From positions 62,001 through 126,000 of the forward strand of contig MU271216.1 in NCBI GenBank assembly GCA_021432655.1: DNA of 64,000 bases, in the 5' to 3' direction. This DNA is from Atractiella rhizophila. Its lineage: Eukaryota. How positions within the stretch are numbered: the stretch's first letter is position 1; every line of letters begins with the position of its first letter. Below are positions 1 through 64,000 of the stretch, in pieces. The notes beneath the pieces are model-generated. The model saw nothing but the letters and a program-made list of their open reading frames with translations. It ran no database searches and had not been told where the DNA came from. The translations under genes were made by a program, and so were the position numbers.

Positions 1-139
1 CTGGACAAAAGATCCCCTGGAGGTTTATCGTACACGGTCGACAATAGATCTCAAAGAGTGGTCACAGATGGCCCGGGATATACTCTCCATTCCAGGTTGT
101 TTTTCTCTTTCTTTCTCACATCCATTACTGAGCTAACAA

Positions 140-276
140 GTCTTTGCTACGCAGGCTGTTCTGTGGCTGTTGAACGTGTCTTCAGCGGAGCTCGCGACTC
201 TATTGGGATCCACCGTGCACGCCTCAAACTGGACACCATTCAAGCGCTCATGGTTCTTAAGGCTCAATTGCGCTGA
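140..276 (+). mobile_element. hAT transposase C-terminal (hATC dimerisation) fragment
   Basis: CSVAVERVFSGARDSIGIHRARLKLDTIQALMVLK matches the hATC motif S-x-x-ER-x-FS...R-x-x-L. The upstream part lies mostly outside the window. Confidence 0.75.
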
Positions 277-879
277 GAGAGGGATCGGAAGACAAGGAAG
301 GTCAAAACAGCTCTTGCTGCAATTGCCAAAGAGGCTTGATTTCTCAATTTTCTGTCTTAGCATTGAAATTGTCCTCTTTTTTGTTTGTTTTGTTGCTCAA
401 ATTGCTTGATTTACACTCTTAAGGCTCCCTAGCCTCTGCCTTATTGTTAATACATGTTTATTGCATAGCGTAAAGCGTACATCCCTCACGCATCCCGTCA
501 CGCGCAACTTCGACGTGTGGATGAGCCCTTCAGACCCGTTTTCACACACCTGCCAGCCTTCAGTCGACGTGAAGCAGCTCACGGAACCTCCAGCACCCAC
601 TTCGTTCCCACCCCGCTATGCATCCCTAGCTCTATGGCAGCACTATAGGATCACTACTATCACCCTATCAGCTCGAAAAGAGGGTTCCGCTCGACCCATC
701 GAACCAAGAATCCCAGTTGGTTCTACAACGCATCTCATACGCCCTACAAGTCAAGTGGCGATTCATGGCCCTACCGGACGATTACCAGAACGAACCTGTG
801 CTAGCTCAGAAACTCAAGGATTCATTTCCCTTGAACTTTCCGAACCCACCCACCTTTTAGGCCGTACAACGGTTAGAGA

Positions 880-1050
880 AGCAGCAGATACGGTTGCAAA
901 GCTGTCGGAAGTTTATGTGGTGGAGTACAAGCCGGGTGACATTGTTATTCTTAAGGGAGCGGTCGTGGTTCACTGGATTGGCCGGTTTGAAGGGAGCGTT
1001 ATGGGTTAGTGTGGTTTTCTCATGAAGAAACTCAGTCTTGTATTTTGGAT
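880..1050 (+). pseudogene. C-terminal fragment of a 2OG-Fe(II) dioxygenase-like protein (TET/JBP-like fungal group)
   Basis: VVEYKPGDIVILKGAVVVHWIGRFEG, then after a 1-nt shift in a G run ERYGLVWFSH. This is the terminal His...G-x-R-x-x-LV-x-F strand pattern of the DSBH fold. No HxD part seen. Confidence 0.45.
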
Positions 1051-1449
1051 TGGTATGTTCTTCTCAGCACCATACACTTATCATTAAGCTAATGAATAAC
1101 TGGAGTTATATCAGTTATAATAAACGGTACAGGAAGCATCATGGCATGCAGAATTCTGAAGGAAGTAGTGATGAAGGTTAGTATATTTGGTTCAGGGCTC
1201 CACGCAATACAGTTTACGGTGTTTCCGTAGTATTTTTACGTGATTGAAACAGATATTCAAGACAGTCAAAATGCATTGCATAAAGAACTGCTTTAGAACA
1301 AAAAGATAAATTACTGTGAGCTAAAAGAACTGACAGTCCATTATACTTAGCACTGCAATAAAGTAATGATGAAACTTTATAGTTATGTGAACAATTAAAA
1401 AGGTAGAAACAATTGAAAATAAACAAAGGTATCTGTATCCAAATTCACC

Positions 1450-4080
1450 AGACCTCTGGCACCTTCACACCTTCCACCAGCCCTGCTTTTGTCATCATCA
1501 TTTCTGCCAATCTTTGATCCTCCATGGAGGCACGTACATCTGAGGCAATCCATTTTCCCCATGAAAACAGCCGCTCGACTGCTGCATTTGAGCCTGGGAT
1601 CACAAGATAATTCCGAGCCATGCGTTGACATATCGGATAGAGAGATCCGCTCTCCTAGAGCAAGAAGACACTCAGTCATGCAAGGGGTCCAGTACAGAAA
1701 AGGCTTACCTTCCAAAACCCAAGACTACTGCCTGAGGCTGCATCTGCCCTATTATTAAATTGATCATACTCATGCTCTACCACAGGACAAGTGGTCACTT
1801 CATCATCTGAAAGGGGCTCTAAATCATAAGAGGCCAACTGGACATGGCGGCACGTGGGGGGAATGGTCGGAAGCGGAGCAACTTGCATATCCATATTATA
1901 CTTCCTGGTTTCTTGCATGTACTCTGGCTTGATGGCACCTTCTGCATGCTTGTAAATTTCAGGAGAAAACCTTGAGAAGAACTTGAGCCGGTATTGTGGT
2001 GTGAGACCCTGTGCGATATGATGTGAGTTTTTTAGAGTATTATGCAACATAACTCACCTGTAGCTAAGATATAATTCTTCTTAGACTTCATTGGCTCGTA
2101 ATACTTGTTCAGTTTTGTGATGCTCGCTTGGACCGCTGTGTGGATTAGTTGTTTGGTAGGATCATTGATAACCTTGACGAGAGATTTATGGAGGCGGTAG
2201 AGAGTTGGCAGAACATCACCAAGATGGGACGAAGTGCATTGGAGTATCATTGTTGCATCCAAGAACAGCTAGAAAAGGTTGGAGCGTGTCACAAAAAAAA
2301 TGAGGAATGAAGACTGACCTTCAAAATGTTGACTACCATGGAGATTTCTTGCCACACACTGATTTTGAGATCATAGCTACCGAACTGCCGATGATGTTTA
2401 GAGCAGAAGCTGTTGAGTGCCTGGATCCAGGATTCAAGTCAGTTCCATATACCCAAACCAAAAGATTAAAAGAAGCTTGCCTTTCGAATCTGATATGCGC
2501 GTTCAACACTCTGAACTCTGAGTTCCATCGAGTCTGGTTTTTCCTTTAATGGTTTCAACCCACGTAGCGGATCATCGTGGTTATAAACAGCCCGAGATAC
2601 CTTCAAAAATGCTGATTGTCATTCCGATGAACGTCGAATCATTGCGGAGAGGGTGAGAACCTGTCAGGAACACAAGTCACTTTTCGGATCATTATGACTG
2701 CCGGCATACCTTTGTTCGAGCCACTTGAAATGACGCGGTCAGAGCAATGTCCCCCCCTGTGACATCCTCTATCTCAAGCTCCATCTCATCCCAGCCCAAC
2801 TCCAAACTCGCAATTGAGATGCTGCCATCATCCTCATCCTTGTTATCATTGCAAGCTGGAGCTGGTTCGGTGTCATCGGGATCTGGAGCATCTAACGGGA
2901 TTGCTCGTGTTGACCCGTCGGGTTCCGGAGCAGCTCCTAGTGAAGCAAGTAGAGCTTGTGCAGCAAGATTGATGACACGAAGTGCACATCCGCTGAAGTT
3001 GTGTGTGTCATCCCATCCATCTTGCCACCCAAGAGTCGCCAGTTCCGGACGAGACAATCCGTTCGAAGCATGATCACAACCGATATTCACTAAAAACCTT
3101 TAGCCTTGTATCCAAATTATAATCACAGAACCAAAACGAACATACTCAGCTTGTCCGGAATCCTTCTATCTTGACAGACCTTCGCAATTTTTCGGCAAGG
3201 ACCAAACCAGTCGCGGAGTTGTACAGGACCGAGCACCGTAAAACTCTTTCGTGCTTGATCCAATCATTATTAATGAAATGCCCAATTATCCCAACGATAT
3301 GGTGCAGAGATCCATTGCTTGTCCAGCTGTCAATCTCAATATGGATTGCAGCGGGATGTGCCTGACACAAGCATCATGTGAGAATGCACACACAGACAAA
3401 GGAAAAGCAACATACATCAATTTCTTCTTGCACGCTCTTTTTCAGCGTATCGTACAACCGTCCTGACCACTCCTCCGCTGCAGTCGACCCGTATATTGAT
3501 AGTCCAGCCCTCGCCAATTGGAACGCATCTCTCAGTTCCTCTTGATCAAAGATCTTGAAAGGGTGATCATGCCGCACCATCCACTGAACAAGCTTTCGAA
3601 AGATTTCGTCGATTTGGGGTATGGTGACACTGACTGGGATCTGTTGGTGACCGCGTAAAACAGAAGGAGGTAGTGCGGGGAGCTCCACGTCGGCCTTCTT
3701 TCGCTCCCGACATCTGTGAAGATGATTATTCATATTTGAGTATTGGTTACCCCAAACTCTGCGTACAGATCTGACAACAAATAAATGAATCAACATGACC
3801 CTCACAAATGAACATCATACGCACCAACACAACTTGCAGTAATAGACACACGGATTGCTTCGTGTTCCCTTTGGATAAATCGGAGACTGCCCGTCATGCT
3901 AGCAAGTCCATTACGGATCTGTAAGCACTGCAAATGCAAGCCACAAAAGCGATTAGAATAAGAAATAACTTCACCTGCACATGCGAGCCACAAAAGCAAT
4001 GGGACTCGCACTGCAGGGGTCTGGCATATTTGTGAGAAATATCACCGTAGCCCATTGCCGTTCCTTGAGCCAATTGTCAA
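1450..4080 (-). mobile_element. Degenerate, near full-length hAT transposase (BED-like finger, DDE core, hATC)
   Basis: Collinear motifs across frames: SNMNNHLHRC (BED end), WMVRHDHPFKIF, IEIDSWTS...IIGHFINNDW, GCDHASN, CALRVINLAAQALL, TRWNS, KLNKYYE, and RMARNYLVIPGSNAAVERLFS near 1560-1620. Contains introns and frameshifts. Confidence 0.85.
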
Positions 4081-6269
4081 GCAATAGAAGAAGAAAAAGG
4101 GAAAGAGAAAAAGTCACAAGGCCAAAATGACGTAGGAAGTGAGAAATGTGAATGCTCGTCGCGTCCCTCGCTAAGGTGTCAAAGTCGAAGGAGGAGGATA
4201 GGGGAGGGCAGGATGTTTGGTGTGCAGGACAGTTGATAATGTCCTACGGAGAAATTGGGGATTGGTTACGCGGTGCCAGCAGGCGAAGGAACCGACAGAC
4301 GGTACGAGGTGAGATGTCGTCCGCTCCTCTCCACCACTCGCCACCCGTACGGTCCTCACTCTCCTCCTCCTCCGCACACTACCTTCTTCAAACAAAAACG
4401 TACCTGCCCCCTCCCAGGCGTTCTCCCTCACCAAGCCCACCTCGACCAATTCATCCGCTGTACCTCCACCTCTGCCATCTTCTACTTCAAGCCCACGAAT
4501 ATACCAATTAGCTGCCGCCTCACCATCTGCCTCATTCACAGTGTCGCTATAAATTTTGAGACACGAGCGTAGATACTATCGAATCAGCACCACCGTTAGC
4601 TGCAAGCAAGGGTGGAAAAGGGAACAATCCGTACCTCCCCAGGCTGAGGCATGCAGTGGAGGAGTTGTGTTGCTCAGCTACTTGTTTCAGATACGCTATG
4701 GCGTCTGACGAGTCATCGGATATTAACGGCATCTGGTTCAGGAGAATGGTCATAACTCAAGCCTTCGTGAACTGTTTATGAAAGAGAGCCGCAAAAGATC
4801 ACATCTGCGCGGGGTCGGCCTCAGTTTGGAAAAGGCAACCGTAGGAAGCCACATTCACTGTTAAGGGATTGAATGTGAGGACATCATTTCAGTCTTCTCC
4901 CAGAAAAGAAAAAGATCGTCTTGTTCATTAGGGCTGGGATATTTCAAAGGAAATGCATTCAGCCGAAGCAGCAGCATGCATGCTCGAGGGCTGCCTGCCC
5001 TTTAACCGCAATAGTTGATACGATGCGGGAACAGAGCAGCTTGTTTACGAGCTGCAACTACCTCAAGGTAAACAAGCAGGATCCAGGGTTTTATGTCTGC
5101 CTGGGTTCTTCAAAACGAAATGCCGAAGTAATATCTCAAAATACAATTGAACGCAGGCTTTCATCGACAAATACAAATGACTTGAAACCAAACGGAGCGA
5201 CAGCACGCCAAGAGCTCAAGTGGCGCACCCATTCCTAGCATCCCGCTCAACGAACTCGGTTACATACCTGAGCCCGTCACAACAAGTTTGTTTCTTCGTT
5301 CTCTACACCTTCTTCGCCATCCATATCGGGTTCCTGAGCGTGCTCGCTGGTTTGTGCTTCAGATGTTGGGACCAGATTTGAAGATACCATGATATGTTGT
5401 CAGAGGCAGTGGTAGGGTAAAGGGTATGCAATATTGCCCCAGTGGGTAACGTTAAGATAATAGGGGAGTGAGTTTTGAGAATACTTTTAGGTGGAGAACG
5501 AGCAGACCCGTCGCCCAACGGGTCGGAGTTGCTCGGCGATAAAACTGGTCTACCAGTTTTGGCCTGCTCAGTTTCGACCAGCTTTTTGGCTGCAAATTTT
5601 CTCAAATTTGAAGCGACAATTGCTGCTTGCGCAAACCCCTGGGGGCGACCAATTTGCCAGGCCAGATCGTGACCACATTCACCTAACCAGCATCAGCATC
5701 TGCACGCACATTCCTACCACATTTTGATTGGGTGTTGATTAACAGAAGAAAAGAGATCGGGTACGTGTGATCAAAATTATTAGTTAGGGTCGGTGACGTG
5801 ATAAACTTTGAATCAAAATCCAAATTCAAGTCAAGTCATGAACGTTTCCATCACTTGTCCTCTTGGACATTACCTGAGTGGACTGTTGACAACGCTTGAT
5901 ATACAGATAATTAGTAAGCACTCCAACTAGTTATTCTCCTCATGATCAAGCCACTTGTGAAACGAATATGCGATGCATCGAAATGGCACAAATCGAGGTC
6001 GAACAGTGCAGAACTTGGGTTTGGAATAGATGTATTGGGTTTTTTCAGGCTCAATGGGGCCGTAACAAGTGTGTCGCATCACCGCCTTTCCCGTAATCCT
6101 TAATTGCATCCTCACTGCCAGGGACAGTTCCTCAGGGGCCGTGTCCGCCTTCGATTGTGCGAATATTCCTCACGGAGTGACTAACATCTGGATCCTTATT
6201 GTGTTTCTGCCCTTTTTTTTTTCAATGACCCGATGTGCGTTTTTTCTCTTGTTTTTGAGTGGGTATTGA

Positions 6270-6551
6270 ATGCTAGTCGCCATCAGCATGTTGTCTCTGG
6301 AGGATGCCGAGACACACTTCAACGAAGTTGGAGAGGTGACGGTGGCGGAAGAAGAATTGCCTGAAGAGGTGACGGTGGAAGGAGAGCTGTCTGAAGAAGA
6401 GGTGGGAGAGTCCGAAGAAGAGGTGGGAAAGATGTTGTCTCCAAAGAAGAGGCGAAAGCCACGCTGTAGTGAGTGTCATAGAAGTGGCCATAACAAGCGG
6501 GGATGTCCTAGTTTACGTGCTGCTTCCAACTCCTCCCACATCTCCACATAG
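6270..6551 (+). other. Short ORF with an acidic tract, NLS-like PKKRRK and a CCHC zinc knuckle; probably a transposase C-terminal remnant
   Basis: CSECHRSGHNKRGC is Cx2Cx3GHx4C, the type found at the ends of MULE or pogo/Fot1 transposases. No catalytic core seen nearby. Confidence 0.45.
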
Positions 6552-7391
6552 AGAGCTTTTATACAACCTTCTCGATCCTTCTCGTTTTTCTCATGGGTAT
6601 TGTCTAACCAACCAACCAATATCGTAGTTTAGTATTTACAACAGTGGACGACTTTCCGTAAAAAAAAATGCAGCCTGCGCGGAAATCAATTAAATTCTGC
6701 TTGACTAGAATTCAGGCAAATTTATGGGCAGGTATAACCTTCCCATCGACATCCATGGTGGATTCTTCCCAACAACGTTCTTAGTAAGAGGAGCAATGGA
6801 AATGCCCGAGGTCGTTATCAATGGCTGTCGGCCGATAAATCTTCATTCCTGGCGCAAACATTTGGACCTGGCGCTGACTTGCGATCCTGAATATGGTTGA
6901 GAACCCTGGAATAGTTGTCAGGGTTGTGCTTTCTGGAAATTGATATCCTTCCTGAGGTTATTTGGTCAGTGTGCTTTGTAGACTCTCAACGATATTCTTT
7001 GATCATTCTCTTGACCGCCTGAGAAGAGGATCCGTTTGGCTTGTTCATTCTTCTCAGTTAGAAGCGATGGACATAATTAAGCTCGATATATTGAAGTAAT
7101 CAAGGTAAGGAACGGACTGTGGTAAGGCTTCCGTATCCCCTACATTCACGGGTGTATCCGCGCTACCCACGGGCGAACCCGAAAAGGTGTTCTAGGTATT
7201 TCTCAAATAAATCGACATTGCCTGATACACTCTCGAGCGCACATAGTTCATTCGTATTACTTGGCAACTTTTCTAGAGATGAGGGGTTCTTGTAGATCAA
7301 CCGAAGGTTGTTGCTGCCGATGAATCCAATCCAATCTGGGAAACAGCATTGACAACTCATCGAGTTCTTCGTCCGTCCTCTTCATCTGCTG

Positions 7392-8690
7392 CTAGGCAAT
7401 CAAAGTTTTTGGAAGCGGACAGGAATAGCAGGTCATTGATTCAGAATGTTTACTTTCAGTCGAACTTGAGCTTTCAGGACCAGGATTTGCGGTTCGCACC
7501 GGGAAGTGGTAGACAGTAAAGTTGGGGATGGTTGACGCTTCCATGGTCGAATCTTCAGGAAGGAGTTGGTCTTCGGTTGCATGTGGAGAAGAGTCGCCGG
7601 GAGACCTGTTGGCTTCTGGAATGAGCTGGATACTTTTCGTTGCAGTGTACGACGGATTGGGACCAAGCAACTCCAGAAGCCGTCCTTCGGAGAAAGATGG
7701 CTCTAGTCGTACAGTTTTCAACACTCGAAGATTCGCGTCGTCCAGGATCCAAGGGTGTTGACAAGCTTCTGTAACGCCCATCCGCTCGTCTACCCTTTGT
7801 CTGCATAGCCGATGGAGGAAGTTGTAACCTGTACATCACTTTAACACTCACAGCAATGTATTAATGAGATCTGTCATACATTCGGGAGAAGTACCCTCCG
7901 GCAAATCCTTCCACTTTAGAACACGCCTTTCAAGACGCGTGGCAAGAGGTACTTCCGAGTTTTCGCAGTCGAAAGGAATGGCATTGATCATGCAGGAGAA
8001 GATGACGAGGCCTAGAGCCCATGCATCACATTTTCGGTATACTGACCAAATTCCTTCGCGATGGCCTCTGGAGCCAACCTTTACAGATCCATTATCAGCA
8101 ACGGGGTCAAAAAGGGTAGCAAGGACAGGTGTACCAAGTCGTCCTCAACTCGCTTTCCTGAACCATCCCCGCTAAGCCAAAATCTGCAATCTTCACGACA
8201 GGGTTTATTCCATGAGTAATGAGAATGCTACCCGGCTTGAGATCCCAGTGAACAATCTTTTTGGCGTGAAAGGCAGCGATAGCTGGGAAGAGCATCTTAG
8301 CAATCTGCCTCGCGTCTTCCCCCAATAAACCTCCGCGTTTTGAGACATAACTGAGGAGGTTCCGCCATTGACGTATTCCAGGACCAGACAAAGGTCATCG
8401 TCATCGTCAAAGCATTCGATAAGCTTGACGACGTTTCGATGGTTAATCTCGTTGAGGATCGCCATCTCTTTCTCAAACATTCCTTTGGTCGTTTCAGACT
8501 TCAGTCTCGACTTCTTGAAGTGCTTCACGGCTCGTACATTGCTCGTCCCACGCTCGATCACGCGACATACCTTCCCAAAAGAATCCCTGTCACAATGAAG
8601 TAAATATGAGACGACATAGCGAGAAAGTGAGCTGCGGACATTCCAATAGGGATTGATTTATTGGTGTCAGCTTCATACCTAAACTTGGTT
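7392..8690 (-). pseudogene. Ser/Thr kinase, CAMK group (Chk2/Rad53/Dun1-like), disrupted
   Basis: RAVKHF, FEKEMAILNEINHRNVVKL, LVLEYVNGG / frameshift / IVHWDLKPGSILI, VKIADFGLA, DAWALG, EACQHPWI. The catalytic loop HRDxKxxN is altered to HWDLKPGS. Confidence 0.75.
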
Positions 8691-10482
8691 TGACGCACTG
8701 TGGATCATGTGCGGATCTGCCTTTACATTCTTTCAAAGAAACGCGGCGAACTATTGGCCATTGCTGTGACGCGCATCGTGATCGCGGGAAGTTCTTGTCG
8801 ACATAGGATTCTGTAGAGCGTACCCGGGCTCACGGTGGGACGCAAAGCTCTTCTACGTTCAGAAGCCAGTAAGCGATTCGGAACCACCTTTACGGGTTCG
8901 CCCGCGTGCAGCACAGACAGATCTATGCCCAACCTCGTGATCGTAAGCTCCATTCTTCTCCAAGGCTTCCCAACCAGAAGCCAGCGCTCCGAATGTCAAA
9001 CATGGGTGAACCCGTACCGTTCACGGACGAACCCGTGCGAGGTATTCTCGAAGTAAGATGGACCCTCGGGTGGACCCGAAAAGGACGATTTATGTCTGTT
9101 TTCGAGTCGACTAAGAAGCTGGTCGTTTGCGAACTCTCTGCTCTTCTACTCCTCGGCGTCACGGACTGGTCCGTTCTTTTCCCCTTCTTCAGTTGGCTTT
9201 GGACGTTGCAGTTCGCGGAATCCAGATGAACTTGTGGAACCTTTGGTGGAACTCATTGGAAAACTTGCGCAAATTTCTAAGGACATCAAACCCGTATGAT
9301 CTCAGCAATTTCCGTAGCTCGAAGCTTTTGGGATCTTTGGTCGTGTCGGCTTCCAACTCCACTAACAACCTCTCCTTTTTCCTCATGGACCACTTTCACC
9401 GTAACCTCAATTTATGTGTCTCTCTCGCCACTGATCCTCCGCCAGGCCCTCTCAACCCAACAAGTCCAATTGCTCCCACCCAAAAGTGCCTCCATCATCC
9501 GCCTCCTGGAGTCAACCAGGTTAATTGGTCCTTACCTTGAGTCTCCAATCAATTTTCTCTCAGTTCATCCATAATGCATTTTGTATTGAAGTCGGCAACC
9601 CATCGTGACGGATGCTATATCGTTCGGTGATCCATCAATAATGCGACAGGATTGCACAGGAATCAATTCATCGAGAGGATTACCAAACCAAACCTTGCAC
9701 ACAGTTTAACCGGCAACGCTACGAGTATATTCCAAACCTCCACCACCGCTTCTTTGTGGACATCCACGGCTCGCGCCGTAGCCGCGAAGGCGAAGGAGCT
9801 GTGTTCGCTTTGCTTTTTGCTTTTTGTCCTTGACGAAACCGAGACGCAAAGCGAAGTTTAAGCCGGAGCAAAGCTTGAAAGTGATGACTTCCTCTCTTCA
9901 CGGATGTGATGTCAAGTTTGATTCCTGCTGAATTCTGGTCAGAATCTGTCAGAATTTGAATGGGAGTTTCCGCAATCTGCGTTTCTTTGTTCTCCACTCC
10001 GCCAGAAGAGCTTTTCGTTCCCCCCAACCACGGGCCCCGAAGAGAAGATGGGGCTAGAAGGAAGGAAGGTTTCCCCTCTCGGGCGGACCGGAATGGCGAT
10101 GATTTCATTGATCCAGCGTTCCAACAGGTTATAAGGAAGCGGAAAGAGGACGGTTATCGTTTACCTGCGCTGGGACCAAATGGTCATTACTTGCTAAAGG
10201 GACCGCTTGATCAAATCATTTCTTGCGGGTACTGGATCAAACGGTCAGTTTCATAATACCCAAGATGGAAAGTCATTTTTGATGCGGATCAAACGCCGTT
10301 TGCTGACGGATGGCTGCATCGACGGCGTCGAAACTGATTCTAATAAATTCTGGGAACAGAAGCGAAATCAGAGTGGTCCAACTTAGAAAGTTGAGGGGTG
10401 GTCCCACTTTCGCCTCCCGCTCCGAGTTTGGTGTGTCTTGTCCAGCCGCTCCATTGGTGAGGGGAGCTGACGGGAAACACAG

Positions 10483-12026
10483 ATGGCGTCCATTAAGTCT
10501 CTTCCCATCGAACTCCTCACGCATATCATCAGGCTGCTCCTCCTTGACCTTCAACAAAGGCTTCCCGATGATTCTGAAGGCTCCTCATTTCCCTCCTCGC
10601 TCCAAGTTGAGGTACTGTCAATAGCGACATCACTCACGCCTTGCTTACAAAAGTGTACAGGCCAGTTCTCCAATTTGGTACTCTTCCTGGCCGCGATCCT
10701 ATTCATACTCCTCATTCCGACTAGTTTCACCTGTTTGCTACCACTTCAGAGTGGCAGCACTGCAATGCTGGTTGCACACAATTTGTATATCTGCTAGTAC
10801 AACGGTTGCGCGGGAGGGGTATCCCAGTTTCAAAGCGATTGAGTGGTTAACGCAAGTAGGAATGGAGATGAGGCAGCGAGTAAAAAATATCTCCTGGATT
10901 TTCGAAAAGGATTCCGAGGAACTAACTGAAGGAGGCACTTCGACGTGCGGAAAAGTCGCTTCAATAGCCTTAGGGAAAACTTTGGCTTCCTTTCCAAGCC
11001 TGAGTGGGTTAGTGGCACGCAGCAGATATCATGGACTTCCATCTTCCTCTAATCTTCATCTTTGACGACGCCGAGGGCAGGAAGATGGACAACCTAAAAC
11101 AGTTGACATTGAATCCCGACGATGGGGAAGATGAAAACACTCACCTTGGACGGATTGGCTTGATGGATCTGGAAAGGATATCAAAAGTCGCTCCGAACCT
11201 CCAGATACTGACTGTTCACTACCTTCGTTCCTCCCCTTCGAACTGTCCGATGAGGCGTCTAGCTCCCCTTACCCATCTCGCCCTCTACGAGTGCAAACTT
11301 CGACCGTCCGATCTCTCCTTCCTCTTCCTCTCGGTCGTGGTCTCCCTCCGATCCTTGGCAATCATTCACCTCTCGTCCGAAGGTTACTCCGCCTCGCATC
11401 TTCCAATAGCTCTCGAACCTCTCTGCCCTCGCCTCAAAACCTTGTGTTGGAAAGCATCCTGGGACGACGACTGTTTCGTCGGCTTCTTAGGCCCATTGTT
11501 GGAGAAGATGAAGAGCCTTACGGCTCTGGTAGATCTTGGTGGGAATGCTCTGGACGGAAGGAGTGCGCTTAAGCTGCCCGATACCTTAGAAACGTTGGCA
11601 CTCCGTGTGGGTAATAATGAACGATGGAAGGCAAAGGTGGTCCTGAAAGCATTGGGGAGTTCGTATGGGGAGAGCGAAAAGAAAGCGTTGAAGAGATTGA
11701 GGAGATTGCGAATTTTCGGGCATGGTTGGGGTTTCATGGAAGGCATGGAGCTCCTCAATATCCTGACGTCCTCGAGGGCAAACGTGACGATGCAAATGCG
11801 GGACGGAGACTCCTTCTTCCTCATGCCAACAGACTCAGAGTTTCAGAGATTTATTTGCTGGGATTCGAATACCATCGATCCTAGCATTCCATGGTGCCAA
11901 ATCCAAACACATGTCTTCAAGAAAGTCGGAAGACATCGAATGGACCGGCGGTTATTTTCGAAATGGGCTTATGGGACGGTTCCACTTTCGATTACAGGCG
12001 TTCTCACATGGGACGATACTTTTTAA
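10483..12026 (+). CDS. F-box/LRR-like protein (introns and/or frameshifts; possibly a pseudogene)
   Basis: N-terminal MASIKSLPIELLTHIIRLL is F-box-like. The 331-aa ORF at 11031 has LRR-type repeats (LTHLALYECKL, LRSLAI, LKTLCW, LETLALR, LRRLRIFG). Confidence 0.65.
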
Positions 12027-12326
12027 CTTTCTGAATTGTTACCCTAATCCATGTTGATCCATGGCCTTTGAAATTTGACAGCTCCATACGGGAGGAGGAC
12101 ATTTGTGAATGCGATCAATACATGCATCTAGCTAACTTTAACGACTTCTATGACACAGCACAAGGATTGACATTTCAGCAGATTGTCGGCCGCTTAAGAG
12201 GTCACTGAAGCTTGAAGAGAGGATAGATTCACTGAACCTCCCATATGGGTACAGCATCAGTCATTCCATCCTGTGTTTTGTACTTAATTAGTTGACAACT
12301 ACTAAATATGAGTGAGCAAAATAAGT

Positions 12327-14020
12327 CTATAATTCATAACCTTCGTCCGCTTCAGCCAAGCGTGTTCGGCTCAAAACTTCACCATAACACAGGAGATAAA
12401 CCGTTTGGCCATTGGGTGACAAACGTTCCGCGAGCTCGCAATGAATACAGTTCGCAACACAAGTAAGCATCTGAGAACGACGTGGGGAAATCACTAAAGT
12501 CAAGTAAAGGTAGGAAGATGCACGAAAAAACGAACCTGAAAAGAGAAGAAGATTCTGAACTTTGGCAAGAATGTTCGAATAAGGGCAACCGAAGGTCGTA
12601 TCCGGCTGTGAAGATTGAAGAGGCGGGAAAGCAAGGCGTTCATCTGATTCCCCGAAAGAAGAGAAAGAGAACAACGAGAAACAGCAGAAGTGAAGAGTGT
12701 GCGGGCTACTCGCATGGTTCAGGGCGGCGAAGGCTCGTGAGCAGCAGCGCTGGTTTGCAGTCTCGAATTGCTATCACGGTGAAGCGGCTGCGGCGCCGGT
12801 TCAACAAGGGAGTTCAGATATGAAGGGTACTGTCCAACTGACGCAGTCAGCATAACCAAGGAAATGATGAGGCAACAAAAAATATGCGAACCGGATACCG
12901 AGTGTTTGGAAGAACTGTCCAATGGGGAACATAATGAGATGTGTACATGGAAGCAATTACCATCTCATCCCAGAAAAAGAGGAGGGAAGTATGGAGGGAA
13001 GAAATTGGAAGAGGAAATGCAATCAGGGTCTTGTAATCGACTGTCGCAACGAATGCCCAGTCCAACAAACCATCTGGTATCCCCAAAATGAGATACGGAC
13101 CTCAGGATGTGTACTTTCCGATCCAACATCACAATCCATGATCCATCAACGGAAGATGAAGACTCGTCGTCATCGTCCTTACATGCGCTGACGCCGTTCG
13201 TCTCAGTTATAGAAAAAGTGTCGTTTGTGGAAAGCTTTCTTTCGCGAGGAGCGTGGAGGAGCTGGAAAGGCTGAGCGCAGAGCCGGTTAGGGTCCATGTC
13301 GTGATTTCGACCAACCACAAAGCTGTTCAAATCGAAGGCTTGAAAGAGAAGGAATAACGAACAAGGTTAGTATCCTTAAAAGCTTTTGTAAAAGCGCGGA
13401 AAGTTGAGCCAACTCAAGCCTATATGACTACCACGCCTGCAACAACACACTTTCTGGGACTGTTTCCGACAGTGAATGCGCTTCAGTGACCAGAACTTAA
13501 GCCCAGCATCTCTGATATAATTGATGAGGCATTCACCATCAAAACACAATCTCTTGTTCCCTCTGCTCCAAGCCTCTCGAATAAGAGGATTGAGAACTCA
13601 GGTTGGACCGCATCTTCCCAAAGAAGAATAACTGCTATCCCATCGCCTCTGCCGGTGGTGGATTGGGAGCCTTCAGGGGGCTCTGAAACTGCAGAAATAA
13701 CGACCTGTCCATACGCTCTCCCCGTTCCATTCTCCACGCGGTTGCCGGTCTTTTCTAATTCATGACTTCGTTCGACCTCTTCGGAAGAAACCCATTGGAG
13801 ATATTCTAATGGGTTGTCGGGAGATGATGAGAGGAGAGAGTGACGTTCTTGGAAGGAGCACGATAGGAACTAGATGGGGAGGTGCGATTGCGTTCCGAGA
13901 AGGATGGACGCCGAGGGTACGGGGTCCCCGTCGAAGGAGACGAGGATGGATAGCGGTCTGGACTAGGGGGCCGCAAACCGCACGGTTACCCCCCGCGCGG
14001 TGGATCGTGTCGATGCCTTA
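12327..14020 (-). pseudogene. Degenerate membrane-protein gene, possibly PTM1/GOST (lung seven-TM receptor)-like
   Basis: A luminal-type region is followed by hydrophobic segments (DYKTLIAF..., IFCCLIISLVMLTASVGQYPSYLNS, LLLFSGSFFRASSYLYLTLVIS) with stops and shifts. The family assignment is a weak by-eye resemblance. Confidence 0.25.
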
Positions 14021-14329
14021 AGACTGTCTCGCTCTTTTCGACTGTCCGACGGCCGGAGCTATCGACAAATAAACAGATTTTAAGGACAAAGAGGAGGATA
14101 TAGAATTACGGATAAGGATAAGCTTGGCGCATCAACATCTGCTAGGTTCCATCATAATCGATTCCGTCAATCGCACCTCGATCTATTACACATTAAAAAA
14201 CAAAAAAGCAGTGCTGCAGGTTAGCAGAACGTTCGAAAATGGACGGTTGTTGTCTGCAACATCGACTTTTAGAGCTGGAGTTGGGGGAGCGGGGGTTTAT
14301 TGGGTCAAGAGATGATGCACGCTTTCTTC

Positions 14330-16464
14330 TTTATGTTTGATTTGTTGAAGTTGTTGCCTGCCTGGTCAGGCACCGCGGCTCCTCATCTTCTCGTCTCTCA
14401 AGCGTTTGCTGGTCGAAGAACCAGCTGAGCTTTCGTTTTGCCGAGTCGTAGCAAACTATGGAACTCCTGCCTTTTTACATGAACCCTTAACGACCTTTCT
14501 TAAAACTTTGTTACTATTTGGACCTCAGCGTTGTTACTCGTTACAGTTTTGAGCTTCGTGGCCGGGTGGACTCGTTCAGGTTAAGGGGTGTCCGGTTGCC
14601 TTCTCGTGTTGACGCTAACGTTGCCCAGCATATCACGAGTGTATCTCTCGACCTGACCTGCACTGTTTTAGTCGGCGTCCTGACCGGTAGGACAGCGTAT
14701 TATACTCGTCCATCATTCCATCACTCTCCTGCGTTGACGAAGTCAAAACCAACTGTCGAAAATACGGACCACTAGGTAAAGCTAACCTAGCGAAAACAAC
14801 AAGTGCGTCTTCGTCTTAAGCGGCCAGCAACGTCAACTTTTATTTAACTTCGTATTATCATACTTAGTTTCATACAGCTAACCTGTTTCTTCTCCCAGAC
14901 GTATTTTGAAGGTTCTCGCGCCCTGTAGGGGAGACAGACGGAGCCACTACGACGACAACACAGCCTTTGTTATTAAACTCCAGGAGAAGAGTCCGGAGTT
15001 TGGTCTTCCTTGTATTTTAAAGGAAAAACCCATGTGAGCTCCTTGCCTTTCGAGGAAGATGGGGTCAAAGGTGTAGACGATAGAAAGAAGCTCTTGTAGA
15101 CATGCCCAAGCGGGCACTTTCGAGCCCAAGCGGGCACTTTTAGCGCCCAAGCGGGCACCAGCCCTAACGCCTTTCACTTCCCAATTAATTGGGTACGATG
15201 GGTTACTGGATGACGCGGCAGGTGGCGGCTTAACGTCGATGTGGGGACAACTACAAGATGCTTCACAACCATGTAGGTCGCTTCGCAAACGCAAAATGCC
15301 TAGGGTGTAAGGGACAACCGCTTTTCCAGTAACAAAGGTTAAGTGCTATGTTGTCGTCGTAGTGTTGGCCTGGAGCCTTAGACGGAGGTAACGGACGCGG
15401 TGCATGAAGCTACGCCTAAAGTTGCAGTTGACATCCCGGCCTGCTGAGAAGGCTGGACTTGTACGGCTTCCTTCCTTGAACCTCAAGTGACCCTCATAAA
15501 GCTAAACTCAAAAAGAACTACTCTTTGAAGTGCTAAGTGCTGATCGAGGTAATAACCGGCGAGCAAAGTTGATACTCTAGCGTCGAGGAGAAGTTTATTT
15601 TCTGGCACGGAACCTTATCCGGTTGAAAACCTCTCCGGTTACGTACTCCGGTGAGTTTAGAAACTGTAGGGCTGCTCTTGAACGTCACGACTGTTGCACC
15701 CTGCTGCTTCTGAACTACTGACCGTTCCTCAAGTTTTAACAGTACAAGCCACCATGGACGGACAAAAGGATACAGGATCTACCTCCACTATCAAACTCAT
15801 CTACCTCCACAACCGTTCTCACGAAACTGAGAAGTCAAGACAGTACTGGAAAAACCGCTCAATAAGAAATCAAATTGCTTCAAGTTGGGGACTATAACGC
15901 CTACGTCAGCTCCTGATGCTAGGTTGTTAGCTTCTAAGCATGTGTTTCAGTTACTATCACCTAAGGCAGGTCACGGTCACGGTCTAATAACTGTGACGAC
16001 CTTGTCTGGTTCAAGCAGGATAAAGAAGGAAAGTGTTCAACGTGTAACTCTCGTCTGACGTCAAGGGTTGAGACGCGCTGTACATGTACTTCAGGCGTCT
16101 GCCAAAGCAAGAGCAGAAACGGAACTTGAGACCCTCGTCGCAATTCCTCGACGACCATTATGCTCTCTTATAAGATGCTGTCTTCCTTCAATCACACCGT
16201 GTCCGTACCGGTGATTGGTAGATGACGACTGGATGCGACTGTAGTGAGAACGTAACATGTCCCACCTGACCGAACGCAGGAACGACCGTTGTTCACGCTG
16301 GAGCACCCTCTTGCTTGCCAAGTTGCCGTCCAACCTCAATGAGAGAGTTACGAGACCCCCCAAGGGATAATACTTCAAAGCCGTGCTGTTCCGTAGTTAC
16401 AGCTGCGATAAAAGTACCTGCAGCATGCCGTCCAGTACTTTAACCTAGTTCGGTTCTTATCTGT
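14330..16464. other. Mirror block (reversed-only or complement-only sequence) abutting the gap
   Basis: 14359-14433 is the plain reverse, not the reverse complement, of 9100-9174 (73/75 identical). The base-by-base complement encodes a spliced Ras-family gene. The left boundary is approximate (at or before 14359). Confidence 0.92.
15716..16464. CDS. Rap/Rsr1-like Ras-family small GTPase, readable only as the complement read left to right; 3' end cut by the gap
   Basis: Complement exons 15716-15752, 15802-15855, 15908-16011, 16063-16188 (or 16203) and 16262-16464 give MTGKEFKIVMFGDGGVGKSALTLQF...YDPTIEDSY...IIDTAGTDQF...AGNKCDL...YYEVSAR. G1-G5 are all present with no stops. Confidence 0.9.
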
Positions 16465-16490
16465 TNNNNNNNNNNNNNNNNNNNNNNNNN
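16465..16490. other. Assembly gap (26 N)
   Basis: Run of N characters. Confidence 0.99.
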
Positions 16491-16805
16491 ATGGATCAAT
16501 TTTTCAATATTGATTTAGGGTACTTTCGAGGTGTCTCTGCGATTGGGATGGACTACATTATGTGGGACTTGTATGAGCCTTCTGAGCCAACAGTCGAAGC
16601 GACGAAAGCCGACTCAGAAAACTCTTCTCTTTCTGCCTCCCTTCTGCTGGGAGAGGATGACCCCATTCGTTCCACACCAGGTACCGAGCAGAAGGGTTCC
16701 GGGACTCATTTTCAGTGTAAAATCCCACCCCGTCTCCCCTAAGCCAGTTTCGGTAATTGCGTCCTCGACTGGACGCTTCTTAAAGGCTCACGCCATCATC
16801 TCTTT

Positions 16806-16886
16806 CACTGTCTTGGGAGCAACCTTCTATTTCCCTTCCTTTCTCGCTCATCAATCACTGTCTTGGGAGCAACCTTCTATTTCCCG
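16806..16886 (+). repeat. Local duplication of about 31 bp (tcactgtcttgggagcaaccttctatttccc x2)
   Basis: Two copies starting near 16806 and 16856. Confidence 0.8.
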
Positions 16887-18358
16887 GCATTTAGAGCTCA
16901 TCAATCCATTCACCATCCCGGCATCTAGAGCCTTGATTCTTCAGTCTGTTTAATCTCTGTCAATGCCAAGGTTTAACATGCCACATGTTCCATGTATTCT
17001 TTTGCTTAAGACATTGCAGATTTGGGAACTGTCTCACAAGATTGTTAATGGCAGCTTGATGAAGATGGAATTTCAGCGTCTTGTGGAATGATTTACAAGG
17101 ACCTCACAGATGCGCGACTTCCCATCCGAGATGTTGTCACCTGGTGGAACAGTCTCTTCCTCTGCCTTGAACGAGCTCTCCTGCTCCGACAAGCTTTCGA
17201 TGGTCTTACAGAACAGAGCTCATTCAAACTTAAGAAGTATGAAGTGATGGAACCTGAATGGAAAGTCCTAGGTGAATTGCAGGATGTTCTCAAGGTTTAT
17301 CAATTCCTTCGATTTAATCTGTGCAAGATCTGAGCCTGGACTGCAGCCTTTCTATCAAGCCACAGTCAAGCTATCTACCAAGAAACGGGTGCTCCTTACC
17401 GATGTAATCCCTTATCTTGATAAGTTTGACCATAACCTTCGCAACATCAAGCTTAACCGAAATGCGAATCTGTTTATTCTGTTGGGTGCTTGTCGCGCGA
17501 TTGCAGTTCTTAATAAATACTATTCAAAAGCTTGTCAGGAGACAAGCATGTATAAGTTGGCAATGGGTTCCTCTCTCTTGGTTATTATTACTGAGCTGAT
17601 GTGAACTTCTAGTACTCCACCCTTACCACAAACTTAAGTACTACGAACACACAGTGGTGGCTCACCTCCTGGATTCAAGATATTCGGGCATTGCTATATG
17701 AGGAGTTCAAGATCTACCATCCTACTCCTTCCACAGAGACCATAGTTGTAACTGATCTGCTGGATGAGGAGGACTCTGATGCGGAAGAACGGTTTGCATA
17801 TCAAAAAGATTACCAGCGGAATATGATGAGATCAGGCGGTACTTGGAAGCTGACCTGGAGAAGACATGCAAGGACTTCGATGTACTGGCTTGGTGGAATG
17901 GGGAACGGCAAGGAAGCCGGTATCCTAATCTTGCGAAGCTAGCAATAGCTGTGCTCTCCTGCCCTGGTGTGTACCATTTCCTTACTCCTTGCCTTCTGGT
18001 GACCCTTCCTTAGTGACCAGTACCGATGCGGAACGCGCTTTCAGTGCGGGAGGACTTCAGATCACCGGCCTCCGGCACAATCTATCACAAGATTCATTGC
18101 GTGCTGCTATGGCTTTAGGCACCTGCTATGATGCTGGATTGCTTTCTGGGACAGACAAAGAGCTTGTTGATTACTTTAAGACAAAGTAGACATATACACA
18201 CATACAAACCAATCAGAACTACTCTTTCCTGCCCTGCTTCATGACTGAATCATGAAGTCTCATGATAATCACCTGAGAATCATGACTTGTCATGAATGCA
18301 ATGTATGATCCGTGACATGACTGATGAATTGAAATTTGGTGGAAAAAGTCAAGACTTG

Positions 18359-20491
18359 TTGTTGTTGTTGTGATCATATTTCAGAGCTGTCAGACTATAG
18401 TCAACGTAGCTCTACATTCTGGGGGATATCACATTATTGAAAAGAAACACGGTTTACGAGGTGAAATTGGCCATGAATGGGTTAACTAAGCGAAGTATGC
18501 ATGTAATGTGTAAAGAAAAAGGCCCCTAACAATCCCCTTATAATGTTATGGTACTGGTGGAAGTAAGACCGAGTGGGGGGTTACTGAATCGCGATGGCTA
18601 TTTGTGTGAGGTAAATTATGCTTAGAAGATGCTGAATGGCAGATTGTGTTCCTCCTTGGGGACCCGTGTGTAGGTGAAATGAGTTCCGACCTCCGTCGTA
18701 CGTTGGGTTCCTGCAAAAGGTGCCTCAGTTCGGAAGTGAAAAATCTGGACGTAACTTGTTGTCTTTAATCTTCCCAATCCTCCCTGCTGTCATCCTTTTC
18801 TCCTCTTGCCTCCGCCGTTTGTTTCCTTTTTGCCTTTCTTCTATCCAAAACCCTCTGCGCCCTTGTGATCCATAACTTGAATTTCCCACTCCGTCTAATA
18901 AATTCCCATACCGCCTGTGTCGCCTCCGGTTCGCTCAGCAGGTCGCCCAGGGATCTGAAACGAACATCCTTTTTCGCGAGTCTCCTTCTAAGTTTTCTTC
19001 TTTCTTCCTCATGCTCCTCACATTCAAAAAAGAGGTGGGTGACCGTATCCCTCATGCCGCAGGAGTCGCAGTTCGGTTCTTCCGCAATCCCTATTCGATG
19101 CAGGTAGTTGTTGTTAGAGATGTGACCAGATCGCAGTTGGACGAAGATCGATGCCTGTGCTCGTGGCATTTCCTTTAGCATTTCGAAGGTCTGTTCGGAT
19201 GATAAGTGTCGTGCTAAGGAGCGGTGGTGTTTGCCGGAAGAGACTGGAGGGGCGGGTACCGTGGGGATGAATTTGTCGGTGGTGATGATTGCTTTGAGAG
19301 CGGAGGGGCTTCATGGGATTCTGATGTGACCTTGAGCTGATTTTGGATCTGTGGCTTTGTTTGCGGCTGTGTCTGCGAGTTCGTTGCCCTTGATGTTGTT
19401 GTGCCCAGGGATCCAGTGAAGGGAGACGGAGCATACCGGGAAGAGGTCTCGAAATTTGTTGGCCAATTTGATGATGTTGAGGACAATCCCGATTCCCGGT
19501 TTGCATTTGGGTTTTTTTCGACAAATTCTTGACTGCTGCCTGGGAATCCGTGAATATACGGACCGAGGAAAGTGTTCCTCGTGAGTTATTGAGCGCAATG
19601 CTCAACGCCAGGCCGCGATCAATGCCCATGAGTTCCGCTTTGAAAACTGTGTTGTCATCGTAGTTGCTAAGCCTATACCCTGCCGCCGTCTTTGGATTCG
19701 TCATAGCCAGGCCACAAGCTACCCCTTCCTCTGTCCTCGAGCCATCCGTAAAAATCCAGATCTCCCCCTCGTCTTCCTTAAGTTCGTTAAAGTTCTGGAG
19801 AGCTTCTTCCTTTGAATCAGTGATGAAGGAGTCAAATGGAGGCGTGTGTCCTGGGTGAGTGGAAAAGGAAGGGATGATTTCGAGGTCTCGAGGTAAGTTA
19901 AAGTGTTTCGATCCGACGAGAGAGTTCAGAGGGGAGCAGTGTTTTCTCGGGGGGGGGTTGAGATGAGGTGTTGTGCAATGACTCCTGCTGGGTTGGTGTT
20001 CGGAAGGGATAGTAGCCTGACCATGGCTCGTGTTACTACTTTGTCCAGTCTGGCTACGACCGGAGGGAGGTTTGAATCGTAGGAGAGAGCAGGGGCTGGG
20101 GTGGTGTGGAAGGCTCCTAGCATGAGGCGTTGGGCATACCGTTGGACGATTTCGAGGCGAGCGGCTCCTCCTGCTTTCTTTCCAAGGTGGTGCCAGATAA
20201 TGGCGTTGTTGTCCGTCATTGCGCAGATTGCAGCCTCAAAGAGGCGCCGATAGTGTGATAGAGGTATTCCTTTTGTGGTGTTGGAGAGTGTCGCCAGAAG
20301 GGAGAGCGAGGACTTTGCCTTCTTCTCGATCGCTTTTAAGTGAGAATTGAAATTTAACCTGGAATCGAGGAGCATTCCCAGGTACTTCATCTCAAGCGAC
20401 TGCTTTATGGTAGTAGATCCTACACGAATTGTGAGCGTGCCAAATCGGGACTTCATCCCCTTCAGTTTCCCGTAGAGGACGAAGTCCGTCT
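18359..20491 (-). mobile_element. 5'-truncated Tad1-like LINE (RT C-terminus, RNase H, CCHC finger) with TSD and (CAA)n tail
   Basis: KYLGMLLDSRLNF; RNase H motifs IFTDGS, AELMGI, IFTDSQAAV, HWIPGH...GNELAD; QLRSGH...CDSCGMRDTVTHLFFEC. TSD AAAAGTCAAGACTTG at 18344-18358 and 20492-20506. (TTG)n from 18359. Confidence 0.92.
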
Positions 20492-23025
20492 AAAAGTCAA
20501 GACTTGCCATCATGAACTTGTCAGGAACTTGTCACGTGAGTCCCTAGGTACAGCGCTGCAAAAGTGGCGTGTGACGGGCCTCCTTGGTGAGGAACCTGAC
20601 CCCTATGTCATTAAGCGCAAATGCAAAAGAGGAAGCGGGGAGGGAAGTTCACCTCTTTTCTCGCACCTCTCTTTGCTATAAAATTTTAGCCCTCCGTTGA
20701 CCATAGTAGGATCCATACCTGACTGCCCTGCCGCCCTCCCCCGCTTGTTCTTGACCTCCACTACACATCGCGTGCCTCCTTTGTTGGGCTATGCCGTCCT
20801 CAGGGTCACTTTCACTGAGCAGCAGATCGGCAATGCTGGCACCTTCCTTTTCAGCTGATCAGTCAGTGTTGTCTGTCATGGTCTGCTTCGCTCTCCCTTT
20901 CGATCTCTGTGATTACTTCACCTCCCATTACGTACCATCTGTTCACAATGCATGTCACTGCCCCCCTTTCTTCGCACCGATTGTACTCGTCCACTCATCA
21001 CTTCAAACCCAACCCTATCAACTCAACATGGAGCATCAAAGTCCCGTTGGCATTTAGCCCCTTGCCCTGGCCGCCCCGTTGCTTGCTCAACCTTTTTTTG
21101 CGCTCCCTCGTCTTCCATGGTTCACTGGCAGGCACTCCATATCTTGTTTCTTCACCTAGCTGGATCCGACAGGTCTTACGGAGTGTTTGGGGATGGCAAG
21201 GTGCTTTTAAACATCATTTACATCCTCATTTTGAACTTCGGCCATGCCGTCACGGCTCGATTTTTTTACGGCTCTCAACATCCGATGGACTAAGTCAGGT
21301 ACAGGAAGGAAAGGTCAAAGGACAGCCACTTTGGCATCTGAGGTGCGTCGCCTGTTCAGGTGAGGGTTACGGTTGCGGTCATTAAGGCAAGCACAGCGAT
21401 ATGCCCATATTCTGTTATTGCTATTGCATGGCGCGCTTGCGCAATCAGCGCTTTGCTCTTTCATATTCCATTGTCAGGCTGGCGTTTATGGGAATGAAAT
21501 CCTTGCCTGGGCGTAATTAGAAGATGCCAGCCAGATGCCTCCTTAAACAGGATGTTCGCAGTTTACGGAGCAGCGCTCACTCCGTCAGCAGTGGGCTCCA
21601 GGGGCCGGTGTTTGCCTCACAGGGCCATGGATCGTGGACTGGCTTGACTGAGTTGCACGGGAATACCACGCTCCCAATGCTCCTAAATTTGAGACGTCTC
21701 GGTCTGAGGTGTTTGCAAAAAGCGAGCTCCCTTTAAATGGTGCTTCAAAGAACGGCCTTCAACCTGCTCTGGCCTGCCCTCCCTACACCTGGGTATCTTT
21801 TGAAGAAGAGAAGTGCTCATAAACGTTATCCGCGTGCAGAAACAGTCTAACGAACTCTGCGTGTGTGCTGTATATATTCGGCTAAACCTTTCTCAATTTC
21901 AATACTATGTTCTCAAAAACCAGCGCAATACCCACGCAGTACCGTGATCCACTGATCCACTTTAGAATCGATGGCATGTGAACGGTTCCAGGAGACTTGC
22001 ATGAGTTTGCTGCGTGGTAGTTACAATCAAGCCGACGTCCCACCAGCGCTCAGGCGTTGCTGAACAGAGATCGCGCAGCTTCCGAGCTGTCGCCTTGAAG
22101 GTCGTTGTCCGACGTGACCCTACTAACCCTCAGACACCTGTTTTTATAAACAAGGCTTAAGTATAGGGGTGCGGTCATGGTCGCTTAGGCTTAACTGATA
22201 GATGTTGTTTAATGGCTCCCTCAAGGCATTCCAAAGTCGCTTCGTAGTTCTGTCTGACGAAGTCTAGCTCCGCCCTGATGCTCGGGCTTTCCCTAGAGCG
22301 TTCCAATTCACTTCAAGAAAAGCGGTTGTGAAACAGCGGCCTAAGTCCGCGAAAGGAATCGCAAGAGGATGTTCAAGAAGAAACAATCAAAAATGATCTT
22401 GCAGAGGCAGAGGCCTATGTCTCAAATGTCATCAAATGTCATTCTTCCTTTTTCGCCCCGAATACGAATGATGACCGTCTAGCGGACCGCCCAGAACTGG
22501 AAAGAGCCGCGTCACATCCTCTTGGACGGGCTAGCATGATCGTCTCATTAGACGTCAGCAAGTCTGCCTAAACTCGTTCCTAGTTCTCAATCGCTCGGAA
22601 CCATCCATACCCCGGGCAATAAGAAGGGAAGGATGCGCATCGGAATGCGAAACAGGTGCAAGAAGGGACCCGCGATTCCACCTAAATTTAAGGAGAGAAA
22701 ACGCAATATTTGCTCGTCCAGTTAGCTTCATCCAAGCATGCGCACAAAAATGCTTCCTTCGCGGAATGCCGTCGCTATACCACCCTTGCCTTCGTCATGT
22801 GATGAGGTGTCGTCTTTCGACTCTTTATTTTATACTCATAGTGTCTTATATTTGTTGAGCAACCTGACGATGGGTTACCTGGTTGCATGAGAACTTATTT
22901 ATGAAGTTCCGAATGTGCGGACGGCTCAAGAGAAGCATAAGTCTTCGCACTTGCAGGAATAGGTTTTGAAAATGAAAAAACACAAAGCTGAATAATAGAG
23001 CAACGTTACGTCACATGCAAGGGGA

Positions 23026-23826
23026 TCAAGTGAAAACGCAATGGGCCTTCCGCTTCTTCAACTCGCCCTGTGGATTCATATCCAGCTCCGAACCCATGAT
23101 CTGGCGGACAATACACTCGAAAACAGCAGCGACGTTGACTCCTAATTTGCTGATGTCTCATAGTACGGAACTCCGCCCCAAAGCTTCGAAAGAGAGGCTC
23201 CAGCCTCTGCTCCGACCGTTCGTTCCGTTATGAGGTCACACTTGTTACTAATCCGGACGAAAGGAACGTTTTCCTGCGAACAAAATAACGGTGTCAGTTG
23301 CAATTCAAAGAACGGTTTATCCAAGTCGTTACTGGCTTGCCTTCTTGATACCAAGCTCCTCCTTCTGCCGTATGATATTGTCTCGTATTGGACGCAGGTC
23401 CTTGGTGCTATCCATTGAGTCCAAGGCGAAAACAAGAATGAAACCGTCTCCAGATTTCATGTACAGGCTATCGAGAGCGCGGAACTATCTCTCGGCCTTT
23501 AGGAAAACAAATTTGGGGAAAAAAGTAGACGAACCTGGTCTATCCCAGCGGTGTCGAGGATCTGACATTGACAATGGACGAGATTCACAGTCATCGACTT
23601 CCGGTACGAATCTTCGATCGAAGGATCGTATCTCTCGACTCCATCCACGCTAAGTCCCCACACTTGATCTCAACAGGGATGACTATGGCAGAAGCGAACG
23701 GTCAAACGCTCTTGCCGACACCACCACCTACAGATGGAGAGCTGCATCACGACTACATGATCCTCGGAGCTCGAGAAAGAGCGTACCACCGAAGATGACA
23801 AGTTTGTACTCTCTACCTGACGGCAT
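23026..23826 (-). pseudogene. Rap/Rsr1-like Ras-family GTPase with CAAX end, frameshifted
   Basis: Spliced reading MPSGREYKLVIFGGGGVGKS...YDPSIEDSYRK...ILDTAGIDQF...SNKCDL...YYETSA...KKRKAHCVFT*. There are 1-nt deletions after GKS and after ETSA, and the intron-2 region is damaged. Confidence 0.85.
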
Positions 23827-25824
23827 CGCCAATCCAAGTGTAGTGTGTCCAAAATCTCGTTGTCTGGCGGACGCAGCGCTGAAAGTGCTCGTTCCAAAGG
23901 GTGTGCGAGTTCGGAATATGCGAGTTGGGCCATTTAAATATTGACTGCAAAGAATATTGGATCAACCGATAAAACCTTGAGGAATTTTAAGGATCAAAAG
24001 GATGTCTCCATTCTGGGTCAAACTGCATTTACGCAAACGCAGCAACGATGATTCCCGAAGGGTCAAATAATCGATTTTGCGTTGATCAGCATCGAGCCGT
24101 TGGACGGATGGGTGGGCTAGGCTCTCTCAAGAAGAAGGTTAACGAGTGATATGATGTTCAAGAAAGAGTTTCGGGTGATGGGTGAATTGAACAGCGATTT
24201 CGAGAAATAAGTTGCACAAACGGTCATTCCTGAAACGGTCACTTCTGATGGATACGAGGCATTCTTCGGACATTTTCATGCATTCCCGATAGATACGAGG
24301 CATTCCTCGGACAATTTGATGGATGCTTGAACTTGAGTCCAAAAGACCTTTCTCATGAACAGGCTAGATGAAACTTATTCTCAGTAAATCCGTTGGATCG
24401 AATGGCGACATTGCACAACAGTCCCCTTCCGCCTCGTGTTTCGTATATCGATTTCCTTGATACGGCATGCATATCCCTAAAAAATGTGCGTTTGATAGCC
24501 TCAGACCAACTACTGTGGATGTGGCATGAGCCAACAAATGACGGTTTGTTTATCCAGCGTTCTCTGGCAGACACACATGCAACTCATTCAAAACGGTTAG
24601 AGTTAAAAGCCCTCTCCTACCTATTCTCGACCTTGCAGTCGGGTCGACTTCAACAATCACATTCATCACGGTATATTCGAATACCCACTTCTCAACCTCT
24701 CTTGTTATGTTGGGTAACGGTCACGGGATGGATGCGTCAGATGGTCACAGAACGGTCAAAAGAACGGTCAGCTCAGAAAAGTTCTTGACGTCAGGCTTCC
24801 ATAATGCGCAGGCGCACGCACCTCTACGATGCAGGTTGCGAATACAAGTTCCCAGTAGACGCGGATTTCAACTATCACTCTCCGCCTCCTACACTTCTGT
24901 GATGCCGAAACCGAGGCATGGACCGATGCCTCTTCGGAAAGAGGAGAGAGTGAAGATTAGGAGACCGAACCTTGTGGTGCCCGCAGATGTCGAGGTGGAG
25001 TATTCGAAGGAGAATATGAAGGCGGTCACCGGGCGGGACTTTTTGTTCTCGAAAGGGAAGAAAAGAGGAACAACCCTTCGCTTGGGAGTGACGTTGTGTG
25101 GAAAGGTAAACGAGCTACAGTGGATAGAGGAGAAGGACTCAGCCCAACCCGACTCCGTGGAGAAGGAGAATGGTAGTCGTTTATGGCATTCGTGACTCTA
25201 TCGCTCAGTAAGCAAGTCTCAAATGCTTGGGATCTAACCCGACCAACTACACTACATCCACATTGATTTCCGTCCTGATCCATACGGACACCATTAAACT
25301 TCTCTTTCGCACCCTCTTTGAAGACAAGCGTTCAGCTCGCCCCCAGTCTCGCGTAACCACTGGCCATGCCCCTGATGCCGCTTTGGCATACTGGCGGCAA
25401 AACTTGTCTGCCTCCCGGAGTACATCGAGTTTCACGCCAAATGAAGGAGCGTCGTCCTGCCTCCATCTAATCTTCTCTGTTTGTTATTCTACATTGGATG
25501 AAGTTGTTATGCAAGCATTAGTACCTTGTAATTGTTTTATTTGAAAAGACGTGCCTGGTTTGTTGGTTCCTTTCCAAACCCTTTACATTCGCAAGTTAAA
25601 TGCTATGGTGACGGTCACCTAGTCCCAAAACAATGTCTTAGCATGACTCATTGATGATAGTTGATGAATTTTGTTCCAAATTTTCCAGGCTTTTTTTTTC
25701 TAGTTCGAGTTGGAGAAGCTGTTCAAGTCACATAAGAAAGAAAGTTGTGATGCACAATTTTGCAAGAATATATTAGTCCAATCAAATTGTGAAGGAAGAA
25801 TATGTTTGTAATAACTATGTCTCT

Positions 25825-28400
25825 CTAAACATCATGTCGAGCTGCCCGTGCCTCTGGAACCCTGCGATGGGAAGAGTATTGCTTCATTTGATATTCAGCA
25901 TCAATAGCACTCTTCCCTTCCTTGTAAGCTTGAATCCATCGGTGGCTCCGATGCTCAAACTTCCGTATTGTTGACAACGGCACTGAGCGCATTCCCTCTG
26001 GAACTGTCTTCTTCAACCCTTCAAAGGTATAACCACAATTTTCTGCTCCCTTGAGTCAGCTAGAAACTGAAAGGAGATGAATGTAGCTAACCCCTGATAT
26101 ATCGTTTCATTGCTCCCCAGAAGAATTCAATGAAATTCAGTTCACAGTGAAACTTCGGTAAGAAAATTGCCCGATGTCCCTTCTGCTCAAGGATCTCCTG
26201 TACAAGCGGCTGTTGCTCCTGAAAATCAGGCTGAGCAGCAAGCCATCTCTCTGATGCAACAGTAAGCAAAAGCACAGAGAAAAATGGATATAGCCACCTG
26301 CACAACACATGTGATCATCACGATGTCGGTAACCTTTTTGCACTTTCCTCGCAGGCTGGGGAGCCAAAGGTTTCTCTCCTGGAGGACCACCTTCATTCCC
26401 TTTGGTGTTCCATCTTCATATACCATCTGTTGAGTATGTCTCTCCCCCATCACATCCACCCACCAGCCATTCCTCAGTTTTGCTTGTGCACCTCCTGCCG
26501 AAAGATCAGTGATTCCTGATATCTGCAGATCCTCCAGTGGATGAAGCACATACCAGGTCCGACATTCATATGCTTGGTATTAAGAGCATCTTTTGCAAGG
26601 GCTGCATGCCCAGTTGAGTTATCAAACATTACAAGAGCCTGGTCTCCTGGATGCAATCGTTCAAAAAAAGGAATGAACTTCTTCTCAACCTGTGTATCCG
26701 ATGGATACCACTAATCATCAATAAGGACAATCAACAGCAAGGAAGACAGACCTGTTCAGCAAGTTTCTCTGCATTCCAGTATCCTTCATGATTCTTCCCA
26801 TACTCTAACTGCTCACCTGCTTCCTCAAGCCATCCTTTCGTGGAGCAGATGAAGTCTGACCGGTGCAAACCACGGCCCTGCCCCTTCTTCCGAATTTTGG
26901 ATTGTCCATCCAGCACCCATGAGAAGTGCTTGCCATCATGTGCGTTACAGGTGGATGCATCGTGAGAGACGAGGACAACTCGGTGTGTATCTGGAGGAAG
27001 GTCCTTGATGACCTCCTTCATTACATTACCAACTTCATACTGGCGTAGTTGTGGAAGGTATCTTTCAAAGGTAGGGATAAAGATGTCCTGCCGATACTTG
27101 ACAACATCTGGTCTTTCATGACCACTGGAAGACATCAGCTAAGCTGTACACAGAGTAAGAGCTTACTCAAAGTAGGACCCTTCTTGTAATATGTCCACTG
27201 AAATCCCTCTTTCTTCAGCCATCTCCTGGCCATCCTCAATGATATCCCTTTTGGCCCTGGCTTGAATCGAATACGAGGAAAGAGCTCCACTTCAAGGTAC
27301 TCTTTCAATCCTTTCGGTATCTCTTCACGTATTGTTTGCTTTGCATACTTCTCAAGTGCAAGTGGGACCATCGTGTTGACGTGGAATCCAGCAAGTTTTG
27401 TTGGGTCCATCGACCACTTTTTGGTTCGGAGCCAGGTACGAAGAATGGCACAGATTTCTGGGTCATTCAGTAGGGTATACGTTTTTATATGTCTCCCTGC
27501 ATACATCACGTCAGTCTTTATCAACTGTCAAGAAGACAAACTGACCTCTGTTTGACACTGGCAGCTCACCTGTCTCCTCAAAATGAGAAGCCCATAAACG
27601 AATACATCGTGCACCGTAAGTGAGTCCAAATCGATGTGACGCTGCCGCAAGCTGCGATGCCTCCAGCTTCCCCCTTGTACCCAGCTTTAACAGATTATAA
27701 TATGTTTCCAGTGCCCGTACCCTCCGTCCTTGAAGGTGTGTCACGAATGTATTCTGCTGCAGAAGTTGCTCAATCTGAGCGGCCTTCGCCACATAATCAT
27801 TGAGCTTCTCCCTCTTTTGCTGAGCACTCTCTTCCTTCGTGAGGCGTATCCGCTTTAGTGCGGGTGATACAACAGGGGACACTTCTTCGTCTGATCTCTT
27901 TGGAGGTCTGACAGGACGTGAAATTGCCAGTGAGTGTGATGTTGGAGTCTGAGAAAATGGAAAGGGTTGTGAGGAAGAGTTCGGCATGGAGGGTATGGTG
28001 GAAGAGTGTAGTGGAGTTGTGAGGGAGTTGACAGGAGAGGCGGCCAGTGAGATGTAAGGAGAGAGGTCTTCTTCTTCTTCATCCTTGTCATCAGTCAGCA
28101 CGTTGATTACATCGTCATGTGTTGTGTAAAGTGAGGATAGCTGTGACAAAGGTGGCTCTCGAAGAGGTTTGAACATGTTATCAATTCGCTCACAGCCACT
28201 AAAAGCGGGAGTTAACACAGAAGACAGATGTTTTAAAGACTTACCGTTGTCTTGCGTCATTGTACTTGTTTCTACGCCACACTGAAGTCCGTGCTTTTGA
28301 CGTTGCTCCATCACCATATCCTTGGGTCCTTGACTTGCCCTGCCGCTTCTCTCCCTCAGCCCAAGCATTCACATCTAGCGCCCAGCTCATAAGGTCGTCG
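25825..28400 (-). mobile_element. IS630/Tc1/mariner-superfamily transposase with long D-E spacing (Sagan-like fungal type), intron-containing
   Basis: GHERPDVVKYRQ, VLVSHDAS, YGKNHEGYW, ALVMFDNSTGH, GTPKGMKVVLQER, FLPKFHCELNFIEFFWGAMKRY, YSSHRR. The subfamily name is tentative. Confidence 0.8.
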
Positions 28401-29113
28401 TAGACTGATCCCGGGAGGTCATCCTTAGCTTGCAGCAGCAGGGCTCGTCGTTCTCTACTGTCTGGCGCCTCCTCCTCTCGCTGTCTATCTCAATCTCCCC
28501 ATCATCGGTCTCTTCCTCTTCCTCCTCCTCACTATCCGACTGGCCTGAGCCACTAACATCGTTGTAGTAGGGATCTGGAGACCGTTTCTCAGTGTTCATG
28601 ATTGTGCCTTCATCTTCCATGGAAGATGAGAGGCCATCTTCCTCATTACGCTTGGTTTTGGTAGATAAAGTTGGCAAAGAAGTTTGTTGGACATCATATG
28701 AAGGCAAATCTCTATCCATGCGGCGTAAAGACAGTCAGAAGACCAATGGAAATGTGCTGATGAAGGAACGTACACAGAAGTTCTGACATGGGGGTTGTGG
28801 GTCTCTCCTTCATTGATACCCTCATCTTCTGACCATCTGGAGTGCACCATGATGCATCCAATGCAAGGGGGGAGGCGACTTACTCTGTATTGGCAGCAAA
28901 TCTGGTGGCTGTGGTTTTCTTGCGAGCCTCACGCAGAGCTGCATACCTGGCTTCCTTAACATGGGTAGGTCGGCCACATCTTTTCCTTCTCTTCTTCTCC
29001 ATAACAGCTGGCAGCCTAGTTAGGTTAAGTCGAGAAAAATGGACATGACACCCTTTGCACGGGCGGACGAGGTCACCTGACTTACGTAATGAGTCACTAA
29101 CGCACGGTGAGTC

Positions 29114-29227
29114 ACATACAGTCACACGGACAATGGGTCACCTGACATACAGTTGCACGTACAATGGGGTCACCTGACATACAGTTGCACGTACAATGGG
29201 TCACCTGACATACAATGGCACGTACAA
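29114..29227 (+). repeat. Tandem repeat, unit about 31-32 bp (caatgggtcacctgacatacagttgcacgta), about 3 copies; likely subterminal to the adjacent transposon
   Basis: Units start near 29131, 29162 and 29194, with a partial copy upstream. Confidence 0.85.
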
Positions 29228-30133
29228 GAGCACTTGTTCCAAATCTCATGGTGCAAAAAATATTGCTCCTCAGGAAGAAGAGTTTCCAAAAAGTTGTCTG
29301 TAGGTTTTAATCTAAGGGTTCTTTAGAGCATATTTCACAGACAGATAGTCCCCAGGACCAAACTGAGGGAGCAATTTTAAGGTTTGGCAGGCTAGTTGCA
29401 ATTAGGCGACCAACACTATAAGTTTATCTACAAACTGCAATTGATTCGGTGTCGCAATGCTCGCTAGTTCAATTACCTGTAATTCTAAGTCTTCACAGCA
29501 CTTAAGGGTAAATATATAAACAAGCTATGGAGTTCACGTTTCATCCGATCTCTTGTTCCAGTCGCTCAGTCGACCGATGGTGCCTTCCCGCTTCTTCCCG
29601 ATTGCAAGAGCCATGTTACCTCCTGTAAGGATGTCGTTCGATCAAAGTGGAACCAACTGCTTCGTCGCGTCAGTTCTAAATAACACTCTGGTGATGGGCG
29701 GTATTGTCAAGCCCAGGAAGGTTTTGACGATACCGTCCATCACAAAGAGTAGGCCATCCCGTCTGCCGACTGAATGAATGCGAACACCGAGTGTCAGGAT
29801 GCCAATGTACGGGCCAGCGCTCGCAATCTACTCTTGAGCTCAACAGGCTGTCTGCATCTTGTCCTGCTCAATTCTTCCACCCAAAACACACTACCAATTT
29901 CACTCGCCTCTCTTCCTCGCTAACAGGTGCCTCAATGGTGGAAACAGCCAAGTGACTTGAGGCGAGTATCCTAACCACTCTGACAAATATGGATGTGGAT
30001 GAAGACGAAGACTACAAAGTGCTGGGGAAGAGGTGGACCAGTGACCATGTGGATATCTTCACATCTTTGTCAATTATAGACAGACGACTGGGTGGAATGG
30101 CTGTCCATTGTGGGGTTCTGTTAAAACAATCAA

Positions 30134-30330
30134 GTGCACTCTTCAACTGGACAGACTCCTTTCAGACTCAATACCGGTCAAGACCCACAGATGAACCTTG
30201 TGGACAGACCTCCTACTCTCAATGAATCAGCTGATGATTTAAGGATGAAGAAGTCAAATGAAGAAGCACGGGTGGCTTTGGAGAAAGCTATTCAGGATAT
30301 GGCAAAACATTATGATCATCTTCACAAGAG
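30134..30330 (+). mobile_element. Ty3/gypsy integrase C-terminal remnant
   Basis: HSSTGQTPFRLNTGQDP...EARVALEKAIQDMAKHYD resembles the post-integrase segment of gypsy pol. Confidence 0.6.
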
Positions 30331-31589
30331 TATCCTTCCATCACATCAGCATATGAAAAGGAAGAAATGCTGAAACATCTACTGTGTGCCAAAGCATAAC
30401 ATTCGAGCGGATCTGCGTTCTTTGCTTTAGGAAGTAAGTGGAAGGGTGGAGGCAAAGATGTGTGAATGTAACATGTCAGGTTGCATACTGCAAGGACAAT
30501 GCTAAGCAGAAATCCTGAGTATGTATGAAGGCAATGAGTGGGGCAGTCATGAACCAGAGGGATGACATCAGACAGTAGGTGATGGACGGAGAAAACAACG
30601 CAGACAAACCACTATGCTGTGATCTGGCAGGCTTCAGTGATAAGATCTGCCTTTCTCAGTGCAGGAGACAAAGGGGAAGGAGATACACTGACAATGTATA
30701 CAAGACAACGCCACAAATAAATCATTCAGACCATATAAGTTTTGACACACTTTTCAGCCACAGTTAATATGATCGCGAGGTTCCCTCAACACTAATGGTT
30801 GGGGATGACACTAGCAGTCCTGCACACCCTGGTCCATTGGCATCTTGACCGACAGTGGGCATCTGAGAAGGTTCGTACCAATTAACTTCCAGGTGGAGAG
30901 AACCACAGTAACTTCCAGTTAACCTCGTCAGAGATGCGTCGGTGCCAGTTGCCACCGTTTCGTCAGAAGTTAGTCCTTGCGCTGAATGTAAGCATATGAA
31001 AATCAGCTTCGTAATCATTTCAGTCTTCGGGGCGATAGAGATGACGATATCGCATACAAGAGTGCGGGTGCCGCTCAGCTTGTCGCGTATAACAGGTAAA
31101 GGTAGAGGAGACAGGATCTCTCGTGTTTATCTCCTTGCAAGACGGACAACCTCAGATTCGGGGGCAGGACAGATCCATTCATTGACAGAGTTCTTCTGAG
31201 GGGAGCGCAATGCCTAGTCACGGTAAGCGGTCATCAGGATCGAACAGGCAAGGATCTTGATTCTGTGGACACCGCACGTATCTCCACTCGTCTCTCTCTG
31301 TTCTGTCCTCTCTCTCCCCCAACGCTCTAGCGTCACCATGTCTCCTTCCCTTTTACATATTCCATACCAGCATTTACATTGTCTTTCACTCTGCGTTCCT
31401 TTGCTTTTCACTCTCCAAATCCCTCCAAATTTAGAATCGACCGATTCCAATGCTCTTTTCGTTTGTCTCTGATAAAATTTTTCCAATCCGCGGCCTTGAT
31501 TCAGGATCCACTGATGTCAGCCGAGCTGCAAGACACAAAAGATTGTGGCGGAGTGGAAGGAACGGACTAAAGAAACGAGAAATAATCAA

Positions 31590-33700
31590 ACCAACGGCCT
31601 ATAGATCAGCAGGTATCGGATAGAATCCCAGTTCCACTCCGTCTTCTGTTCCAAGTTCAGGGGCAGCCCTTGATCGCATCCCTCAGTACCCTTTGAAGAC
31701 GATCCCGTCGTCGATTTGGCGAGACAGGCCAAAATTGATGATCTTAAGGACGTCCCAGATGGCGACAAGGTTTGTTGGGTTTGAGATTGAGGTGGACAAA
31801 TCCACGACTACGCATGAATCCCACGCCGTCGACAAGTAGTTCCGCCAAAGATATCGCCAGGTGTCATTCAGACCCAAGGATGGTAGAGGTGTCCCATGAG
31901 GGAGAACAAGCAGCGATTCACGAATGTTTATCACGTGATTTTTCACATGCCGGCTAGAAGCTGGTGTATCCAAGCGAGCTTCCCAAGGACTACATGCTCG
32001 TTTAATCATCACATGAGCGCCGTCTAGTACAGTGGCTGCCGCCACAGACGGAGTTGAGATCTGGTGTCAGGCATCGGAGCGGGACTAGAAGACACACATC
32101 TTCCCATGGAACCCAAGAGCTTTGCAAATTGGGATATCGGCCGGACTTACCAAAGTCTAGAAGGAACAATTGCAATTGTGGAACCACGAGCAGGCCGCCA
32201 TCATTTTCTTCGATTCCATCGCTTTCATGAGTAGTTTTGCGTTTCTTATTCGACGTGCCCGTGAATGACGGGAGCATGACTGAAATTCTTCAAACTGTCT
32301 TTGGTTTTGCTCGCCTTTTCCCTGAGCTCACTGTTATTCGAATCTATCACATCTGAGCAGTTGTATAGCTCAAGCAGAAACTGGAACGCTTTGTTGTTAT
32401 TATAGAATGTCATAATAATTATTCCGCTTTCAGAGCCTTTATATACTTGTGGATACAATGTTCTAGAATCTTCAAGAAACGTAAGATAAGAAAAAAGCGA
32501 GAACTTGTGGCAAAAAGGAATGTTCTAGAATTGGCACTCAAGTGAGATGGCAGGATGAATCATAAACGACAACACGCTTCTTCACCCACACCCAGATCAA
32601 AACGGAAAACGGTTCTCTGGGTACTTAACGGTTTTCTGCAAAACATCAGAATGGGCTACAGACAAGCCGCGAATTTACTCACAGAGTCTGCATCAACGCG
32701 CAATAAGCATTGTTCAGCTTCCATTGCGTTGGTGATGTAGTAGTACGTGATGAGAAAATTGGGATTTGAGGCGTCCCTTCCCATCGCACGATTCACCACC
32801 ATGACGACAGCTCCAGCTTGCAGCAACATCCGCCAACGATCCTCTCCCGACACTTTTGATTGTACTTAGACGAGGACTTGGGGGATCCCATGCCGTTGAA
32901 TTTGAAAGTCACTGCAAGGTTGATACTTGTATTGTCTCATAGGGACGACTGGCGATTCAGAAGAGGCTGGAATTTCAGCAGTATAAGGATAGAGATGAAT
33001 TCACCACTTTCTATTACTGAACAATTGGCTATATCAGCGAAATCAGCCAATGGCAAGAAGCAGACGCGATGAAGTCGGACAATTGGTCAGATCCATACTG
33101 GCGGCGAGTGAGTTCTCTCGCGACAGGCATCATGTATGTCCAGTTGGAATATGGTTCCTTGTTGTCTGAAAATCTCCCCAAAAATGGATGTGCAGTAGTA
33201 ACTTCATGATACTGATGAAGTTCCGCCTCTGTTGCTATTTGACCTTGAGTCGCAGGCCCGCATAGGAAGAAATAATTTTGAAGTGACGTTCCGATTGCGC
33301 GAGTAACGGTGTCAGGCATTTTAGGGAGCTGGAATAGTTGCCCTAATGTGTGCTTCACTCGGTGGAAAGTGTTCACGATGTCGGGAGTCATGGACAGGGA
33401 GGACGTTGTTTGCTTCGAGGAGCATGTGAGGCTCGAATGACCCAGCCTTGAGCGTCATTATGCGTGAGAGAGATTGATACTCATTGAGATTACCATGAGC
33501 TTGCCAGACTAACAAACAAATCAGAGAGAAAAGTGATGGAATGACCGCAGGTGACGTGCGAGACGTTGGGTGCTGTACTAGGAGAGGTGAATCGCGCAAC
33601 TGGACCACAATATAGAGATGTCCATCTGGAGCGGCCTCTCTGTGATAAAACCCTAGCACATCCTCAGACAATCCCTCGAAGCATCCCGAGAGAAAAGTAG
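31590..33700 (-). pseudogene. Decayed paralog of the Crinkler-nuclease-kinase gene at 44413-46862
   Basis: APDGHLYIVVQL, GSFEPHMLLEAN, TLGQLFQLP...AIGTSLQNYF, NWTYMMPVARELTRRQYG, EDRWRMLLQAG, AFQFLLELYNC, PSFTGTSNKKRKT, NLVAIWDVLKIINFGLSR are collinear with the intact copy. Has stops, shifts and kinase deletions. Confidence 0.88.
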
Positions 33701-36700
33701 TGGCGTTTTTGACGCATCCTCTTCATTTTTCTTCGCACCTCTTGCAACGAGAGCAGATGTGCTCCTTCTTGTTTAATTCTTCCTGCATTTGTTCCTTCTC
33801 CAACTTTAAATTGTGGATCGCCAACTTAAGGCCTTCATTTTGTCCGTGGAGCTCCTGCACTTCTGCACTCGCCAAAATGCTCTAGAGTTGGCCATCATGT
33901 TTGGACGGAGGCTGCTAACGAGCCGTCAGGTTTTTCACCCAGACTTTTTTCTTCAAAAGAGACTTGGTAGCGCTTATTCGATTTTTGCGGCCTCTTTCTT
34001 CCGGTGTTTCTGTGAGCTTAAGAGGAAGCTTTTTCGGTCGGTACGTGATGGGAGTGGTTGGATGTGGGACCTTGATCAAACAAGTCAATCCGAGAGAGGA
34101 TGGTATTGGAAGCGACTTGCTAGTTGAGCGTGAAAGCTTTGCTCTTCGGGAGAACCATCGAATTCAGGGGATTCGTCTCCTTCATTTGAACTCGCGGCAA
34201 TTTCTTCGGACGACACTCCCGCCGTCCAGCTGTGCTGTCCTTTACCTTCGCCCCAGGCCCTATCTTGAACATTCCGCGCAGGTGACGTGTTGACATCTTG
34301 TCCGGGAAGAGGGAGGTGTGGAGTGAAAGCAGTCAGCGACGCATCGATCCGATTTATGATTTTGGGATCAGGATTGTAGAAATGAGCGGGAGGCATGTTC
34401 TGCAGCTCGATCTCTTTCAGTTTGGGAACATTATAACTTTTCTCTTGGGGTTTGCTCGGTCGGCTTGTCTTGACCCACATAATAGATGGGCGGACGGTCA
34501 TTAGCCAATTGTGGTCTCCCATTCAACGCTTGTTGTTGGGTCGACATTTCCAATAACTGACTGTGAAATGCGAATTGTCGAGGGATTGGATTGCCTCACA
34601 GGGGACGTGAGAATGAAATGGTGGAATGAAGGAGGGCGACCAAGTGTTCAGAACACTAGTCGTGCCTTCAGCTTAACATGAACGAAGTAGAAGAGAAAGA
34701 GAGGATTGTTGCGCGAAAGAGCCCCGAATCAGGTAGCGCTTTAGCGTATCCGTTTGAGATGGGGAACCCTGGATCCAGGGGCTAACCAGCAACCAGGACA
34801 GTGTTACTACGCTTCCAGAAGAAAGAAGCCCTTTTTGGACTTTGGCAAGATTAAGCGAAGCAAAGCAGATGGAGACTGAATGCTGCGACGACGCTCTTTG
34901 AATAGATGCATGAAAATATCCCACAGATTGGATCTGAGGTCCAGGGTTTTAACAAGATAAGTGCCGTCTGCTTGACCTTCATCATCCAATGTGAGATCCT
35001 TGTACCCGACCAGAAAGGCGGGAGTCAGTTTCGTTTCGCAAAGGCTTCGCGCCTGCTCACAAGCCTCCCGCATGTGTAGTTCAGAACATCCGAGTTATGA
35101 GGTTAGGAGACTGCGTACCGCATTTCTTTTTTCCTAATTGTATCCAGCAACACATCCTCTGCAACCCGTCCGAGGTGCTCCACCTCCTTGCGATACATGA
35201 AATCTGGCTGCTCATGAACGAAATTGTCGCAGAGATTTATAAGGAAATCGTCATTGTTCAGATATTTTTGAAGGACGCAAAGAGTAGCATGCTCATTTCA
35301 ACTTGAAGTGAATAAGTGGGCATGAGTGAGACTCCATCGACACCATTGAATAAGTGTCATGGGGATGCTGTAGTAATTGAAGACTTTGAGTCTCCAGCTG
35401 TCAGTGCAAAGCAACGGCACTCACAAGGTGTGTTTCATTCCTGAAAAAGAGTGGCAAAGCTGTTTGAGCTGACCGTACTGCAAACAGCTGGAGACTCTGC
35501 GCCGGTTACCCGAAAACCTCAGAAGAAAAGAAGACTGCTGCTCAGAAGGCAGTGAGGAGCAGAAAATGTCGACACTGTGTCCATTGATGTTTTTTAAAGA
35601 CTCACCATTTCTGATTTCTAGCAAAGTATGCATGAAGAGCCTGCAATCGGATGTATGGAAGCACTTCTCCCACCGCTTCATTGTTCAAGAAGAAGTGGAT
35701 GGTTCTACCGTCCCGGTCTATCGTCATGTCTGTGCCTAGGAAGGTGATCATTACATTTGACCGTCCTTGCGATAAACTGAGAATCTAACAAACGGTGTGA
35801 TAGCGGCAGGAAAAGCTTGCGAGGCAATACCGAGCAAGCAACAAGTTGAATGAGTGTGGCTTTGGATATGGACAGTTAGATGGGATGGTGGGACATATGC
35901 CAAAGGAAGGCATTCCAATCCTTCCCTATTTTCCCAAACGTCTTCGCTTTTGAGTTGCACTGCTTTGTGCAAGAAGGAAACATCCTTTCTTGATGGTCGA
36001 GGATTACGACCTAAGAGTTATCTTCAACATGCCCAAGCCGGATGTCAAGATGCCGAATACAATGGAAGTCTCAGGAGATGTTTGGACAGTTTGTGACGCC
36101 GCCTCCAAGATTGTGAAAGAAGAGTTAGGGTATGTTGCTTTACATCTTAATTTCGTATTGACTGGTCTCTGCAGAAAGGGGACCATGTGAATGGGTTTCT
36201 AACAGCCGAGCCTTCCTTCTTCGTGGAGAGACCAACTTCTACCAGCATGCCACTTTGGACGTCGAGCAGTTTGAAGCACCACTGGTGCCCTTTTGGTGGG
36301 GGTGAAATTCTGTTGGAGATGTGGAAAATGTTAGTGATACTTTCTTCATGAACATTCTGGAAATTTCTATTTGCCACAGCTCTCATGTATATAAACACCT
36401 GTTCTTGTGTTGCTGCTGCTCATGCGTTTGCAAGAGCTCAGCTAAATGTAATACGTTTGTTTGAGGTTAACAAAGCAGCAGAGAAAAACAACAAATTCAT
36501 TTGGATGCTTGGAGGAAAGGCCATGTAGTCGGTGTCGCATTCCTTGATGCCAATGGGTCCAGTCATCCATAAGAGACTCGTTTCGAACCTTCGATTCGAT
36601 TTGCTCTTCTTGGACATGATCTCATGCTTGTTCTGGTGGACAAGAAGTGGGAAACAAAGTCTTCAGTTTTGGGGCACAAATTGGTGTGTTGTGTGAACAT

Positions 36701-37399
36701 GCATATCGTATCACAATTAATATCACAATCACAAAACAACATAATACTCTGATTGTAAAATGTTTTCTGTCAGCTGAATTGTCCCTGATTTCATCTCTTC
36801 CTCGTGGATTTCGTTCATGAGCTGTTTTGGTTTGGCACAAATCCATCTGGCGGAAGCCATCTGATCAAAACAAGTCGATACCCAATGATACTTTTGTACC
36901 AAATCAGCGCGGCCCCGTAGGTTGGAGGACATACGTCTTGTGGGTTCTGAGCTTCCAATCCTGCGAAAACCAAACATCGAGGGAAAATATGCAACGGATC
37001 CACTCCGCATTGAGCGATTCTCGAAGCAGTCGTAATGATGTTTGAGCTATAATGGTTGGCGGGTCGAATGTGGATAAGTCGGCTAAGAGAAATGACAAGG
37101 GAATTGAAAAAGACAGATTGATGGAGAAGGTCAAGCAGCTCCGGAGTGAGGGTGAGGGTGAGCACTGCGGCATTGGTAACACCACAGAACTGCTGCAATT
37201 AATCATGACCTTTATCCAGTTCCCTCTTCGACAAAATGAGAGCTTGAAGGATCGCCTCGCCTCTTTGGATTATCATGTCAACTTGCTGCACTGGAGCGAG
37301 GGAGCTGTGAAGGGACTGCAGCTCATGGTCAAGCATTGATGCTTGAGCAGCAAAGGGATAAAGGCTACATCACTGCTGTCGTACCCACGTTGGGGGACG

Positions 37400-38560
37400 G
37401 AAAGAAATGCTCACTGCAACCACTCCACATATGCATTCGGAACAGTTGCCACGAAACTGTCCCCAATGGAAGGTTCAAAGGTGGATTGTAACAGCCAATA
37501 AGCGAACTTTGGCTCCTTAGCTCCAAAAGATGAGGAGCTAAGGCAAAGATGAGTAAGGATGATTGCACAGGATTGTGTAGTTGGAGTCAAAGTAGCGAAG
37601 GTGTGGTTAGTCGAGGCCAGTACATCTTGCGACATGTCGAAGACCAAGTTCATCGCTTGAGAAGTCGTCCCGTTGCTGATCTCCCATAAAGCGTATGTAA
37701 CTAAGGTGGGGAGGATGAGGTCAACACTGAATGAGACAGCTGAGCTGTCCCAAGGATATCTTAGGAGTGTTAAGGATCTCTGGTGCTTGTATTAGGGGCA
37801 AATAAGGAGGTCAGGTCCGTTTGTCCCTCTGCTGAGATGAAGTGCAGTGTGAGCCATGAGCCCTACTCTTAACTTCAACCATGGAACAAAGACTTCTATG
37901 ACGCACACCATCATAAAGAGGAGCGCAGAAGAGGGACGCTCCGAACAATGACAGGAAAAAGTTCGGCTGGTGAGGGTCTATGGCTTTGGATGTTGGCACA
38001 AGAACATCCAGGAAGTATCGTATGAGGTTGGCATCTTGAGCTGACAACTGGACGGGATATTCTCCAGGGAACACAGCTCTTTGCTTGTGATCTTCCGTCG
38101 TAGATTGACGTAATGACGAAGAAGGTTCTGGTGAGCTGCCTGGTTGGCGCAGAATAGGCCGTTCTGACATTAGTGCAGGAGGTGTAGGTAACCAATGGAA
38201 ATCAGTTGGGGGACTTTGAGGTCCTCTTGCTTGGGGGGACTCGACGAAGACGCCGGGGATGAGGAGAGATTATGGTCTTGCGGCAGAAGAGTTGCGACGA
38301 CCGCTTGAGAAGCCGAAGGCCAAGATAACTTTGTAGGATGCACAGGGGACAGCTATCCTGGTCAGTAGTGTCTTGAAGTGCAAGCGCAAGGATCTTCTGA
38401 TAGACACAGTTGAGGGTCGTCCGCAGTTTGCGTATCCAGGCTTCTCTTCGCCACATTTCACACCCCGTTGTATGCAAATCAAGCAACCTGAAGGACACAC
38501 AAAAGTCAGCATTTCCATCAAGTACTGATTGCGACTCGAAACCCACCTTTCTTGCTGCGA
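37400..38560 (-). pseudogene. Degenerate Zn(II)2Cys6 fungal transcription factor
   Basis: GCLICIQRGVKCGEEKPGYANC, with the fourth Cys changed to Tyr, followed by a Ser/Pro linker and DANLIRYFLDVLVP (fungal TF middle-region type). Confidence 0.6.
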
Positions 38561-39298
38561 GAGAAACGTGGTTTAGACCCTCGTCTAGAGGAGAGAGTCG
38601 CACCCCAGCTCCGGCGCCTTTCGTTTGCAATCAGTCGTTGTTGGGGTCAAACTGGAAGGTTATGAAGTTTGGGGAGAACGAGGAATAAAGACGAAAATTT
38701 GGCCCGCTCTGGATAATCCTTTCGATCCCCTTGCGGACTCGGGACGGACCTTTGCGGCGCTCAACTTATTGGCGGGCCCAACGCGACCGGAAACCATCAA
38801 TATTGTGCCGCCATCCACTTTGTCTGGTTCAGTTCTACAACTCAGGTACACTATTTAGGAACACTCAAAATGAGTTTTGATGATTTCAACGGCAGAAAAG
38901 GCCGAGTAACACGTTCCGAGCACATTCTTGTCAGAACTCAGAGTGATAGTCATTCAACGAATTTAAACCTTTGGTCGCGTCCAATCTTTTCAGAAGATTC
39001 TATTATCATCCTCTGCCACAGCAGCGCAGAGTAATAGTTGACAGGTTGCGTATTCCAACTGCTCGCTCTCCTGTGCTCTCATGTTGACTTTTGTGGGGGA
39101 GGCAACTTTCTGTGCTTCTGCCCACTGTCTCAGCCGGCAACCACTGCATCAGTGCGGCGTTCCGTCCTGCTTCACAGGCCCGCGTGAACGTTTCTAACAA
39201 CTCGCCTGGATCAGCCCCATAATGTGAATTAACCAGCCCCTCCATCCTCGAATTGGGAACCTTAACAAGGCTGATATAGTTTATTCTGTAAGGGCCGC

Positions 39299-42200
39299 TT
39301 ATGGGGAATCTGTTGATGCGGCCTTTTTGTGCAAGATTGTCAGCACTTCATTTCCCTCTAAGTCGCAGGGGCCCAGTATCCACTGAAGGCAGAAACGAAC
39401 GTAGGGGTGTAGCTCGGAAAGAGTAGCAAGGAACGTGTGGATGTCCAGGAGGATGTGTTGACCAGGGCGTGCGTTGGGGCGGCCGGCAAGGGACAGGATG
39501 GCGCTTTGACTGTCCGAGAAGATGACAACATTGGGAGGGAAGACTTCGTCTTGTGAGAGGCGTCCTAGCGCGACCCTGATGGCTGTCAACTCCGCCTCGA
39601 AGACCGAGTTCTTCCTGCTTCTCCCAGCCTAACATATCTTATCCATCCCGACTCCAACTCCACCGCGGCCGCACACACTCCTCCATCACCACTGGAACCA
39701 TCAGAAAATATATGCAGGTCTGTCCTGTTGTTAGCGATCTCGTTGTACTCTTCAAGCGCAAGTTCCTTAGTATCAGGAATCAAGGTTGTGAAGAGTGGAA
39801 GAAAGTCTGGGGGAGGGGAAGAGGGCTTAGGATCTCAAGGTCAACAGGGAAGGAAATGTGGGAAGAGTGAAAGATATGGTAAAGCGGGGAGGCGAACTTA
39901 TTAACGAAAGAAATCCTGTGGGAGCGAGCCAGCACTCCAGCAGGGTTGGAATCAGGATTGGTAAGTAGGCGGAGAGCACATCGGAAGACTAGCTTCTCGA
40001 GGTGGGCAAGGGGGTTGAGGAGGTTGGAGTCAAAGGAGAGTATAGATATGGGGGTGGACTTAAAGCCTCCCAGCATTATTCGTTGGGCCGTATGGTGTAG
40101 GACTTCTAGCCTTCCGACAATGGCTGAATGGGTGTAAGCGCAATGCCATAAGACGGCAACATAACCTGTGGCAGCGCAGACTATGGATATGTAGGGCGAT
40201 GGAACTGAGCCAAGGGAATGCCTTCAGTGGTCTTGGCTAGTGACGCGATCATCATTAGGCGCTTTTTTCCCTTCTCCTCGATAGAGGAGAGTTCGGGCTT
40301 CCAGCGGAGTTCCTTGTCGAGAATGACCCCAAGGAGAGTTGCGTTGTCAGACATCTCTAGTCTCTCGCCTCCAAACTGAAGTCTGAGACCAGTAGTTATC
40401 CTTCGACGATTGCGAGTGAAGATGACAAACTTAGATTTGTCTCTCTCAAATAGTACTCCGTGACAGCTCCCCTACTCTTCTGCCTCATCAAGCATCCCCT
40501 CAAGTCCCCTCATGGCTAGCATTACTGATGATGACCTGTACAAATAGGACACATCATCGATAAAGCCGGTTGATTGAAAATCACATTCGGCTGCTATCAT
40601 GAGCAAGGAGGCGTTGTAAAATAGGTAAAGGATAGGAGAGAGCGGAGAGCCCTGGACCCGGCCGATTTTGATGGGTAGTTGGGATGAAGTGAAGCCATCA
40701 AATGAGTAGGAGGTGGACCGTCCAACAAGCCATGAAGAAGCCAAGTCACAGAAGCATGGGTCAACCTTCACCTTCCCTAGGTCATCGACTAGCCTGCTGT
40801 GGATGACGGAGGAGAAGGCACCTTTCACGTTGAGGAACACGGCAGCAGTCACTTGTCCCTTTCGCCATCCTTCTATAATGAATTCGATTACTGAAAGGAG
40901 AGCGTCCGTCGTGCTGCGACCTGACCAACCTCCGAAGTGCTGGTTAGGTAGAAGGAGGCGCTTTTCAGCATAGAAGGCGAGTTTCACGCCTAGAACCCTA
41001 TCAAAACCTTTAGCAAGGCACTTCAGAAGAGTGATTGGGCGGTATGCTTTGGGAATGGAGTAATCTAGTTTCTTGGGCTTTTTTAATCCTTACCTCTAAA
41101 AGCCATCCATTCTTGGCATGAATCATAAAATGCACTTTTGAGCATTCATACCTCTCTCAGTAGGCACATTGAAACGAAATGAATTACACCATCTTACTGC
41201 ATATGCTTGCGCCTTTCTGAAGCCATGAGGAAATTTTGTTCTGAAGGGGGTAAAAAAAATCCTTTCATACTGGACTCAAACCCTCACAACAGTCACAGTA
41301 GGGTTCAAGGGGCCATGCCCCTTACCAGTGGGTTGAGGGGCCTGAGGGACAAAGGCCTCTGACATGCTTGTATTGCCATAGAGAAAAATTTCCACTTTTG
41401 TGGATAAAAGAGAGATCATAGCATGAAATAATAATGTGAAAAAGTACTTTCCTGATTTTGGGCCATAGTCCTTTGAGGACCCAGTTAGAGATCCCATCAT
41501 TCCCTGGCGCCGACTTCCTTTTGGCGTTTTCAATATATCGATCCAGCTCTTAGATTTCGATTCCACTGAAGTCTATCCAGTCTTCATTCATTGGTCTTCC
41601 CCGTTATAAGTCATCTAGTTTGGGATTGGGGTGTGAGGCGCTGAAGGTGTCACGAAACACCCTTGCCTTTCCCTCGTTGTTAAAAGTGAAGGAATTGTCA
41701 GGATTCTGGAGTGGCGGGATTTGTCTTTCGTGGCTCTCGTGTTTAGCGTATGATGAAGCAGTCCAGAGCGACTGTTCATCTAAGCTGGCTAGGAAGCTGT
41801 TCCAGTGTAAGCGCTTGCGCACTTTGACCCACACAACGGAAGGTCTGAAGGGAGCTCCGCCACAATGCATAGTGCCCTTTGCTTTTCGTCTTCTGGAACC
41901 TGTTCCTTCGCTTGCTTGCATTCGCACAGAGATCTGTGAGTTCCTCATCCCACCACCTCTTAGAAAACTTCGATTTCTTCACTTTTTTTGGTTGACACCT
42001 CCAGCGCTGATTGGATGGAAGAAGTGAGGTACTCAACTGCAGCTTCAATGTCTTCTTCATGGTTCAAAGGAGTTTCTCGTTCAAAGGGATAACCCTTCAA
42101 ATGTTCTCTCATCTTGTCCCAATCTGCCTTGATCAGATTGAATCTATCCAAGTCAGGTGGGTCGGTCTTCTCCAAGTTGAAGGTCGTGAGTATGGGGAAG

Positions 42201-43584
42201 TGATCAGAACTGTGATTCACCTCTGGGGCATGGGAGGTTAAGCATCGCTCTACTAGGTCATCAGCTGCCACATTAACAAATACAAGGTCGATGACTGTTT
42301 GAGACTCCCTTGCAGACCAGGTGATCACTCCTTATTCTGACCTTAGGACTAACCCCACTTCCGTCAGACTTGTTAGCAGTTCTTCCGCTTTGGGATCCCG
42401 TCTGTGGTATCCTTCTTGATTCCACAGATCATGGTGTAAATTAAAGTCCCCCCGATATAAAGTAAAAATCTATCGTCTGAGTTAAATTCGAGCAGAAGTT
42501 GGTGGACTAGGTCAAACAGGACCTTTAAAATGTCAAACATGATGTCAGTCATGTTGTAGATGTTAAATAAAACGAGTGTGTACTGGGCACAAGAGATCCT
42601 AACAGCGGAAATTTCTGGGATAGGAGAGATGATTTGAGAGATGGACGAGCTGTGAATCGTCTCGGAGTTGACTAAAATGGCAGAACGAGTGGAGGGAGAC
42701 GTAGCAAAATGGCGCTAGCCTGGGTAAAACGGAAGAGATTGACCCGGAGTGACGTAAGGTTCCTGCAGAAGCAAAATATCGAAATTGGCGTGGGCGGAAG
42801 AAAGGAGTGAGTGGGAAGTGGCTGGAGATTTTGTGTGTTGTATTGACAGACTCGTAAACAGGATGGGTTAAAAAAGGATGAAGCAACGGAATTTCCTGAT
42901 GAGAGTTCGAGGAGGCTGTTCCCAAGACCAGGATCCTCAGTGTTGGTACACTGGTTGCTGGGTAACGCGAGAAAGGGGTTACAGAACGGAGATTGGTCTT
43001 GTATGATGGAAGGGGGATCGGAGGTGGAAGAGGAGGAGGGTGATTTGGAAGTAGGGGAGGTGGAGTGGGGGAAGGGAAAGGAATAGAAGAGGAATGAAAA
43101 GAAACAGGAGAACTTAGCTGGTTAAACAAGTCTTCAGGAACAGGTGTAATGCTGTCGTTCATTTCAGATAGAATCTGGAAGAACCAACTTGAATCCGATG
43201 CGAGAGCCTTGCTTCGTTCAGGACATCACACTCCGAACCCTTGCAATGAGCGTTGTGTTTTGTAGAAGTACATAAAGAACACTTAATTGGTCTATGGGAA
43301 CAAGACTGTGCATCGCGACATGGAATTGTATTTGCACATGAAATGGAGCAAGACTTAGTGAAGTGAGGGCCGGCACAAACCCCACAGGAAACGGGTGCCT
43401 TGCATCTCTCGGCAGTGTGACCAGGCTGTTGACACTTAAAGCAAGGTGCACTCCGGAATGGCTCCCTCTCGAGCAGGTCGTTGAGAGGGGAGGCTGCCAC
43501 AGAGGCAGGGTTGAACCCTGAAGTACCGTTAGTAGGTAGAAAGTGCCTTTTGTCCCTGACTGTACCCACCACACAAACGACCAC
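39299..43584 (-). mobile_element. Degenerate Tad1-like LINE: ORF1 zinc knuckles, APE endonuclease, RT, RNase H
   Basis: CFKCQQPGHTAERC...CGVCAGPHFTKSC; DFNLHH, IDLVF, SSDHFPI; YRPITLL, FLNVKGAF, QGSPLSPILY, GFIDDV; IFSDGS, IFSDSQSAI. Interrupted by unrelated DNA at about 41090-41600. Confidence 0.9.
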
Positions 43585-44412
43585 AATTGTTCATCAAACA
43601 CAGAGCACATAAAGAATAGCTTTTCCATTAGAGCGTACAATGATATATCTTGATGTCAGCCAACCAGTCACTCTCTGAACACCTCTGCAACATTGTCGGG
43701 TCCTCACAATCGAAGATTGTTGGCCACGATCTTTCGAAAGACTGTCCAAAGAACTGGTTTTCTGTCCCTGTAACCAGTCAACTTGTTCTTTGGCAGAGAA
43801 AGGAGGGGAGCACGCACCATTGTTCCACCATCCGTCCTTGCGCATGTTACTCCCCACCAGCACTTCTAATATATAATCCAGATCCTCATAACATGAGAGG
43901 GAGTTTCCTTGAATTCGTTGCCGCGATACCACATTTCGCTTTTTTGAAGCTTTAGCCAACCTTGCCGTGCTTGATATGTACTAAAAGCTCACTGCCATTT
44001 TGGCCGCAGTTTCCAAAAGATTTGCCAAAGTCCTTACAAAAGTTGTATTGCGCATTCATTGAAGTTTCTTGTTCGGCGTTTTTCTAATGTTCCCCGAACC
44101 CTAGGTAACCATTATTACTTGTGCGAGGAGTTATTCACTTTCTTGATCCTTTCGTGCGAAGAACCAAGATATCTTCGGCAGATGCAATATCCCCCGCAGA
44201 TCACCGAACCTGATCTTGTTTAGAATAATGTCGTTGTGGTTGTAGAGCTCAGAAGAAATAAGTTACAAAGCGGAAAGAAGCTGTGGGAAGTGAAGAAGCC
44301 GAAATGGAGATGTGACGAACCAAAAAAGGCAAGCACCGCTTCCAGACAAGGAAGGTGTTGCCGCTTTTTGTGTGAGCGTGAGCTCAAGATTGTGAGCGGC
44401 GACCACAATACA

Positions 44413-46862
44413 ATGTCGAATCAGATCGAAACCTACAGGTTGTTTTTTCAACTGGTTCAGCCCGATCCGCAGACAAATCGTATCGTCGGCACGGCGAGCT
44501 CTGTCACAATTTCTTCCGGTCAGTTGGTCGAAGACTTGGAGAAGGAGATTCGTGCCAACATTCGCGAAAGGCACCCTGCAATACGCAGTCTGGACGATTT
44601 CGTATTGTGGGCGCTTCAACCGATGTTGCCCAGCAAGGAACAAGCCTTTCTGAAGACGATCAAGTTCCCCTCCGAAAGATTGAAACAACTCGACCCTACT
44701 TTTCCGCTATCGGATTACTGGGAAAAACCCCCCGCAAATAGACACCTACATGTTGTGGTTGAGTTAGGTTTGCCTTCTCATGAACGTCCACCCTCTCGTA
44801 AGGATTCCTTGGTGACCCTTCTTCCATCTGATCTGTTTGGCAGCCTGGCATCATCACGGTAGTCTGGATCAGTATCAATCCCGCGCACGTATCAAAGCAT
44901 TGACTAAAGGATCATTCTCTCCCCACTCGCTTCTCGAACAAAACCACATCTTCCAGGTCGCTGCCCCTCCCACCAGGCCTCCCAACTCCCAAGAGGATCC
45001 CAACCTCGCAACCCTGCGCCAAGCCAAGGCCACTTTGACCCAACTGTTCCAGCTTCCTCCAGACCCTGACGCTGCTACACTCGCAATCGGAACGTCGCTT
45101 CAAAATGATTTTTTTGGCGGTACTGTCAAGAAAGGCCGAAGAGCAACAAAGGCCGAGCTAAGCCATTATCATCATGTTTCCGCCGTCGAGGTACCTATGG
45201 AGCGATTTCTGGATAACAAACAGGCCTATTTCAACTGGACCTACCTGATGCCTGTCGCGAGCGAGCTTTCTCGCCAGAGATACGGACTGATCAAAGTGTC
45301 CGAATTCGTCGCGTACGTTCTCTCTTTCCTTATCATCGACTGCTGCCGATGTAACCTATTGTTCAGGGATAAGTCATGGCCATTTTGTCTCTATCCTTAC
45401 ACACCCGAATCGCCAAATAACCCCGCGACACAGTACAAATATCAGCCTCGTAGCGACTTTCAGATTCGACAGCACGGGATCCCCCAAGTTCTCTTCGAAA
45501 TACAATCTAAAAAGACAGCGGAAGATCGAATTCGAATGTTGTTGCAAGCAGGAGCCATTTCTAGAGTATTGCATCATGCGATCAAAATGGATGCCGAGAA
45601 ACCACACACTGTTATCGCTTACTATATCACTAACGCATTGGTTGCCGAGCAGTACATATTGTGTGTTGATCCAAACACAGTGCGTTGATTTCGTAGCTCG
45701 TCTCATGTGAATTCTGATCTGCCACAGGAAAATGTGCTCTACTCGAAATACACGTTTGACCTCACCCGCCGTGACGAGGCATTCAAGTTTCTGCTTGAGT
45801 TATACAACTGCCGATTACTGATCGACTCCAATCAAAGCGTAATAAAAGCCGCAGCGCAGGGGATCGGAGAGAGCTTGAACTCTTTGGACAAACTTCCATC
45901 GTTCACGGGTGATACCTCGAATAAGAAACGCAAAACCAGTCATGGAAACGATGGAACCGAAGGAAACGAAGGCAAGCTGCTTGCAGTCCCAGGATTGCAA
46001 GCCTATCTCAGCAAATTGGGTTATCGACTGGAGTTACCTAACACTGAAAGTACTTGGAGTGAATTGGACGACGTTCGTAATTCAAGTTCCCCAGTTAGCT
46101 GCACTGAAATGGACATAGGTTTCGCATTCGTCAGTGGTGGCAGCTTTCGCACGAGATGGAGCGCGCGTGATCATTAAACGTGCATGGAATACAAGGGAAG
46201 CTCAAGTTCAACAGCATCTGGCCAATATATCTGATTTCAGAAACCACACGTTGAACCCTCTGGAAATTTTGTCATTCCAGGATGACACGCTGCTCGTTCT
46301 TCCTCGCGGGATACCTTTGCCTTCCTTACGTATGGTCATGCCTCTCGCGATATCTTTAGCAGAGCAGCTCATCGATGGTGTGGGATTCATGCACATGCGT
46401 GGATTTGTTCACCTGGACTTGAAACCGAACAATCTAGTTGCAATCTCCAACGTCCTCAAGATTATCGATTTTGGATTGTCTCGCAAAGCCGATCGTGATA
46501 CGCTCTTGAAAGGATATCGAGGGACTCGACCGTGGGTGGCACCTGAACTTGGGACCGAAGAGGGGCCAGAGCAAGCATTTCATCCAATCCCTGCTGACCT
46601 GTGGGCTGTTGGGCAAATTATTTCTCGATTCTTCGGTCCATTCCTTCCACCAGGCCACTATCTTTTTCAGCTTGCAAGTCGGTTGATGTCACAGGATCCT
46701 CAATCACGCCCTGGGCTGGACAATTTCAACTGGAGACCAAAGAAAAGGTCATTGCAATCAGTCGGTCCGGAAATTGGACGAAGCATTTTAGGAAATGAAA
46801 ACGAAAACGGACGGGGCACCGAAAGCGAATGTGCCAAACGGAGACATCTAATTGATTGCTAG
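44413..46862 (+). CDS. Crinkler (CRN)-like protein: ubiquitin-like header, PD-(D/E)XK-like nuclease domain and protein kinase; about 741 aa
   Basis: Exons 44413-44767, 44844-45312, 45367-45679, 45728-46072 and 46119-46862 (all GT-AG) join without stops. Header: VEDLEKEI...FVLWAL...LSDYWEKPPANRHLHVVV. Middle: PRSDF...LFEIQS...RMLLQ. Kinase: VIIK, HLDLKPNN, DFG, APE, DLWAVG. Confidence 0.85.
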
Positions 46863-47639
46863 CTAAACTGTTCTAAAATTTCAGGGTTTGCACGAGAATA
46901 TCAGTATTTACAATGGCTATTCTGAAGGTATTTCTATTTAGGTAAACAAAGAAGCTTGAACAAAGAGAAGATCAGAAGATTAGGAACCTCTCGTACCTGG
47001 AAGAGCGTAACGCGAAAGGTAGGAGAGAGAGAAGGGACGACGGAAGCCATACATCTAATGCCGAAAAGAACAGAAGATGGCGAGAGAAGGTGGAGGAGGG
47101 GAGGAGGGTTTATCGGGCCTCGTTCTTGCTTGGTCCCGACCTCTCCCCTCGTCGACAGCGAAAGGGACAAAGAGGAGGATCGGGGGGGGGAGGGGGATAA
47201 ACGATATTAACAGGACAAATGGAGGTCAGAGAGGTGAGAGGGGAAAGGTGGCGAAGAATGGCGATGTGTGAGAAAGGGTATTAGACAAAGGAGCTGGAGA
47301 TGTGAAGAGGTCTACGGTACCCCCCCTTGCTCTGATGGACGATGTCGACTTCAGGTGCAGCTTTGAGAGCCTCAACACGTGCACTTTTGAATTTGAGATC
47401 CATGCCGGGGGAGGAGTCACTGAGAGCCCGTTTGGGTGCCAAATCAGCGTGAATTCGAATTCCGTGAATTGCCTGAATTGGATTCCTTGTGATTTGAGAT
47501 TTTCAAAATCATTCGTTGCCAAACATCAAATGAATTGCATCAAAGCACTTGACCATGAGCATCCGTGGACCTGAGTCCGAGTGCTGCTGATGGCCACAGG
47601 CGCGACATGTCTTTTCTGAATAACAAAACAACAGTCAAT

Positions 47640-49030
47640 GCCTCACGCCAACCCTCCCTCCGCTGCCCTTCGTCATCGTCGAAAACAAGCTCTGCGACTT
47701 CAGTCATGCCAAATCATCCTGCTCCTTGTTGCCGCTACTGTTCAATTTTACGAGCTTCATTCCCTCAAAATCCCTCAGCACACAGCTTCTCTGACAGGCC
47801 ATGCCTGGTATCTTCACCTTATCACTCATCCCAATCCCTCATCCCAATCCTACTGTGATGAAAAATGACCTCGGAGCCTCCCGATTTGTCTTCAACCTCC
47901 TCGTGGAAAAGATGGTGGAGCATACTGGTTTCAGAGACAGTCACGGGGTGACGGCAGGCAAAAAGCTCCCTATATTTCTTTACACTGTTAGGAAAGCTGC
48001 TAGCAATCAAACGGTTCAAAGCCGCTTCCAGCATTCTGGAGAAATGGTTTATAGGTATGTTTCTTTTGCGAGCTAGGAGACAGGGTGATAAAGTGCCTAG
48101 GCATTTCCATGATGTTCTCAAGCATCTGATTCAACCTGCACTCTACAAGCGATACATGAAAGCAGTCGATCACAATACCCCCGTCCCTCCGGAGATCAAA
48201 GATAATCCGAAATTCTATCCTTTCTTCAAGGATGTGTTGGGGCTGTTGACGGCACCCACATCAAAGCTGTTGTTCCCACAGCAGATCAACCACGGTTTCG
48301 AGATTGCAATGGCAACATCACCCAGAATGCACTCATAGCCGTCTCATTCGATTTGAAAGTTGTTACCTGCGTGGCAGGATGGGAAGGGAGTACGGCTGAC
48401 GGTAACGTTTGGCACGCAGCTCGATCCACTTCACTGCGGCTGCCGACAGGGAAGAAGCTTTTGGGAGATGCAGGCTTTGGGCTAGGAGAGGATATACTTA
48501 CACCCTATCGGAATGTGCGGTACCACCTGAAGGAATGGCATCAGGGAAATCTCAGGTTTGTCCTGCTCCATTCTAGTTCAGTGTCACAGAAGCTCATTTT
48601 GAAGCAGACCGGCAAATGCTCAGGAATTGTATAACCTGCGTCATGCACAAGCTTGCAATGCAGCTGAGCGAGCATTTGGAGTGATAAAGCGGCACTTTGC
48701 CATCCTTGAACTGATGCGAGAATACAAGTTTGAAACACAGGTTTGTAACTTCAATCTGTGCATGTGTGGTCCATCTAACTCTTTGGCTAGGCCGCTCTGA
48801 TCCCCGCTCTTTGTCTGATTCATAACTTCATACTACATTACAAGCCATTTGAAATCAACGAATTTGAGCTCAAGACCCTCGATGCAGAAATTCAAGAGGC
48901 TGCAGTGCGGGATCAGAACAGAAACAGCAGTGCTGGGTCACTAGGAAGAAGTTCTGTTAGCAGTGCAGAGTATCAGCGAGCATTAGCAGACGGGATAGAA
49001 TTGCACAGGTGTTGTGGGATCAGTATGAGG
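47640..49030 (+). mobile_element. PIF/Harbinger DDE transposase (frameshifted)
   Basis: RFQHSGE, NPKFYPFFKD, AVDGTHI, GWEGSTAD, LGDAGF, TPYRNVRYHLKEW, YNLRHA...AERAFGVIK. Confidence 0.9.
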
Positions 49031-49199
49031 TCATGGTACTAAGGAGAGAAAGAACGGGGCAGAGAAGCAGAGGAAATGGGAGAGGGAGGACTTGAAGGGA
49101 CTTTGTAGGATACAGACTCGGAGCAGCGGCAATTTCAAGCAGTAAAGACAGTGCATTTCAAGAGAGGGTAAAGAACATTTGAGGATCAAGCAGCTATTG

Positions 49200-50345
49200 C
49201 TAGACAGGAGTGACACCAAATTTCCGACAGACATCAGACATATATTCCTGCCTATCGTCATCCGCTTCTTCTTCCTTAAGTCCTAGGTAAACTTCGACAA
49301 TAGCAGGATGTTCCCTGAACAACTCAAAGACTCCCACTATGCTGAAATCAACAAACAATTTATCTTGAATTCGGAACAGATTGTAAGCTTCCTGGAGCAG
49401 GGTAGTAGCTGGAGTGGGAGGTTTCTGATCAGGAATAATGTAACCATCAGTGAATGCTCCTGCACCCGCCTGTTGAATAACAGAACAGAGAAAGCAGCTG
49501 ACGGAGCAAGGTATTGAAATCCGCGAAGGACTCGTCAATACTCGCTAATCCCATCGCTCCAGTCATTCTGATTCTCTTAGGAGGTCCGGCAGAGAGGGTG
49601 TTGGGATCAGCAGGCCGTTTCTTGTTGTTGTTCATGGCAGGAGTAGCAACATCGGTTTGTTCCTTGATGACCGGTTAGTTCAGCAAATACACGAGCAAGG
49701 CTAAGAAAAGACGCACCTTTTCTTCATCTGAAGCAGCAGCCCACTCATCTGCCAGCTGTCTGTCCCTCTCCTCCACCGTCATAGAATGACCCTCCATCAA
49801 CTCTGAGTCTTCGGCTCCAGAATCAATCGCTGCCGCCCCTGTCGCCGCTGAGTCCTGGCACATTTCGAGCATCTTTGGCCAGAGTGGCCAAGGATCACGG
49901 ATCTTCTATTCGGTTACAAATGTTAGAACTAGTGGAAAAAGTGAAAGCAAAGTACACACCTCAATGTACTCCTCCCAAACACTATCAGGGACAACTGGAT
50001 GATAGCAATCAGAATTCCAGCCCCAGCCCGACTTGTATTTCAATTGATTGTAGATTTTGAACTTCACAACAAGCTACAAACACCTTAACCCTTTGAACTG
50101 CAGCCTGAAGAGAGACGTACCCCGCGAAACTTGCTTTGGCATGAGCTGGCATCCTTGATGCCTCCATGACTGCTTCTCCGAAACTTGGTTGCACAATCAT
50201 TGAATGAATGCTTTCTCCTTGAATCCACCTTGAGGGCGATCTCCAGAGGTCCAGACGGCGTGAAGAGTGTCGACGAGAATCTGTTCATCCATAGCCGACC
50301 AGATAGCCTTTTCAGTCTTCCATTCCTTCTTATTGGCTGGAGTTC
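49200..50345 (-). mobile_element. Harbinger-associated Myb/SANT-like ORF (degenerate), convergent with the transposase
   Basis: FNDCATKF...KDASSCQSKF, SGLGWNS, WEEYI-type segments. The position and orientation are typical of the second Harbinger gene. Confidence 0.6.
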
Positions 50346-50466
50346 CCGAATCGGCCAAACTAAATAACTTCGACATTCCGCAACAGTATCATGACTTCCA
50401 ACTGCCTCCGCCTGCCCGAGAAAAGCCTGCTCATATTCCCTACTTCACTTTTGACGATTTCAAGAA

Positions 50467-50970
50467 ATGGCGGACACTTTCCCAAAGCTACCTCCTGGAG
50501 AGAGGGAAAAGCGCAAGTATGAATGGCTCAAGACTAAGAGCGGTGCTCAGGTCACCGCGGAGCGAATAGCTGATCTGAAGCGGGAAGCGAGGGAGATTCT
50601 TGAGGAAATGTATAACACTCTGCTATTCTGCCGGAAGACATGGTCTAAGATCCCTCACATACATCGGATTCATGGAATCGCCGTACTCGAGTGCAAGTTT
50701 CCTGAGCTTACACAGTGTCAAGGACATGCCATGGCGGACCACGTCTTTCGTGAACTGAAGCATTGGCAGCTCGAGAACCTCAACACGGTGGATAGGCAGG
50801 CAGCGAAGCGGGTTAAAGTAGAACAGCAGGTGGAAAGCGTGACACAGGGGCACGATGGCTGCTTTCGAGAAGACACAACTGTGCCTGGAAAAAAGGAAGT
50901 GGAGAAGAAGAAGGTGGCAAAGTTGAAAGTCAAAGAGAATAAAGGAAGAGACATTGAAGTCTTTCCTTAA
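50467..50970 (+). CDS. Hypothetical protein fragment with basic C-terminus
   Basis: 167-aa ORF with plausible composition. No family recognised. Confidence 0.3.
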   Translation: MADTFPKLPPGEREKRKYEWLKTKSGAQVTAERIADLKREAREILEEMYNTLLFCRKTWSKIPHIHRIHGIAVLECKFPELTQCQGHAMADHVFRELKHWQLENLNTVDRQAAKRVKVEQQVESVTQGHDGCFREDTTVPGKKEVEKKKVAKLKVKENKGRDIEVFP

Positions 50971-52592
50971 TTGTGTCTTCTCTGTGAAACTCTTCCAATT
51001 TTCTGACAAAGTATGTAGAAGAGCTACTTCCAAGGACATTCTAGATCCTACCTTACGGAGCGCTGCCAGGTCCTCAGTCCAACCTCAAAATGAGCTTGCG
51101 AAGAAATCTGAAACCAGTAAGGTTTCCACCCTCCACTTGACCGCTGTTCAAGGTATCATCAGCTATTCTGTCTTGCGATTTAAACGATAATCCCACATCT
51201 CCCATGACCTCCATCGCCAGTAGCTACAGGTTACAGAATCCTACTATCCCCGATGCTAATGGTTTGTCTACTTCTCTCGATCACAAGCTCACAGCAACAG
51301 CTAAAGTACCTTTGCTTTGAATAGGCTCGTCATGCCTAAGTCAGATTCAGTCAGGACCGACAGGTGGCATTTCTACTGAAGGTGTCAAGGGGATGTCGAA
51401 ATCAGTTTGTCTTTTCCCCTAGCTCAACCAAAGGCCATTCTGATGTTCTCGAAAGGCGTTAACGGACAGCGGGTCTGTCAGTGTGTGGAATGTCAAGTTG
51501 GAGATTCCTGCTCCTGGTAGGACTTTGCATGCCATTTGACTAAGTCGATGTACACTAACTCATGATGCACAGGCAGTCCTGTTCCATCTTCTGCAGTGCC
51601 ATTCACCCAGAAAACTGTGCTACCGGCGCGGTCATTTGGCAATGCCATGGCAGTCAACAACGTCGTTGCAGCTTCCGCTTCTCTACATGCCAAGGTTCAT
51701 TATTTCTTTGATTAACACGTGGATAACAGGCATGTGTAATGTAGGCAAATACGGGAGGAGCTGCCGTCTGTGCACCACCATCAGTCAAGCGGATTCAAGG
51801 AGGGCGGTTAGGTCTAGCTTCGTCTTAAGGCACATGAGGCTAACAGACCGCATTGTTCAGTGAGATGTATCGGCGCTCTCGAATCGAACAATGGGAAAGG
51901 AACGTGCTGATGGCAGCAACATCTTGGAACCGAACTGGAAAGAGGAGTACAAGCGACTTTCTCAATCTGAAAAGCAGGTGAGGTATTGTTACTATCCCAC
52001 AAATCTATTCGCTTACTAGTAACCGTTTCAGATGTGGAACAAACGATACAAAGACCTCAACGCATCACTTCATGATCATAGCACGACTCCTGTCATTGTC
52101 TCCTCGACGACGGAGGGACAGTTATAATATGCTGCAAGACAGACTGGTATGGAAAAACGTAGAAGAGTTGGGAAGATGGGTTTCAGAGGTACCTGCAGGG
52201 GATCTGATGACGGAGGAGGTGCGCACGGCCAGGAAAGAGGGGGGAGGGGGTGCAGGATAATACAGGGAAATGCAGCTATTCACAATCTATACATTTGATT
52301 TAATTCTATTATACATTCTCAATATGTTTTCTGCTTCGCGAAAATCCAGGAAATAATCAGCAACCCAGGCCATAATTTTCGGTGTTTCCTGCATATTCCA
52401 GCAGGACGGAAATTGTTGTAAAAAGGTCGGGAAATGTCGACAAACGAGGGAAAGGACTTTTGACAGGGGCTTAACTCCAGTTCGAAAGTCGATGCCTATT
52501 TTAAAGGCCGCCTGTCCAAACGGCTCAACTTCCTCTCCCTCCGTTCTCCAGGACTGACATTCGACTTCGTACCCAAGAGTCATGTCTACGCT

Positions 52593-53000
52593 ATGATCCT
52601 TGACGGAAACATCGCACTTGACGAACAGAGGAGCCTCATCCGTGCCAGTCCTAAGCTTCAGCGCCTCCAGCTCGTTCTCCAGGTGACTGTCGATCCGTCT
52701 CTGCTGCAGTTGTACAGCGAAACGGACATCGAACACCTAGCTCTCGCATGGCACGGTCTGGCCAAGAGCTCACACCCCTATTTCGCAGTCCAGAAGCTCG
52801 CGACACAGTTGCATGACGGCGGGTTCAAGGCACTGCGCTTGCTGGAGATCTCTCATCCTTCTTTCTCCGCTTTTGAGGTCCAATCTACAGCATCTAGGGC
52901 TCGATTCTTGAACGCTGGAGTGAAGGTTCGGATGTTGGATGTCGGTGAGAGGAATGAGACGTGGACACCCTCCGTTTTGAACTTGCCAATCTCTTTCTGA
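52593..53000 (+). pseudogene. LRR-like (F-box-associated type) C-terminal fragment
   Basis: SPKLQRLQL, IEHLALAW, ALRLLEI periodicity. No N-terminus found. Confidence 0.3.
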
Positions 53001-54289
53001 AGATTGGGTACGAGTTGAAAAATGGAGTGTTGCACTATCTCTCCACTTTGTCTCGTTCATTTGTGTGCGATAGACGCGAACATTGATACAAATCCGTGCC
53101 ATGCAAGATATCGTTTCCTCATTCCATTGGAGCTGGCGGCGCCCAAAGGCGTGGGAACAAAGGGAACCAAGGTTTGGTCTTTCAACTTTGGCATTCTTCG
53201 GTATTAAAGATGCGTCCATGTATTCGAAAAAACAACTTCTCCATCCACTCCTCTGACAAGTCAAACAAGTTGACAAGCTTCCTTGATTTCGATGATGAAG
53301 TTTACACTGATTGTTCCTCCTAATATTCCATCGACTCATGTCCACCTTTGACGATCATAGTGATGATATGTCATCGTTCCCAACCCATTCGATTCAATTC
53401 TCTTTCCAAGATTTCTTGCTGGAGTCCTTCGCTCACCCTCGCGCTTGCGTCCACACGGAGCGATCTCCAGCTCATTTGGGTACCGTAAGGATACTTAACC
53501 CCTCTTATGCTCTCGAGGAGGACAACATCGCAAAGTCCAAGGGGAGATTGAGACACAAGTTGTCCTCGGCCAGTTCTCCAAAATCTTTCAAAAGCAACAG
53601 GCCATCGCTGTTCAGAAAACAGGTCCTGCCAGAAGAATCTCGTATCGTTTCCAAGCACCGTCGTCGCTCCATCTCGCAACCCAATGTTCACCTCAAACTG
53701 TCCGGGCACAGACAGTCTCAGGATGTTTACAGTCCCACATCTCCGTATTGCGATGATCACACAACTCAGTCTTCGTACGCATTCCATTTCTACATCCACA
53801 GGATCACGTTTTGATTGCCATCTCGATAGAATTGTAAAATCTCGAAAGCAAAACATCTCTGTTCAACTCCGATTCGAAACTCAGTCTCGTCTTCACCGAG
53901 GACTCAACTGTCTCCAACTTGTCTCTCAACCGGAACGATCACCGTCATCACCTATACCCCACTGAACCGCAGGATATATTGCAATCCACTGCCCGTGTGG
54001 AGAGCCGATCCAGAATGGGAACCCCCCTCACGGCCAAGGAAGAGTACAGATGGTACTTTTTGTTTCCCCAAAAAAGGAACTGGAACTGTTCCCTATAATA
54101 CTCTTGGTAAACGAATGAAGATCTTGGGTCTTGGTTTCGTCTGGGTGTCTCTCGCTTTGATATACACATACACACACACATAACTATTAGCTATATCGAT
54201 ATCACTTGTTTTGTGCTCTCTCTTGATTCGAATATTCACCGTCTACTTTCCCTCTCTCCTTGAGCTATCACATGTATCTACCCCCTAAC

Positions 54290-54835
54290 CTGATGATTCT
54301 AGCAGCAAAGAATGTGGATGTGCATGGCATCAATAATCACTTGATTCAGAGTTCGAATCCACAGGAGATTGGATATTACAGTGCAGATCAAATTATGGAT
54401 GACAACGCAGATCTCAGAAACAGCTTCTGGGTCGAGTACCTGAATAACCCTGGAGATCTCTGGATTTCCTTCACATTGTTTGCACCTCAAGACTGGTGCA
54501 CCCATCATTCTTCTGTGAAAACCTCAATCCATCTGCTGGCCTGTGCAACAGCACATGCATCATTGTCACCCAGCTTCTCCAGTGAGTCATCGAAGCAAAA
54601 ATTATTACAGGTGCACAAAGTGGCGAATCAGTTCTCATTCGTCGAATCGGCATTGACAGTACAGTATCAAGCTAGCTTCCTTTTCAATTCCCTGTGCACT
54701 TAGCATTTGCCTTAACTCTGAATAAAGCACAAGGACAATCTGTTGAACATGTGGGTTTGTTCTTAAAGTCTTTCTCCTTTCTCTCATGGGCAGCTTTATA
54801 TCAGTATTTCACGTGTTTCAAATGCAAACAATTTA
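54290..54835 (+). mobile_element. Degenerate Helitron PIF1-helicase C-terminal fragment
   Basis: ILAAKNVDVHGINN, VEYLN, GAPIILL, NLNPSAGLCN, LAFALTLNKAQGQSV, HGQLY across shifted frames. Confidence 0.85.
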
Positions 54836-56299
54836 CGAGCAGGTCAGAGTGCAAAAAGAAGTCTCTTGTTGCAGTTGAACAGAGTGAGTCATGGCACTAC
54901 ATTCAGGACCCAGGATCCCGGGCTACACATTTTGGTCATATTCTGTCCATCATTGAGTCTTGGAGACGGGTGTACAAATGCACATTCCGTCCATCAGTGC
55001 CAATTGCCAGACAATACAATACAATCCCCATCCCTATGCATGGCTTTAAGGATGACAAAATGTGAGGCAAAAAGCAAAATTATGTTCAGTTTGTACATAC
55101 ACCAACTACATCATTGTGCAAACTTGATACCTTACCAACTTACTGTGAGTAGGTAAGGAAAATCATGCTCAAAGTGATAAAAAGTTACTCGACTTAGTTA
55201 TGAAAATAATATTTTTTCGACTTTCAAAAAAGCTTTGCTGTGTATGGTTCGAAAGGCACTGACATATGTATTCTGGTGGTATGCTCAGAATTTTGAAAGG
55301 GCCCTTGTGGGTGGCGCTATAAGTGCTCAAAAGTACATGCGTGAGTCATGCTCAAAACCCTTTATGCTTTTTATCGTACTCTTTCGATTAGAGTGGACTG
55401 TAACGTGTAATGCCAACTGGATTCCAGTCCACTATTTTGGGGCATGTAATGTGCGGCCATTCCATAAAAGGTAAAAGGTAAGCAGGCCAACAAAGTTCAG
55501 TAACGCTGAGGTCACTAGCTCCACTCGTTGTGTTGGGAATTTGGTCATCCTCAGATGGCTTCCCTCCCACACATACTTCTTTGCAATTCACTTCTCTCCC
55601 AAACAACCATGGAAATCTTTCAGTGTATTTGGACAGTGTATGAGGTAACAAAGTGTGCACCTATCGTTATTTCATGGTTATGGGCTTGTTTGCAATTGGG
55701 CATTCAATTTCTCCTTCATTCTTTCTATGCTTCGTTGATCCTTTTTCTGGAGTATGCATGAGTACCGAAGCAGAACACATGAAGGAACACATACACAATC
55801 TTGTCAGCCTTCTACATCCCCTTTGTGTTTCTTCTTCAGTGGAGAGTGTTGAATGATGAGGTGATCCTAATATTGAAGCAGTCGTCATTTTGTATGCTTT
55901 CCTCAATCCATTTTCTTGCTCACAAGCTCTTCTTTTGAGGGAAGTGATTTGGAAAGAGGTTCCCAAGTAATCTCACACCCTCCAGTCCCTTCCACTTGCC
56001 ATTTATCACTTCCTTCATCAATGAAAGAGTAGAGGGTATGGTCTTCAAGTTGTGCTCCCACACTCCATCGTGTCTAATGTATTTTTCCCCATCCGCCTCA
56101 ATGCAGCCGGAAGAGTGGCCTTCAAACTCCATTTGCACTAAAGATACCAGCGGGAATTCAAGTGCGCAGACATTCTTGTCGTCCATTAATTGCGGATGAT
56201 CCTCTTCCATTTTTACCTCCACCTCCTCTTTTGGAGCTTCAGATGCCACTGTAGCTTCATTTAAACCCCACTTTCCACCTTGCCTCCCACCAGCTGGGT

Positions 56300-56685
56300 C
56301 TGTCATGATACTTGAGTAAAGCTCCGGGTTGGAAGACCAGAGCAGTTCAAGAGCTTTGATGGAATCAGCGCCATGAAATGATTCCACTGGGAGGTTGAGA
56401 TTGAGCATAGGCAGAGTAATCATGCATTGCTGACATGCAGATTCTCTGAGGAGTGTCGTGAATCCAAGTTCATTCCATACATGCAGAAGCTGACTGATGG
56501 CAGTGTCACGGAGGTGTGGAAGAGATGTATTCAACTTGACCTCACTTGGGTTCCTCTGTTGAAGCCGTTCCATTGCTTCAGTAATTCGGAACTGCATGGC
56601 TTTCTGCTTGGTACCATGTTTGAAACTCTTCTGCAGCCTCACATCGGCGGGTTGAAAAACAGAAGTGCAGTTTGCAGGAACAATC
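56300..56685 (-). mobile_element. pogo/Tc5-type (DDE_1) transposase C-terminal fragment
   Basis: IVPANCTSVFQPADVRLQKSFKH is the P-x-x-x-T-x-x-x-QP-x-D motif, followed by a helical tail. Confidence 0.7.
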
Positions 56686-56689
56686 TATC

Positions 56690-57100
56690 GATGTCCAAGT
56701 TTGAACTGGATTGGAGGAAAGAGCTCAAGCTCCAGATACTTCTTCAAACCTTTCGGCATTTGAGCTTGTAACTCGTTCTTGACATACTTCTCCAATGCCT
56801 TTGGAACCATTGTTGACAAGGAGAAATCCCTGATCTTGGACGGATCTATCTTCCACTTTTTTTCACGAAGATAGGCTTGAAGTTCCTCACAGTGTTCTGG
56901 ATCATTGAGAAGGGAATAGGTCTTGGCATGCCATCCTATCTCATCATATTAACTTGAGGAACAAGATATCTGAAACTGACAAACCTCTGTTAGAAAGTAG
57001 AAGCTTTCCTGTGTTTTCAAAATGATGTGCCCATGCTTTTATATTCCTGCCACCGTAGTTCTCACTAAAACGATGGGAGAGCACTGCTATTTTGGCACAC
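56690..57100 (-). mobile_element. N-terminal fragment homologous to the transposase at 25.8-28.4 kb
   Basis: YGGRNIKAWAHHFENTGKLLLSNRG...KTYSLLNDPE...MVPKALEKY...PKGLKKYLELELFP versus YGARCIRLWASHFEETGELPVSNRG...KTYTLLNDPE...MVPLALEKY...PKGLKEYLEVELFP. Confidence 0.8.
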
Positions 57101-58219
57101 TTTCTTCTGCTTTTCTTTCCCGACCATAAGAGGTTGTAAAATGATTCCAGCGCACAACATCTCCAGTTCTGAAGATCGGTAAGGAAATTACCACGGTTAC
57201 AAAACTTCTCAATCTCTACTACTAACCATATGAATTCCTACTAACCATTAATCCGTCGCTTCTCTCACTCTACTTTGGTGATATACTAAGGGGCAGGAAG
57301 AGTATAACCAACACCAGTGGAAGGGGGAGTGCAAGGTAGTTGGGGCAAGGAGATGATTCGGAAGAACATGACCAGATGCGTTGTCACTAGAGATGTCGAC
57401 GAGTTCGGTATTCGCGGGTACTCGAGCCACGGGTATTCGCACACAACGAGTTATGAAGCAGCAACCTTTGGCTATCTTGTGGGACGGATACTTGTCGTGC
57501 CGTGCAAAGGCTCTGCACGAATCAGAGCCGATGTTTGTGTGGGTACTTATGACGGGTACCTGCACCTCAAGGTTAAGTTTCAAGCCTTGCGGCCTTCTTG
57601 CAGCTTGCAGTCTTCTTTGCAGAATGACCGTCGTGCATGAAACGACAACGCCAGGAAGGAAGCACCTTCATTTTGACAAATGAGCGTCACCAAGGACTTT
57701 AGGCCACAGCAACTCAACCTCCAGTTTTCTCCCATCGACAGTGCTCCCTCTCATCACCAATGAGCTACATTTCGAGCCCCTGCGTGGTTCATCTTTCGAA
57801 GTTGGACAAGTTCTTAAAGTCCTGTGAGGTCCGTGATGTTGGACAGCATGCATATTCACTTGAAATTTCCAGCTCTTCCATTACGTTATGTGGTGGTACG
57901 TCTCTTTTACAAAAGCTTCGACTTGCTGTGCCTGACTTGCAGCTTAATCAGTGTTTCTACGCTGCTATCATATCTTCTCTTGAAACTGACACTCAAGCTT
58001 CAGAAGATGCCACCTCTCTTACATCTCCCGCTATTCCCAGCTCTCAGATCAAATCAAAACCCATCGCTCCTACTCCAAAAAGGTGAATGTCGAAGAAGGC
58101 TTATGACCCTTCACTCGAGTCTGATTGGGACCTTTCTGACAATGAAAATGACTTCCGTACGTCCCTTCAGCTCTTTTGATGATAAGATCTCATTTTGTTA
58201 ATGTGCATTTATGTGACAG

Positions 58220-58770
58220 GTTGCCGCAAGCACAGTTGGGTTTCAGAGAAGACAAAAGAGCTTTACACTCATTTTCGCATTGAGATTGCGTGGGATTTGA
58301 AGGGGTACAAGCGGCATACCCTCTCAGGAGAGTTGTATTTCGCATACTATTGTAAAGAGTAAGTATTTATTTCCCTTAGTTCATTTGTTATCATGAGGCT
58401 AATGTAATGATTCACTTGTAACAGGTCACCAGAAGGTCCTCTGCTCCTACATGCAATCAACGATGTTATGACCACCAACCTTCGTAAGCACTTCAATAAG
58501 TGCATCCTTGACCGACATCCCAATGCAAATAGCGACATTCGATCCGCTCTTAGCTGCACTTATACCTGAGCCGCCTTCCGCATTCTGTCGACCGAATGGA
58601 TTGTTGAGAGTGGACGGCCCTTCTCAATCCTTCAGGACCGAAAACTTCAAGGTATCATGTACATGCTTTACAATGGTGTCAACATCCATGGCCAGACAAC
58701 CGTCTCTTCGGATGTTAAGCGATCCTATGAGCTTTCAAAGGACGCTGTTGGGGTAAGCTTGGTCACAAGA
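58220..58770 (+). mobile_element. hAT transposase 5' fragment (BED-like finger and following helix)
   Basis: TTNLRKHFNKC, EWIVESGRPFSILQDRKL, TTVSSDVKRSYE. Confidence 0.65.
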
Positions 58771-61282
58771 AAGTTCAAGCTCTCCTGCAATATGCGTCAA
58801 TTGACCTCAGGCTCGAGTGACGTCAAGCTAACTGACCAAGAGGACTCACTCGTGGAACCCCTTCTCTTTCGACGACGTCCCGTCCATGTAGTAAACCGTG
58901 ACAAGATATCGGATCTTAGTAAGCCTGCAGTGCGAGCCACAAAACGTTCCGGGGCTGCAAGGCGTTGCCTATTTGTGAAACTTCAATCACCGTAGCCCGC
59001 CGCCGTTCTTCCAATTATCAAGCAATACATGTAAGAAAGAAATAGATAAGAGATCACAAGACTAAATGACCTTCTTGACGAGAAATGAGAATGCGCCAAG
59101 TGTGGCAAACCCTACAAAGGGAAGCTGCGCTTTCAATCCGTTTTTTTTCGTCGCATTTTCTCTTTTCTTCTTTGTATTTTCCCAATTAATATTTCATTGT
59201 CCCAGGTTCTCCAGCTTGCCCTCTCCCCGTCCCCTGACGTCCATCACCTTCCACCTCCTCGTGCCCTCCCCCTGCTGTCCTCCCTCCTGTAGAGTGCATA
59301 AGAGCAATAGGGTCCACCTTGTTCACTTTCAGCCCGCCCATGATAGCCTCCAGATCGTCCTGGACCTTCTGATGCGTTTTTTGATTGAAATCGAAGAGGC
59401 CGCGAGAGCTTGTTTTAGTCGCTGCACAAGGTTATTGAACGTCAGGGTCTGTATCCCACCAACCGTCGACATCGCCGTTTCATCTTATCACACACGGCGA
59501 GACAAGTGACAAACCTGAATGTCCAACGCCTCTACTAGCCCCGCGACCTCCGGATCCCAAAGGACCCTTCTCCGCATCCTCTTCCGGTACAGGTGCCAAT
59601 CTACTCTTCCTCCGTCCTTCTCTCTGCCTTGGGCTGACTGACGACTGTCTCCGCTGATCTCGGTGTTGAATCAACATCCTTCACTGGGCCAGGTTGGAGG
59701 AGCGAGGCATTGAGGAGGGTCTTTCTGCCCGAGCTCAGGACCATCAGAGGTAGGGGTAGTGACGCTGGTGGACGAGGAAGAGGGAAGGGAAGCGAGTGCC
59801 GATAGGCGCGTGGAGAAGTCTTGGTATGTCTTCACGGTCGCGTTCCGCACTTTGGACTCTTCGTCGATTCTTCCGTGAGAAAGGCGTTCCTCAAGAGATT
59901 CCGAAAAAAAGCGACGCACAGGTTATATCTTTATCAACTAGTCCTTCAGGTCCAAATTGAACGCGTCCAAAGATTTTGGCCTAGATTCCTCTGCTGAGTT
60001 CTGGGCGTCCCCTATCCACGACAAAAGTCACTCGCTCGCTCTGTAACAAAGGAACAAAGGAACGGAGGTTTCCTAACCAACTCAAATCCACTCTATTATT
60101 TGTGACACGCTGCAAATGTCTCTCTCTCGCCTACAGTGCCACCTTCTTCGCCATATCCCTCAACTTTGTAGACGCAGGAATGGCTGAGAGGTCGTCGGGT
60201 TTCCGCATCCTCCCCAAGTCACGATCGTCACGAGTGAGCGCAGCTGTACAGCCGGTGGATCAATCATGTTCAAGTGTCGATAGAGAGACCCACATCTATC
60301 GCGAGATGGGGTAGCAGTAATCGTCCCAATCCGATGAACACACTGAGCCCGTACTCCACCTCACAATGAACTAAGATAAGGAGTGGAAGGTGCACCCATC
60401 GAAGCCGCTCCAAACACTGCTCATCCTCTTACCCCTCAAACTCAAACTCTCTCCCTTCCCAGCACCACCCCCGCGCCATCGTTCCCTCCTCGAGCTCCAC
60501 GCTTCGAACCCTCCCTCTCCCATCAACGCCGCATTCCGCCGCATTTTTGGTGCCTCCACAACTGGGGCCGCTTGTGAGAACTCTGCGGGATCATGCGATG
60601 TGGAAGTGGAGCAGTCCAGATAGTAGAAGTGTAGTAAGGAAGAGGGTGCTATGCGGGACAAAGACCGGTCATGGGCTGTCTTTCCTCTCATTGCTGCTCC
60701 CGCTCTTCCTCCTCTCGCGGCGGAAGAAGAGGCGGTGCCATCCGTGTAGCTGCTTGGTGAATACGAACGCATTCGATGTCCCTTCTTCCTTTGCAGGAGC
60801 TGTGTTGGAAGTTGGAGGAGGTGGAATAAAAAGGGTGAAAGCAGAGTAGGAAACGAGAAAAGCACAGTAAGTTTTGCAAATGTCTCCACTAAAGTTTCGA
60901 GAGCCTTAGTACGCTGTCAAAGAACCGTGGAGCCATTGCATTCAATGTGGTTATCGTGAAGCATGGCCGGCCTAGACGGCTCTCCTATCTTCAGGTGAAG
61001 AGATATAACTGTGTCCTAGATCTACTGCTCTAGAGTCTCCGTCCTATCCCTAGAAGTGCCCCAACATGTTCTCTACAGTACGGTGCCAGTTGTACCTGAC
61101 TGAGATAGTCGTGCGCCATAACCCAAGCACGGGCACCGCATCGTGGAGCCTCCACCTGGTATGGCGAGAGTAATGCAGATCCTCTGTCATGTTGAGTGGG
61201 TTCTTACAATTATTGTATGCACAGGCCCATCAGTGCCCCCACCACTAGATTATGTGTAATGGTTAATCCTCCTTGTATAAAA

Positions 61283-64000
61283 CAAGTGTGTCAGTGCCCT
61301 CGTCCCTCGGGCATCCCCCCTGCCAGGGGCTTCGCCCTTGGACCCCAGCCTCCAGCATCCACTGCATGGAGCTCTTGCCTCTGGCAGCCACTGTGTGGGG
61401 GCCTTGCCTTCGGCAAGATCAGAGTTACACTTGTCCTGCAATTGTCAAGTGTGAAGAGTATTATCAGTCTATTTGCATACGTTCTTATAGATTCAAAAAC
61501 TTCTCTATATACTACATTCTCAGTTTTCTTATTCTCAGTCCCTTCCACTTGATGTAAATAAACTCTAAGATTCTTCACATTTAAAGCTCTTAACAGTCTG
61601 ACATAAAGTTGTCCATGAGCAAACACAGGGGTGTCCAAGTATAGGCCGACAGTCTCAACTGACTGACCCTGTGACTTGTTGATAGTGAGGCAGAATGCTA
61701 ACTTGATTAGGAATTGAAACCGGCATAGGACAAAGGGAAATGAATTGGAGACTTTGCTATCCAAAGCAATGTGTGGAATGAGAACTGAGTTGCCTGCGAA
61801 TGCACCTGTGACAATTGTCGCCTCGATGATGCGAGAGAGTAGCTGGGTGACGATCAAACGTGTACCATTATAGAGCCCAGCAGAAGGGTTGAGGTTTCGA
61901 ATGAGGATGATAGGGGCTCCAACTTTGAGATGCAAGTGATGAAGAGGAAGGCCTGTAACATTGAGAGTATTAAGGTACTCGACCGTAAAGCCTTGCTGAA
62001 CATTCTCATTGTCATCCATCAAACGATCAGCACTGAGATAAATTCGTTCCTGTCAGGAGATAAATCTTCAGATAAGCTGATCGTTTATCAGGTCGACATC
62101 AACGTTTCGGACAGTGAGGACCATGTGCTCTTGGAAGTATTGCCTCAGTTGATCACGATATAGGTCTTTAGTTACGGTGTTAAGCTCAGGATAGATGTCA
62201 TTTAAGAGACCTTACAGGCCACGTGATTATGGGATTATTGTTCCATCCTTCATTGTCAATGGACCACAACCACAGTCATCTGGGTTATCAGTTGCATCAT
62301 TTCCAACTGACAGCAACCAATTAGCAAAGTCAGAAGCGATAGCAAAGTCATCGGCTGCTCGGTGACGGAGAAGACGCATGTTGACTGTGAGAGGAAGAAT
62401 CCTCACTGCTAGCCAAAACGGACTGTTGATGACACATGCATCAACAATCTGTGCACGTGAAGCCTTGGGAATAACAGAGAGACACTGTCACATGTCACCT
62501 AATCTATTTATCAGAGGTGAACTCTTTGAATTATCCCACTTACCACCTAGAACAAAAATTACTCCGCCAAAAGGCGCATCTACTTTACACATATCTCTCA
62601 GCATCCGATCGACTGCCTCAAAGCACCAACGATGGCTCATACCCACTTCATCCCGTATTATGGATTCTGCCTCACGGCAAAGTTGTCCATGATCACTCTG
62701 AGCCTTAACACCACAGATTGAATCTGCTTCGAGGTCCAATGGTATTCGAAAGCGTGTGTGGGCAGTTCGTCCTCCTTCCAACAGGATAGCAGCAATGCCC
62801 GAGGAGGCCACAGCGAGTGCAATCTTCCCAGTCGAACGAACGTTGGCAAGTAGTAAGTTTTCAACAAAAGTCTGTCCTGTCCCTCCTGGCCCATCAATGC
62901 AGAACAGATCTCCACTTCCCTCTTCCCAAGCTGCTATGATGGTGTCATAAGCATGCGTTGATCCTGATTGAGCACCAGCAGCTCCCTGTTGAGATGCTCT
63001 TGAAGTTGCAGACGATCATATGCCAACTCTTCACCAATTATCCTTGTCTCACCCCCCCATCTTTCTAACCTCTCTGTCGGTTGCGGTAGTCCAAAATCCG
63101 ACAGAGACTTAGTGTGAGCCTGTAAGAGATCTTCAATCTCGAGGGGACAGAGACTGATGATTTGTTCTTCGTGTGGATTGGCTGTGCTGTACTTTGTTTG
63201 CAGTAAGCGTTTGCAATCATCGCTAAGTTGTTGATGACGGTTGTCCCATAACCTTCTTGGTTCACTTGCCACACCAAAAAGAAGGATATAGACAAAAAGA
63301 GACTGCATAGCATGACCATTCTTGACTGAGCTGGCTTCCTCAAGGCAAAAGTCCCATTCTTCATCACTTTCTAAAAGTCCTAGAGCCACACATGCAGCCT
63401 TAGATGTTTCATAAACCCTTCCCTCCACAGTCTGAACATCCTCAAAAAACTACCTTGTGTAAGAGAAGTTGGAGGTAGAAAAGCTCTCCTTGCAATGGTG
63501 CAACAAAGTAGATCCTTCCAATAGCTTCTCCTCTCTGCCTGATTTTCCATGAGCGTGTGTTTGATTTCCAAGTAAGGTATTGAGGTGCTTTTGGATACAT
63601 CAAGTCCTCAGTAATGTCGCGGTGTTCCTTGCAGAAGTCAAAAAATTGGGTTAGTGTCGTCTTGCTAATGTTTGGCCTGGAAAGGATATCGTTGAGGGAC
63701 TCTTCATCTGGATTGAACATGATAGACTGTTGATTGGGAAGGTGGATGGCTAATCGCTTGACTATTGGAAAATGGTGATGCAATTGAAAGCGGAAGATGC
63801 GGTAACAGGCTAAGATATATGTCAGACAATCTAAAATATGGTCTCAAAACTGCTTACCTTCAGAAGATCCAATGAATCTAGCATCGAGATACTCTTGGAT
63901 CTCATCCACCTCTTAAGCAGCATTGCCCCTTGTATCACAAATAATAGCTTGGGCTCGATCATAACCTTTATATATGTATTTGAAGAGATATTTCACAGAT
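61283..64000 (-). mobile_element. Helitron RepHel (end of Rep region plus PIF1 helicase), degenerate, running off the window
   Basis: VKYLFKYIYKGYDR, YLDARF, VKRLAIHLPNQQ, DGPGGTGQT, ASSGIAAILLEGGRTAH, LKVGAPIILIRNL, TINKSQGQS, HGQLYV, TENVVYREV. GC-rich hairpins at 61295-61345 lie near the probable 3' end. Confidence 0.92.

Follow-up and report, generated by a model that had tools for sequence, protein, structure and literature searches.

Can a stretch of more than two kilobases in a genome assembly be written in an order that neither strand of the DNA possesses, and would this be a property of the organism or of the record? The question is raised by contig MU271216.1 of the Atractiella rhizophila assembly GCA_021432655.1, in which a stretch of letters beside a gap had been described, in a reading made from the sequence alone (the sequence-only reading), as a mirror-image block. 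All coordinates are positions within the window, the whole 64-kb stretch of this contig that was analysed. The block is almost certainly a text artefact, the end of a contig whose letters were put down in reversed order but not complemented, and no property of the DNA; it is not a biological feature.

Mirror matches, composition and extent of the block

When the non-complemented reverse of the whole 64-kb window was searched against the window itself with BLASTN, two mirror matches were found in total, each reciprocal and both touching the block. One pairs 14359-14436 with 9097-9174 (96.2% over 78 letters, E 1.7e-29) and upholds the initial observation that 14359-14433 equals 9100-9174 written backwards (73 of 75 letters), while the second, absent from the sequence-only reading, pairs 15900-16187 with 23360-23646 (71.9% over 295 columns, E 1.4e-30).

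The composition of the block is inverted as well. All six asymmetries between dinucleotide pairs exchanged by reversal, TA/AT among them, are inverted in the block, and the excess of TA over AT previously noticed by eye was borne out with a TA/AT ratio of 1.60 in the block versus 0.61 elsewhere in the window. A reversal score, which sets each k-mer against its own reversal under a strand-symmetric model whose training sequence excluded the block, was positive for k = 2 to 6 in all controls of equal length (27 of 27, 2135 nt each) and negative for the block, with z values of -7.0 to -6.0. In a scan of 500-nt segments with k = 4, each segment being excluded from its own training, the 123 segments outside the block gave a mean of 40.8 (sd 19.1, minimum -6.2), and the four segments of the block gave -55.5, -8.9, -42.1 and -8.7; two of the 123 outside segments fall marginally under zero, at -0.4 and -6.2, values that belong to the distribution's tail. 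No further mirrored segment was found in the 64-kb window by the 500-nt scores and the mirror BLASTN search. The block is complex sequence with a GC content of 0.488, and its longest stop-to-stop open reading frame measures 132 aa as written versus 198 aa mirrored, a difference that is weakly informative.

Mirror BLASTN, k-mer and dinucleotide statistics, protein matches after mirroring and a public contig define the block, which is listed here with the gap and two repeated elements within the block:

14359..16465, no strand assigned: reverse-order, non-complemented block of 2107 letters
16466..16490, no strand assigned: N gap of 25 N, adjoining the right end of the block
14359..14436 as written, 16388-16465 corrected, no strand assigned: copy of a 78-letter repeat, 96% identical to 9097-9174, the corrected copy ending at the gap
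15104..15156, no strand assigned: 12-letter motif in complement-only form, three copies (15104, 15124, 15145)

The gap is the single N run of the window, and the block ends directly at it, as had been claimed. The left junction, located within an exon, is free of Ns. Since one T stands at either edge, the boundary is ambiguous by one letter, the block starting at 14359 or 14360 and ending at 16464 or 16465. The start at 14330 given previously has to be abandoned, as the loose end of a public contig places it at 14359/14360; a left edge at about 14430, suggested by the cumulative k-mer score, was likewise rejected as too coarse. The motif CGGGTTCGCCCG occurs once, at 8893, and its reverse complement once, at 7170; as originally stated, its complement-only form is found three times, every copy within the block.

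A Rap1b-like gene readable after reversal

The six-frame open reading frames of the block as written gave no tblastn match to the remaining window, whereas those of the mirrored block gave 16, at 9030-9195 and 23148-23650. Ras/Rap homologs, the best 120 of 5865 proteins matching the query P0001 at E 1e-10 or better, were then compared by tblastn with 12001-16465 of the window, the block being either as written or reversed in place: all 120 match the reversed form, with 356 HSPs, versus one of the 120, with a single HSP, for the written form. This lone HSP, residues 198-221 of P0005 at 14308-14367, lies nearly completely on the correctly written left flank. That the block is unreadable on either real strand therefore stands, Ras-family coding content emerging solely after mirroring.

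Reversal of the block in place yields a complete minus-strand gene with an ATG at corrected position 15180, five exons, a TGA and 221 codons. Its parts are as follows, the mirrored exons being those of the gene model:

written 15644..15752, corrected 15072-15180, minus strand after reversal: exon 1 with the ATG, mirrored
written 15802..15855, corrected 14969-15022, minus strand after reversal: exon 2 with the P-loop, mirrored
written 15908..16011, corrected 14813-14916, minus strand after reversal: exon 3, mirrored
written 16063..16203, corrected 14621-14761, minus strand after reversal: exon 4, mirrored
written 16262..16465, corrected 14359-14562, minus strand after reversal: portion of the last exon that is mirrored, codons ~137-204, in frame with 14358
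14305..14358, minus strand: end of the gene, codons 205-221 and TGA (14307-14305), correctly written and the sole part of the gene present in the text as written
13824..14304, minus strand: 3' region of the gene, transcribed and lying in the left flank, seen in record 19 of public run X3 and containing the intron 14059-14109 (plus-strand ends CT..AC)

The whole last exon, corrected 14562-14305, crosses the left junction, where codon 204 ends with corrected 14359 as its third base and codon 205 begins at 14358. The four introns measure 49, 52, 51 and 58 nt and have the ends GT-AG, GC-AG, GT-AG and GC-AG respectively. A model that allowed GT donors only led to a wrong protein of 223 residues and was discarded; admitting two GC donors gave the model of 221 residues. 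The GC-AG introns lie at corrected 14968-14917 and 14620-14563 (written 15856-15907 and 16204-16261), and these ends may be real or may point to wrong bases in the contig extension.

Alignment of the complement to Ras proteins had been named as a test of the mirror reading, and with it the mirrored text proved to encode a complete Ras-family protein that has 215 of its 221 residues in common with P0005, an Atractiella rhizophila protein that bears the name Rap1b-like. The six residue differences and the two GC donors show that P0005 comes from a sequence that the block does not match letter for letter; the mismatch may reflect a paralog, an allele, another strain or extension errors. P0005 matches the Pfam Ras profile (PF00071) with E 1.9e-43, the alignment taking in positions 1-161 of the 162 in the profile, and through its identity to P0005 the restored protein can indirectly be assigned to this family as a predicted member. 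Ras proteins are characterized by the G1 P-loop GxxxxGK[ST], the G3 motif DTAG, the G4 motif NKxD, the G5 motif SA[KR] and a C-terminal CAAX box. All five are found in the restored translation, as GDGGVGKS, DTAG, NKCD, SAR and, at the C-terminus, CIIS. Among the matches listed, the named relatives that come closest from outside the genus are RSR1 and Rap-1b proteins, and compared with this Rap1/RSR1 branch nothing about the restored gene is unusual beyond how the record writes it.

Reversal also turns both mirror matches into ordinary direct repeats, the similarity to the paralogous gene then pairing 14637-14924 with 23360-23646. The three motifs of the block then have the plus-strand reading CGGGCGAACCCG that is also seen at 7170, and come to lie ~490-540 nt upstream of the ATG.

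Public-run contigs at the locus

Logan contigs of three public runs (X1, X2 and X3) were aligned to 11500-19500 of the window. Record 19 of X3, a presumably independent, spliced contig of 1436 letters, matches 13824-14359 with 0 differences and skips 14059-14109, a stretch whose plus-strand ends CT..AC are those of a minus-strand intron. It extends 951 letters past 14359, and the 30 letters of this overhang that were compared agree without exception (30 of 30) with the window read backwards from 16464 to 16435. The true sequence after 14359 is consequently made up of the letters that now stand beside the gap.

Between 14437 and 16305, none of the seven bins has any Logan contig cover (depth 0) in any of the three runs, while the flanks are covered; a hole of this kind in contig cover is not probative. 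On the far side of the gap, X1 and X2 contigs cover the window again from ~16505-16569 onwards, and no contig joining both sides of the gap was present among the contigs of the three runs on 11500-19500. On the flanks, the X1 and X2 contigs fall into three identity levels, the X1 pieces numbering 200 at 99+%, 159 at 95-99% and 111 at 90-95%; these levels suggest several diverged copies, haplotypes or related organisms.

Origin of the reversed text

That the artefact arose from reverse or complement applied alone, as the sequence-only reading proposed, is supported by the gene and by the public contig, while its second form, the complement as the correct sequence in place, failed, as reversal is needed. 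According to that form, the order of the letters would be right and only the strand mishandled. Composition and protein matches fit either operation and cannot separate them, since reverse and complement describe the two strands of one and the same molecule. What decides is the left junction: reversal alone joins the last exon to the left flank and keeps it continuous, so that reversal is the correct form in place, whereas complementing would have the gene run from left to right, sever it by the gap after codon 204 and strand codons 205-221 and the stop codon on the minus strand at 14305-14358. The X3 contig, which runs from 14359 into the letters now beside the gap, speaks against complementing as well, and this form of the error is highly improbable. 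Even less credible, to a degree that makes it negligible, is that the mirror text represents real DNA, a long natural mirror arrangement brought about by some process. Nothing but the text itself argues for it; template-directed synthesis is not known to produce long mirror copies. The block, furthermore, is not the mirror of a nearby arm but unique sequence, the mirror image of which is an intact, spliced and transcribed gene, with intron ends, start codon and stop codon in the mirrored reading only, and the X3 contig has the opposite letter order.

In the record, the last 2107 letters before the gap stand reversed, which is equivalent to complementing where the reverse complement was due. 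The true order is the left flank to 14358, followed by the minus-strand Rap1b-like gene, its upstream region with three copies of CGGGCGAACCCG, the start of the repeat and the gap. A gap-closing or contig-extension step may have grown the left contig into the gap, given its output backwards and halted inside the repeat. Given an artefact, we infer such a step as its probable source from the left junction, which lies without Ns inside an exon, and from the exactly 25 N that follow the block. It is preferred over an error in scaffolding because a mis-oriented whole contig is normally gapped on both sides, and the left junction is gapless. Alternatively, the letters might have been reversed after assembly, by file handling, database conversion or preparation of the window, including as a deliberate control. 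The edit has sharp edges and amounts to nothing more than a string operation, and the window bears no trace of specific software, both of which accord with such an event, whereas the end of the block exactly at the N gap, with its start otherwise unmarked, fits a contig end grown into the gap better. A length of 25 is the default minimum gap for a utility of at least one gap-filling suite (PMC6240028), a match that argues against a later edit and is circumstantial. A reversal after assembly is thus unlikely, and neither a post-assembly edit nor a deliberate control would make the block biological.

Comparison with known systems

Orientation errors are known from public records, in which entries have been deposited as the reverse complement. 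Such errors resemble the block in that a true sequence is stored wrongly oriented through handling; a reverse-complemented piece, however, is readable on one real strand, so that annotation and mapping work, whereas the block matches neither strand. In the excerpts of the literature on reversed-not-complemented sequence that were consulted, no account was found of an assembly containing a block that is only reversed, and the phrase 'reversed but not complemented' there apparently refers to gene-regulation experiments.

Natural mirror repeats, as collected in non-B DNA databases for their H-DNA or triplex-forming capacity, are short, have arms close to each other and are often homopurine-homopyrimidine. 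The block shares with them the mirror symmetry of the written sequence and differs in being 2.1 kb of complex coding sequence. Its mirror partners, unlike the arms of H-DNA, are a short repeat and a paralogous gene in normal orientation, located 5.2 and 7.2 kb away and covering 78 and 288 of the 2107 letters.

Consequences for annotation and mapping

As the text matches neither strand, a Rap1-type GTPase gene is invisible to gene callers, BLAST and read mappers. Ras-family gene counts in the Atractiella rhizophila genome would record a false loss at this place, and read mapping a false coverage hole. The block has no biological significance; its value is that of a data-quality warning. The reversal-asymmetry score offers a cheap screen that can be applied to whole assemblies. 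The only gap in the window bears a reversed block (one of one), and it is conceivable, though somewhat doubtful, that the same software step wrote further contig ends backwards beside small N gaps, here and in assemblies from the same pipeline; if so, genes would silently be dropped from annotation and from comparative gene counts.

Neighbouring sequence

The paralogous gene at 23145-23826 on the minus strand belongs to the Ras family, with three of four tested open reading frames matching Pfam Ras, and its exons are identical to P0001 (149 aa), a protein named from Atractiella rhizophila. It is without GxxxxGKS and reads differently at the place where P0002 and other relatives carry the P-loop GGGGVGKS; this copy may be degenerate, or the gene may have been modelled wrongly.

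Beyond the right edge of the gap, the plus strand encodes a C-terminal dimerisation domain of hAT type at 17780-18013 (E 6e-10), and zf-RVT, a reverse-transcriptase zinc finger, and RNase H give weak matches at 18765-20235 on the minus strand, both under the curated cut-offs. By these domain matches, the two stretches are predicted transposon remnants, which fits the picture of a contig that stops inside a repeat and borders on a repeat-rich stretch.

The other copy of the 78-letter repeat, at 9097-9174, is spanned by a short open reading frame that starts with the ATG at 9092. The GC-rich 12-letter motif CGGGCGAACCCG and its near variants occur at 7170, 8893, 9003-9078 and 10080 and, mirrored, at 15104-15156; these sites are apparently intergenic or upstream of genes, and upstream of the Rap1b-like gene they form a tandem triplet with a spacing of 20-21 nt. 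The motif could be a regulatory site or a piece of a small repeat. At 7800-8760 on the minus strand, the translated open reading frames resemble, by eye, a protein kinase gene with short introns.
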